From Vitrella brassicaformis CCMP3155 (Eukaryota; Protista; Chromerida): 64,000 bases of DNA. This document shows, piece after piece, positions 1 to 64,000 of this stretch (its first letter is position 1; every line of letters starts with the position of its first letter). The notes under the pieces were generated by a model. The model saw nothing but the letters and a program-made list of their open reading frames with translations, was not told where the DNA came from and made no database searches. A program made the position numbers and the translations under genes. Location of the stretch: contig CDMY01000441.1 in the NCBI GenBank assembly GCA_001179505.1, positions 12,071 to 76,070 on the forward strand. Direction: 5' to 3'.

Positions 1-1146
1 ATGCGGGTGGCCGATCTGGCTGCTTGCGCAGGTGAGTGACCTGATCGGCGGACGGGGCGACCCTGAATTTCGCCCATATCTGGCCTTTCTCCCTGTGGTG
101 TTCGTAGACGGTCATGCGGTCGCTGAAACAGATGTGCGACCGAGGCCGAGAGAACTTCATCAACACCAGGCCAGTCCCCAAGACGACCAACAGCTTCGAA
201 AAAAACGACTGAGTGACAGGACATAAAGCCAACATAACATGGACGTGGATGCATTGCAACATATACGCTCCCCAGCCGCCCAGCCCAGCCCAGCCCAGCC
301 CAGCGCACCGCACCGCACCTGTATGGCCAGAATGATGGTGCCGGTGGGATCACGAGGACCTACATAGGTACCCATTAATTACATTCCACACACTCACTGC
401 TCATGTGATGTGCCTATCGGCATGCTGTGTGCATCCGCCATCTGGCCCACCTACCTCCAGGATAGTTGATGCCCATGAAATTGGCCAGCGATATGGCGAA
501 TGCCCGGAGGAAGGGGTCGTGCTGCACATCAATCAAGTCGTCGTCAAAGCCATAAAACGACTGACCAACAGACAGAGAGGTAGCTGTCTTGGCTACCTGG
601 CCGTCCGTGGCCTTTTCTCAAGCGTACGCACTTCTGATCTGGCCATGATGACGAGAGCGAATGTGATCGAGAATGCCGCTGCTATGGCGATGACAAGGGT
701 GAGCAGCAGCCACCACGACGACTGAACCACAAACACAACACACGCAGGACAGAATTTGCAGAACTCATAAGCAAATACGGGATTGAAACAAGCGATCTTC
801 TGTCACTCACTGCAGACAGACCTTGGCCAGCCATCTGGTCGGTGACACGTCCCACAGCTTGTTGATGATCTTCACCTGGAAATCCGGATCACGAAACGCC
901 TGCTTCAACCTGCACACATCACCACGCGCACACAGGAACGAATCATTACACCCACAGTGCAAAACGGGCTGCCCCGCTGATCTCTGACCTCGTCGCGCCG
1001 TCTACGGCCCTCCTGACCCTGGGATTGTTGTACAGAATGTTATACTCACTGGGCTTCAGATGCGCGAAGTGATCTTCCCTCTGCGAACGAGTGCTGATGG
1101 TCTGCGAGAGGTTGAACCACCTCAGCGCCCTCTTGATGGGCGACAT
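1..1146 (-). CDS. Inward-rectifier (Kir/KirBac-like) channel, 5' part; the gene continues past the left edge of the window
   Basis: Hand-spliced exons (about 1146-955, 910-815, 724-600, 565-455, 359-319, 208-1) give M1 SWWLLLTLVIAIAAAFSITFALVIM, pore helix AFAISLANFMGINYPG, M2 TGTIILAIQSFFSKLLVVLGTGLVLMKFSRPRSHICFSDRMTV, then AKFRVA. This matches the Kir/KirBac pattern TGLVxxxFxRPRxxIxFS...RxAN. The three 3' junctions are in-phase GT-AG; the 5' exons and start codon are less certain. Confidence 0.75.
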
Positions 1147-1350
1147 TGCGAAGGAATTCGGCAGCCTCAGATGGCCTCAGGAGCGCTGCAGTACGTTGAC
1201 AAAATGACACAGAGATCATTCCATTCAATATATTGATTCCATTCATCGAAGAAAGTGACAGAAAGGCTCACATTACCTATCCAAGATCGGCATCCGCACT
1301 CTAAGCTCGCAGTGCAGGCCTAGGGTGCCTCCTGAAACCGCTGCCGGACA

Positions 1351-3184
1351 ATGGCAGAAACCAACAACGCCGACGCGCCTGTGACCGTCGAGGCAACTCT
1401 CGAGGTATGCGGATGAAGGCATGAATGAAAACGCATCGCCGATCTGTCTGCCGCCTTGTGCGTGAGTGTTGTGTGTGTCAGGATCTGCAGGCAGATCTGA
1501 GCCACCTGGATGACGACGACTGGGAGGTCACCCCGGAGCAGCTGGAGCAGCTCAAGGCCAAGTATGGCAGTGCGGAACATCCCCTGTTCATGCCCGAGGC
1601 GCCGCGAGACCTCACTGACTATCCGCAGCTGCAGGCCATCCAGCAGCTCATCTACGAGAATGAAACGCCAGAGTCACTCGCCGTCCACTTCAAGGTCAGA
1701 ACAATCGGAAGAATGCGACAACGAGTGCATGTGCGTGTTCTCTCCCTCCCCGCGTGCAGAAGATGGGCAATGAGTGTCACCAGGACGGCAAGGCCCACTG
1801 GCGCGACGCCATCGCCCACTATACTAAGGGCATCGAGGCAGGCAGCTCCGACAACACGGTCAATTCGCAGCTGTACTCCAACAGGGCCATGATACGACTC
1901 AAGCTTGGTAGAGAGCAGCCGCCTTGATTGTGGAGTGTCATCGTGTCTGTAATGATGTTTGCGTGTGTGATCAGATGAGCATGTGGAGTGTGTTGACGAT
2001 GCGCGGAAGGCCATCGAGCTGGACCCCACAAACGTCAAGGCGTAAGACACACACACACACACATCCCACTCACATCCCACTCACTCATCGCGACATACAT
2101 TGATGGATGAGATGAGCTATCCTATCCACTCTCACTCCTTCCTTCCCTTTCCCGTTTCCATGCAGCTACTTCCGAGCCGCCAAGGCTTCATACTATCTGC
2201 ATCTCTTCGAGCAGGCCATCCAGTTCTGCACACAGGGCTTCAACGCCAACTCATCCTCCGACCCGGACAAGACGGCTGACCTGGCCAAGCTGCGACAAGA
2301 CATCGAGCAGAAGTGGTCGGCACTGCGGCAGAAGCGAGAAGAGGAAAGGCGAAAGGAGAGAGAGGACGCGGCGCAGAGGGAGGTGCACAGTGGGCTGGTG
2401 GATGAGGCCATCAAGGCCAGGGGCATCCGTGTGGGACCGCTCCTCTATGACATGGCGTACCCTGCAGAGGTCAACGCGTGGCTGGCAGGCAATGGATGGC
2501 GGTCTGCATCTCATCTGTCATGCATGTGTGTGGCATTCATCCATCAGATGAAGGTGCGGCTTGATGATGAGGGACGACTCCACTGGCCGGCACTATTCCT
2601 GTGTGTACGCCCACGCACACAGAGAGAGAGGACATGACACTCCCCTCAGCTCTCTCGTGTAAGTCTTCATTCAGCTATGACGAGTATGGTCAGAGTGACT
2701 TCGTCATTGATATCAGAGAGGACCAAACACTGAGAGAGCATCTCGAGGTACACACACCGACACAGAAACAGAGATGCAGACCACACCACACCGCGACGGC
2801 AAACCTCTCCCCCTGTTACCCATCTGTCAATGTCAGGTGATGTTTCCCGGCGACCGGTTCACACAGTGGGACGAGCAGCATAGGTACGCCGTCGACGCTC
2901 TCTCCGTCTTCTACGAGCCGGGCTCAGATGACGGGGGCAGTCGTGATGTCCTGCTGGAGGTGTCGCCATCCCTCACTTTGTTCAACGTCCTCACCAAGGC
3001 CGGCAGAGTCCCCAAAATGCCCGTGTTCCATATACTGGTGAGCAAATGCATCGGGGTCATCGACGTGTGTGCATGTTTGGCCGACTGTGGGCGGCTGGTT
3101 TGTCAGGCGGAGGGCTCTGCTGCGTTGGCGACGTTCAGGGAGACGCACGAGATCAGGCCCTTGTCGTCAACGAAGAAGAGATGA
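1351..3184 (+). CDS. TTC4: TTC4/Cns1-like TPR co-chaperone
   Basis: Exons encode HPLFMPEAP...LQAIQQLIYENETPESLAVHFK, TPR helices (NVKAYFRAAKAS) and a C-terminal EHLEVMFPGDRFTQWDEQHRY...VPKMPVFHIL wheel domain typical of Cns1/TTC4. Confidence 0.85.
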
Positions 3185-3851
3185 CCTGCTGATTGCTTCT
3201 CTGGTTGGTGTTTTGGACCGAGTCCTCCTTTGCTGCGTGGCGTGATTACGACTCGCGCGTGTGTGGTTGATGTGCCCATTTCACCCGCACTGATTGAGTG
3301 TCTCGCATCCGAGTAATATATATGTACACACACGTAGCTAGCTACGACAGACAGACCGCCCAGTGGACTGGGCGGACACCAAAGCGTCGCATAAGACTTG
3401 CCGGCACGGCATAGACATGGCCATGCCATGGCATGGCATCATGGCATGGACACCACGACATTGTTTGTTTAGATACACTCACGCAGACACCACACACGCA
3501 ATTTGCAATTTGCGATAGATAGCATCAATCAACACATCCAAGGCAGGGAGGCCCATCAAAACCCTGCTGGAAGGCCTTCCTTTTCTTCCACCCACCCACC
3601 CACCCACTAGAACAGTGTCGCATGCGATGTCTCTCACACCTGCGATTGATACATACATACTGAGTGTGCATCAGCACATGAAACGGCTTGAAAAAGACGC
3701 TGAGCCACTTAGCAAAGACTTTCCCCGCCTCGCTGCCTGGCCCCCGCCACGCCAGCCCACATAATCACGTGCTTACATGGATGCCCACATCTGCGATTCT
3801 CATCTCACCAATCATGCCCATCTGTCTGTGTGCCTGCCTTCCTCCTGTCTG

Positions 3852-5097
3852 TCAATGAGCTGCGTGTGAGGCCTCCCTGTTGGCCAAAAATCGCAATTCC
3901 AAAGGATCAATCACATATCTGCAGCAATAGTTGGGGATACACCCCACTCGATCTGGGCACGAGGGCTCATCCACGATGGTGTAGTTAGTGGCGGCGCCCT
4001 CCACCATGTCGCAGCTGCCCCCAGGCGGCAGCAAGCACGAGTCAGTCAGTACCACATCCTTAGTGTCACTTTCGTCCTCCTCTGCCCAAAGGCGCCGCCG
4101 CCTCCGATCCCGCCCATCAAAGGGAGAGGTCCTGCCAACGATGTTCCTTCCACCACGCCCTCGCCAACCTCCTCCGAAGATGATGTCTCTGCCTGATCTG
4201 GGGGGTCGGATGCGACCCCCGCCGCCAATGGGTATGCGTGAGTCGTCGTCCCTGCCGCCGATGAGCGGCGGGCCGAAAACGGGACTGTCGTCACCGGGGA
4301 GGGGATTCCGACCCACTGCACGCATCACATCACCACAGCACACACACACCTGGTGTCTGTGAGTGTGCTGTGTTGTTCACGTACCGCATATGAAAGTGCC
4401 GGTGATTCTCCACTTGCACTCCCTGTTGCAGCAGTCGCTGAGATATCTGCATGTGGAGCCAGTCGGCAGACACCGGGGGGGTGGGGGGCGGACCGGCACG
4501 ATGGGAGGTCGGACAACAGGCGGCGGCACGACGGGCGGTCGGATGACGGGCACCACAGGGACAGGCGCAGGTGCGGGAACAATCGGCTTGGGCGGCTCCG
4601 GCAGCGTGTCATTGTCGCGCGGCAGGGTGTCATTGCCAGGGAGTGTGTCATTCCCTGGCAGTGTGTCGTTGCCAGGTGAGGGCAGCGTGTCGTTGCCGGG
4701 CTGCACCGGTTCTATGACTGGCTCGGTGTCGTTGGCTGGTGGCTCTATTACTGTGTCGTTGTCGTCTGGTGGGAGAGGCTTTATTGGCTCTTCCTGCGGC
4801 GGGTCCGGGAGGACGGGCTCGGTGCTGTTGCACAGCTGACACGTGGAGGCGATACACCTGGCAGTAATGGAGCAGTAGGTGCTGACCCCTGACACACAGA
4901 GAGAGAGGCCGACGGGCGGACCAGACAAACACGTGTGGTACTGCAAATCCTCTAGAGTATGCTGTCTTTGCCCGCTCACCGCTGCAGAGTATCCCGGATG
5001 AGCAGCTGCAGGCCGCAGATGAGAGGCTGCACGTCTGGGCTTCGGCATTCGTGGCTGCCAACGCCACCACAGCGAGTGCGGCCAGCAGACCCTGCAT
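3852..5097 (-). CDS. Secreted multi-domain Cys-rich protein with NDT/Pro repeats and a knottin-like module
   Basis: Signal peptide MQGLLAALAVVALAATNAEA, then an 8-Cys domain, (P/G)NDT repeats, a Pro/Val stalk, CLPTGSTCRYLSDCCNRECKWRITGTFIC, a Gly/Arg segment ending RRRRR, and a 6-Cys C-terminal domain. Two GT-AG introns keep the frame. Confidence 0.75.
4600..4766 (-). repeat. Coding tandem repeat GNDTLP / NDT
   Basis: Translation DNDTVIEPPANDTEPVIEPVQPGNDTLPSPGNDTLPGNDTLPGNDTLPRDNDTLP; each unit carries an N-x-T sequon. Confidence 0.85.
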
Positions 5098-5863
5098 CGC
5101 CTTGCCCCCCTTAAAGTTAACTGGGCCCCGCCCTCGGCCGTTTGTTCCAACGGCAATGCACGATCGCCTTCGTTTTTCCGTCGCGCTCACATTTCAGTCC
5201 GGAGAGGGCCATAGCAAGAAACAGAAGGAGCAGAAGGCACGGGAAACGGCGGAAAAGACTTCGAGGCGAGATTTCTCGACGGGAGACGGGAGACGACCAG
5301 CCCCTTTTCTTCAGCAGTTCTTGCAGCGGTTCGAGGCAGTGCGCGGGCATTTTCAGCTCTGCTGCCTTTCCTTCGCCACATCTTCTTTATCTCACCATCT
5401 TTTGGCGGCTCGCCTCAGCCCCTCTCAACCTCCCCAGCGCACCTGCTCCCGCGGCACGGTGTCATTGCCCGAGGGAGCCGCGGCAAATGAATGAGTTCCT
5501 CTGTGGAGGAACGAGAAAGGTAGGTATGATATGGTGGTGTCTGCCCTCTTTTTGCGGTATAGAAGAGACGGTAAGCTTTTGTCGTTACATGAAACGGGCG
5601 ACAAAGTTCGTCTAAGCATCAGTTCGTATCAGCTTTTGTCTGTCTGATGTGGTCTTGTGTAGGCCAAGGACGAGAAACCCCCAGACAAAAGGTCGGCAGC
5701 CGCTCTTTTATCGCCGAGCACCCAGCAGGCGCATCTCAGACCTCCATTCCCGCCCGCCGGGGAGCCAGAGGTAAAAAAGATATCAAAGTAAGCCGTCTTC
5801 ACGCAACATGCATTCAAACACACGCACATAGCGTAGCACGCCATCGACATCGCATCGCATCGC

Positions 5864-7372
5864 TTAGCGGCGATCGTATCGGTCATCAGTGCGGCCACGG
5901 CTGCACATCAGTGAAGTCACACACAACAAATCATTCAATCAAGCACCGCACCCTGGCGATCTACACGCCATCTGTGTGCGTGTGTGCGTTGTGCTCACTC
6001 TCGGTCTCGGTCGTCATAGCCTCGATCTCTGTCCTCATACCCTCCTCGGCCCCTGTCGAAATCATCGCGATCTCGCTCATGCGAACGGGAGCTACAAATG
6101 AAGCCACACCAAGACAAGAATGGCCGACCAGGAATGCCCACCTATGCCGCATCTGGCTGCCTGTTTGCCCGCTCACCGGTCTCTGCGCTTGCGTCTGTCG
6201 TACTCAGACTCATCCTCTTCGTTGTCGTTGCGTCGCCTCCCCCGCCTGTTGTAGGGGCTGTAGGAGGGGCTGCGGCGCTCGTTGCGGTACGAGGGGCTGC
6301 GGCGCTCACGGCCGCCACCACCACCACCACGGTCGTTCCTGTCATGGTCGCGATCACGCCTGAGCCAGAGGGAGCAAAAGGGCAGTTCATGAGCGGTCTG
6401 CTTTGGCTTCGTGCGTGTTTATACCTTCCCCCCCTCTCATAGTCTCTCGGCGCTCCTCCCCCTCGGTCCTCGTTCGCCCCTCTGCGAGGCCCGCGAGCCA
6501 GCTCTACACGGATGCTGAGAAGCATACATGCACGCCATCCAATGCATTGCTGCCCATGTGAAGGGATGGATCGTGGCGTTGGTTCCCTCACCTTTTGCCC
6601 ATGTATGAGGTGCCGTCGAACTGCTTGACCGAGTCAGCCGCATCCCGCTTGTCTTCAAACGTCTGAACACAACACACGCACACAACAGACAGACAGAGCA
6701 AAGAGAGAAATGATTAAGCGCAGAAAGGGCCGATCTTCCATCGTGCAAGCGGTAGCAGCCACTTCACAGTCACGACACGCATCGAACGGCAAGCTGCTAC
6801 TTGCCACATCCCCCCTGTCTGTCTGTCTGTCTGCCTCTTGTTGAGTACACTGAGTGCGCTGCGGAGCGGCGAGGCTTTTCATTCACAGCCGATGAAGATG
6901 CCAAGATGTGCAGAGAAGAATCGACAGAATGACGTGAAGTGAAGCGAAGTGAAGAACGAAGAAGTGACGTGACGCACTCATCATCAGCCAAAAATGGGAC
7001 GGGAACGGAGAGCTTCACTCAGCACGATGATCTGTCGCTGCACCATGGAAGAGGTGCATCGCCTGTGACCTTACCACAAAGGCGAAGCCAGGAGGATTCC
7101 GAGCCACCCACGTCGAGCGGATTTGACCTGAATCAAGACATGCCATGCCGAGCAGCATCCATCATTCATTAAGTCTTGTCCCCAGGTGTCGCATCTCTCA
7201 CCGCATCCGGCGAACATCTCCTCAATGTCTCGAGCAGTGGCCTTCTCCGACAGATTGCCTGATGGACACCAGAGCATTCGTGAACGTTACGGTAGCTGCT
7301 CGGCTCCTTGTGAGTGGGTGACTCACCGATATAGACCTTCTTGCCCTGATCTGCGGGGTCCCAGTGCGCCAT
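5864..7372 (-). CDS. SR splicing factor, SRSF3/SRSF7-like (single RRM plus RS/RD tail)
   Basis: Spliced: KVYIGNLSEKATARDIEEMFAGCGQIRSTWVARNPPGFAFVTFEDKRDAADSVKQFDGTSYMGKRIRVELARG, then an RD/RS/RG-rich tail. WVARNPPGFAFV is the SRSF3/7 RNP1 context. Confidence 0.9.
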
Positions 7373-7898
7373 GGCGTTACCGCAACACAAACAGAAGGAA
7401 AACCTATTTCAAACAGGCTTCGGGTCGCTTAGGACATCTCGTGAAACCGCTCTCTCTTTACCAAGCTCGCAAATTTTGCAAGAATCGGAGCCTTTCCTCC
7501 ATGCTTCCTGTTCCCTCCCGAACAGCAATCATTTCGGACGAATGATATCGTGATTCACCTTTCGCTTGACTTGCTTCAGTTGCTTCACTACCAGCTGACT
7601 CGGTTGTCGACGGAGTGGAGTCAACAGGAAGGGACGGATACCGGATGCTGAGCGCGTGGACGCGTGCTCCGTCTGACGCTGTTTCATTCGCTTGATTTGC
7701 CTATTGGTTCAAGTGAAGCTCTACGGAGGTTTTCCCTTTACTCTGCGAGGGCTTTGCCCGACGGTGGCATGGCATGTGTCGGTGAGCAGGGAGGGACCAG
7801 GGGTTGCATGCAACAGCAGAGCATACACACGCGGACATGTGTATTGTTTCTGCTTGAGTGTTGCAGGTGGCGGTTTTGGTTCGGTTGACTGACTAATC

Positions 7899-10800
7899 AT
7901 GTCTCAAGCTGACCGTCGGCCCCGTTTCCCGTCTGTCGACGCCGACCTTCGCTCACGTCTCTCTCGCCCGCCCCGCCCAGCACCCCCGGCCGGGCCCAGG
8001 CCACGTGGCGGCAGACGAGGCAAGCGTGGACGCCGCCCGAGACCTCCACCCATCGGCATTCCGCCCATGAATGGTCACCAGGAGGACTGCTTGAATGCGG
8101 ACGACCCGGCGTTATCCGACCTCGACAGGCGTCGGCTGGAGGTCGACGCGATGAACGATGCGCGGCTAAGAGAGATGATGAACGGCGATGCGCATGAGCC
8201 GCCGCTGTATGACGGAGATGGGCGGGTGCCTGGGGCCGGGCCGAGGAGGAGAATGGTTTTCCTCGAAAGTAAGGAGCGATAGAAGAGTAGAGCATCTCTT
8301 CAGGTGCGTTTTTTCTGAGTCACCCTTCCTTGTGTTGTTTGTGTGCAGATGACGCGTCTCCTGGTTGTCCACCAGTCTCTCTCCGTCCCCGGATGAGCCC
8401 CTCCCCCACTCTGCCCCCCGACCATAGCCGTCTGACCCTGCTTCCCAACCCAAACCGACACAATCAGCCCAACGGCGTGGCAGCCTATCCTCACCCGCAG
8501 TATTACTCGCGGCGAGAGGAGGACATACCCCGACGGATGGAGCTCGACTGTGTCATTCGAAGAACGCCCCCATCCCTTGTCCCCGCCAGGGCTGTGAGAG
8601 ACGACAGCAACTCGTCGGCGAGATACCCCTCCCCCAATGACAGCGATCGTCTCCCGAACGGTGTCAATGACCGGAGGCGCTCGCCCAGCAGCCGCAGCCC
8701 CCTCAGGCGCAGATCCCGTCCATCCCGCAGCCCTCTGAGGCGCAGACCAGCGTCCCCGAGACGCGAGAGGCATTTGAGACCGGCCAGCAATGACCAACGT
8801 GGCAGCTCTGAGGAGCGGCGGGCACGCTACCGGAGAGGAGACAGAGATTGCCGGCCGAGCCGGGAGAGAGGGGACCTTCGAAGGGCAAGACGAGACGACG
8901 TAAGGCAGCTGACACAGCCATGAGGATGCGCGTATGTGCGGAGGCTCACATTGTCTCTCTTGTGGATGGATGTGTAGATGCATATTGAAGACGGGTTTGG
9001 TTCCCAGTTCCCTTCGCCCCCTCCCGCGCGAGCACCTCGCCGCCCCGCCAACCCCACTGCCGCCGCTGCTGGTGCCCGTGCAGCACCGGCGGGCAATGCC
9101 GGCGGGCAGCCGGCACCTAGAGCAGCTGAGCCGATAGCCGCTGCACCACCAGCCCCCTCGGCTGCCGCAGCAGCCAGCAGGACGAAACGGCCACGAGATC
9201 AGCAACCTGTGCAGAATGGGCTGACATCAGCTGCACAAGGCGGGGAAGCAGTTTCGGTGAGTCATAATGGGTCGGCCATTGACGTGGATGCCTTGGACAG
9301 CGTGGAGCCGGAGAGGAAGGCCCAGCGGAAGGGTGATGGCGGTGTGGGTGACGCTCGTTCAGCTGGTTCTGGCGTGGGGAGCGCCGGCGCCGCTGGGAGC
9401 AGGCGGCCAGGGCCACATCGGGAGAATAATACTGTGAGTCCTGAGCATATTGCGGCACTCATCGAGACTCAGCGGAAAAAGAAGTACGAAAACAGTGCCG
9501 CAAAGGGCATTCTCGACACAGTCGGGAGTTACGTCCAGAACGCCGCCTTCACCTGCCGCCACGCCCTGCTTGCCTGGGGCGCTTTGGCTGATGTTGTTCG
9601 GCGCTTGGGCGACAAGGATGGGAGGGCTGGCGACGAGCTCACAGCAGCTCTGAAACGAGACGACGCTTACAAGGTGGATCTGCGACGCTTCACGATCAAA
9701 CTCCTCCAGCACATTCCGATCCCTGCGAGCGGCCGCCCTCCCCCTGACCACTTCAGCACGCCCCCTGAGAGCGTGGCCGCTGACGCCATGCAGGCGGAGC
9801 CCTCCAGCGTGACAGCAGCTGAGTTGCTCCAGCTGGCTGTTGCTGCACAGAACCTCGGCGAGGATGAGGTCATCGGCCTGTGTGTCGAGCAGCTCGAAGG
9901 AAGCGCCTTGATCGATCAGCTGAGTGACTCCGACGTCGCCCTGCTGGATGACGTCGTATCGAGTTCGGGTGTCGACAGAGCCGTGGCGGCCAAGTGGACG
10001 TCAGCCATCGACAGGAGGGTCGAGAGCAGGCTGCAGGCTTTCGAGAGATGGAAGGAGGAGAGCCCGTCAGATGTTCACATGCAGCCATCGGACAAGACGG
10101 GGGACAATGCGGCTGCGGCTGATTCCGGCACACAACACCAACCGGACGGAGAAGGAGGGACTGCACCTGCAGCGGCAGCTGCTGCTGCACTCAAGTACGA
10201 GGAGCAGCCTGCAGCGTCGCGCGGCCGTCCCGACCCCGACCAGCTGTTGGACGCGCTTGCAACGATCGGCAGGAGGAGTAGTGCGGCCACGATGGCCTCG
10301 GCCCTCCAGTCCATTGCATCTACCTGCCGCAGCAGAGGTCTCAGGCGCAGCCGCTCTCAGCCACGCTCTCGGGCTCTATCAGGATCAACCACGCCATCGC
10401 AGCGGCCTCGCGACCCAGCAGCTGCACCACTGCCTCAAGATAGTCGTTATCTCTCGATGCTGGAAGCCGCTGTTGATCGTGTCAAGCCCCTTGTGAGGGA
10501 TTCATTGTCGTCGATCGGTGTCGTGACCAAAATGGTGTACGCAGCAGCTGTGGTGGACCCCCTCATGGCCTCTGCCAGCACTGTCGGCCTCTTGACGGAG
10601 GCGTCCAAAGTCGTCATAAATGCCCTCAAGAGCAGTGAGACAGCCAATGCCGCACTGGATGTGACCGATGTGGAGCACCTCGCCACGGCCTACACCCTTG
10701 CTGTCGGTCGCTCTGACAGACACATCTTCTTGTCGTGTCTCTCACGCCTCTCTGACGTCAGCCAAGAGGCAGCGACGCGAGGGGTCATTGCTGGCATATC

Positions 10801-13800
10801 CCTGCTGAGCCACGACGCCATCATCGAAGAGAAGAAGAACAGCGTCACGCAGCCGGACGAGGGAGCGCTCCTTCCGGAGCTTGTGGACCGCTTGCTCGAC
10901 CTCTCGCAGCGCCTCAGGGCCGCCTGCACTACCGTACCAGTGCTGTGTGCGGCGATCAAGTGCTGTGTCCGGGTTGTCAAGGGCACTCAGGAAGCGGTGA
11001 AGAGGTACACGCCACCTGTCGTCAAAGTTTCCCCGCTTGATTCCTCGAGGGCCCCCCGTGACAACGTGGCCCAGCTGCTCGCCGATCGACGCTTCCAGTG
11101 GCTAGTCGCAGACGTCAACGCACGCGTCAGTCAGGGAGAGGCCCTCCAGCCCTTCGATCTGGTCTCAGCCATGTGGGCTGCTGCGTCACTGCCGAGGCTG
11201 CGAGACAGCGGTGCTGTGAAGGCAAAGGCGGTGGACACGAATGAGCTGGCCTCGCTTTTCACTGTGTGTCTGCAAGCGCTCAAGAGAGGGGGGGTGGGCG
11301 ACTTTGCGGCAAAGGATCTCTACCATTTGACCTGGTGCATCGACGTGGCGCTTGACGATTTGCTCAAGCAGGATGCCGAGCATAAAGAAGCCAATTCGGT
11401 CGTGGAGCTTGTTGTGGCGAGAATGGATGTGGTGATACAGCTGAGAGACACACAGCTGCTGAAGATGGCTGACGCACTTGCCGGCGTCTTCGAGAAGTCC
11501 CAGTGGACGGCCTTGCATGAAGCCACGGCGGGTGCCTTGGGCAGGGAGTTCCGTGCTCGCGGTCTCAAGGCCCTGGACACCGAGGGGGCGAGGCAGCTTC
11601 TGTCGACGTTTCTGCGCCTGCTTAATCCCTTCATTGATGACATCGAAGACCACACCTCTTTGGATGGGATAGTGGAGCTGCTGCGTGACCTCGTACTCGT
11701 GCAGCCGCAGCCCGTCAGCGACGAACATGTCAAGATTCTCGTCAAGTTGGCTGCGAGACGGCGCGCTCTTCCTGGCGGTGACAAGACAGCACTGTCAGCG
11801 CATCGGTCATTGCTTCGTGCCCTTTGTGAGCGTGTGACTGTCCTGGCCGGCTCCACGGCCGCTCGGGCGTCCATTGCTCGTGCATGCTTCGAGGCTGGCG
11901 AGCCAGCGGCAGCGCCTCTGGTCGAGTGCGCGTTCAAGGAGCTCAACAATCCGCAGGCAGCGCTGGACGACACCATCGCCTTGTTGCAGCTGCTGACGCT
12001 GTCTGAAAAGCCCCTGGGTCATGAACAGCTCGTGGCAGCCTGTCAGCATGCCCAGAGAGATGCCAACGTCTCCTCCCAGATGATCGTCGACCTGTACGCC
12101 GTCCTTCTGTGCCACGTCGTGGACCCCGATTCCCTGGACGCCAAGGCTGTGCTTCTCCCCTTCCTGGAGCAGTGGGCCGATGGGGTGCGTGAGCACATCG
12201 AAGGCTTCATTGAGCGCGAGAGGAGTGATGAGGGGGTGTCGGCGATGCTAGCAAGAGCGAAGATGGCCTTCGACAGGCTCACGGCGACGCGCTCGGAGCC
12301 AGTGATCACGCTGGTGAAGTATCAGCACCAGGGAGAGGGTGATTCCACGAAAGTGATTCCAGTAGCTGTGGTCGAGATTGCGGCGAGTCGTGATGACTGT
12401 TCTCTGCCGATCGGCTTGGCGGTGGACAGAGAGGAGCATCTGGTGACATCGTGTGACGGTGACCAAGTCACCCGTACGGGAGCGAGGCAGCTGGACGTGC
12501 TGCTCCTGCAGAGGGCGCACATGGACGTCAAGACGATTGCAGCCAGTCAACTCGATCAGCTGCAGCAGAGGATCGCGTCATGGATTCCGACTTCGGAGCA
12601 CACCCCAGTGCGACAGACCACTGCCGCACTGGCTCAGCAGCAGCCACAGGCCACTACTACACCACCAGCACAGCAGGCAGCCGCGCCGACCGCAGCACAG
12701 CAGCCATCCGTGAGCGACCTCATCCAGCAGTCTGCAGTGGGGGTGGATGGCAGTGCGTTGGTCGACCGCCTCTGGCTTATTGTCTCTCACCCAACCTTCG
12801 TCTCTCAGTGCAATGCACTCAGCGGCGAGGCGCGGGCTGCCCTGAGGGTGATGCAGGACACAGCGATGACGCACCTGATGCAGGGCACAGCAGGCGATGT
12901 GCAGCGTCGCTTCCGGTGCCTCATCGCGCTGCTGATGACAGCGCCCTGTAGACTATCGGGCAGCCCTGACCAGTCTGAGTATCTCTCGCGTGTGGGTGAA
13001 GCGTGCAAGACGCTGCTGGAGGGCATGGATGATGAAGAGTGGCTGACTTGCTTGCGGGAGGGGCTATTCGTTCGTTTCCTGCGGACCAGGTACTGCAAAA
13101 ACGATTTCTTCGCATCTTCGCTCAGCCGGCAGTTCAGCAGCAGCCTGGCCAAGTGGTTGTCAGAACTCGTCAGGTCGGCAGACCATACCCAACTGATGTC
13201 CGCACGCCAGCTACTGTACGAGCTCTATGCGAGGAAGCTGTTGCCACGGCTGGGACTGGAGGCGCTCATTATGGCTCTGGAGTTCGTGTCCAAGTATCAG
13301 GAGAAGCTGCTCGTGAATGCCGAGCTTCGATTCAAGGACCTGGTCGAGAACAAGCATAGCATGCTCACGCAGATGATCGGGGAGCGAATGGCTGGCTCTG
13401 ACACAGAGACCGTCTCCATCTCTGGTCTGCACTGCCTTCTGAGAAGGCTGCACCGCCTCTCCCTCTACCGGGATCGACTGACCGATGCCTGTGTAAGCCG
13501 CTTGCTGAAGATGCCTGGCGATAGCTTCACTGGGCCTGAGGTCTCCCAGCTGGCTACGGTCATCCTGCACCTCAAGCACGCGGACCCCAGGGCCCTTTTC
13601 GGCTGCACCGGGCTCATGAAGAAGCTGAGCGCCGAGCGAAGTCAGCCTTACATTGTCGGCGTGTCCAAGTTCTTCAGTGAGGTCGGGGAACTGCCCAGCG
13701 GCGCTGCTCTGAGGAAGATTCTGGACGAAGCATTCAGTCCTGCGGCCGGCGAGCTCTCGCCAATGGCAATTGTGACAGCCTGGTCGGCTGTGGGCAATTG

Positions 13801-14521
13801 CCTGCTTGGCATCTGCAAGAAGGGGGGAGGAGGCGGCGGAGAGCCCCTCAAGGCTGAGGACTTCCGAGAGGAGCTGTCATCTGACCCCAAATTCACCTCT
13901 TTGGCGAGCAAGGTCATCGAAGTCCTCAGCCGCCCCGATTCACCGCCGCCGAATGGAGACCTCCTGCAGATTGCGGAGGCCTGTGTGAAGATCCGCGACG
14001 CCCAGTGCTGCCGTGACGTGATGCGTGAGGTGTGCCGTCGGTTGTGGGGCAAGATTGAGTCGTTCAGCGAAGCAGAGACGAGCCGTCTCATCGCAGCCAT
14101 CCTCATGATGACGATTCGGGGACAGCACCCCGAGGCCGTCGAGCTGCTCTCGTCTATGCTCGACCTCATGCCGTCGACGCTTGGGGTGGCCCTTAAGTGG
14201 CTTTATGACGACCTACTCCGCCCTCAGGTTGCTCTGCAGGACGGCATGGACCTGCTGCCCTCTTTCATGGGCCGCAAGGAGCTAGATGCTTACAGCCTGA
14301 GCGTCGTCCTGTCGGCTCTAGCGGCCATAGCGGATGGGCGGAGGAAACAAGGGGGCATCAACCACCTTGACACGCAGATGCTGCGTGACTGGAGATTCCG
14401 TCAGCTGAGGGACGAGCTGCGGCGGAGACAACACGAGTGGCGAGGCAAGAACTCAACCACAAAGCGCATTCAAGACGCCGAGGGGATCTTGAAGCCTGCT
14501 TTGAGTGACCGCCTCCTCTGA
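7899..14521 (+). CDS. Very large protein: RS/Pro-rich N-terminus plus alpha-helical repeat body (OPR/HPR/FAST-like)
   Basis: Exons about 7899-8269, 8349-8899 and 8978-14521 (1847-codon ORF). Repeated segments such as LQPFDLVSAMWAAASL, FAAKDLYHLTWCI, FTGPEVSQLATVILHL, FSEAETSRLIAAI and LDAYSLSVVLSALAAI resemble FxxxELxxxxWAxAxL repeats. The CDS is well supported; the family call is tentative. Confidence 0.6.
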
Positions 14522-14816
14522 GTGACCACCCACCAGACACGCATCGTGCGCTGGCTCGTTTGTCTGATGGTGGGCGGCTCTCTGATGCGTGGCGCGGTGT
14601 GTTTGGGTGGAAGCTCTGAGTTAGCATGCTTTTTGGGAGAGGGATGCCTAAATTGACTAGATCTGAAACTTCTGTGACTAGCAGACCGCTTCATTTACGG
14701 ACCGTGCCGATCAAGCAGCATTCATGCCGCTACGCTGTTGTGTGGCGTGCCAGCTGACGCCTGACGTATATTGGCGCTCTCGCTGCCAGCGTATGGACAA
14801 TATTCACGAGCTGTAC

Positions 14817-14852
14817 ACACACCGGCCGGTGTCTACACACCGGCCGGTGTCT
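14817..14852. repeat. Two tandem 18-bp units, each containing the perfect 14-bp palindrome ACACCGGCCGGTGT
   Basis: acacaccggccggtgtct occurs twice, in the convergent intergenic region. Confidence 0.9.
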
Positions 14853-14975
14853 AGACACATCAAGACATACATACAGAGATGGATAGCGGCCCCCCATCCG
14901 TCTGCACATCCATACATCCATCCATCTACCCGTCCACACGCTACCTGTCTGCCTGCCTCAGACCCCTTCGCCGTC

Positions 14976-17900
14976 TCAGCCACTGACTGTGTCGGCCTCC
15001 ATCCCTCGTGGCTTCCACGTGAAGCTCTTGAGCAGCGTCATCATGCTCTCGTCTTCGCCTCCAGCCGGCAGGGGCAACAAAGGCACACACAACTCCACGC
15101 CTGCATACACACGACACACACGGGTGTCTGTCCATCCCTCCACATCGCTTTCCGGGTGCGGTGCGGTGCGTCGACGTACCCACCTGTGTCGTCGTTGACG
15201 GGGTTCTGTTGCTGCTCGAGGGTCTGAAGTCGGTGGTGCTGGGCGACATACTCACTGATGGGGCAAACCTTGCCTGCATGTGCAATGGGAGAGATGAGCC
15301 CCTCTGCGGTCGTTGTTTCCCGACTGACCTGTCGTGGCAGGGCGGCGCTGTGTCTGCGATAGGTACTTGGTAATGGGCGGCTGCCCCTTCGACCGCCCTG
15401 TCTCCGCACAGTAGACAAACACTTCATCTTAAGCGAAAGGACAGACACACATAAATATCAGCCGACTAGGTGTAATTGCCATGTGCCCCGTCCGTGTGTA
15501 CCTGTATCTTCCACCCATTTTGCTTCTGAGTCCGTACCGCTCGAGTCGTCCGTGGCGAGGCGGGGGAGCCGGCCGATGCGGCTGAGAGAGTGCGTCATCT
15601 TGAAGTAGGCGGTGATCGATGGCTGCCTGCACGCAAGACGCAACGCATCGATTCCCTCGCGCCCCTCACCTCCCCCCCCCATGTGCCCACGATGTTTCCT
15701 CACTCACTTGGTGCGTCTCTTGGCCAGTTTCGGTGTCTTGCTCTTGGTGAATGTCAGGCTAGGCGTGTGAGGATCGCTCAAATCCACACTCGTGGTGTAG
15801 CCGTCGGGGCGAGGGAACGACCACTTTCGCCACTCCGATGCTGCTGGTGGCGGCTCGCCCTCGCGCCACAGCCACTTCTCGCGCGACTCCTCCTCATCCC
15901 CATCCCCCTCGCCAAAGTCATCCTCCTCAACCATACAGCCGTCAAGATACCTCTCGTTGACCAGGAGGTCCAGCATCGTCGGCGGGCACTGATTTGATAA
16001 AGCACACTCGGCGTCAAACACAAAGGCGCACTGTCGAATGCATGCAAGGCCTTTCGACACGTACCGAGAAGCGATACTCGTCCATAATGTCCCCGTCGTC
16101 GCACCACGACAGCGACGGAGCGACGGCCTTGTCGGGCCCCAACTCTGCTACCAGCCACGCGACCTCGTCCAGGTCCGGGCAGCAGTCCGCGTCGATCGTC
16201 AGCTTCTCGATGCGGGGGTAGCGGTTGCGACGCTCTGCCTGGGGGGGCAGGAGACCGTGGGCCGAGCTGAGCTCCGTCACAGCCGAGAGGCTTTTATTGT
16301 TCAATCCACAACCGGCCGCCGCCACCTCGCTTGCCACCCTGCGATCGTCGCCGCCTCCCTGGTAGTAGGCCACACACTCGAGCATCATGCCGCCGATATC
16401 CGGACTGAGGTCGATCTTGAGGCCCGATGGAAGGGACTGCAGGAGCCGACACAGATGGTTGTCGAAGGGAGGGGGGGAGCTGTCCGAGACGCCGTCCACG
16501 AAGCCGTTCATGATGCCATCCAAATCCATGCTCTCAAACACAACCTCTGCAGACCAGAGTGCATCCATCTGCCTCATACATAAACGGTGTCTTGTTCGCT
16601 CGTCGCACCTTCGATGTTCTCAAACACATTGGGCTCGCAGATGCACGACGGGATGGACTGCAGCGCCACATAGTCCGTCTCACGATACACCTTCACCCTC
16701 AGCACCTTGGCGCCAGGGAAATGCACGCAGCGCAGCGACGGGTGCTCACTCAGCAGGGACCTGCCGCTTGTCCTGGGTGTGAGGAGCATGGCCTCGTCGC
16801 CGCCTGGGAGATGGCGCAGAAGGGCCGGGGGTATCTTGTTCATCGCCTCGAACCGCTCCTTCCTCTCCATGTGGGGAATGGCTGAGTGGGGGCTGTTGGG
16901 ATGCTCTGTGCAGTCGATGACGTCACAACCACCCTTGCGCACGACCGTCCAACCCCACTCCTCGGCCTCGCTCATGAGCCGCAGCGGCACCGGCTCCGAC
17001 GCGTTGGCGACCGTCATCTTGGAGGGCAGGGAGAGGTCCAGCACGATCGGGATGTGTAGGACGAGGGTGCGGGAACCGCCCGTCGTCTCGCTCTCACTGT
17101 CGGCATCGGCCATGCCGTCCTTGTCTTTCTTGGCCTGCCGTCTGGAGTCATCGTCGTGCCACTTCTGCTGCTCGATGCTGCTCAGCAGGCTCATGATCTT
17201 GCGGCACTCGGGCCACGTCTTTTGGTAGTGGTGCATCGTGCCGTAGGTGCTGCAGTTGGTAAGCGGCACCAGGAAGTGGCCGAGATGGGTCAGCCGGGTC
17301 AGCCGCCGCATTGCAGTGAGGGTTGCCGTGAGATGGTTTGGGATGAGGGGGAAGATGTCGATGTGGGTCAGCTGGGTGTGCCGGCGGCAGAACGACGCCA
17401 AGCTGTCGTCCAGACGGATGCATCCCTCATTGTTGAGGTACGTCGAGCGCCGCTCCTCACTCCTCTTCTTGCGATATGTGTCGGGGTCGGCGAGCCGTCC
17501 CGTCAGCCGACGCATGGCCGGGCAGTTGAGCTGCAGAAGCTCGAATACCGCCAGACCGCCCGCACTCTCGATGTGCAGGGACGCTAGGCGGTCCATCACC
17601 AGCCCATGCCAGGGCTCCCTCGGAAGCAGGGGAAGCGCAATCGGAACAGCCGGACCGCCGCTCCCCTTTTTCTGGCGCTTGACGGGGTCCACGATGACCA
17701 CGGCCGTCAGCTGGCTCGCGTAGAGACCCAGTCGGCGCACGCAGAAGGCCATGAATTGCGCCTTGATGGTCTGAATCTCGCGCGGCACCACGATGACGGC
17801 CGTGTGGACGAAGGTCTGGTTGATCTTGATGAGCTTGCCCTGGTTGGGGTGCGTGAAGCTGACAACCGTGAAGACGCCATAAACGGCCTCGTACATGGTG

Positions 17901-20060
17901 CGGCAGACGCGGGCAAGTCAAAGAGGGCCGGCTGGGGGCATCATGCCGATGAGCTCGTCCCACAGGCCGGGTGCCCCAACCATGCGAAGGACGCCAGGTG
18001 CGTGCATGGGGAGGGAGCCGACGGACGACCGGCAAGATGAGGGGGCGAGGGAGGGGCGAAGGCGATGTAACGAATGGACGGCGGGGGCTGTGAGGCGACA
18101 CGCGAGACCCTTCGCAGTGGATGGGCTGTTGTCGTCGAGGCTCCTGATCTGCCCGCCCAGGCCATCCGAGTCGATGCGCAGCGATATACAATCCTGCAGA
18201 GATGACAGGTGTGGCCTCGTCTCTTCACTACACGCCTCCTTTGTTCGCATGGCAACCTACCTCTGCATTGTTATTGTCCATCATCACATCGTCGTCTCCG
18301 CCGCCCCCGGCGGACCCACACTGACGGATCTTGTCTGCGAGCTGGTGTGCAGGGGACACGACCATCTCCATGGCCGGCAGATCGAAGCTGCTGTCGGTGG
18401 CGGGCAGCTCTGCTGGGCCAGCCATGCGGTCGAGACGACGGGCAACGCGGGCGAGATCGGGCGCATCGTGGTGGGCGTAGAGGCCACTGGAGTGCGGCCT
18501 GTCGCCGTGGTAGAAGGCCAGCAGGCCACTCAGACCCGCCAGGTAGGACGACACTGACAATGAATCAAACACAGCGGCAATCGTGTGGCGATGGTTGACG
18601 CGATGAGTCCTGTGTGTCTTTACGTGCACACGTGTACCTTTCTGCTCTGACAGGGTATTGTTGTCTGCGACACGGGGCTGCTGAAACGAAGGCTGTCGGT
18701 CGGGCGGCACCTCTGTTCTGATGGTGTTGACGAAATCGGCGACGTTCTTCGGACTCGCACGGCCGTTGCGATCGAACAGATAGGGCGACCCACTCACACA
18801 CTGAACACCAAGGCGACACACCGATAGATATCCGTGCCTCATGAACAAGGCGCTCCCTTGCCTGTTGCTCACCTTGTCGTGCAGATATTGGAAGTAGACA
18901 TGTGTGATGGTGTCGAGCTCCCGACGCGTCTCGACCGTTCGACCAGAGTGCAGCAGGGACGGGAAGGATGGGTACTCGGGCTGCGATGCCGACCAGGCCC
19001 AGATGATGCGAAGGTCCTCGGCACACCGGCCGATGTCAAACTCATGAACCGACCCACCTTGCAACGACTGCAGCTGGAGGGAAGCACGACACACCAGGGC
19101 GGCATTCATGTCAGGGCCCCTTTCGACCGCACATGCGCGCATACCTGTACTCTGACGTAGCTACGAATGGCCTCTCTCAGTCTGTCGACCGACACCACCT
19201 CCAGCTCGTCGCACCACACCGCCGACGGGGCTCCACCACCCAGTGCCGGTGAGCCTCCGTCTTCCATACTCGCCTGACCACACACACCAGGCGAACAAGG
19301 GCTCCTTCCCTTCCCCTCTTTCTCTGTGCGTCTTATTCGGACCGTGTCACGTGTCGACTTGGCGTCGATCGCTTGCGTCATGTAGAGGTGCAGCGACGGG
19401 ATGTTGAGTGCCGGCGAGAGGCTGAGGAGGATGCCCTCCTTGTCGATGCCACCATACACACAATACGATCGGCTCGGGGCAGCCACATCCAAACAGTGGG
19501 GGAAACTACAAACAAGACAGAAACAACACACATTTCAACGCGAGGGATGGTCGTGTTGGCTCGATGCAGGCAGAGTCCTTCTATTGGCTGCTTACCCTCT
19601 GTGGTTGTCAATTTGGGATTGGATGAGTTTGATCATCGCTGTCCGCGAGCTCCCGGACGGGAGGTACGGCAGCAGCAGCACTGACACACTAGAGTTGCGA
19701 TCAGCGAGGGCGTCAGCATATCGCCTGTGCACACATGTGCACAGTGCGGTGACCGGTATGCACATGGAATAGTGCACCCACCCCCTCACGGACCTTATGG
19801 CATTTCTGATGGTTGACGTCAGTTGGGGCAGCAGGTCGTCGGCAGCAGCAGCAGACTCGGCCGCTGGCGGTGATGGGTCAGACTCTGCAGGACCCCACCC
19901 CATACACACATGGACATACAGATGCACATACAATGAGAACATGTGTGCATCATCTGCCCACCGACTACGAGTGCGATGAAGGTCTTTGGGTTGACGGAAT
20001 GGACCAGTGTGTCGAGTCGGTGCGCAACTGCCGTGAACACGATGTTCGGATGGGACCCAA
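14976..20060 (-). CDS. Multi-exon protein: unknown N-terminal region, F-box-like motif interrupted by an in-frame TGA, LRR-like body, C-terminal PIP-box-like motifs (possible pseudogene)
   Basis: ORFs 19592-19942, 19106-19531, 18228-19142, 17918-18250, 16574-17896, 16014-16577 and 15704-16060 join through in-phase introns, followed by four small exons to a TGA at 14976-14978. The motif reads APGLWDELIGMMPPAGPL*LARVCRTMYEAV. The start codon was not located. Confidence 0.5.
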
Positions 20061-20288
20061 CTTCATACCTCCATGTGTGTGTGGTTCGTGTGCGTGACGG
20101 TAGCGCTTGATAAACTCGAAATCCTGAGATCGACTCCCTATCTTCACCACACGCATCTCACGCAGTAACGCTGTCAGTCGTACACACAACCCTGCCAAGC
20201 GTCCATCGACACACACCTAGCCAACCCACTAGCCACCCCCAGCATTAATTAAACGCAGCCATGAAACCCCTCCCTCTATCTCGAGCCA

Positions 20289-23014
20289 TCACGCCTCCTC
20301 TCCCTCCCCCTCGGCCCCCATCACGAGGTCGTCTTCGTCATGTAAAGGCTCATCCCGCGATGACTGCTCTGGCATGGCCTCCTCCAGATCTCGCCCCTCG
20401 GCGCTACGTGATGAGTCCTCGTTCGATGGGTCCTCCTCGTCGTCATCCTCGTTGGCTGAGTCTTCGTCATCTTCAACGTCCTCCTGGTCTTCGTTGGAGC
20501 CCTCGGGCACACTGAACACACACACACACAGGCAAATCGGACACAGGCGAGGCTGCTGTCCGTTGGTGGAAGGATGCGTTCGGTGGATGGGTGCTCGCTC
20601 ACCGCGACTCGGCCATCATGGCGTCGCTGTCGTCAGCAGTCATCTGCCGGCCGACTTGCGCCTCGCCCTCCGCCTCTTCCTCATCTATGTCGTTGTCATC
20701 TTCCGTGCCATTCATCAGCTGCACCTGGTCAGTAGCGGCGGCAGCAGCAGCAGCAGCACTAGCCGCTGGGCGGCCGCCCTCTCCCTCTGTCTCCTCTCTC
20801 TCCTCTCCCTCCTGCTTTATGGGTAGCATCTGATCATCGGCCACCGATGCCGCGACCTCCTCTCCCCCTCTGCCGTCTGTTGCTGCTGCTGCCCCGTCCA
20901 GCGGCTCTGTCTTGACGGCGCCAGAGGGGCTGCCCCTGCCGCCCCCCTCTCCCAGCTGTGCGGTTCGGTCCTTGTTGGCCCATGTGATTGGAGCGAGGCT
21001 GGCGCCGCTCTTCTTGACAAGCTGCACTATCGCTTGTGCGCTGGCGTCTGCGGGGTGACGCTGCTGGAGCGGGACGGATGAGGCCGAGGAGAGCTTGTAG
21101 AGCCACTGCTCTAGGGACGTGATGGCCGTCGTGGCGTCGATGTAACTCACTGACGACAGCAGAAAACGGGCGCCTGCGTGGATGGCACACGGACACATCG
21201 TACACACACTGTCAGAGGTGCACAGGCCGTGCCGCGTCGTCACCTGCGTCAAGGGTGATGCACCAGCTCTCGCAGAGGCCGTCAATCTTCTTGAGGATCA
21301 TATCTCGGTCCATGGCGCTGCCAGCCGCCCGAGTGAGCGGGGCCAGCCCATCGTACCAGTGCGCCTTCTTCAGGAGCAGCCGCACCATCAGCTCGCCAGG
21401 CGACTCCTCAGGCCTCCCTGCGGCCCTGTCCTGCTGTCCGCCAGGCATCCGAAGGATGTGGTCGAACTCGAAAAACGACACCATGGCCGCCTCGAATGGA
21501 AAGGCCTTGACGAGCGTCTCAGTGCCGATGTCCAGCCGCGTCCGGCTGTCGGCGGCGTAGCGCTCGATCCGCTGCTTGACCAGGTGGCGCGGCTCGGTGC
21601 GGAACTGCTCCTTGAGGTAGTCCTCGATCAGGTGCACCGTTACAGGCGCCCCCCGCCGGCCGGTCGCATCGCCGACGCGCCTCGCCTTGCCCACAGGCTG
21701 GTTCTCCTCCTCTGCAGTAGCAGCAGCAGCTGGGCGCTTCCTGCCGACGTTGGCCGGTGAGGGTGTCACGGCGGCCTTCTTGGCTTGGCGCTCCTTCTGC
21801 TCGTCGATCTGCCGTTCCTTCTGCCGCAGGTGGTTGCGGTCCTCCACTGCCTGGTGGTTGAGGTAGCCGTCCTGCGCGTAGCGGTCCAGGTAGTCGCGGA
21901 ACTGACGCTCCACCTGGTTGTGGTGCAGCACCTGACACACACACGGACAGACAGGAAACAGGGATGGATGGGCCTCTATGGCATGATCGAGCGAGTGGGG
22001 TCAGTCAGGTCAGTGGCCGACGTGTTTGATAGTGGCGCTGGCGAAGACGAGGAGAGGGCTCCTGGCATTTTCGTGGTCTTTGTGGTAGGGGTCGACAGAC
22101 ATCTTCTTGGAGGCCACGAAGGACTTCCACTTGTCCATGAGCACCTTGCCCTCCGCTGACGGCCGGTGGATGGCGTAGTCCACCACCCACGCCAGCAGCC
22201 GAGCCGGGGCATGCGTCAGGAAACTGCACTCACACACACACACACACACACAAATAGATAGATCGCCACCGCTCACTCAATGGTCGCTTCTTTCTCCTTC
22301 CTTGCTTGTCACCTACCTTTTGTATCGCTCGACTTTCATGATGTATTTGGGATTGTCGAGGTCCCCCGTGACCTCCTTCTTGTCGTTCTTGCCGTCACCG
22401 GTCACCGTCCCCCACTTGGTCTTGACCTCGATCCGCTCGTCACTCTCCTCGGGCGCAGTCGCCGTCACAGCACTCTTCTTAATTGACTCCTCGCCCGCAC
22501 GAGGACCCCTCACCGACGCATCACCCACACGAGCAGGCCGAGTGGCCACGCCCGGCGGCACTCTGCTGGGCACCGATGGCCGGCTCCTCTCCCTCTCCCT
22601 TTCTCGCTCCCGCTCCCTCTCCCGTTCTCTCTCCCTTTCCCTCTCCCTCTCCCTGTCCCTCTCCCTGTCCCTGTCGTCTATGGGTCTTGCCGGCGGCAGG
22701 GGGCGACGCATGCCGGTGCCAGGGGGTGCTCGTGGGTTGATGGCCGGCACAATGGGTCGGCCGCGTCCCGGCGACGAGTGTGACGGCATGGGCCTCTCAC
22801 GCTGCCGATCCCTCGGAGGATCCCTCTCCCTCCCCCGCGGCGGATCGGCAGAGTTGTACCGGTCCCTCTCCGGCACACGTCCTCCCCCTCCTCGGTCGCC
22901 AAGCGGCCGTCTTGATGCATCGGGAGAGTGAATGGCGCCTCTCGATGGCTCTCGGGGAGGCATGCGAGGGCGGGAAGGCGGACGCCGGTCTGGCGGGTGA
23001 GGAGGAAGAACCAT
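20289..23014 (-). CDS. Hypothetical, probably nuclear protein: Pro/Arg N-terminus, (RE)n tract, helical core, acidic tail
   Basis: ORFs 22313-23014, about 21995-22225, 21212-21940, 20599-21180 and 20289-20510 are flanked by intron-like CA/GT-rich spacers. No family recognised. Confidence 0.6.
22586..22677 (-). repeat. Coding RE/RD dipeptide repeat
   Basis: [30 protein letters not shown] encoded by degenerate AGGGAG hexamers. Confidence 0.9.
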
Positions 23015-23578
23015 GGTGCTTGGTCAAAAACTGGCCGTAGATCAGGTCACCAGATGGACGCTGATGCACGCGCAGAGCCCCTAAGCATCCGCCGCCTCCG
23101 AAACCGCCACAAGTAGGCGGGCGTCAGACTTATCTTCGGATGTGCTGGCAGGAGGTCGCTGAGTCATCACGCATTCCCGAAACGTCCCATTGCACCAAAG
23201 CTCGCAGGTTTGAGCTCGCACTGCAGATCTAATCTCCCTCCCCCATCTGATTCGACGCAATTGGAAGCAGCGACCGAAAGATCTGGATCGTGAAATCGCC
23301 GATTCCGCAGGTGTCCAGTCGATCAACATAGAGGTCTGCAGCCGTCGGCGGTTACCCAGGAGGTTGCAGGCCGCCAGATCCCATTTGTCATCGCCCCGAC
23401 GACCTGCCGAAGTTGCTTGTGGAAGCGGCAGTCTGCTTCTTGCGAGACGATCACTCTCTTCCCGACGCCACGTGTGATTCGCCCGCGTGGTTCTGATGGC
23501 CTTGCAGCACCGCTGATTATCGCCGTGGCAGCAGCAACACGAGACATCGCTTAGGCGAACGGCTGCCGGTCGCACCTG

Positions 23579-26500
23579 ATGGACGGGCCGTCGAATGAGA
23601 GGCAATTCTCTTGTTCACTGCCGGCGTCGGAGGCACTTAGGGCCACCCACCGCCACCGCATAATCCAGCAGCATCTCGACGCGGATGCAGCCAACACGCG
23701 AGCAGACCTCAGGACGATATGTGCACGCCGTCGGCCGCCCTCCCTGCTGCTGACTTGCCCATATATCTATGCGCCATCTCTTGGTCTGCGAGATGAGGGG
23801 CAGCAGCAGCAGCAGCAGGGCAGTGCCAGTCCTGTTGCGAGGTGGGATGTGGCGCAGAGGGTGCTGCATGGCGCTGTGCACCAAGGGCTGGAGGTGGTCG
23901 AGATCGGGGACCACTGCCATCCCGTCAGGGCGGGTCTGCCCATGGAGAGGCGGTGCTTTGCGCTGAGGTTGAGCAAAGGGGCTGACTCCATCGACACGAG
24001 GGTAAGGGTAAGGGTCAGTCAGGGTGAGAGAAACAATGAGCATACACACACGTCCACACTCGCTCATTGGTTGTGCTTCCTTTCGTGCTTCATTGTCACA
24101 TCAATCAGCGTGTGGTGGTCTTGGGCGCCCTCACTGGGCGAGTGCGTCGTCCCTTCCCCGCTGCTCCCGTCCCAGCCCATCACCAGTCGTCGAGCCCTCC
24201 ACTCGAGTACCAGATGATTGCAGCGGGGCTGCCCGAGTATTACACACGTCCCGACGGCATGCTTGGGGCCGCGGCGGTGTTCGCCATGAAGTTCGATGCC
24301 GATGCGCTGCCGCCGAGCACTGCTGAGGAGGGCGAGAAAGGTGAGGTGCCGGCAGGCCAGGCCTTGGTCAATCAATCTCCTTCCTGATGTCTTTGTGAAG
24401 GGTCGGTTCCCGGTGACGAGGACTGGCTGCTGGACTGCAGCCAGATGAGCAGCGAGCTGGTATTCGTCGCGCACCACCAGCCTGTGGAGGTCATCAGGGG
24501 GAAACCTCTCAGACGCAACGCCGCATGGCATTGGGTGAGTAGAGTCGCGAATGCACGTCACATGTATGGACGCATACGCTTCCGCTCCCCTCTCTGTGTG
24601 TGTGTGTGCGTGTCAGGTGTATGTCGACGGCTGGCCCCATTTGGTGCTCACAAACATCCTTGGGACACCGATACACCCACAGGTTGGTCAGTATGTGAGT
24701 GAGTCGCAGAGGGAGGCGCGACACGACGCAAGCCATGCAAGCACACATAGGAGTGTCTGCCTGCCCTGTTCGTTCGTCAGGACGAGATCGTTGCTGACTT
24801 CGGTCCAACGTGGTTCGCCCGCTATCGCAGCGCAATCCTGCAGGCGATGCGGATCGAGCACACCGAGTACCGCCTCCTTCGCGCATGCCGATACGATGGG
24901 ATCTCGCCCATCCGAAAGCCTACCACAGGTGGGCGCGACGAGAGAAGGGACGGCCGAGTGACTGGCATTGCAACTTCGTCTGTCTGTGTTCGTGTCAGGG
25001 GATTGTGCGGACGGCCTGTTGGGCTCTCCGCAGATGAAGGTGCTCAACGAGAAGGCCCGAAAGATCGTCGCACACCCTCCCCAAGCGTAAGCAAAGCATG
25101 GGGGGCAACCAAACTCTCACGAATTCCATTGTGTTCCTCTTCCCCTCCCCTCCAGGTCCCCTCGGCCAAAGAGGCGGGCTGCCGCTGCCGCCAACAGCCA
25201 CAGAAACCCAACGGACATGCAGGAAGACGACGAGCCCGACTCGCCACTCCGGCTGCCCATCCGGAGGGTGGTGCGGGCGACCGACTGCACCACCACCGCT
25301 GGTGGCGTCACGTGTGCACCTGGGTGGTGTGAGTCGATCCCACACCCATTGCGAGGGCAGATGGAGACGGGCGTCGACATCGCCATGCGCTCCCCGGGGG
25401 GCAGCGACCCGCCAGCACCGACGGCGGTGCGGAAGGGGCAGGACGACACTCGAGTCAATGAATGTGAGCAAGGAGGGCAAGCTGGGGCAGAAGCAGCACA
25501 CGGGAACGTCCCTGATGTATGTGTGTAATGGTTTGGTCAGTGAGCCGCCAGCTCGCCGAGAAGAACAAGCAGATAGCGGAGCTGCACCAGCGTCTGGGCC
25601 CCCCTCACCCCGTCGCCCGTCGAGACACCGCCACAGGCGCGTCACCCCCTCGCCCGTCGTCAAAGCCCTCCCTGCTGAATGGCACGAGAGAAGACCAGCA
25701 GGCCGCGAGCCACGAAGCGGCAGCAGCTGGCGGTGGACACAAGAGAGGAGTCAAGCGGCCAGGGGCACCTCACGCTGCTTCTACTGCCACTGGTAAGTCA
25801 AACTCTGAGAGGTGACACGTCGGAAAATCTGTATGTGTCCCCTTGTTCCATCCGTCCATCAGATGGCCACGAGGCGCGCTCGCCGGTCCCGAAGAAGGCC
25901 CGCGACGCCCGCCACCACAGCAAGGAGAGCAGGAAGGCGTCATCCGACCAGCACGGGTCTCCCTCCCCTCCATCCGCCACCCTCTCCCCTGCCAGACAGA
26001 GGAGCGATGCCGTTGACAAGGGAAGCAAGGGCAAGGCCGGCGGTGATGCCAAGCCGCCCTTCGGCGCGCTGAGGACACACGGGGGTGTTCAGCTGGTTAA
26101 TGACGGTGGCGACAAACACCACCCGAACCACAAGGAGAAGAAGAAGCACGACAGCAAGGAGGGCGACAAGGACCGAGCAGCACATCGGCAGAAGGGAGAC
26201 ATGGACCGGTCCAAGGACCACCTCCATCCACCCCAGCAACAACAGCATCAGCACCATCAGCACAAGGGTGGCGGCCACGCCGTCAAGGCCCCGCATCCCC
26301 CCGAGAAGCCGCACAAGGCAGAGAAATCCCGACTCAAGAAGCAGCACCAGGGCGGCGGAGGCGGAGTAGAGGGGGAGCACCATCCTCAGCATCATCACCA
26401 CAAGGACCATCCCACCAAAGCCCGCAGCCAGAGCCCCTCTCTACCTTCGCCAAGACCAGCCGCACCGAACACCGCCAAGCCAGCAAGGCCACCCCCACCA

Positions 26501-28610
26501 ACACCAGCTCCCGACCACAACCACAGCAGCAAGGACCCGCTGCCCCGACCCCCACCACCCCAGCCACAGCCAAACGGCTCTGACGATGCAGGGGCGGGCC
26601 AGCTTCACCCGCCAGATCGCAACACCAGCAGCATCAGCAACAGCGACGAGATCGCAGCGGGGCTGGCGCGCGAGCATGCGGAGGTCCTGCACGCGGGGAG
26701 GGGTCGCGTGACGTGGATCCGTGAGAAGCAGCGGTGGGAGATGCAGTACGAGAGCATCAAGAACACCTCCAAGCCGAGCGAGAGCGTCGAGAAGGGCTTC
26801 AAGCGGCTGCTCGACAGCCTCCAGCGGCACCGCAACAAGGGCAAGACGCGTATGGCGACGGGCCCACCTGGCAGCCAGGGTGGACCCAAGAGGAAAGGCG
26901 ACAGGGATGGCAGTGGAGGCGGCGCGCCCCCAGGTCCCGGTGGAGCTGGGCCAAGTGTTCCTTCTCCATCTGGTGGATCGAGCCATCCTCCTGCCAACAA
27001 CGCGGAAACGAGTGCCGGGCCGTCTGCCGGCAGCCATGCGCCACTGGAGGGAACCACAGGAGCAGCAGCAGCAGCGGCAGGGGGGGAAGAGCAGCCACAG
27101 GGGTCAGGGCTCTTCCGGCTCGCGAGCCAGACCAACGACCACCCGCGAGCAGCTGCCAATGAGCCCCCTCACTGTGACGAGACCATCAGTCCGCTGTCCA
27201 ACCAGACGGTGCGGATCGAGCGTGAAGCTGGCAGGGCTGCAGTGGAGCCACCAGAGGGAGGGATGGCAGCCAAGATTCACCCCCCGCCCATCGCCATCCC
27301 GCCACCACGCACACCACATGCGTCGGGACCGGCCACGCCCTCTCCCAATGACCATCCCCAACCAGCCCACCGGTTTCCCGCCCCCATCCCACGCAAGCCT
27401 GTCGCCGCCTCCAAGCGCCGTCCCGTGCCCCCGCCTCACACCGCAGACAAACACAGACCATCGCCCCCACGGGGAGGGGCGCAGTCTGATCGTCACCCGT
27501 CGCCGCCCGGCAGCAGCCGGCAGTCCCATGATCCGTCGGTCGGCAGCCCCCGTCATGACAGCCATACCAAGAAGGACAAGGACAAGGACGAGCAAGAGCA
27601 TGAGCATGCCCCGCCCAGCAAGCCGCGGAAGCAGCGGATTGAGAGCGACAGTGATGACGACGGAGGCCATCGAGGGAAGGGCAAGGGACATCGCCAGGGG
27701 GCGGCCAAGAGACGAGGTACGCACCGCCAGGAGCAATTGGTCGCATCCACTCCACATGTACACAAACCAACTGGAATGCGTGTGTTGGTGTTGGTTGGTA
27801 TCAGGTCGAGGCGGTCGTCAGCGAGCTCTGTCAAGCCTGGACGGAGAGGAGATGGACGATGCGACGGCCGAGGCGGTGCGGATCAAGAAGCACAAGGGTG
27901 TGTGCTGGAACAGGAAGTGTCAGCGGTGGGCCGTGTCCTACAAGGTCAACAGGGACGGCGCCGGCAAGAAGACGCAGGTCAAGTACTTCGGGCTCAAGCA
28001 GTGGGGCACCGTCCAGAACGCATACAACGAAGGTCAGCACTACAGCCACAACACAGCCACCAGACACAACAGAGACCAAAGGGAAGGAGGTGTTTCTGAG
28101 CACACGTGTCGTCCCTCCTCCCCTCCACACACTGTGTGTGTCTGATTGATACATACAGCCGTGAGGTTCAAGCTATCGCTCCCCTACGGAGGCGGCAGCA
28201 CCTCCAAGAAGGGGGGCGGATCCACCAACCCCGCCAACACCAGCAAGAAGCCCGCCACCAAGAAGAGCCGGAAACTCACCAAAAACCGCGACTATGATGA
28301 GCAGCCCTCCCCCAGCAGCAAGCGCGACAAGCACCAGCAAGGCGAAGAGGACGATGAGGAGAGCGAGTGGGAGTCGTCAAGCTCATCCTCATCCGAGGAG
28401 GAGGAGGAGGAGGAGGAGGAAGGAGAAGGTGATGAAGATGACGAGGAAGGGTCCGATGAGGCCGAGGGATCGGGCGAGGGGGATGGTGAGGGAGAGGGTG
28501 ACACTTCGTTGGAGGACAGCTCGGAAAAGGGCCCACAGAAGAAGAAGACCAAGACGGGAGGCAAGGAGGAAAGAACAACGGGAGGGCAAGACGCCGATAT
28601 GGCTACCTGA
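23579..28610 (+). CDS. ApiAP2-type transcription factor with an N-terminal degenerate SET-like domain and a coiled coil
   Basis: AP2 domain KHKGVCWNRKCQRWAVSYKVNRDGAGKKTQVKYFGLKQWGTVQNAYNE|AVRFKL at about 27880-28180. A continuous in-phase exon chain from ATG 23579 includes VYVDGWPHLVLTNILGTPIHPQDEIVADFGPTWF (SET C-terminal pattern) and RVNELSRQLAEKNKQIAELHQRL across intron 25464-25540. The tail is acidic. Confidence 0.75.
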
Positions 28611-29197
28611 CTGACGGACGGACGGGCAGGCAAGCAGGCAGGCAAGCAGGCAGGCAATTCGGGAGAGGTATTGTGGGCGGCTGACGGCTATGACGTGCTG
28701 CGGTAGGTAGGAGCTTTTGGTGTCAATCGTCCCTACCTGCCAATCCTATCTAACCTAAGCGCCTTTTGGTCACTTTGTATGTGTCGATCGCACGATGGTC
28801 TGTCTGGTGGGGAGGTGAGGTGGTTGACGTGGTGAGTGAGTGAGCAGGTGACGTGACAGCTCTTGTATACTGAGGAGAGAGAGAGAGGGGTCCGGTCCGC
28901 CGGGTGGCTCAGCTGGCTATGCTGCGTCATGTCTTGTTGTAGTATGTGTGGTGTCCGTGCCATTTGTGGGTGCATTTAGATGAGGCGGATGGATGGATGG
29001 ATGGATGGACACTATTCCGTGTTTTTGCCAGATATGCTGCGTGAGCGAGTCGTTGTGAACCAATGGATGGATGGATGGATGTGGTACCTACCTACCGACA
29101 CGCGCAAGACGTTGCGGTGTGTGCGTGTGTGGTCTCTCTAACTTAACCATGGTCCGTGAGTGCGTGGACCGGATCCAGCTCCAGTGAGTGAAGACAT

Positions 29198-32100
29198 TCA
29201 CGAAATGTGCTGCTCATAGTAACTATCACCATCTGTCCGCACAGACACCGTCAAATAACCCGCATCCCTCAACCCCCCCAACAGACCATCCATATAGACC
29301 CACCCGCACCTCACAAACACGGCTGGCTGCCCTATTGGCGCAGGAATGTCTGCCTGCCACCCACCGGCACTGTACACCCGTCCGCTCCACAGATGCACCC
29401 ATCCGTCGGGCTGACTCTTGCAGCCCCGTGTGTCTGGGTGGAATGAGGACGCTTCTTCTTGTCGACGTCGCAGGGATGGGGTGGAGGTTGGCTGACCGGT
29501 GGCGGGTTGTTGCAGGGGGATGGGCGAAGGCCATGGAGGGGGAAAATACGCCTGAACATGAACCCAGATGGACAGAACCTCTGTGTGTGTGGGGGGGCTC
29601 ACCGTGACGGTCTTGGCTCCCTGCGTCAGCACAGGCACCACGAGCAGGTCCTCGCCGACCAGGCATTGACCCAGCAGCTCACTCCACCCGGGCAATGACA
29701 AGGTCTCCTCATTCAGCGGCATATGGAACAGTGTGTGTCGGACGAGGGGCAGGCCATATGCGTGTGCCTGCCGCATGAGGGCCTGCTTGTACGGCGCCAG
29801 CAGGCGGTGTACGGTGGCGAACTTCTTGAGGTGCTCCAACGACTCGCCGTCGGTCCACACCTGCCAGGCGTCCTCGGGACGATTCCCCTGTCCTCCACCC
29901 ATCCATCCATTCGCACCGACCGCACAGACAGAGAGAGAGAGAGGTGCCGCTGCGCTGACCGACCTGTGTGTCTGCTCTGCGTGTGTCCCTCCACCCACCC
30001 CACCTGATGTGTACGCAGTACGGCGTCGGTGAAGGCGTTCATCTCCATCCAGCGCAGCAGCAGCTCCTTGGACCGCACATACACATCCCCGCCACCGCCA
30101 CCATTGGGACTGGGTGCGTCGAGCATGGTGTAGCCGCCCACATCGCTGTGCGTGAGGCTCCACCCACTCAGCCCCGCCGTCAGATGGCCGATCAGCGCGC
30201 TCCGAATGCCGTCGTGCTCATCCCAGCTCGTCAGCTGGTCGCCCAGCCAAAACAGAGGCGTGTACCTCGGCCCCTGCACGCCCCCCGCCCGCATGAAGAA
30301 TATCACCTCCTCCCCGGTCTCTCTCCCATCATCCGACAAAGCATAAGGCGTCTCCTGCAGAGCCTCGTGGTTGACGGACGCCCATAGCTGCGGGAAGGCG
30401 TTGTGGATGTCTCTGCCTCTGCCGCTTGCGAGGGCAGCGTCGAAGGGCAGGTACTCCGAGAAGTCGGCCATCCATCCCGCAACGGGGACGGGCCGGCCGG
30501 TCTCGGAGCGGCATGTGCTGTTGACTGTGTCATCGGAGGGGCAGAACTCGGGCAGATGCAGCATGTGGCAGCGGATCAGCTGCATTGCAGGACATCCATC
30601 GCGACATACGCATACCATAGCGATCGGCACACATGATTGAGTTTATTGAGGCAGACAGACATGTTTCGCTGGCTTTGCTTGCTTACATCAACGAAGAAGT
30701 GCCGTCCTGTCTGGTTGGTCAGATCGACAGTCCCAAATCTGAAGGCAGGGTCCACCGAGTACTGCACATACGGCAGCCCCGACTCGTTCATCACCAGCAC
30801 ACCCGCACCAGCCGCCTCGGCAAACAGGTCCCGCCGGCCCTTCATTCTCGGATCGTCCCCCACCCCTGTCGACAGATAGGGGTTGCTGTAGGTCCACACC
30901 CGCACCTTCTTGTCCATGAGGCGCTTCAGCATGCACTCCCAACCGGGGTAGTGGTGCCGGTCGACGTCCCACGACCACCACAGTCGGATGCCGAAGTCAG
31001 TCTCGCGGACGCCCGTCCAGTCCTGCAGCCACAGGCCGACAAGCGGCACGCCCCGCTCCAGCAGGAAGTCGGCCATCTCCTCTGCTCGTTGGGTGCCGCC
31101 CCAGTAGCCCACGATCACGCCGGCAGAGATCCAGGAGGGCAATACCCGCTGGCGGCCTGTGAAGTGCGTGGCCGTGTGCACCAGAGAGGCCAGAGTGGCC
31201 GTATGCGAATCGCCATCGTCGCGGAGGGGCGTGTGGGTGAATGTGAAGAGCTCCAGCGACAGGAGCGTGCACGGACCCCCGTCTGCCGCCGTACACTCGA
31301 AAGTCTCCTCAAGAGTCTCCGATACCTCTATTGTCGTCTCATTCGGCTCGGTGAAGTCCAGCACACAATAAGCAGAAGAGTTGAGAAAGAGTCCATTGGC
31401 CGCCGAGGTGAGGAAAAGGGGCGTGGCCGTGTAGGTGGTGAATGACGTGCCGGCGGCATGAGGGCTGGTGCGTTCCAGCAGCGTCGTCAGCGGCTGCATC
31501 CCACGACCCACCCCCTGCTCCGACGAGAGAATGGGCACCCGATGGCCCTTGAGGTCGAAATGGGTGAACTGTGTCCCGGCGCCGAAGACGTGCTCGTCTG
31601 CGTCACTCGCCAAGTTGAGGGTCAGCTTGGCTGCCGTCGGTTTACCTCGTATCGCTATCCACGAAAGACCGCTTTGGTTCCACCGCAGATGGTCGCTGGC
31701 GTTTGTCGGAGAGAGCTGAATCTGCCACCGCACGATGGGCCACTTGTTGTGGTCCTTCTCGCTGCTGCCTCTCACTGCCGCATCAGATATGGACGATAAC
31801 ACCACCCGGAAGCTGACGCACTCCCAGCCACGGAGCCGCTGACATGATGACGACCTCTCCTCGCTAACACACAGATCACCCGCGAGAACAGCCGAATCAT
31901 CCCGACCTCCTCGGTCCAAAGTGACGTTGCGCGGGATCTCAAAGGGGCAGAACGGGTCGGCATGGCCCTCATCGAAGCGCTCGTAGAAGTTGCCAGATGA
32001 CTCCTCCATCACAGACGGATCTGCTGACACGTCAAACAGGAACCGATCTGGCGGCGTCCTGACCACCACGTGAGGCGCCGCATCTTCTGTGGCGGTGGCA

Positions 32101-32210
32101 GTGGTGATGTTGAAGCCGCCTGTGGGCGTCCACTGCACGTCGAAGCCGAGGATAGAGACGGAGAGGGCTGAAGTGGCGGTAGCAACCAGGACAAAGAAGA
32201 TCTTACCCAT
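29198..32210 (-). CDS. yihQ: GH31 glycosidase of the sulfoquinovosidase (YihQ) type, with N-terminal signal peptide
   Basis: Motifs EQGVGRG, LWLQDWTGVRETDFGIRLWWSW, YSNPY, GWMADFSEYLP (nucleophile), HNAFPQLWA, IFFMRAG, WLGDQ (acid/base), HSDVGGYT, RSKELLLRW, RTHQ|G and APIGQPAVF follow the YihQ pattern. N-terminus MGKIFFVLVATATSALSVS is hydrophobic. Confidence 0.9.
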
Positions 32211-32333
32211 GAGAGAGATTCTCGTCTTCTTGTGGCGATGTTGCTCTTGTTCTTTCCGGTCCTTTGCTGGGGGTCTCTTCCTCCGCGAGCTTGTGTGTGC
32301 AATTCGCGATCCGCGGGAAGGGAAGATCTGGCA
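32211..32333. promoter_or_regulatory. Putative bidirectional promoter and 5' UTRs between the SQase-like gene and urease
   Basis: Only 123 bp separate the divergent ATGs at 32210 (-) and 32334 (+). No specific element identified. Confidence 0.5.
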
Positions 32334-35300
32334 ATGAAGCTCTCTCCGAAGGAGATCGACAACCTCCTTGTGCACAATGTGGGCTTCCTGGCGCAGAAAC
32401 GGTATAGATCTCTCTCTTAAAGAATCTGCTCACTCATGGCATGGTGCGTGTCGTTGGTATGAGTCATTCACGGTTCAGGCTTGCCCGCGGCATTCGGCTC
32501 AACAGCACTGAGGCGACGGCCCTCATCGCCGCACAAGTGCTGGAGTTCGTTCGCGAAGGTGAGTGCGCCAAGGGGAGGGCTACGGTGTGGTGGGCCGACA
32601 CAGTGTCACGCTGCACTGCCCTGTCTGGATGTCTGTGTAAGCAGGTTACAGGGTGTCCGAGCTGATGCAGAAGGGCCGTGAGCTGCTGGGCTTCAACCAG
32701 GTGCTGCCCGGCGTGGCGGCACTGCTCCACGACGTGCAGGTGGAGGGCACCTTCCCTGACGGCACCAAACTCGTCACGGTACGCTCGCTGACCGGGACAG
32801 ACAGACAGACAGACAGACTGACTGATCTATCTATCTATTGTGTCTGTCATGCTGTGTGATGGGGGGGGCAGGTGCATGACCCGATATGCCGCGAGGATGG
32901 CGACCTCAGCTTGGCGCTTCACGGGTCGTTCCTGCCTGTGCCGGACGTGGCCATCTTTGTGGCTGCTAAGTATCCTGGTGCGTGGGCCTTGGCAGGGGCA
33001 CACACACGCACATAAATAAAGACTGAAAATACGACGGAGAGTGCCCGTGTCTGTGTCTGTGTCTGTGTGCGTCGATGCCTGCCTGCAGGGGACAAGTATC
33101 ACACCGCCGAAAGCTCTCCGACACCAGGTAGGTCGCCAGGTTGGCTGGTGGAGCCGGTCATCCATCGTGTGGATTCTCGTTATGTCTGTGGTTGCTCCCT
33201 CCCATCCCACCACCACTAGGCGAGTTGGTGCCTGCGTCAGGGGAGCTGGTGCTGAATGAGGGCCGCAAGACCGTCACTCTCACTGTCACATCGACCTGCG
33301 ACAGGCCCATCCAGGTAAGGCATGCACAGAAGGATAGATCTTCGTTCCCAAAGGTCGTCTGTTGCTTGCTTGCTTCACTCAGGTCGGCAGCCACTATCAC
33401 TTCATTGAGACGAACCCGTACCTCCGATTCGACCGGGCCAAGGTCAGGTGCCTTACTCTTGCCAAAGAGACTGCATGCGATGCGTGTGCTTCTTCGTGAT
33501 TTGCAGGCGCTGGGGATGCGGCTGAACATCGCCGCGGGCACAGCTGTGCGCTTCGAACCAGGTGGATACCACACCAAGCTATGTGAAATGGTCGGTAGAC
33601 GCCACGCAGGGTGTCATTCATTCGCACAGGCCAGACGCGTCAGGTGCATCTGGTGGAGATCGCCGGCAACAAGAAGGTCTACGGAGGTGCCTCCCTCACT
33701 CACCGACCGCCACCCAGACTAACACACCCTCACCGTCTGTCTGCATGGGGCCGTCCGTCCGTCTGCAGGGAACGGTCTGGTGGACGGCGTGGCCGACCCA
33801 TCCAAGATCCCGGCAGTCCTCGCCAAGCTGCAGCAGCAGGGCTTCCTGCACCAGGAGGAGCCTGGCGCGCAGCCTGCCCCCGTGGCGACCATCCCAAGAT
33901 CCATCTACGCACACACATACGGGTGGGTACCCTACCCTGGCAGCTCTTTTCTCTTGTCGCGTCGCGTCATCCATGTGTGAGCGTGAGTGACATTGCAGGC
34001 CGACAGTGGGCGACAGGTTGCGTCTCGGCGACACGGCTCTCGTGGTTCAGGTGGAGAAGGACTTCACCGTCTATGGCGACGAGTGCAAGTTCGGCGGTGG
34101 GAAGGTGCTCCGTGAGGGTATGGGTCAGATGGCCAACTGCTCACCCGCCAAGGCCCTCGACTGCGTCATCACCAACGCACTCATTATCGACGCCAAACTC
34201 GGTATCGTCAAGGTATGCTATGCTGGCCGCCAGCGGTGCACGCAGTGATTGATGCCTCCATCGTGTCTGTTGTGTATGTGTATGTTATGTGTGCAGGCTG
34301 ACGTTGGTCTCAAGGGCGGCATGATCGTTGGCATTGGGAAGGCCGGCAATCCCGACGTCATGCAGGCGAGCCGAGCCACACGCTCACGACGGACAGACAG
34401 ACATCTGGTGGATGGATGCAGTGCAGGGTCCGTAATATATCTGTCTGTGTGTGTGTGTGCGTGTGTGTGTGTGTGTGTGTGTCTGTGCAGGGTGTGGACG
34501 GTTCCATGTGGGTGGGTGCGACGACCGAGGCCATAGCCGGTGAGGGCTTGATCCTCACCGCCGGCGCCCTCGACGTCCACGTCCACTTCATATGCCCACA
34601 GCTCTACCAAGAGGCCATCGCATCAGGCAAGGCACGCACCCGTCAAGCAGAACACACCACACCACCGCAATCAATCCCATATTTGCAAGCTTCTGAGTGC
34701 TGTGCAGGCATCACGACGCTGCTTGGTGGCGGCACCGGGCCTGCCACTGGCACCAACGCGACGACCTGCACGGCTGGGCCCAAAAACATCAAAGACATGA
34801 TTCTCGCCACAGGCATGGCATGCCTGTGGCGCACAAGAGAACGAACGGCCCATGGAAAGGGCACAGCACACGTGAGGCGTGTGTATGTGTGCAGATGAGT
34901 TCCCAATGAACTTCGCCTTCACTGGCAAGGGCAACACATCGCTGGTGAGTGACAGGAAGGAAGTAAGGGGCAGACCTCTGCTGTTGTGGTGTGTGGGACG
35001 ATCAGTCTGGCGACGAGATCGCCATCGACCTGAAGGAGCAGATCGTTGGCGGCGCCGTGGGCCTCAAGCTTCACGAAGACTGGGGAACCACACCTGCTGC
35101 GATCGACACGTAACCAGCCACCCATCCCCGCCATTGACACACACCTCTCTCTCTCCCTCTCTCCCCATCTCTCCCTCCCTCCCTCTCTCTCTCTCTTTCT
35201 CTCCATCTCTCTCTGTGCAGGTGTCTGCGTGCCGCCGAGGCGTATGACGTGCAGGTGACGATCCACACCGACACCCTCAACGAGTCTGGCTGCGTGGAGC

Positions 35301-36894
35301 ACTCGATCGCCGCCTTCAAGGGCAGGAGCATCCACACCTACCACTCTGAGGGAGCGGGGGGCGGCCACGCGCCCGACATCATGCGGGTGTGCGGGGAGCC
35401 CAACGTGCTGCCGTCTTCGACCAACCCCACGCGGCCCTACACCGTCAACACCATCGACGAGCATGTCGACATGCTGTGTGTGTGCCACCATCTGGACAAG
35501 GCAAGCCAAGGAAAGGCATTAGATAGAGGCGATAGATATTGTGGGCGATATCGTGTGTGTGTGTGTGTGTGTGTGCAGAATCTTAAGGAGGATCTGGCCT
35601 TTGCTGAGTCGCGCATTCGGGCTGAGACCATCCAGGTACACACCCAGAGAGAGAGAGACGTGCAGTATCCCTGCATGAGTGTTTGTGCGCACTCACGTCA
35701 GGCTGAGGACATCCTCCACGACCTCGGCGCCATCTCCACCATGTCGTCAGACTCACAGGCCATGGTCAGCCGCCCAGACACCCACTGGCTAAGTCATGGT
35801 GTGACCTCGCCGCTGCCTGCACACAGGGTCGCATCGGCGAGGTCATCTGCCGCACGTGGCAGACGGCCGACAAGATGAAGAAGCAGAGGGGCCACCTGCC
35901 CGAAGACAAAGACACTGGCGCTGACAACTACAGGGTGGGCGGGCTGGACACGCCACACAGGCACATCACATCCATCGATGGCACTTGTCAGTCTCTGTGT
36001 GTGTGTGTTGTCAGGTGCGTCGTTATATCGCCAAGTACACGGTCAACCCCGCCATCACACACGGCATGAGCCACGTCATCGGATCTGTCGAGGTGGGTGG
36101 GCGGGAGCAGAGAGACAGACAGACAGACAGGCAGACAGACGCACAGAGACCATATCAATGGCCGCTGCTGCAATGACTTGCCTTTGTGTGTGGTGTGTCA
36201 GGTTGGTAAGCTGGCTGATTTGTGTCTGTGGAAGCCGGGCTACTTCGGCACCAAGCCCGAGATCATCATCAAGGGCGGACAAATCGCATGGGCACAAATG
36301 GGTGAGCGGTGGACCGATGGTGGACGGGATCCTCTGTGTGTGTGTGTGCGTGTGTGTGTGTGTTGTGTGCAGGCATGCCCAACGCGTCGATCCCCACCCC
36401 GCAGCCCGTCATGCAGCGCGAAATGTTCGGCTCCTTCGGAAAGGTCAGCACATAGAGACACACATACACACGTGACCGGCCAGGCCACATTCAGCACCAC
36501 CACGGCACGGCCGTGTCTGCGTGTCCATCATTCAGGCGGTTGGCTCCAATTCGCTGGTGTTCGTGTCCAAGGCGTGTGTTGACTCGGGCGTGACCAAGAC
36601 ATGGGGGATTTCAAAGCGTGTGGAGGCGGTCAAGGACATCCGCCGTGTGAAGAAGGCCGACATGGTGCTCAACGCCCACTGCCCCAAGATACACATCGAC
36701 CCGGAACGGTTCCACGTCACAGTCACCGACGACAAGGTGTGTCAGCCACCGACACACACAAAGAGGGGGCGGTCGAGGGATAAAGTAAGTGTGTGTGTTT
36801 GTGTGTGTGTGTGTGCTGACAGGGTGGCTCTGAGCTGCTGCAGTGTGAGCCAGCGTCCGTCCTCCCGCTGGCGCAGAGGTACTTCCTCTTCTGA
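32334..36894 (+). CDS. URE1: Urease, eukaryotic single-chain gamma-beta-alpha fusion, 24 exons by my reconstruction
   Basis: [128 protein letters not shown] and [10 protein letters not shown]. All Ni ligands and flap residues are present. Confidence 0.98.
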
Positions 36895-37314
36895 TCTGTG
36901 GAAAGGTTGGTGCGTGGTGCGTGGTGCGTGCTGTGTGCAACTGTGTGCATGGCAGACATGGAGGAGCATATGTGCGCTCTCTGCGTTCTTCGACACCTCT
37001 CTCTATGTTTGGGCAGTTTTTTCCCCCAAACAAACAGGCAGACTGCTTTATCCACGAACCAGCCGCAAACGGCATCTTTCACATAGGGTCCATGGCGTGT
37101 CTTTCAAATGATAGGTCCATCCATGCAGCTGCACACATCAGAGTGCTCACAAACGTACACATGTTAGTGGGTGTGGGTGTGGGTGTGGGGACGGGGCTGC
37201 ACATGGTGCGGACAGCATCACACACCCATGGTCAGTCATCCCTTGCGTCACTCGAACTCTCCCTCCCCTAATTCTGCACGTAAGTCTGTCTACTCGGCGT
37301 ATCAATGGCGCTGT

Positions 37315-38147
37315 CTAGTAGCCCTCGGCCTCCTTCTGAGCATACACACCGGCACAACACAGCACAGCACATGCAGCAGAACAGAACCAACACATGAACG
37401 AGCCCACTGCGGGTGCCGTACCTGCGCGTAGCTGCCGCGGAGGCATCTGCCCTTCCCATCGCAAAAGCACCCCATCCCCGCGGCTTTCGCTCCCTTGACG
37501 TCGTAGTCGGGGGACTGGTCAGTCTCGTACACACACGGGGTCCACCGCTCCTTGTTCTTGCATCTCTGGTTAAAATCCCCGCAGCCAGTCGTCTCGGACC
37601 CACTGCCAATCCCTGCACGACCACATACAACATTTGTGTGTGGCCCACTGCCATGGGGCTCTCTCGCCGACCTTCCTGTGTGTGTGTGATGTCCTTGATG
37701 AGTCGTTCGGCCGTGTGGATGGCGTCGCGGGCAGTCTTGGTCATCTCCGCCGCGGCGGCCATCATGGCCCTGGCGCCCTTGAGCTGCTGCTGCGCCACCA
37801 GCAACTTCTGCAGCTGCTGAATGGCAGCTGCAGCGCCGTACGTCAACGTGTCTGCACATTGCATTTCATTCAGCCAGAGGGAAAGCGAGATCTCGGTAGG
37901 TACGTCGCATGGTGGCAGATCTGCGCTTGCAGATGGATGGTGGCACAAATGAATCTACTGTACCCACCTCGAACACCCTCCTTGCGACGCGCCGTCGTGG
38001 CGAACGCTGCATATATCAACGCACAAAGAGGGAATGCACGGGTGGGTGCAGGGGCGGTCTGGTGTGGTGGGTGCTCATCCTCGTGTGTGTACCGTTGGCC
38101 GCCGCAACAGCAGCAAACAAGACGAGAAGAGCCGTAATGCCCCTCAT
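37315..38147 (-). CDS. Small secreted protein: signal peptide, Ala/Gln coiled coil, 6-Cys C-terminal domain
   Basis: MRGITALLVLFAAVAAAN..., AIQQLQKLLVAQQQLKGARAMMAAAAEMTKTARDAIHTAERLIKDI, GCGDFNQRCKNKERWTPC...GCFCDGKGRC, ending KEAEGY*. Internal junctions are partly uncertain. Confidence 0.55.
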
Positions 38148-38325
38148 TTCTCTCCTCTGGTTCGGTTCGGATTCAGCGAGTTTACGAATCGCTGTTGGGG
38201 GCGAGACTGTGCGTCTCACGGCAACGGCCCAGTCGCCGCGGCCTTGTCGGCGTTTCATCGTGCAGGCATCCAAATTCTTTGCATGCAGCGCCACCAGCGC
38301 TGTATATGGATGTGAGCCAGTTGGA

Positions 38326-39828
38326 TCAAGTGGCTGCAGGCATCATGCCAGTGCACTCAGGTGCCCCGCAGTGACACCTCACTCTCCCTCCGACGTCATC
38401 CCGCATGGGTGGCCCGTAGGCATAACTCAGCTCAGTGCCTGCAGGAATGGCCTCCCTCGCAAAGAGCACCGCACGGGGGATCAGGGAACCCGCTCGCACC
38501 ACGTCAAGCTGCATGGCATCTACCCATCACTCCGTCAAGTCGATTGGTCCATCCAAGCCTGTACCTGCAGATTTGGCCTGCACGAGTGGTTGATGAACCG
38601 GGCGATGCTGCCGCACTCTGCGGCGTCGATGCGGGTCGTCATTAAACGCTCACCCCTGCACACCCACACACAGCCAGACAGATGGAGGTTTGATTCCAAC
38701 CATTGGCAGCCCGCCAACCCACCGAGCGAGTGACTGACTGACTGACCGACCGACCGACCAATGCTCTCTTGTCGTGAGTAGGAAGTTGGGTCGCAGCGGG
38801 CGGGATGAGCGCATGCGGCTCTCGTTCTCGGCGTCAAGACGCTGCATGGCATTGCGAGGACAGACAGACAAGTGTAGAGAGAGACATGCTGGCGGGTGGA
38901 ATGCAATGCACGCCGACCGACCTTGAGGCGTGTAGTGGCTTCGTCTTCTGTGAGGTACTCTCCCGCGTACTCAGCCACAAAGGCGCCTGCCCACGGTAAA
39001 CAAATGGGTAAAGACAGACAAACCCCATAATAGTATTACCCTGCATCTGGACACTCTCACCCACCTCTGGGAATGCCCTCGAGTGTCCTCACGCTCCAGC
39101 CGACAGTGTCCTGCCAATACACCTGCAAGACATCAACCCATCCATCCATCCATCATGTGACGCACACACACGCCACCACTGTCTGTTTGCGCCTAAACCT
39201 CAAGTTTCCACCGCACGCCGCCCTGCGCCACCCGATTGCGGCACCCGCCCCCTTTGGCACACCCACAGGTAGAATGGCACTCGATGATGGGCCTTTGCTG
39301 GCTGTTCCTTCTCCCAGGAGGAAGGGAGAGAAGGCCGTCGGGCGTGTAGGATGGCCCGCCGCTGGCAGACACGCTGAGACACACGCAATATATAAGGATT
39401 GTTTGCGTGCTGCATGATTGATGTCTGGAGGAGGTATGCCTCAGTTTACCAAGGGCAGTGGTTGTCGACGCAGCTCACAGAAAGGCCGGAGCATGAGCAG
39501 GCCAGGAAGTCGCCTTCACTGTCTGTCTTCTGCTGCGCGGCGAACGATGCCGATGGCCGGCTGGTGCCAACGTACTGCGTGAATGCACTCACCCACACAC
39601 GACAGAGCGCATTGAATGTGTGTATGTTGAATGTGTGTCTACTGCATCACAGCTGACCTGGAAATGGGTCGGCTGCCTCATTTCGACTGCAGTGTGTGGA
39701 GGGATCAGTGGTGGGAGATGACAGACGATAGGTGTCGGCTCGACACCGCCAGAAAGGTCGCAAAGGACAGGCACGCTGCAACAAGTGCGACACAGCGAAC
39801 AGCGACAGCAAAAGTTCGTTGAGCTCAT
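38326..39828 (-). CDS. SETMAR/SUV39-like histone lysine methyltransferase (pre-SET, SET, post-SET)
   Basis: CDLSGGVEPTPI, LACSCSG...CVDNHCPC, IIECHSTCGC...CRNRVAQGG, GWSVRTLEGIPRGAFVAEYAGE, IARFINHSCRPNL, AIPAGTELSYAYG and RCHCGAPECTGMMP. Confidence 0.92.
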
Positions 39829-39969
39829 GCAGGTCTACGGAAACGATCCATTGACATGCAACCATCACGCGTGCACGATAGGCAAAAGCGCAAAAAAAAA
39901 CAAAAAACTAATAGCTCGAACGAAGCGCCACTGACCTAGTCCCCTCCTCGCTGTCTCAGCCCTCGTCCC

Positions 39970-41720
39970 TTACTCGGGCTGCTCGAGTCTCTCCACCTCT
40001 GCTCGGATGTTCCGTCGCGCATCCGCCTCGGCCGTCCCACCCAGATGGGAAAACAGCTGAGGCCGATCCAGCAGCGACCGCAGGAACTTGGCCCGCTCAC
40101 TGCGGTACACCGATGGCGCCAAATGGGTGTACTCGAGACGAATCTGAAGAGAAGACAGGCAGGCACAGAAAGGTGCTTGTGGGGACACAGGCATCTGTCG
40201 CTGCTCACCTGATCTGCATATGCATCGTATTTCTCTTTCTCCGACGCCAGCACACTCAGGTCGAAGTCCAGGAACCACTGCATGGCCTGAACCCACTCCT
40301 CTCCCCACCCCTCAGCCCTCAGCCGCTCCGCACCCGACGCACCAGCCCACTCGAAATGGCTCGCCGTCGCCCGCACAAACAGCACGGCCGCATCGGCCAC
40401 CTGCCGATGCATCACGCGCAGGCTGACCTCTTGGATGAAGGCCTCGAGCAGCTCTGCCGACCGCTCTTCGTTGTCTTTGCGGTGGGGGACATAGATGGCG
40501 TCGTGGAACCAGACGGCGAGGGAGATGGCACACGCACAGGGGGGCGGGACGGGGGGGCTGTGGGTGGTTTGCAGGGAGATGAGGTCGGATATGTGTCGGA
40601 GGGTGTGATAGTGCCGCCATGGCTCCAGGTGCATGTCCACCAGCCGCATGAACCACACGTCGGCTACCTCCTCATCCACCTTTAGCTGCTGCACCGTCAG
40701 CTGCCGAAACATATCCCGCATGGCCGGCACCACCACCCCAAGCGCCTGTGCACGGTCGGCCTGGTGTTTTCTCAGGTCCGTCGAGCTCAGCTTGCCGCTG
40801 TTGCTGTCATTCCCCTGACCCTTGCCCTCCTCCTCCTCCCCGCCCACCACTTGCAGCTCCAGCAGCTCCACTGGCGGCTTGCCGTTCTCCTCTCGCACCT
40901 TGTTGACATGCTCCCCGCCCCTCCGTGTCTCGCTCGTGACGACCAGCGCGTCGAAATCGATCGTCCCGGCGGGCCCGACCGGGTCATTGAGAACATCGAT
41001 GTCAACGTCGTCGCCACTCTCGACCCTCACTCTCGACACGAAGGTTCGCACCGCCTCCTTTCGCGTCCTGTAGGGATCGAGGAAGTCGCCGTGCCGCTTC
41101 TTGGTCAGCATCGACGGGCCCGTGATGCGGAGAATCATGGTTTGCTTGGTGAGCAGCCTCGTGAAGGTCAGCAGCAACTTGTGGCCGGCGTGGAGGCGGT
41201 CGAAGGTGCCGGCAAAGACGGACCGATTCACGCGCCGATAGCTGCCTTGGCGCACTGGTGGGAGGGGCGGGAGGGGCGGCATGTCTGGCGGCTGTGCTGT
41301 TGGCACGCCGAGCGACGGAAGAGGCGAGCCATCACTCATCAGAGGCAGAGTGATGGCCGGTTCCTCAGTCATGGCCGTGCCGTCAGTGAATCCAATAGGC
41401 TCCTCATGCTCACCCAGACACAGCGCCAAGTCCCTTGCAGAGGCCAGGGGCAGCAGGCAGACATCCAGCAGTGGGTTGGTGTGCTTCAGGCCGACACGCG
41501 CCAGATACCCATAGATGACAGATAAAACATCGAATAGGTACTGCCGGGGTGCCGTGTGGTCGTCTGGCGCCAGCCAGTAGATCAGAAGCTGCCTGCGGAC
41601 GAGGCGGACACACGATGCAGCCCACAGCAAGAAGCGGTGGAAGTCGGGCTGTGAGAGGCGCGTTGGATCTTGGACCACGACCACACCGACGCCATAGCGA
41701 AACGAAGGCACATCAGCCAT
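39970..41720 (-). CDS. Phosphopantetheine adenylyltransferase (eukaryote/archaea type) fused to an HD-superfamily phosphohydrolase
   Basis: PPAT motifs: VFAGTFDRLHAGHKLLL, NDPVGPAG, DALVVTSET, KLSSTDLR. HD motifs: EPWRHYHTLRHI, LAVWFHDAIY, DNEERSA, FLDFDLSVL, YADQ|IRLEY, RAKFL, ARRNI. One intron at 40144-40208. Confidence 0.9.
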
Positions 41721-41768
41721 CTTCCCACTGCGAGCTAAGCCGAAAGGGGGAGTCCGCTTTGAAGAGCG

Positions 41769-43450
41769 ATGGACGGTTCCTCATCAACGTCCACCAACGA
41801 GGAGAGCGACAAAAATCAGCGAGAGGATGCCAAGGCAGATCTTGCGACTGCAGATACTGATGCACGGCAGAAGCAAGGCACAGAGGCCACCAGCAGCATC
41901 AGACGGCTGGAGCATGTGACGACGGATCTTATCGAGGACGAGGCTCTGAAATGGATGGTTCTGCTTCTCCGCATCACCTTCCTCGTCCCACACACACGAG
42001 CGGAGCGGGTCGTTGCCGCTGTGGCCATGCTGGTCCCCTGGCTGTCGGCCGTGCAGCAGCTGCTCTTTCTGGTGGACCTTGATGCTGTCGAGGCCAACGA
42101 CGACCGGGCCGTGCTGCTGACCAACAGCGCCCTCTGGCACGTGCTCACGGGCTGCGTCCGGCTGTGGCTGCTGCTGTGCGTGCCCAAGCAGAAGCTGTGC
42201 AAGCTGTTCAAATGCCTGCTGAGGTCATCCTACTGGCACATGAAGCCCCCACCAGCAGTGGCTTTCTCCACCGAGCGGCTCAACAGGACCGCCAAGATCT
42301 GGTCGATTGTGTGCTTCTGCACCGGCGTCCTCAACTGGGCTCTTCTCTTCTTCGGCTACTTTATCGGGGCTGAGATACGACTGGTCATCAACTACCCCTA
42401 CGCTCAGCCCGACGGGCAGGGGTGGACCATTCAGGAAGAGGAACCGGGCATCTACTGGTGGGCGGTGCTGCAGCTGGTGCTTCAGGGGTTGTGCTCTTTC
42501 GCGTGGATCGTGCCCTTGCTGCCCTACTCCCTGGCCGTTGGGCTGCTGCACGAGCGATTCAGGCACTTTGGTATGGCCCTTGACCACCTGATTCCGGCCC
42601 TCGGCAACTCGAACGAGTTGCTGGGAGTGCATCGAGACACTGACAGTGACGGGCAGCCGACGGGCAAGGTGCCGTCGCTGGCGCAGCTGACCGTGGCGCA
42701 TCGGCAGCTGTGCCAGGCGGTGCTGGTGGTCGACAGGATCTTCCGTCCCTTCGTGGCTACCTGGTTCAGTGTTAACTCGGCCCTGACCATCTTCCTGATC
42801 TATAGGATTGTTTTCTTCCGGGAGGGGGCGTCCTCCACCCTCATGGGGTCCTTCTTCTTCTGGCTCCTCACCGGCCTCTTGCTGCAGGCAAGCTGAAAGA
42901 CACATACGCGCATCGCATCCACCCACCACACATTTGACATCGGTACCTACCTTGCCTTGCGTTGCTGCGTCCGGTCCGCGTGTGTGCGCAGGGCATTGTG
43001 GGGTACAAGGCTGCGAAGATCTACGCCTGGCACGACCACCTGCTGTCCAAGTGTCTGCAGATACAGCTGCCCCCTGACCAGCACACTAACGCCCCGCCAC
43101 CCACCCCACCGCCCCTTGCCGCCCCTCTCACATCGAGACAGTCATCGCGCAAGCCGCTGCTGCTCCTGCGGAGTCACTCGCTGGACACATCCATCGCACC
43201 GATGTGTGAAGAGGCGCTAGCACAGAGCACACACATCGTGACGCGTCGTGAAGAGACATCAGAGTCTGGGGTGCAGCGGGAGCTGGAGCTGCTGAGGTTC
43301 GCTCACCAAGTGAGCAACCTACGCCCTGGTCTGACGGTGGGAGGTGCGGTGCTGCTCAACTGGCAGCTGATTGGGACTGCGGCGAGTGTGGTTGCGTCTG
43401 TGTTTGTGTTCCTCTACGAGACGAGGAAGGGCAACACAGAGACAGAATGA
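41769..43450 (+). CDS. Gustatory-receptor-like (GRL / 7TM ion channel superfamily) membrane protein
   Basis: About seven hydrophobic segments. HRQLCQAVLVVDRIFRPFVATWF before TM5 and LLRFAHQV...GLTVGGAVLLNWQLIGTAASVVASVFVFLYE at the C-terminus match the GR/7tm_7 TM7a-TM7b layout. One GC-AG intron at 42888-42991. Confidence 0.75.
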
Positions 43451-44163
43451 GGGAGGGAGGGGGTGAGGGATTGTACGTAAGCTACCTGCGGGCTGTTTCG
43501 ATGCGTTTATGGACATATATGGGCAGGGGTAAGTGTAGTGTAGGAGACTCGTACGGTAGCTAATATCGTGCCCTCACTGCTGCAGAGTTGCAGATAGATA
43601 GAGGTTTTGCATTGACTGACGTCGCTTTTGCCTTCGTTCGTTGGTGTGTGTGTTTGTCACACGACATGTAGTGAGTGTGTATGATGGACGTTGATTCATT
43701 ATATATTGTCAAGTGGCCCACAAAATGTTGGAATGGTACACACACGCAGACAGGGAACGGTTCCACCGACGCATCCGTGACCGGCAAAGCAAATACCACA
43801 CGTGCGCGGCGGTCCAAAACCGATCTGTCTGCACAGGAGCGGTCGCATCGATCGCATCAGTGGCTGGGCTGGCTACACGGCACGGCAAAACAAGCACGAC
43901 ACTACCGAAGGAACCAGACAATCAATGGGCCCACCAATCATTCACATGGACAATCTCACTCTCCGTGGCTGCACGCTGCCCGCATGGCCGCCTAGCCGAA
44001 GCTGATGAAGAGCAAACACCAGTACCAGCCATGTGTGTGCCGGCACCCATGTCTGCCCCCTCGACACCTCCGGCGAGAAGACAACCTCGGTCAGCTCATG
44101 GCCAGCCACTTCATAGATATCACCCTCCCATCCATCCATCCATCCATCCATCGGCCGATCACC

Positions 44164-46996
44164 TCACTTCCTCCGGCGCCGCCTGGCGGAGCCGCCCTCT
44201 CCGTCCCCCTGCCCCTGCTGCCCACCCGCCCCCATGGACTCGCCCACCATCACGACGTCATCGTCGTCCTTGGCCTTGGCCTTGTCGTCGTTGGCGTTGG
44301 CGTCGGCGTTTTCAAGGTCGATCACCACTTTCTTGCCGTCCGGCTGTGGCTGCTGAATGTCCTTGTCGCGCTGCCGCCTCAGCTGCCGCTGGGTGCGCTC
44401 AGACGCCGCAGGCTGAGCCTTCTTGTCGCCCTGCTTGTCCTTCCTCGGCTTGTCGAGCGGCTGCTCCTCATCGGAGCCGGAATCGACCATCTCGGCGTGC
44501 TGCGGGCCTCCACCACCACCACCAACAGCAGCCGCACTTGAAGCAGCAGCAGCCCCCTTCCTGCCGTTGTGTGCCGCCGGCAGTGGGGGCGCCTCGTCCC
44601 CCACGCCGTGCATCTTGGCGTTGCGCTCGGCCTGCTCGTCTTTGGGGCTCTTCCTGGGCTTCTTGGCGGCATTGCCCCCGTCCAGCCCCTCGCTGATGGA
44701 GTCCATCAGACTGGCCGGGGGATTGCCTCGCGCGCCCTGCCGCATGTGTGGGGGCGCCTTGTCCATGTCCGGCCGCGCCTGTCGCTTCGGCCGGTCGGCA
44801 AGCTGAAAGCCCTTGAACTGGTGGAATATGCTCCGGCCCCGGATGCCTGCCTTGGCCTTCGCGGCGCCTGGCTGCTGCTGGTTCGGCTGCCCGGGCTGGT
44901 CGTTGCTGCGGCTGTTGGCCTCGTTGTCGTCATTGTCGAGGTCGATGGGGTCTTTGTGATTGCCACTGGGCTGCAGGAGGTCGTTCTGCTCGAGACCGAT
45001 GCGGTTGCGGCGACGGGGTGGAGGCGGTAAGGGTGGCGGTGGTGGGCCGTAAGGCTGCAGCTCTGGCTGGGGGGGGCCAAAGGGGTTGCTACCCTCCTTG
45101 GTCTTCTCCCTGGTGATTGCAAAAGAAACAACGAGACGGACATACACCTCTGAGACTGTGCGATGAGAGACTGTTTGTGTATGTGTGGTTCTACTTACTT
45201 CCAGTCATTGAGTCCATGACGGTTTTGTGAGGGCAGCGGCGCCTCCACCTCCTCGACCTCCTCCACCTCACCATGGGCTGCGCCACCCGACGATGCGGCA
45301 GCAGCCGCCGCCGCGGCAGCAGGACTGGACGACAGCTTCTTGGCCCGGCTCTTCTTTCTCTCGTACTGTCTCAGCAGCCGCTGCTGCTCCTCCTTCTCAC
45401 GCTGAGTCATCCCCTTCAGAGGGTCGACCTCGGCCTCGTCGTCCCTCTCGTCACGCCTCTCGTCAAGCCGGTCCCTCTTGCCCTTGCCGTTGTTGCCCCA
45501 CCTGTTGGCCTGCTTTTCCTTCTGCTTCATCTCGTACTCGTCCTCCTCCTGGTTGGACTGCTCCATCTGCTGCCTCATGAAGCCCTCCCAGCCGGCATCG
45601 TCCATCTGGCTGGGGATGGGGGCAGGGGACGGCCGCCGGCCATGGACGACCCCATGGATGGCATCGTCTAGCGCCTCACGAATGCTGGGAATGTCGCGTC
45701 GCCGTTTGTCCTTTTTGCCGCCCTGCTTGGCCCAGGGGGGTGCGGGCTTGGGCTCCTTGCCCTTGGCCTTAGGGCGGCCGAGGGGGATGAGTGGGTTGTC
45801 GAAGGGCTTCTTCTTGGGCACCATGACGTGCTTCTGGGTGACGTGGTCGCGCGAAAAGGGTGTTGGCATGGACGGGCCGGCGGGGCTCGCGATGGGCTCG
45901 GCGGGGTCGAACACCGGCGGTGGAGATGGGGGGCGCTCGGGCAACGTCTGCGAAGTAAATGACACAGAGAGGGCAGAGAAGTGAGTGTCGGTGTCTGTCT
46001 GTCTGTGTATTGGGNNNNNNNNNNNNNNNNNNNNNNNNNNNNNNNNNNNNNNNNNNNNNNNNNNNNNNNNNNNNNNNNNNNNNNNNNNNNNNNNNNNNNN
46101 NNNNNNNNNNNNNNNNNNNNNNNNNNNNNNNNNNNNNNNNNNNNNNNNNNNNNNNNNNNNNNNNNNNNNNNNNNNNNNNNNNNNNNNNNNNNNNNNNNNN
46201 NNNNNNNNNNNNNNNNNNNNNNNNNNNNNNNNNNNNNNNNNNNNNNNNNNNNNNNNNNNNNNNNNNNNNNNNNNNNNNNNNNNNNNNNNNNNNNNNNNNN
46301 NNNNNNNNNNNNNNGGGTGGTTTGGGTGTCACTTACCGAGCCTTGGTGCCCCGAGATGAAGAGTTCCTTGAGCTGGCCCAGCTGCTCTTCGTTCTTCTCC
46401 CACTGCTGGTTCTTGAACATGAAGCTCAGCATGCGACGCCACTGACGGCGCCTGACGCATCCACACACACGCACACACACATATGGACACGGAGACCCGG
46501 AGAGGCTGCTATGTGTGTGTGTGGGTGGGTGGGTGGGTACCGCGTGCTGATGTGGTTTTGGTCGATCATGTCACTGTCCTCCTCGGCAGCGGCCTTGCCG
46601 CTCTTGCCCCCGCCACCCTTGCCCCGCCGCGGCAACCGACTCAACAACCGACGCATCCTGACCACCACACAAGACACCCACAGACACAGAAACAACGCCA
46701 CATCAGCCGATAGAAGGAAGGATGGATGGAACAGCCTTCGCCAAGCTCACCCACCCCTTTTGCTCGAAGTCATCCGCGACGAGGTTGGTGACCCATTCGA
46801 CGACAAAGACGCCGCAGTCGAAGGAGTTCTCCTGCTGCGGCACCGTCAAAGAAGTCATGACCCACCGCTTGGGCGAGTCCTTGTTGTACACGCCTCTGCG
46901 ATTCGTCGGCTGGGGGAGCTCGAACTCCCACCGCTCCCGCTCCTCAGGAGCCAGCTGCTGCTGAAACTTGCACTGGAACTCCTGTCAAGTCAACCA

Positions 46997-47032
<36 letters not shown>

Positions 47033-49785
47033 GGGCGTCTGTGGGAGGCTGAGTATAGTGGGTGGGTGTTGTGTGTGGGTGTTATCACGTACCCGCTCGA
47101 TGTATAGGGGCATTTTCTGTTTGAAGTCGTGTTTGGATCCGCCCCAGTAGGCGTCCATGCTGTCGAGCTGAAGCAGCAGGGCGCGCTTGGACACCGGCAG
47201 GGGGGCCGGCGGCTCGGAAGGCTTCCCATCAACAACAAGGCTACTCTGCATGCGATTAACACACCAGACAGGCAGACAGTCAGCTCAACATGCGGGTGGG
47301 TCGAAGACTTACGCGTCTTATGCATACCTTGGCTCCGTGGTGCGTCTGGTTGTCTGGTTCGTCGCTCGATGCGCATGCCGCAGCAGCAGCCGCCGCTGCT
47401 GCTGGTGGCGGCTCCACACCCTGCTGTCCGCCCTCTGCCGCCCCGGCAGTCGGGTGCAGCAACTTGCGGCGCTTGCTGCGCCGCCCGTTGCCTTTGCCGA
47501 CGCCACGACCAACACCATCCCCCTCGCCATTGGCCGCTGCAGCAGCCGCCTCCGGCGCTACTTGCCCTGAACCATCCCGCACCTCTCCCTCCTCCATCTC
47601 GTCATGTTTCTCTGCGGCCGCCATGGTCACATCATCGCCCTCCGCCTCTCCCTGTTGCGGCTGCCCGCCCTCAGCACCACTCTCACCCTCACCCTCGCCC
47701 GGCGCCATGACGGCATCGCCCTGTGTGTCGGTTGCCTCGGCCTCGTCATTGTCCATCTTCTCATCGCCATCACCGCCATTGCCACCGTCGCCGCCGTCCG
47801 CCTCTCGGCCCCGCATCACTAGGTCCTCGTCGAAGCTCTCGGCTGGCACGGGCGGCTGGGGAGACGGCTGGTCGGTGACGGGGGGCGCGGGAGGCGCGCC
47901 CAGGACGGGGGCAGCCGGGGGGTGGGATGCTTGCAGCCACTGTGGATGGAGGAGCTCGTCGAACGATGGGTCTTGGGGCTCGGCCGCATCGTCGGCCGTG
48001 TAGGCGGGCGGGGGGGTCATGGGGTGGGCCGGCGCGTCCGCATCGCCACTGCTGCCACCTCCAGCAGCAGCAGCAGCACCAGCAGCTGCTGCTGGTGCTG
48101 GGCCGGTGTCCTGATCTTGCACCTGTAGCTGTGACTCCTTCTCTGGTGCCTTCTTGCGGTGGGTGGAGTCTTCGACGACGATGGGCTCCTGGGGTGGGAG
48201 AGGGGGTGGGGGCAGCGGACCGCGCTTGAGGGGCGAGTCATAGTCATAGTCGTCCAGGTCGATGTGGTCACCGCCCCCCGTGGCGAACCGGTCCTGCAGC
48301 ATCCGCAATTCCTGTTCCTGGATGGACTCCTGCTTGGCACGCTCCAAATCCTCCGCCTCCTTATCATCACCAGGTGGCCTGCACACAACACAACGCAATA
48401 CAACACAAGACACGGACGACATACCCATCCACTGTAAGTCACGCACGCTCTGCGAGGTCGTGTCGCTGTGCAAACACACTTACGGCTCGTTGACGTCTAT
48501 GTCTAGGTTGTCGAGGTCGTCATCGAAGTCGGCCTCCTCCCCTCCGTCGTCGCCGGCTGCCCGCCCCTCGCCGGCAGGGGGGCCGCCGGGGCTCTGGGAG
48601 AAGTCGAACTCCTCGGGGTGCACGTCGCTGTAGCCCTCGTGTGTGTGGCGGTCATGGATGGCCCGGTGCGGCTTGTAGAGGATCGCCAGCCACCAGTGGA
48701 GGTTGTTGGCGTTGATTGGCAGAATGATGAAGTCGCGCTTGAGCAGGGTGGGGCCTACGTGAAGGGCAAGGAGGAGGTCAAGGGGTTAAAGTTTCATATG
48801 TGTGTGGGTGGTTTGCGGTGGTTTGTGTGTCTTACGGAGTTTGTCGGTCCATCGCTCTACGAGTTTGTACGGGTCTTTCTCCTTGGACGACACGTACTTC
48901 TTCCAGAAGAAGCTGCTGAAGATGTGCCACCGCTTCTTCTGCGACTCGTCCAACAACTGCAAGGCACACACATCCATGTGTGCCTCCTCCCCTCTCCCTC
49001 CCTCCCTCTCTCTCTCCATCCCTCCATCCCTCCCTCTCTCTCTCTCTCTCTGTCTCTCTCTCCCTTTGGCGTACATGTTTGGACAGAAATCGGAGGAAGA
49101 AGTCGATGAGGCTGTCGTTGAGGTACTCCTCGTCCGCTAGGCGGTAGTAGTCCTGCTTCGTCAGCTGGATCCCGTCGATGCCCCAGCCCTCCACATTGGC
49201 CGTCTTCTCGAGCGAGCCCCACAACCCACGCTGGAGTTCCAGCTCGTCCTTGCCAATGTCCTCAAAAGGACCGATCTGCGGCGAGAAGGTGTGGTGCTCC
49301 AGCCGAGCGGCCGACCGGGTGCGGCCTGCCACTCCTTCGGGGCGGGGGCGGCCGGGGGCCATCAGACCTGTGTGTGTCAGGGAGGTAGAGAGAAACCGAA
49401 CAGTGAGAGAGAGGGAGAGAGAGAGAGAGAAAGTGCATGGCGTGGATCGTTGGTTCCTTGCTTGGTGGCTCACCGGCCGCCCGCGCGGCCCCGCAGAACA
49501 ACTGGCCGGCGCGGCCCAGGAGGGAGCCACCTCTCCCCTGAGGCGCTCGTGAAGGGGCTGCAGCCGCGGCTGCTGCTGCAGGCTCTTCCTGATGCCATGA
49601 CAAAGCAACCACAACACACAACATGCGATTGAGAAGCTGCCATCTCCCTCCCTCCCAGCTCTTTTGATTGCGTGAATTGCTCCCACCTCGATTTCGTCTT
49701 TGTCTTCGTCGCTCTCATCTGCCAGGTTGATGACCTCCTCCTTCAGGGCGCTCTCGCCGCCGACGTGGCGGCCTCGCCTGGACAT
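44164..49785 (-). CDS. Ulp2/SENP6-7-like SUMO protease (peptidase C48)
   Basis: DYYRLADEEYLNDSLIDFFLRF, HIFSSFFWKK, DFIILPINANNLHWWLAIL (His), LDSM (Asp) and VPQQENSFDCGVFVVEW (Cys), with long low-complexity flanks. One intron spans the N-gap. Confidence 0.9.
46015..46314. other. Assembly gap (300 N) inside an intron of the SUMO protease gene
   Basis: Run of n. It follows a gtaagt donor and precedes intronic repeats on the minus strand. Confidence 0.98.
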
Positions 49786-50251
49786 CGATGCGGCCGGCAA
49801 GTCACGGGAGCCGCTGGAGGGCACTCGACGGCTCTACTGACGGCTCGGAAGGGCCGTCTGTGATGCTCACAGGCATCAGCGGATGGGAAAGCGGCGCGAG
49901 AGGGTCGTGCTTGGATGATTTGGAAGGCTGCAATGGGCTGATCTGCAGCTGGTGGTCCTTCCTCCGTGATCGGAACAGCCCTCTCTCTCTATATTTCAAT
50001 GACCTCAAGGATGACTCTAAGCTCGCACCAGAAAGAGGAACAAAGTGACCGAGCAAAGGTGGCAAAGCAGCTTGGCGAGAGGTGCTTGTGGCTGTTTGAC
50101 CCCTCAGCGGACAAACCAAGGAGTGATGTCAACAATTCTGAAGCTACGTTGACATCACAGCAGCATTATCAGGAGGCTCCACAGAAGCAGCGCATGATAC
50201 ACCGCCTTCTTGACGACCTGATTCATCCCCAGATCGTCGAGTCGTCCTGTA

Positions 50252-53200
50252 ATGGCCAGCCATGCGCCCCCTCCCTTCCCCTCTCTCACCGGCGCCCAGC
50301 CGCCAGAGCTGCCGCCCATCCAGGTGCCCCTGCCGCCTCACATCCGCCCCGCTGCCGGCCCGCCACAGGTCGCCCAGACGATGCTCGTCGAGTACCAGAT
50401 GCGCAGGCCTCAGCTGACGCCTGGGGAGTTCGCCAACGAGAAGGGCATCCCTGTGGAGCTGATGGTCGAGTGGCTGCGCGCGGCGGGGATCCAGTTGTTT
50501 CTGCCGGTGGAGAAGCGGCTGCAATTGATTGAGGAGTTTCGAAGCAGGGCGCCTCTGTCGCAGAGTGTGTTCTGTGCGGAGAAGGGCCTGGACGAGGTGT
50601 TCTTTGCGTCGTGGGTTGAGGATTTCAGCAAGGCGGGAGCCGTGCAGGGCGGCCCTGAGTGGATGCGGACGCTGCAGCAGGTGGTGGCCTTGGATCAGGC
50701 GGGGCTTGATGGCTTCCCCCATCCCCACGCTCACCATCACCACCCTCACCACCCTCACCCTGCCGCCTATCATGACATGCCGCCGTTCGGCTATCCCCCG
50801 CCCCCACCACTCCCCCCGCCGCAGTCGCAGCATCATCCCGCAACGATGCATCCGGGGATGGGCATGGGCGCCATGGTGAGAGTGAGGTACCCCATGCAGC
50901 CGCCGCCAAGGGCATACGCAGGGCCACACGCACCCCAGGTGAAGGACCAAATGGACAGAGGGGGGTGTCATCGATCGCAGCAGCATACATCATGTGCTTA
51001 CCCATGTGTCCACAGGCCCCCGATTTCGGCCCTTCATATGGCTACGAGCCTTACCCATCCCCTTACCCCCTTCGCCCGCCCCACCCAGCGGCGGCCATCC
51101 CGCCGTTCCCACCGATGAGGGTGCGGCTGCCTCAGGCGGCTCCCCGACCGATGCCGCCCGACGGCGCTAGCGCCGCTGCTGATGCTGGTGAAGATGTGAC
51201 GGACCGTTATGACATTATCTGGGGCGATCTCCGTGTGGAGGGGTGCGAGGGGTTGGAGTTTGCTGTGATGGCCGGGGAGGGGGCGCAGCTGCTGTTGGAG
51301 GCCACTAAGGGTGTGAGGACAGGTGAGAGAGTGATTAAGCGGAAAGGAACGCACGAACACCGAGCTAGAACGAACCCTGGAGCTCTCTTTCCCTGTCTGT
51401 CTGTCTGTCTGTCTCTCCATCTGTCTGTCAGATCTGCCTCTGTTGCAAGAGTATGCCCAGAAGCTCCTCTCCGCCCGGCACGACGAGATCCACAGTGACA
51501 GGCCATCCATCCCCCCCATCGCACAAGCCCACCCGTTTCCCGCTCCCTCACCAGTTACAACCGAGACCAGCGTCGAACTTGACACGAGCAGCGGCGTCAA
51601 CAGGGAGCTTCCGGGGGGCCTGGAGTTCACCGTCACTGTGCGCGTGGTCAAGCGGGGCGAGGGGGAGGGGGCTGGGGCTTCGGCTGTGGAGCGGTTTCCC
51701 TTTCTGGTTGGGAGCGAGAGGGGCGTGTGCATCGCCTGGAAGGCGGCCAAGGACTTCGCCCAACGGTGTCGAATGGCCGCGACGGGTGCATCCTTCCCCC
51801 TCACCTCTCCCTTTATGAACCCGCCATGGTCGGCCAGCCACAACCCGGGCGTCACTGTGGAGGAGCTCATCACCGCCGGGCTGGGCGAGAGGGGCATCGC
51901 ATACGCCGTGACGGACGAGGCCGTCACTGCCACGCTGCCCGGCGCGAGCCGGGAGGGCAACACCCATCAGTTTGTATGGCGTCGGCACCACCAGCGCTTC
52001 GAAGTCAAGGGCGGCGCATCTTCCCTCTCTCTCCGCCCCTATTTCCTCTCAGAGCCCTGCATCACAGCATGCCTCGACCAAGCCATCAGATTCACTCAGC
52101 GGAAACGGGTTAGACCCCCGGACCATCCGGCATGGCCTCCTACACTCCCTCCCGCACTGAGTGATGACCATGGAGGTCGTCTCGCGAAGAAACAGAGGCA
52201 GATGGCGCCGCAGGGCGGGCTGGTGTTCCTGCGCTCCGGGCGGGAGCTGCCGCCTGGGCCGGGTGCGCTGCTGACCGACACGGAGAGCAAGGGGGCGCTG
52301 GTGTGTCTGCTGAGCAAGCTGAGGCGGTTCGTGAGGCAGCATGTGCACCCAGAGAAAGAGGGTGGGGCGGATGTGGCTGCGGACATACCCCATGTGCTGG
52401 CGGCGGCTGAGTGTGCGAGGGAAGAGGAGATCATGGCTGTGGCGTTGCCGCCGGTGGAGCAGCAGGTGCGGGGGCTGCGGGGGTTCAAGCTCAACTTCGA
52501 CGCATTTTTGCTCAAGGGCGCCGTCACGCTTGAGGAGTGCCTCACCATGCTGCAGGCATTCTTCTGCGGTGAGTGCGTGAGTGAGAGAGCAGACACACCA
52601 TCCAGTGCAATCCACACACGTCCGTATGTCTCACGAATCAGGTGACCGTGCTCTCTGGTGGCCCAACAGCGGCCAGGCGCCCATTGCCAAGACCCATCGC
52701 CGGTCTAGGAAGACCCTCACCGCCGAGCAGATCGACGAGGACCTGCAGCAGTGGATTGCCTTCATCGGCACACGGCAGCCGCTCACCGTACAGCAGTGGG
52801 AGGCCTTTCGGGCCACTGTCATGGAGGAGGCCGGCCAGAGGGCCGCGGCGGATGCACAGGCCTTCTTCGCTGGTGGGCGGTGGGATGAGCCTGCACGCGT
52901 ATTGGTGGCCATGCCATGTGTGAGAAGGCGTTGCGTGTGTTGGCTGTACAGGGGTGTCTGAGGGGCAGTTCGGCTCACCCGAGGACCTCAACGATGCGGC
53001 CCACACCCTGCTCTACGAGAAGGTCCGATCGCATCCCACGTTCCGCCTCTTCCAGACCCGGGAGTTCACCCCCAAAGTGACCGACCCATGCGTCATCGAC
53101 CTCTCTGCTGACCCCCTCCCCACCCACCCCCCGCCACCCGGTCCACAGGACCTCTCAAGATGGATGGAGCAGTCATTCTGGGCCGTCCTCCCTGATGCCG

Positions 53201-54668
53201 CCCTTGATGCTGCAGCAGGTGATGACGAGCAGGCAGCGGCTCCCGCGCGAAGCAAGCCGTCGGCGAAGGGGCAACGACGGGCCGATGTGACCCACCGCTT
53301 GATGGAGGGCATGGGATTGGACGGCGGTGACGGTGCTGGTGACGGTGGCAGCAGCGGCGTTGTGGCTGCGGACTGTGTGCGTGTGGAGTGGCAGAGCGAC
53401 GCCAAGGCGTTCCGCCTCAGCATGGGTGAGACAGGCACCAGCCGGACGTTTCCAGCCGCAAACGAGACTGATGCCGCCGTGACGGCCGCCTTCTCCGGGG
53501 CCATGCAGCACATCGAGGACACCCGCAAAAAGGACACCAGCACCAGCGTCACACATGCCCCCCTCCCGCCCTCCCTCCCCACGCCCCAAGACCCAGACCG
53601 AGAGGCGAATGCGCTCCTGGCCGAGCTCGCGAGAACCGACCCAAATCACAGCATCACGTGGACGGGCAATGGGTTCCGTCTGGTGCTCGATTGCAAGTCC
53701 GCGAAGGAGACGGCTGGCGGCATCAGAGGGAGCGTGGAGAGGGAGTTCCCCTATCTGGGAGCGGGGCGTGCGGGGATAATGGCTGCGCTGGAGCAGGCCA
53801 AGCACTATAGGGAGGAGGAGATGGTGTCCATGGAGGAGAAGCAGCTCGCCATTAAGGACCAGGGCAAGGGCAGCAGCAGCCGCGATGGCACACAGGTGAG
53901 GAGGAAGAGGGCCAAACGCACCGCACCCACTGCACAAGCAGCCAGGGGATGGGCGTCCATGTGACTTCTCTCGGCTGCATCGGGTCGGGTGATTCTTGCA
54001 GGGTGGTGCTGGTGCTGGTGGTGGCGGTGATGGTGCTCGCGTGTACCGCATTCCGCTCCGCTGGTGTCCCCACTCAAGAGCCTACTACACGTTCTACGAC
54101 TACGTCCGTGGCAGGTATGCACAAGCCGACAGACAGACAGATGGAATCAGTGGCGCAAATACGGCTGTGTGTGGCGCTGTGTGTGTGCAGGGGTCGGCAG
54201 TTCCCTCTTTTGTTTCGCGTGGAGGGCCCCTGTGGTGCTGGTGCGGTTAAGATCGCCTTGCGCGCCGCTGTGACGTATCTGACTCAGCAAAAGAGGTCGA
54301 AGAAGGAGAACGACGTCAAATACGCCCCGGTCAAGAACCCCCAACACAGAAGGCAGGAACGTAAGCGCGCCGTGCCCACCCGTGCCTGATAAGCTGCTCT
54401 CACACAAGCCCTGTCTGCCGTATTTCGCTCAGATGTGCTTCCTCTTTTCCTGGCCGACGGCCAGAAGGCTGCTCTGTGTGATGCCCCACCGCCCAAGAAG
54501 GACTGGCGGGCGGTGTTGGCGGCAAAGATGGCCGCTGCCGCGATCGCTGGCGACACGGACGCTGCTGCTGCTGCTGGAGGTGGCGGGAGTGACGATCCGA
54601 AGGACGCAGGTGCGGGTGTGAAGAGGATGGGTGGCTGGGAAGAGGCGGTTGAGAGAGAAAGGCGATGA
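50252..54668 (+). CDS. Putative DNA-binding protein: two N-terminal HTH-like repeats plus several degenerate AP2-like domains
   Basis: ORFs 50252-, 50965-, 51443-, 52642-, 52954-, 53996-, about 54190- and 54435-54668 appear to join (the last three junctions checked in phase). AP2-like blocks: VRVEWQSDAKAFRL...RTFPA...AVTAAFSGA; SITWTGNGFRL...REFPYLG...IMAALEQAKHYR; LRWCPHSRAYYTF...LLFRVEG...KIALRAAVTY. Confidence 0.6.
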
Positions 54669-55432
54669 TTTGTCGCGTCATGGATGTCCGTGTGGATAAA
54701 TTGTGTGCGTGGTGCACCGGCTTGAGCCATTGATATGGATGGTTGGACGGATGTATAGTTAGTGGATGGAGCTGGCTTGCATGCAGCGGGGTTTGAGTAT
54801 GAGCATGAGTGGTGGAGTCGCTGTCCACGACTGCGGACACAGTGGCTCGCCCACGACTGCCCACACCTGAAGCCCGGTGCGCGGATGCCGTTGCTTTCAC
54901 ATGTTCTGTCGGCTCAATATCTGTTGCTGCAATGTTACACCCACCACACACACAAAGCATCGCAAAAAAGGAGACTGCATGCCTCCATCCATCCATCCAT
55001 CCCACTCTCAATCAGCTCTCTCCCTAGCAGCCCATACGCACCAGTAGACCAAACGAGCAAGAAACGCTCTCACGGCCCACTGACAGACACATGCAGTCCC
55101 GTAGGAAGGGCGCCGACAAAGAAACTTGACGCCACATACCATGCCCCACACGGCCCCTACGCGGCAACCATCGAAAATGACCACTGAGACTGACTGGATA
55201 ACAACACGCGACCAATCCTTCTGCCCGTCCGTCCGTCCGTCCGTCCGTCGTGTGTCTGTCGGCCACGGACTGCATTGACGGACGGATGCATCCCATCGCA
55301 TAATCCAATAAATGCACTTAAGACAACTGAACAAAGCCAATCAATCGCTGACACAGACACACATACACACACACGGAGACCACACTGTATGATTGATACA
55401 CAAGGCAGGCCGCACATGTCACGTCAGTCTCA

Positions 55433-58122
55433 TCACACCTCCTCGCTTGTGCTCGAGGCGGCCGCCCCGTCCACACCCACCCCCACACCCCCGCCCCCTT
55501 CCTGCCCCACACCAGATGGGGTGTGGGGGGTCTCATCTCCTCCTTGCTGCGTCTGCGTGTCCGGCTTGTCCTCGGACGGCCGGGGCTGGGTCACATTCCG
55601 ACGGTGGCTGTTGGCTTCCAGGGTGAACACCTCAACTTCATCTAAAGCATACAAATGCAAATATTAACGTGTGGGCGTAGCGCATGTCGATCGCTTTGCG
55701 GGCTTGTGTACCGATGTAACAGATGGCGGGGCTGCCGAAGAGGCGCCTGTTGCCCTCTGGCCAGCCTGCAGGCTGCTTCAGCCGGGCGCTGTCGCCACGC
55801 AGGTAACCGTAACACCTACACACACACCATACACACATATAACACCTCGTGTATGGTATGAGTCTGTACGACGTTGAGTTGGCCACCACCGGACCTGGTC
55901 AGGTTGTCGTGTACGCCCTTGCTGCCGGTGTCGCCGCAGCCCATAATGAGGCACCCGAAGAACTCCACCAGGCCGTGGGGCGTGTTCTCGCCGTCAGTCA
56001 GTGATCCCTTCCACTCGGTCCCACGCACCGTCACCTTGCTGTCGCCACATGCCTGATTCATCCACACACACACACACACACCGTGTCAAGCGGTGTCTGT
56101 GTGTGTGAGGGGGGGGAGGGGCTGCATACAGACGTACCAGTTTGAATGGGCCCGGTTGCAGTGAGAACAGCACGGGAGCGAAGTGCTCACAAGACGGGTC
56201 GACGGTGACTATTGTGGCCTTGTGGGTGAGGCAGGGGAGCGGTGCGTCGATGGCCACGCCCACGAGTGAGTCGGACTGGCACTTGCTCTTCCGCTGGGCC
56301 AGCAGCAGGAGGGGCGATCGGTCGATGACCTTGCTCATGAGATTGTCGAACGTGTGACCGTCGCGAGATGACCTGACGAACACACACACAGCCACACACA
56401 TGGATCGTGCACGTGTTGGTGCTGGAGGGGGAGGGAAGGGGCTCGTACTTGTAGATCAGCTCGAGTTCGTCGTGTGGCTTCAGGCCCATCCATTGGCGGA
56501 TCTTGTACAGGTGCTCCCGGCTCGTCAGCAGACTGCTGCCCTTTGGGGGCAGACACAGAGCGCCATAAGGACCACCATACCTGGCCAATCACGCCAACAC
56601 CAACACAACACCGGCATGTCTGTTTGTCCTCCATGGCCGGCTGTGTATGTGGATTGAGGGTGGCTACATGTCAAAGACGGCCTTGACTCGGTCAACGTGC
56701 TCCCTGGGGTAGCTGGGCAGCACGATCGGCGACTCCCTCTCCTTGTCGTTGGTGGCCTGGGCCTGCAGGTGCAGCCGCCGACACGCCTCAATCATGAAGG
56801 CCACAGCGTCATGCGGCACTTTGCATATCGTTTTATTTGACCACCTGACCGACGGCAAACACACGGCACGTTGTCATGGTCATGTGCACAGTCAGTTGTT
56901 GGCTGGCTGAGTCACTCACTTGACGAAACGATTGTACATGGAGTTCTCCTCGCCGAATGCGCGGAGCGTTGCGGTGGTGGTGGTGATGGCGCGGCCCATG
57001 ACTTCGACGCTCACCACTGAGGCGCTGTCGTCGTCGCGGCCCGTCTCGATGTCCGCCTGAGATGAACGAGACCCACTGAACAAACCGGACAGAAGGAAAG
57101 ACAGACAGACGTAGTGCAGTGCACCGCACCGTCTCTTTGTCGGTTGCCATTCCATCTCCCCCCAGCTCACCCCTGCACCCTGGTGAAGAAGTCATGGACA
57201 GCGGCGATCCTCTCCTTGAAGGCCTCCTCGATGCCCTCGCCTCCCCCCTCCCCCAGGTGGCCCCGCACCACGCCCATCAGCCGTCCCTTCTCGGCCCGCC
57301 ATGTGTCCACACACCTGTCAACATCCTCCAAGAAGCGACAGGGTGACGCTGTTGACGACGATAACACGCCGCTGCTGCAGGCGGGGACAACCACCTCGTT
57401 GCTGGCTGCTGGGGGCTTTGGGGCACAGAGTGGTGCTGGTGTCGGTGTCCGCTGGACGCCCGTGAAGGTGCGCAGGAGGGCGGGGAAGTAGATGTTGGAC
57501 GGCGGGGCTTTCGTGGTCAGATCTGAGGGGGAGATGAGGCCCAGCTCGACACGGACAAGGTCGTCAACCAAAGCGGCGAAGCACTCCCTGTGTGGACAAC
57601 AGAAGAACAGCAGCAATACAGTCACACATAAAGAATGGAGACGAGACCACCTGCCGTGCCAGCCCCTCTTGCTGACCCGCAGCAGTTGATGAACATCCTG
57701 TTGTGTGGATCTCTGAGGAAATTGGCGTCCCACACGCCGCTGAACAGCTCCGCAACGAGCGAGTCCTCCACACACGTCAGCGTCGACCTCTGCACCTTCA
57801 GCACAGTTCCCCCCGCGTTGATCTCCAGCACATCATCGCCGCTGCCACGGGCATCTGGGCGACCACCAAGGCCTGCACACACCAGCAACACGACAGAGAT
57901 CTCCAGTGTGGTCGCACAGAGATCTGCTTTGCGTCTAGATCTACCTTTGATGATATTCGCCCTGACTTCCCGGCCCTCCTCCAGGTGCTTCAGCGTCTCC
58001 GTGAGGTGTTTTTGCAGCGCTGCGTAGTGCTCCTCGATGGCAAACAGGCCAGGCAGGGGCGAAGTGGGATGATGCGATGGGAGGGCATACGCCGAGGCTA
58101 CAGCCGCTGCTGACGACGACAT
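55433..58122 (-). CDS. KCTD-type BTB/POZ (two copies) plus TLDc domain protein
   Basis: DVLEINAGGTVLKVQRSTLTCVEDSLVAELFSGVWD...RMFIN (BTB), VVSVEVMGRAITTTTATLRAFG...FV (second BTB), and IRQWMG...LELIYKSSRDG plus a terminal DEVEVF (TLDc). Confidence 0.8.
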
Positions 58123-58470
58123 CTTGGAGCCACCCCAGCCAAGCTCTCTGTGTTCGGCTGAGATTCCGATCTCGCAAATTTGCGAGCTCGGCACAAGGGA
58201 AGCGCAGGGTAGCTTGGCTTTCGGTGGGCTGCATCATCACCCCTTGATGCAGCGACAACGAGGGGATCGATGATGACGCCATCTCAATGCTCAGCAACGC
58301 ACCGTCCACTGGTCCTCGGCGGTGACGGCTGACGGCGGTGGCATCTACGCCAGTCCCCCAGCGATTTCCCCAGAGCCTTTATCCAGCCTTAACGAATGAT
58401 TTCCAATCTCTTCCCGCCTCACTCTTCCCGCTCCCCCCCGCCTCTGATGAGTGAGCCGCTCGTCCAGTGA

Positions 58471-60061
58471 ATGGTCTTGATGCAGTCCAGTGACCATGAT
58501 CATTCGACGCCCCCCTCCCCCCAGTGTAGCCTCGTGTCGGCAGCCCTCGCCGGCCTCGTCACCAAGACCGCATGCGCCCCGCTCGACCGAGTCCGCACCC
58601 TCTACCAAATCCAGGGCATGTTCAATGCCACTGCCGGCCACTCGGCTGCCCCGCGGCCCGTCACCACGCTCAAGTACGGCGGTTCGTTCGGCCTCAGCAC
58701 GTTCGGGCAGATTTATGCCGAGGAGGGCGTGGCGGGTCTGTTCCGCGGCAACCTGATGAACTGCATCCGCGCCATGGCCGTCTACGGCATCAAATTCGGC
58801 ACCAACGACTTCATCAAAGACCACATCAGACTCGCGCGAAGCAGCATTAGCAGCAGTGGCAGTAGCAGCAACGGCAGCAGCAGCAACAGGGCCGATGGGC
58901 GTCTGTGCTTTAGTGACCTCTTGCTGGCGGGTCTCGTGGCCGGGACGGCGCAGAAGCTGCTGACATACCCCCTGGATCTGCTGACGGTGCGGCTGGCGAT
59001 GGGCAGCAACGTGGTGGCCGTGGCGAGTGGTGGTGTGGGTGTGGGCGGGGGTAGTGGGGGGTACAGGGGCATATTGGATTGTGTGGGGCGGATCTACGTG
59101 CGTGAGGGTATGGGTGGGTTTTGGAAGGGGCTTTGCCCCACGCTGATGACGGGCGTGCCCTATGTCATGTTTCAGCTCTCCCTCTGGGAGTACTACAGGG
59201 ACGCATACCGCAGGTAGGGTGCGTATGGCTGTGTGTACACGACACAGGCAGCCATTCAATGGTGCATGTGTATGTGTGTGTCTGTTTGGCGTTCGGCAGG
59301 TACCTTCGTCCATCTGTGTATGGGGTGTCGTCGAGCAAGGCCGACGGCATGAAGGACGTCCTGGAGTCGTCCATAGAGTCGTCCATTGCAGGTGCGCATC
59401 CGTGAGCTGTTGAGCACCACAACACGACTTGTCATCTGTGTGTGGTGCGTTGTGTGTCACACAGGGTCGCTGGGCAGCCTCACAGCGCAGCTGCTCGTCT
59501 TCCCGGGCGACACAATAAGGTACACACACACACACATTTGCAGAGAGTGGTGCTGAGCTCTCCCTTTTGTATGTCTGTCTATGTCAATGTCTGCAGGAAG
59601 CGCATGATGGCCGACGGTGTGGACTCACGGCCGGGCGGCGGCAAAGACCCACGCAAGTACAAGTATGTCAACCACATACACACACACACACACATGCTCA
59701 TCCTCTATCAGTGTGCACACGCCTGTTCTCTCTCTGTATGTGTGTGTTTGTGTTCAGGGGTATGATGGATTGCCTGCGTCAGGTGCTGCGGGAGGGCGGC
59801 GCCTCTCGCCTCTATCATGGCCTGGTGCCATGCATCGTCAAGGCGTTACCAAACGGTCCGTCAGAGACACTCACATATACACACACACCCCAGACAACGC
59901 ATCCTGGCGTCATCTCTGCAGGTGCGATTCAGTTCGGCAGCATCGAGCTCTTTTCCAAGCTGGTGCCGCAGGCGTACCTGCTCATCACCAGCGCATTGGC
60001 CGCCTTGGCCACGACCACCACCGCCACTACCACCACTGCTGCTGCTGCAGGCGTCACGTGA
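58471..60061 (+). CDS. SLC25 mitochondrial carrier, resembling the SLC25A42/SLC25A16/Leu5 (CoA / adenine nucleotide) clade
   Basis: Three signature motifs APLDRVRTLYQ, YPLDLLTVRLA and FPGDTIRKRMM, plus EEGVAGLFRGN, EGMGGFWKG and EGGASRLYHG. Family certain, subfamily tentative. Confidence 0.88.
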
Positions 60062-60284
60062 CACGCTGTGTTGTATCACACATACGTGGGATGTAGAGCT
60101 AGATGGCCGTATGTATTCCGTCGATTTTCCTTTTATTTGCGGCGGCGGAGGGCAGTTTTTGCTTTTGCGTGTTTGGCAGATAGAAGCGTCCGTGCACTGA
60201 TTGCGTCGACTCAACAACGGTTGGTGGGGGTGCTGTGACGGTGTACAGACAGACTGACGAACAGACAGACAGACAGACCGACAG

Positions 60285-60870
60285 GGTCGGTCGACCTTGA
60301 GGACATCGAGTTTGAGGACATCGAGTACGAGTGGGTCGGGGAGGCGCGGATTCCCGCCTGAACTTCGCGCATCCCTCACCTTCTTGTACTGCATGCCCGC
60401 AACTTCGACCACCAGTCGTATTCTTGTCTCTCTGTTATCCGTGACATGACTTTGGCCGTTGTCGGCTGGCGAAACAAACGATGCGGAGAGTGAGTGTGTG
60501 TGTGTGTGTGGGGTGGGGGTGGGGGGGCATGATGTAATGTGATGTACAGACCAACAGTCGGGGCGTTGTTCCCATACCTCTCCTTTATATCCTTTATATT
60601 TGTGACGGGACTCATTCGGTTGATCCACCGGAACGGATGGTCCATTCTACGGAAACAACGCACCCATGCACGCAATGAATGTCCCTTGAAAAACAGCCGC
60701 GGGGAAAAAGCCAGAACCACACACACGGACGGAAACACGCACAGACGGATGGATGGCCAGACACATGAGGGAACGACCAAGGAAAGAGAAGGAGAGACTG
60801 CGACATCTGCCCACTGGCCACACGGTGCGCTCATGGAGACAACACACCTCTCTGTGTTGGGGGTCCACAT
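60285..60870 (-). CDS. Possible exons of a small hypothetical gene
   Basis: Segments RMDHPFRWINRMSPVTNIKDIKERYGNNAPTV|ADNGQSHVTDNRETRIRLVVEVAGMQYKK join in phase between microsatellite-rich spacers. Start, end and family are unknown. Confidence 0.25.
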
Positions 60871-61190
60871 CCATCGCACTAGGGAAAAAAGGAAGAGATA
60901 GAGAGAGAGAGAGAGAGAGGCTCTGCCATCTGCAATACGGTAGAGTGTGGTTCGCTCATGGATGGAGAGTGTGGCGGAGAAAAACAAACCAAACCTCTGT
61001 CTGTCTGTCTGTCAATTCATGCACGGCACATCAACCAACGGCAACACACAGCTCTCTACCAATGGCACAGCCCACTAATTCCATAGCCATGCCATTGTGT
61101 CTCTCTCCACGTGTGTAGAGAGGAGTGGGCCAGCCAATGGAGCCATCCATGTGTAGAAGGAAAGGTACACCCTCACGCACCGTCTGTCTG

Positions 61191-61233
<43 letters not shown>

Positions 61234-61309
61234 CTGTGTGTGTCTGTCTCTACAGCCCCCTCCCTTAGTGTCAGTGTGTGGGTACATGTATTGGATGTGT
61301 GTGTGTATC

Positions 61310-63483
61310 TTAGTCGTCTTCCAGCGTACACTGCTCCCCGTCCGCCGACGCGGCTCCGGTGTTGACGTACTTGACCGGCACGATCCGCTTTTTCTGCTTG
61401 AAGGGGTTGGGTAAGCCGCCTGAGTGACAGAAGGCCAAAACATGACACACACATACATGATGCAAATCGTCTGCCTCGCGTACCACCACTGCTTGCAGAC
61501 GGTACAGCGGCGCCGGGAATGGCCTGAATGCGACGCACGACAAACAGGACACAACACACAAGGAGTTCCATCCGCGTGTGGCTCCTTGTTTTGTCTGTCA
61601 TCCACAGACGTCGTCCTCAGGGATGCTCTGCTGCGCATACGGCCCCGCGGGGAAGTACTCGGGCTGGAGGTCCTGGGCTTCCTTCGGGTCGATTGCCTGA
61701 GAGACACACACATGGATGAATGGATGGATGGATGGATAGGTGGATTGGGGTGGCACCATACCAGCCCGGTGTCCTTTTGCGTGTGCGTGTCCTTTTGTGT
61801 GTCGGGCGAACTCATCTGAACATGACAGCCACACATACATGGAGAGTAGAGAGAGAGAGCGAGAGAGACACGCGGCCGTTCGTCGCCCACCATTTTGTAG
61901 GTGGGGAGAAACTCGCCAAAGCTCACGCCAGCGATCTGGCAAACACAACACAGCACAGCACAGCACAATACACCTACAGTAATGCACAAAATGCGCACAT
62001 AGACAAACTTCAGCTTACACGTGAGCACCCTTTGTGGTCGATGTGAACACCAGTCTTCTCATGCGTGTCACCATACAGATCGTCATGCTGCACACGAAAG
62101 GCGCGAAGCGACCATTGGATGGTTCCATCTCGTGGTTATGTGCCTACTGCCTCTGGGTATGACTGTGTTTTGGTGGCCGGGTAGTAGAGCTCTCGACAAA
62201 CCTCAGATACCCGCTCCACAACGGGCAGCATCGGCCACGAGGCCGCCTGGGACACGACACGCGATGTGGCTTGGTGTGTTGGGGTCTTGGGGTGAGGGTG
62301 GGTGGTGGGCTACATACCATCGTGCGCTTGCCGCTCAGCATTTTGGGCAGGAGAGGGTCCTGCACCTCGGCCATCGAACGAGAAACACACACCTGCACAT
62401 GGAACCACACACACACACACGCACACACACACAGAAACGGAGAGGCATGAGAGGGTCAGTATGGAGAGGCACGTGTTTGTGTGCTCGGCATACCTTCTTC
62501 TGCACGAGCCCCGCGGCGTACTTGGCACTCCCATTGTCAGCACCAGACTGGCCGCCCCACGCACTGAAGTTGATGTAGTCACGGTAGTTCTTGATGTCAG
62601 TCTGAGTGGATGGATTGATGGATGGATGGATGGATGGATCTATACTCCCTTTGTGCACTCGCCACACATACACACCGATTTGATGTAGTAGCGAGTGGGT
62701 GCGTCAGGCTCGCTCATGCTGTCACTGAACAGACGACCCACACCAGCCAACTGATGGACAGAGACAAGAATTCATCCATCCATCCATTCCATCTCCTCTG
62801 CCCTCCCCATTTTCCCCCGCTCACCTTGGGTGTGTCGGAGGTTGCTCGAGCATGACGACGTTCGAACCGCCGCCACCTCCCAACATGCCCATGGCACCCT
62901 AAACGCGTCCATGGATATGATGAGGGCAAGTAGGAGTCCGATGTTTTCTTTTGCACCTGGAAGGGCATACTCGGGCGCACCTTGGTCGCACACTGGATGT
63001 GTGGACGGGTGGCGCAATCGGGATGATGCACAACAGAGAGGGCCACACACACACAGTGGAGCGGCCCGGTTTGCGTCTCGTCAACCCACCTCATGCGACT
63101 GCAAACACCACACCCCACACCACCCCACACCACACCACACCTTACACCATTTGACATCTCACTTTCTGGCCCTCTTCGCGCTCACCACCGGCACTGGTAC
63201 GAAGACGTCCTGGCCGCCGCCTCCCTGCATTTAAATAAATGAACGGATGCATCGGCGGAGAAGGCAGCTGATGTGTCGCACGAAGAGGATGGAGTGCTTG
63301 CTGCTGCTTCCGTCCCTCTCCTTCCCGTGTCTCAGTACCTTCATGCTGGCGGCGTCCTTCTGGAACACGACCTCCTGCTGGAACGTGTAGATCTGCAGAA
63401 GGAACCCACTTTTGCTCCATCGGCATCCACCCCATTAATGCCCGCCTGCCTGCAGTGCATCAGGCTCTCACCTGAGTGTGCAT
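61310..63483 (-). CDS. Hypothetical multi-exon protein
   Basis: About 13 short exons splice in phase: MHTQ|IYTFQQEVVFQKDAASMK|GGGGQDVFVPVPV|SHE|GAMGMLGG...|...|TDIKNYRDYINFSAWGG...|...|IAGVSFGEFLPTYKM|AIDPKEAQDLQPEY...|...CTLEDD*. No family recognised. Confidence 0.5.
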
Positions 63484-63671
63484 CTGTGCCGATTCTCCAC
63501 CGCCTGGGAGCTCTGGCCCGACGCAGACCAAATAGGTCACTTCGCAGTGCAAATAGCCTCCAATACGTCAGAAAGCCTTCCAGGAAGTTGCAAAAACGAC
63601 GGAACGCTTCGCACACGGATTGCGAAGGGGATCGCCAAGCTCCGAGATAAGCTCGCAAAAGAGAGGCGAGA

Positions 63672-63874
63672 GAAGAAGAAGAAGAAGAAGAAGAAGAAGG
63701 AAGAAGAAGAAGAAGAAGAAGAAGAAGAAAGAAGAAGAAGAAGAAAGAAGAAGAAGAAGAAAGAAGAAGAAGAAGAAAGAAGATGAAGAAGAAAGAAGAT
63801 GAAGAAGAAAGAAGATGAAGATGAAAGAAGATGAAGAAGAAAGAAGATGAAGAAGAAAGAAGATGAAGAAGAAA
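63672..63874 (+). repeat. About 200-bp (GAA)n purine tract with GAAA/GAT interruptions
   Basis: Directly visible; the 3' half has a higher-order GAAGAAAGAAGAT-type unit. Confidence 0.95.
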
Positions 63875-64000
63875 GGGGGAAGAGAGAAACTGTCATTAAC
63901 CGTAACACTCGTCTGTGTGTCCGTGATACTCATACAAATACAGTCCCATCAGCACGCAGAGTCAAACAGGCTCAAGGGGAGGAGGGATCAATCCCCGCCC

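What the first reader, a model, noticed from the sequence alone, without database searches (positions are those of the whole stretch)
160..724. KirBac/Kir-like channel whose selectivity filter reads MGINYP instead of TTIGYG
Seen: AFAISLANFMGINYPGGPRDP sits between M1 and a clear M2/C-linker (TGLVLMKFSRPRSHICFS). It aligns residue for residue with Kir AFLFSIETQTTIGYG, so T-I-G-Y-G becomes G-I-N-Y-P and the pore-helix Glu becomes Ala. The filter codons (459-479) lie inside one exon, so this is not a splicing artefact. Established: TxGYG is required for K+ selectivity. Inference: a non-selective, non-K+ or non-conducting regulatory Kir-fold subunit.
Basis: partly seen in the sequence, partly recalled or inferred. 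Interest (0 to 1): 0.7.

Follow-up and report, generated by a model that had tools for sequence, protein, structure and literature searches.

The report
Kir-type channel gene without potassium filter
This alga (Vitrella brassicaformis) makes an intact, spliced gene of the inward-rectifier potassium-channel family in which the potassium filter TIGYG reads GINYP and a lysine points into the pore, so it probably no longer selects potassium; a bacterial precedent (NirBac) exists, but I found no eukaryotic one.

Summary
The gene lies on the minus strand, with exons at 1187-989, 909-822, 721-632, 560-455, 359-319 and 208-41, and it runs off the window start. Spliced contigs from four runs (three studies) skip exactly these GT-AG introns with no mismatches.

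The first 217 residues of the public Vitrella protein CEM13001.1 (396 aa) are encoded here. It matches KirBac1.1 from M1 to the end of the cytoplasmic domain (E 2.5e-10; hhalign 98.7%; Foldseek E about 1e-19).

All three alignments put GINYP on T-I/V-G-Y-G. All 128 other family members sampled keep TIG[YF]G.

New here:
- A second Vitrella paralogue (CEM08874.1, 55% identical) has GVDGP instead. The scan had also noted this one on other DNA (s1-205731).
- Pore helix, M2 and post-filter loop are the best conserved parts between the two paralogues.
- Both carry a lysine (K166) at the cavity-lining position of Kir2.1 C169. None of the 128 relatives does.

Pfam's membrane-domain models do not recognise the protein, and IRK_C scores below its cut-off. 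Function is untested. I favour a non-K+-selective, NirBac-like pore. A non-conducting Kir-fold protein is the main rival.

Verdict: a new variant of a known kind, of moderate interest.

The parts
989..1187 (-). Exon 1. Start codon ATG at 1146-1144; residues 1-52 and the first two bases of the R53 codon. Basic, Ser/Thr-rich N-terminus that the model predicts as disordered. The 5'UTR runs from 1147 upward.
   Evidence: Contig pieces 987-1187 with the joint 907|987 (cut +2) in 4 runs. tblastn of P0001 residues 1-53 gives 1146-988 at 100%.
1277..1289 (-). Inferred upstream 5'UTR exon end. This implies a 5'UTR intron at about 1186-1276.
   Evidence: The loose end of the X8 contig at 1187 continues with letters that match 1279-1289, then the sequencing adapter (sequence). 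This is an inference from one contig.
822..909 (-). Exon 2: residues 53-82, the pre-M1 / slide-helix region (…DPDFQVKIINK…PTRWLAK).
   Evidence: Joints 721|822 and 907|987; tblastn at 100%.
632..721 (-). Exon 3: residues 83-112. Holds the invariant W85 and helix M1.
   Evidence: Joints 560|632 and 721|822. Model helix 85-109. W85 and F103 are invariant in 130 sequences.
455..560 (-). Exon 4: residues 113-147 plus the first base of G148. Holds the acidic turret, the pore helix (128-140) and the degenerate filter.
   Evidence: Joints 357|453 (cut +2) and 560|632, no differing letters in 4 runs. Alignments.
459..473 (-). Codons of G142-I143-N144-Y145-P146. This is the position of T-I-G-Y/F-G in all 128 other family members sampled.
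   Evidence: Column counts; the KirBac1.1 alignment.
319..359 (-). Exon 5: the rest of the G148 codon and residues 149-161 (PRDPTGTIILAIQ). This is the post-filter loop and the start of M2.
   Evidence: Contig pieces 324-357 plus 2 letters plus 41-211 add up to 207 bases, the same as 357-319 plus 208-41. tblastn of residues 148-161 at 100%.
41..208 (-). Exon 6: residues 162-217. Holds the rest of M2, the C-linker KFSRPR and the first strands of the cytoplasmic domain. The gene continues beyond the window start; the next exon begins LLGSVAFKVS.
   Evidence: Contig pieces and the loose end at 41. P0001 residues 162-217 are 100% identical to this exon.
194..196 (-). Codon AAG = K166. This lysine sits in M2 one residue after the hinge position. 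By alignment it equals KirBac1.1 M135 and Kir2.1 C169, a cavity-lining site just below the filter.
   Evidence: Leu, Ile or Met in 128 of 128 relatives, Lys in both Vitrella paralogues. Position 169 of Kir2.1 is described as pore-lining between D172 and the filter in PMC2860589.
268..323 (.). Microsatellite (CCCAG/GCACC units) inside intron 5. Not coding.
   Evidence: Sequence; read laying flagged 268-323 as a repeat.

Best explanation
**What it is.** Window 41-1187 (minus strand) encodes the first 217 residues of Vitrella brassicaformis protein CEM13001.1. It is an intact, transcribed, intron-containing member of the inward-rectifier (Kir/KirBac) channel superfamily. Its parts are a slide helix, M1, an acidic turret, a pore helix, a pore loop, M2, the F-x-R-P linker and an Ig-like cytoplasmic domain.

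**What changed.** The pore has been rebuilt:
- the K+ signature T-I-G-Y-G reads G-I-N-Y-P, followed by a Pro/Gly-rich loop;
- the hinge Gly is Ser;
- the aromatic bundle-crossing residue is Leu;
- the acid at the top of M2 is Gln;
- a Lys (K166) occupies a cavity-lining position directly under the filter.

These changes are shared with a second, old paralogue whose loop reads G-V-D-G-P. They therefore predate the duplication and have been kept since.

**Shown here:** homology, expression, an intact reading frame, loss of the signature, and conservation of the derived state.

**Inferred:** the protein still assembles as a tetramer around a central pore, gated by its cytoplasmic domain and anionic lipids. 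It cannot build the four-site carbonyl K+ filter. I therefore favour a non-K+-selective pathway, probably of low conductance, for cations, comparable to the bacterial NirBac channels. The Asn or Asp side chain in the loop and the acidic turret would replace backbone carbonyls as the ion-contact points.
For: **Expression and gene structure.**
- Spliced contigs in 4 runs from 3 studies, with no mismatches.
- The public protein is identical to the exon translations.
- An MMETSP transcript ORF (P0022) has the same pore loop.

**Homology.**
- KirBac1.1 E 2.5e-10 over residues 79-321, KirBac3.1 6e-7, GIRK2 4e-3.
- hhalign against 128 canonical relatives: probability 98.7%, E 1.6e-16, residues 76-353.
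- AlphaFold model with a 130-sequence alignment: pLDDT 85-95 over residues 70-350. Its best PDB matches are all KirBac/Kir at E about 1e-19.
- Atlas neighbours are KirBac-type.

**Filter.** TIG[YF]G in 128 of 128 relatives, against GINYP and GVDGP in the two Vitrella proteins.

**Kept derived state.**
- The paralogues are 55% identical overall. By region: pore helix 79%, post-filter loop 83%, M2 77%, cytoplasmic domain 57%, the filter positions themselves 43%.
- They form one clade with 0.93 changes per site between them.

**Gating parts kept.** W85, F133, S136, P149, G174, F180, R182 and P183 are invariant or nearly so.

**Precedent.** NirBac1.1 and 1.2 lack TxGYG, still form tetramers and pass Na+, K+, Rb+ and others non-selectively (PMC4607889).
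Against: - No functional data of any kind.
- A ring of four Lys in the cavity should oppose cation passage. In Kir2.1, lysine-like MTSEA adducts at the equivalent 169C strongly reduce current in homomeric channels (PMC2860589).
- Pro at the second Gly position and Ser at the hinge may close or stiffen the pore.
- The filter residues differ between the paralogues. This could mean relaxed constraint rather than a tuned filter.
- Pfam does not recognise the membrane domain.
- The structure model leans on an alignment made almost wholly of canonical channels. It is a monomer, and its coordinates could not be inspected.
- Only one organism is known to carry this clade.
Confidence: 0.5

Rival explanations
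1. A non-conducting Kir-fold protein. The central path is plugged by the K166 ring and the Pro-rich loop. The protein would be kept for another role, such as a ligand or lipid sensor, a scaffold, or a silent partner of its own paralogue.
For: - Every K+-contacting filter residue except Ile and Tyr is lost. The hinge Gly is Ser and the cavity Leu is Lys in both paralogues.
- Positive adducts at the equivalent Kir2.1 site strongly reduce current.
- The filter positions proper are the least conserved part of the pore module (43%).
Against: - The pore helix, post-filter loop and M2 are the most conserved parts between the paralogues, more so than the cytoplasmic domain. A mere membrane anchor would not be expected to show this.
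- An acidic turret is kept in both.
- NirBac channels conduct without a canonical filter.
- No canonical Kir partner was found in Vitrella.
Confidence: 0.3
2. A pore with a new specificity. The lysine ring and the Asn/Asp loop would turn the Kir scaffold into an anion, proton or divalent-ion pathway.
For: - K166 is unique among 130 sequences and is kept in both paralogues.
- The carbonyl filter is completely lost.
- Asp stands at the first Gly position in the paralogue, as in filters built from acidic side chains (the comparison rests on my own knowledge of NaK and CNG filters).
Against: - The acidic turret and Asp in the paralogue's loop argue against anion passage.
- I found no precedent in the Kir family.
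- Nothing here tests selectivity.
Confidence: 0.1
3. Still a K+-selective channel that reaches selectivity by an unconventional filter.
For: - Ile143 and Tyr145 of the signature remain.
- K+ selectivity without TxGYG exists in unrelated channels, such as the kalium channelrhodopsins (abstract of 10.1101/2021.09.17.460684, listed).
Against: - The Thr and both Gly residues of the signature are replaced, and the paralogue shares only the Gly at the Thr position and the downstream Pro.
- Kir-family proteins with altered signatures that have been tested are non-selective (NirBac).
- Some disease mutants of GIRK channels lose K+ selectivity (abstract of 10.1101/2021.08.18.456735).
Confidence: 0.05
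4. A decaying gene or an annotation or assembly artefact.
For: Pfam fails to recognise the membrane domain. The stem branch in the tree is very long.
Against: - The reading frame is open across at least six exons with canonical splice sites.
- Identical spliced contigs appear in 4 runs from 3 studies.
- The paralogue keeps the same derived residues after about 0.9 changes per site.
- The structural positions that are invariant in the family are all kept.
Confidence: 0.02

Closest known systems
KirBac1.1 / KirBac3.1 (prokaryotic inward rectifiers; PDB 1p7b, 7swj, 1xl4)
   Same: Same architecture from slide helix to the end of the Ig-like cytoplasmic domain. Best sequence match (E 2.5e-10) and best fold matches. 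The M2 lower Gly, the F-x-R-P linker, and the Phe and Ser of the pore helix are conserved.
   Different: - About 20% identity.
- The filter TVGYG reads GINYP.
- The pore-helix Glu is Ala, the hinge Gly is Ser, the gate Phe is Leu, and the cavity Met/Leu is Lys.
- This is a eukaryotic, intron-containing gene with a long N-terminus and C-terminal tail.
NirBac1.1, NirBac1.2 and NirBac2.1 (PMC4607889)
   Same: A Kir/KirBac scaffold kept while the P-loop lost TxGYG. Two close relatives differ mainly in the loop itself, just as the two Vitrella paralogues do. This is the functional model for a non-selective pore.
   Different: - The NirBacs are bacterial (Anaeromyxobacter, Gemmatimonas).
- In NirBac1.x the whole P-loop is unrelated to KirBac, whereas here the pore helix is clearly retained.
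- The parts of the paper I read report no cavity lysine.
- Sequence kinship to the NirBacs was not tested, because their sequences were not fetched.
Oomycete Kir-type proteins (Phytophthora cinnamomi IUM83_15489 = P0011; Bremia lactucae TDH68558.1 = P0005)
   Same: Non-animal eukaryotic members of the same family. Bremia's second unit was the only genuine non-self relative that the 56-residue exon query found (E 6e-4); the other hits were repeat proteins.
   Different: They keep TIGYG or TIGFG and are recognised by Pfam IRK, IRK_C and Ion_trans_2. The tree does not join them to the Vitrella pair.
Filter mutants of animal Kir channels (for example GIRK disease mutants that lose K+ selectivity; abstract of 10.1101/2021.08.18.456735)
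   Same: Changes in or near the signature abolish K+ selectivity on a Kir scaffold.
   Different: Those are single pathological substitutions. Here the change is natural, involves several residues, is fixed and is conserved in two paralogues.
Vitrella Slo/BK-like gene with TVGRPR in place of TVGYGD (earlier scan note s1-239466)
   Same: Same genome, same theme: a K+-channel family member with a rebuilt filter.
   Different: A different channel family. I did not examine it.

Membership tests
Kir/KirBac inward-rectifier family (TC 1.A.2; Pfam IRK PF01007 + IRK_C PF17655) | Significant full-length sequence similarity to characterised members | tested here: met
   KirBac1.1 E 2.5e-10 (residues 79-321 against 54-287), KirBac3.1 6e-7, GIRK2 4e-3. 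hhalign probability 98.7%, E 1.6e-16.
Kir/KirBac inward-rectifier family (TC 1.A.2; Pfam IRK PF01007 + IRK_C PF17655) | M1 - pore helix - loop - M2 membrane module preceded by a slide helix | tested here: met
   Model helices 76-82, 85-109, 128-140 and 152-180 with pLDDT around 90. W85, F103, F133, S136, P149 and G174 are invariant columns.
Kir/KirBac inward-rectifier family (TC 1.A.2; Pfam IRK PF01007 + IRK_C PF17655) | Beta-rich cytoplasmic C-terminal domain joined by the F-x-R-P linker | tested here: met
   Alignments run to residue 321 and 353. Strands cover 187-340 in the model. F180, R182, P183, F189 and S190 are conserved. This domain lies outside the window and was taken from public protein P0001.
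Kir/KirBac inward-rectifier family (TC 1.A.2; Pfam IRK PF01007 + IRK_C PF17655) | Pfam models at or above their gathering scores | tested here: not met
   IRK_C scores 19.2 bits against a cut-off of 22.5. PF01007 and PF07885 give no hit even at E up to 10, for either paralogue or for the membrane part alone. Exon by exon there was nothing.
Kir/KirBac inward-rectifier family (TC 1.A.2; Pfam IRK PF01007 + IRK_C PF17655) | K+ signature T-x-G-Y/F-G in the pore loop | tested here: not met
   GINYP here and GVDGP in the paralogue, against TIG[YF]G in 128 of 128 relatives.
Kir/KirBac inward-rectifier family (TC 1.A.2; Pfam IRK PF01007 + IRK_C PF17655) | Tetramer that conducts K+ selectively with inward rectification | not testable with these tools
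   Needs expression with electrophysiology or flux assays. The residue at the Kir2.1 D172 position is Val (mapping plus my own knowledge), so strong polyamine rectification is not expected.
NirBac (non-selective Kir-fold channels, PMC4607889) | Kir/KirBac scaffold with a pore loop that lacks TxGYG | tested here: met
NirBac (non-selective Kir-fold channels, PMC4607889) | Prokaryotic gene closely related to KirBac (about 35% identity to KirBac1.1) | tested here: not met
   A eukaryotic gene with at least 6 introns, about 20% identity to its bacterial relatives and a very long stem branch. Direct comparison with NirBac sequences was not done.
NirBac (non-selective Kir-fold channels, PMC4607889) | Non-selective monovalent cation flux, activated by anionic lipid | not testable with these tools
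   Needs a liposome flux assay as.

The most novel reading that the evidence does not exclude
The two Vitrella proteins would be the first natural eukaryotic Kir-scaffold channels with a re-engineered permeation path: carbonyl filter replaced, plus a lysine ring in the cavity. They would conduct something other than K+, such as anions, protons, divalent ions or non-selective cations. They would also be the visible tip of a wider, unrecognised set of algal 'IRK_C-only' proteins whose pores Pfam cannot see (Atlas clusters from green algae, streptophytes and diatoms). Together with the filter-rebuilt Slo-like gene of the same genome, this would point to repeated repurposing of K+-channel scaffolds in chromerids.
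Probability: 0.2. Interest if true: 0.75.

Novelty: new variant of a known kind. Interest (0 to 1): 0.5.

Why it matters
The TxGYG signature is among the most invariant motifs in biology. Natural members of a K+-channel family that have dropped it while keeping the rest of the machinery show what the scaffold can do without it. So far the Kir family offers only three bacterial examples (NirBac).

This pair is eukaryotic, expressed and duplicated. It keeps the pore helix, M2 and gating parts under constraint, and it adds a cavity lysine seen in none of 128 relatives. That makes a ready experiment on how selectivity and conduction depend on filter and cavity chemistry: swap the loop back, or change K166 to Leu.

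The pair also warns that automatic names such as 'inward rectifier potassium channel domain-containing protein' should not be read as 'K+ channel' in algal genomes.

Tried and rejected
- **Exon-by-exon searches.** PDB phmmer on exon 6 gave KirBac1.1 only at E 0.37, plus spurious OspA repeat matches. The pore exon gave nothing. The Atlas features search on exon 6 gave nothing usable. Single exons are too short, so these blanks mean little.
- **The big search with exon 6.** It returned the full public protein. Hits P0002-P0004 and P0006-P0008 are repeat proteins matched on 'HFCFSD'-like words, and I discarded them.
- **Structure.** Single-sequence AlphaFold failed (pLDDT 45). Only the run with an alignment was used.
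- **Search for orthologues.** At first I took L001 for another species. The cluster look-up showed it is a Vitrella MMETSP transcript of the paralogue with one retained intron.
- **TcCat of Trypanosoma cruzi** (a cation channel without the signature) is not a Kir-fold protein, so I dropped it as a comparison.
- **Tree.** The Vitrella pair sits on a stem of about 9 changes per site. Its sister group (bacterial or oomycete) cannot be read from this tree.
- **Neighbouring + strand gene.** Only a sub-threshold TPR hint.
- **Literature.** No paper on Kir-like genes of Vitrella, chromerids or algae with altered filters was found.

Full report
**Where and what.** The finding lies on the minus strand. 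Three-frame translation and the raw sequence gave me an exon model with canonical GT-AG introns:
- exon 1: 1187-989, with ATG at 1146
- exon 2: 909-822
- exon 3: 721-632 (M1)
- exon 4: 560-455 (turret, pore helix, filter)
- exon 5: 359-319
- exon 6: 208-41 (rest of M2, C-linker, first strands of the cytoplasmic domain)

The gene then leaves the window at its start.

**Transcript evidence.** One look-up found eight runs that hold the stretch. Four of them hold about 0.33-0.37 of its words, which is what exons alone would give. Laying those four runs (three studies) on window 1-1500 showed one contig per run, 1,462-2,360 bases long. Each contig skips exactly 360-454, 561-631, 722-821 and 910-988, bridges the repeat-containing intron 209-318, and has no differing letter. 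All skipped parts end CT..AC on the + strand, so they are GT-AG introns of a minus-strand gene.
- The upstream donor turned out to be at 989, not where I first guessed. This fixes the reading frame of exon 1.
- A loose end at 41 continues into the next exon (LLGSVAFKVS).
- A loose end at 1187 suggests a further 5'UTR intron.
- These are contigs, so they show that the spliced form exists, not how abundant it is.
- No alternative exon encoding GYG or GFG exists in window 1-1400 on either strand.

**Searches exon by exon.** Single exons gave no Pfam hit. Exon 6 gave only a non-significant KirBac1.1 match (E 0.37), and the pore exon gave nothing. Because the family scans left the protein open, I spent the one exhaustive search on exon 6.
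- It returned P0001, 396 aa, 100% identical over residues 162-217.
- It also returned, at E 6e-4, the second unit of a Bremia lactucae tandem Kir protein.
- P0001 is CEM13001.1 of Vitrella brassicaformis CCMP3155. UniRef names it automatically as 'Inward rectifier potassium channel C-terminal domain-containing protein'.
- tblastn of P0001 onto the window gives six exon matches in order, covering residues 1-218. The public model therefore equals my exon model, and I used it by id from there on.

**Is it a Kir-family protein?** Yes.
- phmmer of P0001 against PDB sequences gives KirBac1.1 at E 2.5e-10 over residues 79-321 (chain 54-287), KirBac3.1 at 6e-7, GIRK2 at 4e-3 and Kir7.1 at 0.02.
- A profile of the two Vitrella paralogues against 128 canonical relatives gives hhalign probability 98.7%, E 1.6e-16, with 260 columns aligned from residue 76 to 353.
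- An AlphaFold model made with a 130-sequence alignment has pLDDT 85-95 over residues 70-350 and the expected helices and strands. Its best 50 PDB matches are all KirBac or Kir channels at E 1e-19 to 1e-15.
- TM-scores are moderate (0.4-0.56), which I attribute (not tested) to the loosely fixed relative position of the two domains in a single-chain model. The model also leans on its canonical alignment.
- Columns invariant in the family are kept: W85, F103, F133, S136, P149, G174, P183, S190, R210, L248, H264, P271 and F319.
- Pfam itself does not reach its thresholds. IRK_C scores 19.2 bits against 22.5, and the membrane-domain models give nothing for either paralogue.

**The filter.** Three independent alignments place G142-I143-N144-Y145-P146 on T-I/V-G-Y-G.
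- In the 130-sequence alignment, all 128 other sequences read TIG[YF]G. They are bacterial KirBac-type and metagenome proteins, oomycete proteins and both Bremia units.
- A138 aligns with the pore-helix Glu of KirBac1.1, but that column is mostly His in the sample.

Column counts show that more than the filter has changed. In both Vitrella proteins:
- the acid at the top of M2 (Glu in 127 of 128) is Gln;
- the hinge Gly (127 of 128) is Ser;
- the aromatic bundle-crossing residue (128 of 128 Phe, Trp or Tyr) is Leu;
- the residue after the hinge (Leu, Ile or Met in 128 of 128) is Lys, K166 (codon 196-194).

By the KirBac1.1 alignment, K166 equals M135. With the known equivalence of KirBac1.1 I138 and Kir2.1 D172 (my own knowledge), it equals Kir2.1 C169. 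PMC2860589 describes position 169 as a pore-lining site of the inner cavity between D172 and the filter. It reports that cationic MTS adducts at the cavity sites 169C and 176C cause 'very significant current reduction' in homomeric channels, most of all at 176C.

**The paralogue.** The only close relative in the word-index searches was P0009. Its contig L001 also holds the N-terminal half. One 63-base intron (GT...AG, 825-887) is retained between the halves. The cluster look-up shows it is not another species. It is Vitrella CEM08874.1 (P0019, 499 aa) and its MMETSP transcripts. The scan's first stage had noted this one separately (s1-205731).
- The two proteins are 55% identical.
- Identity by region: N-terminus 27%, pre-M1 68%, M1 65%, turret 35%, pore helix 79%, filter positions 43%, post-filter loop 83%, M2 77%, linker 75%, cytoplasmic domain 57%.
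- The string AFAISLANFMG is identical in both. Then INYPGG faces VDGPYG, and P-x-DPTGTIIL is again shared.
- In the tree the pair is one clade (support 100), with 0.93 changes per site between them and a stem of about 9. Their sister group cannot be read.

The derived pore (Gly for Thr, Asn/Asp for Gly, the cavity Lys, Ser hinge, Leu gate) therefore arose before an old duplication and has been maintained since. This argues strongly against decay.

**Reach of the clade.** Two word searches, a third with a wider profile that returned 1,031 canonical relatives, and two metagenome scans found no further member. These tools miss relatives without shared 5-residue words, and the exhaustive search used only a 56-residue query, so absence elsewhere is not shown. 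The Atlas features search places the protein (score 0.93-0.96) next to eukaryotic clusters from green algae, streptophytes and diatoms. These are named 'IRK_C domain-containing', and the Pfam membrane models are mostly not recognised in them. That is a lead towards a wider set of Kir-like proteins with divergent pores. I could not fetch their sequences.

**How it most likely works.**
- *Shown:* an expressed, intact Kir-fold protein that cannot form the canonical four-site carbonyl filter.
- *Inferred:* it still forms a tetramer with a central path. It keeps gating parts: the lower M2 Gly, a hydrophobic bundle crossing, and basic linker residues K179, R182 and R184 that could bind anionic lipid.
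- *Closest tested analogues:* the NirBac channels. These are bacterial Kir-fold proteins without TxGYG that form tetramers and pass Na+, K+, Rb+, Li+ and Cs+ with little selectivity. They are activated by POPG and inhibited by PIP2, and two of them differ from each other mainly in the loop (PMC4607889).

My odds on function:
- about 0.5: a non-K+-selective, probably low-conductance cation pathway, helped by an acidic turret (five Asp in residues 118-127) and the Asn/Asp in the loop;
- about 0.3: a plugged, non-conducting protein, because of the lysine ring, the Pro at the second Gly position and the Ser hinge;
- about 0.1: a re-specified pore (anion, proton or divalent);
- about 0.05: K+ selectivity by another mechanism;
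- about 0.02: decay or artefact.

That it is a Kir-family protein lacking the K+ signature I hold at about 0.97.

**Novelty.** The protein is already in public databases with an automatic Kir-domain name. Kir-fold channels without the signature are known from bacteria. What I found no description of is a eukaryotic case, a duplicated and conserved one, or a cavity lysine in this family. I rate it a new variant of a known kind.

I did not type or join the exon translations into a spliced protein for any tool. The identical database protein returned served instead.

Noticed in passing
P0005 (Bremia lactucae TDH68558.1; not in the window): A 956-residue oomycete protein holds two complete Kir units in tandem. 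Their filters read TIGFG and TIGYG, and Pfam matches IRK_C at two stretches. It is either a two-pore-style Kir or two neighbouring genes fused by annotation.
   Followed up: no
Beyond the window start (C-terminus of the same gene); P0001 against P0022: The public gene model ends ...PTEGAI. The MMETSP transcript ORF instead continues for 39 more residues (…RRSKRSRTLHL…) that resemble the paralogue's tail (…RSKTFHLGRN…). The last exon of the public model is probably wrong.
   Followed up: partly
window 1186-1289: The X8 contig continues past 1187 with letters that match 1279-1289 and then the sequencing adapter. This implies a 5'UTR intron of about 91 bases (GT at 1276-1275, AG at 1187-1186) and a transcript 5' end near 1289. 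That is only about 60 bases from the start of the divergent + strand gene at about 1352.
   Followed up: partly
window 268-323: A pentanucleotide microsatellite (CCCAG and GCACC units) sits inside intron 5. The read tool skipped it as a repeat.
   Followed up: no
window 1352-3200, + strand: A divergently oriented, intron-containing gene starts about 1352. Pfam gives only a sub-threshold TPR hint (E 0.039) on one exon.
   Followed up: partly
L001 825-887 (paralogue transcript contig): The MMETSP contig of the paralogue retains one 63-base GT...AG intron inside the C-linker codons (RPRP | HICF). The window gene has no intron at that place, so this intron position differs between the paralogues.
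   Followed up: partly
window 1078-1146 (residues 1-23): The N-terminus has 5 Lys/Arg, no Asp/Glu and 6 Ser/Thr in its first 23 residues, and the paralogue's long N-terminus is similar. This looks like an organelle-targeting peptide, but no predictor was available.
   Followed up: no
ESM Atlas clusters: The nearest feature-space neighbours are eukaryotic clusters from green algae, streptophytes and diatoms. They are named as IRK_C-containing, and the Pfam membrane models are recognised in only 0-23% of their members. This may be a wider set of Kir-like proteins with divergent pores.
   Followed up: no
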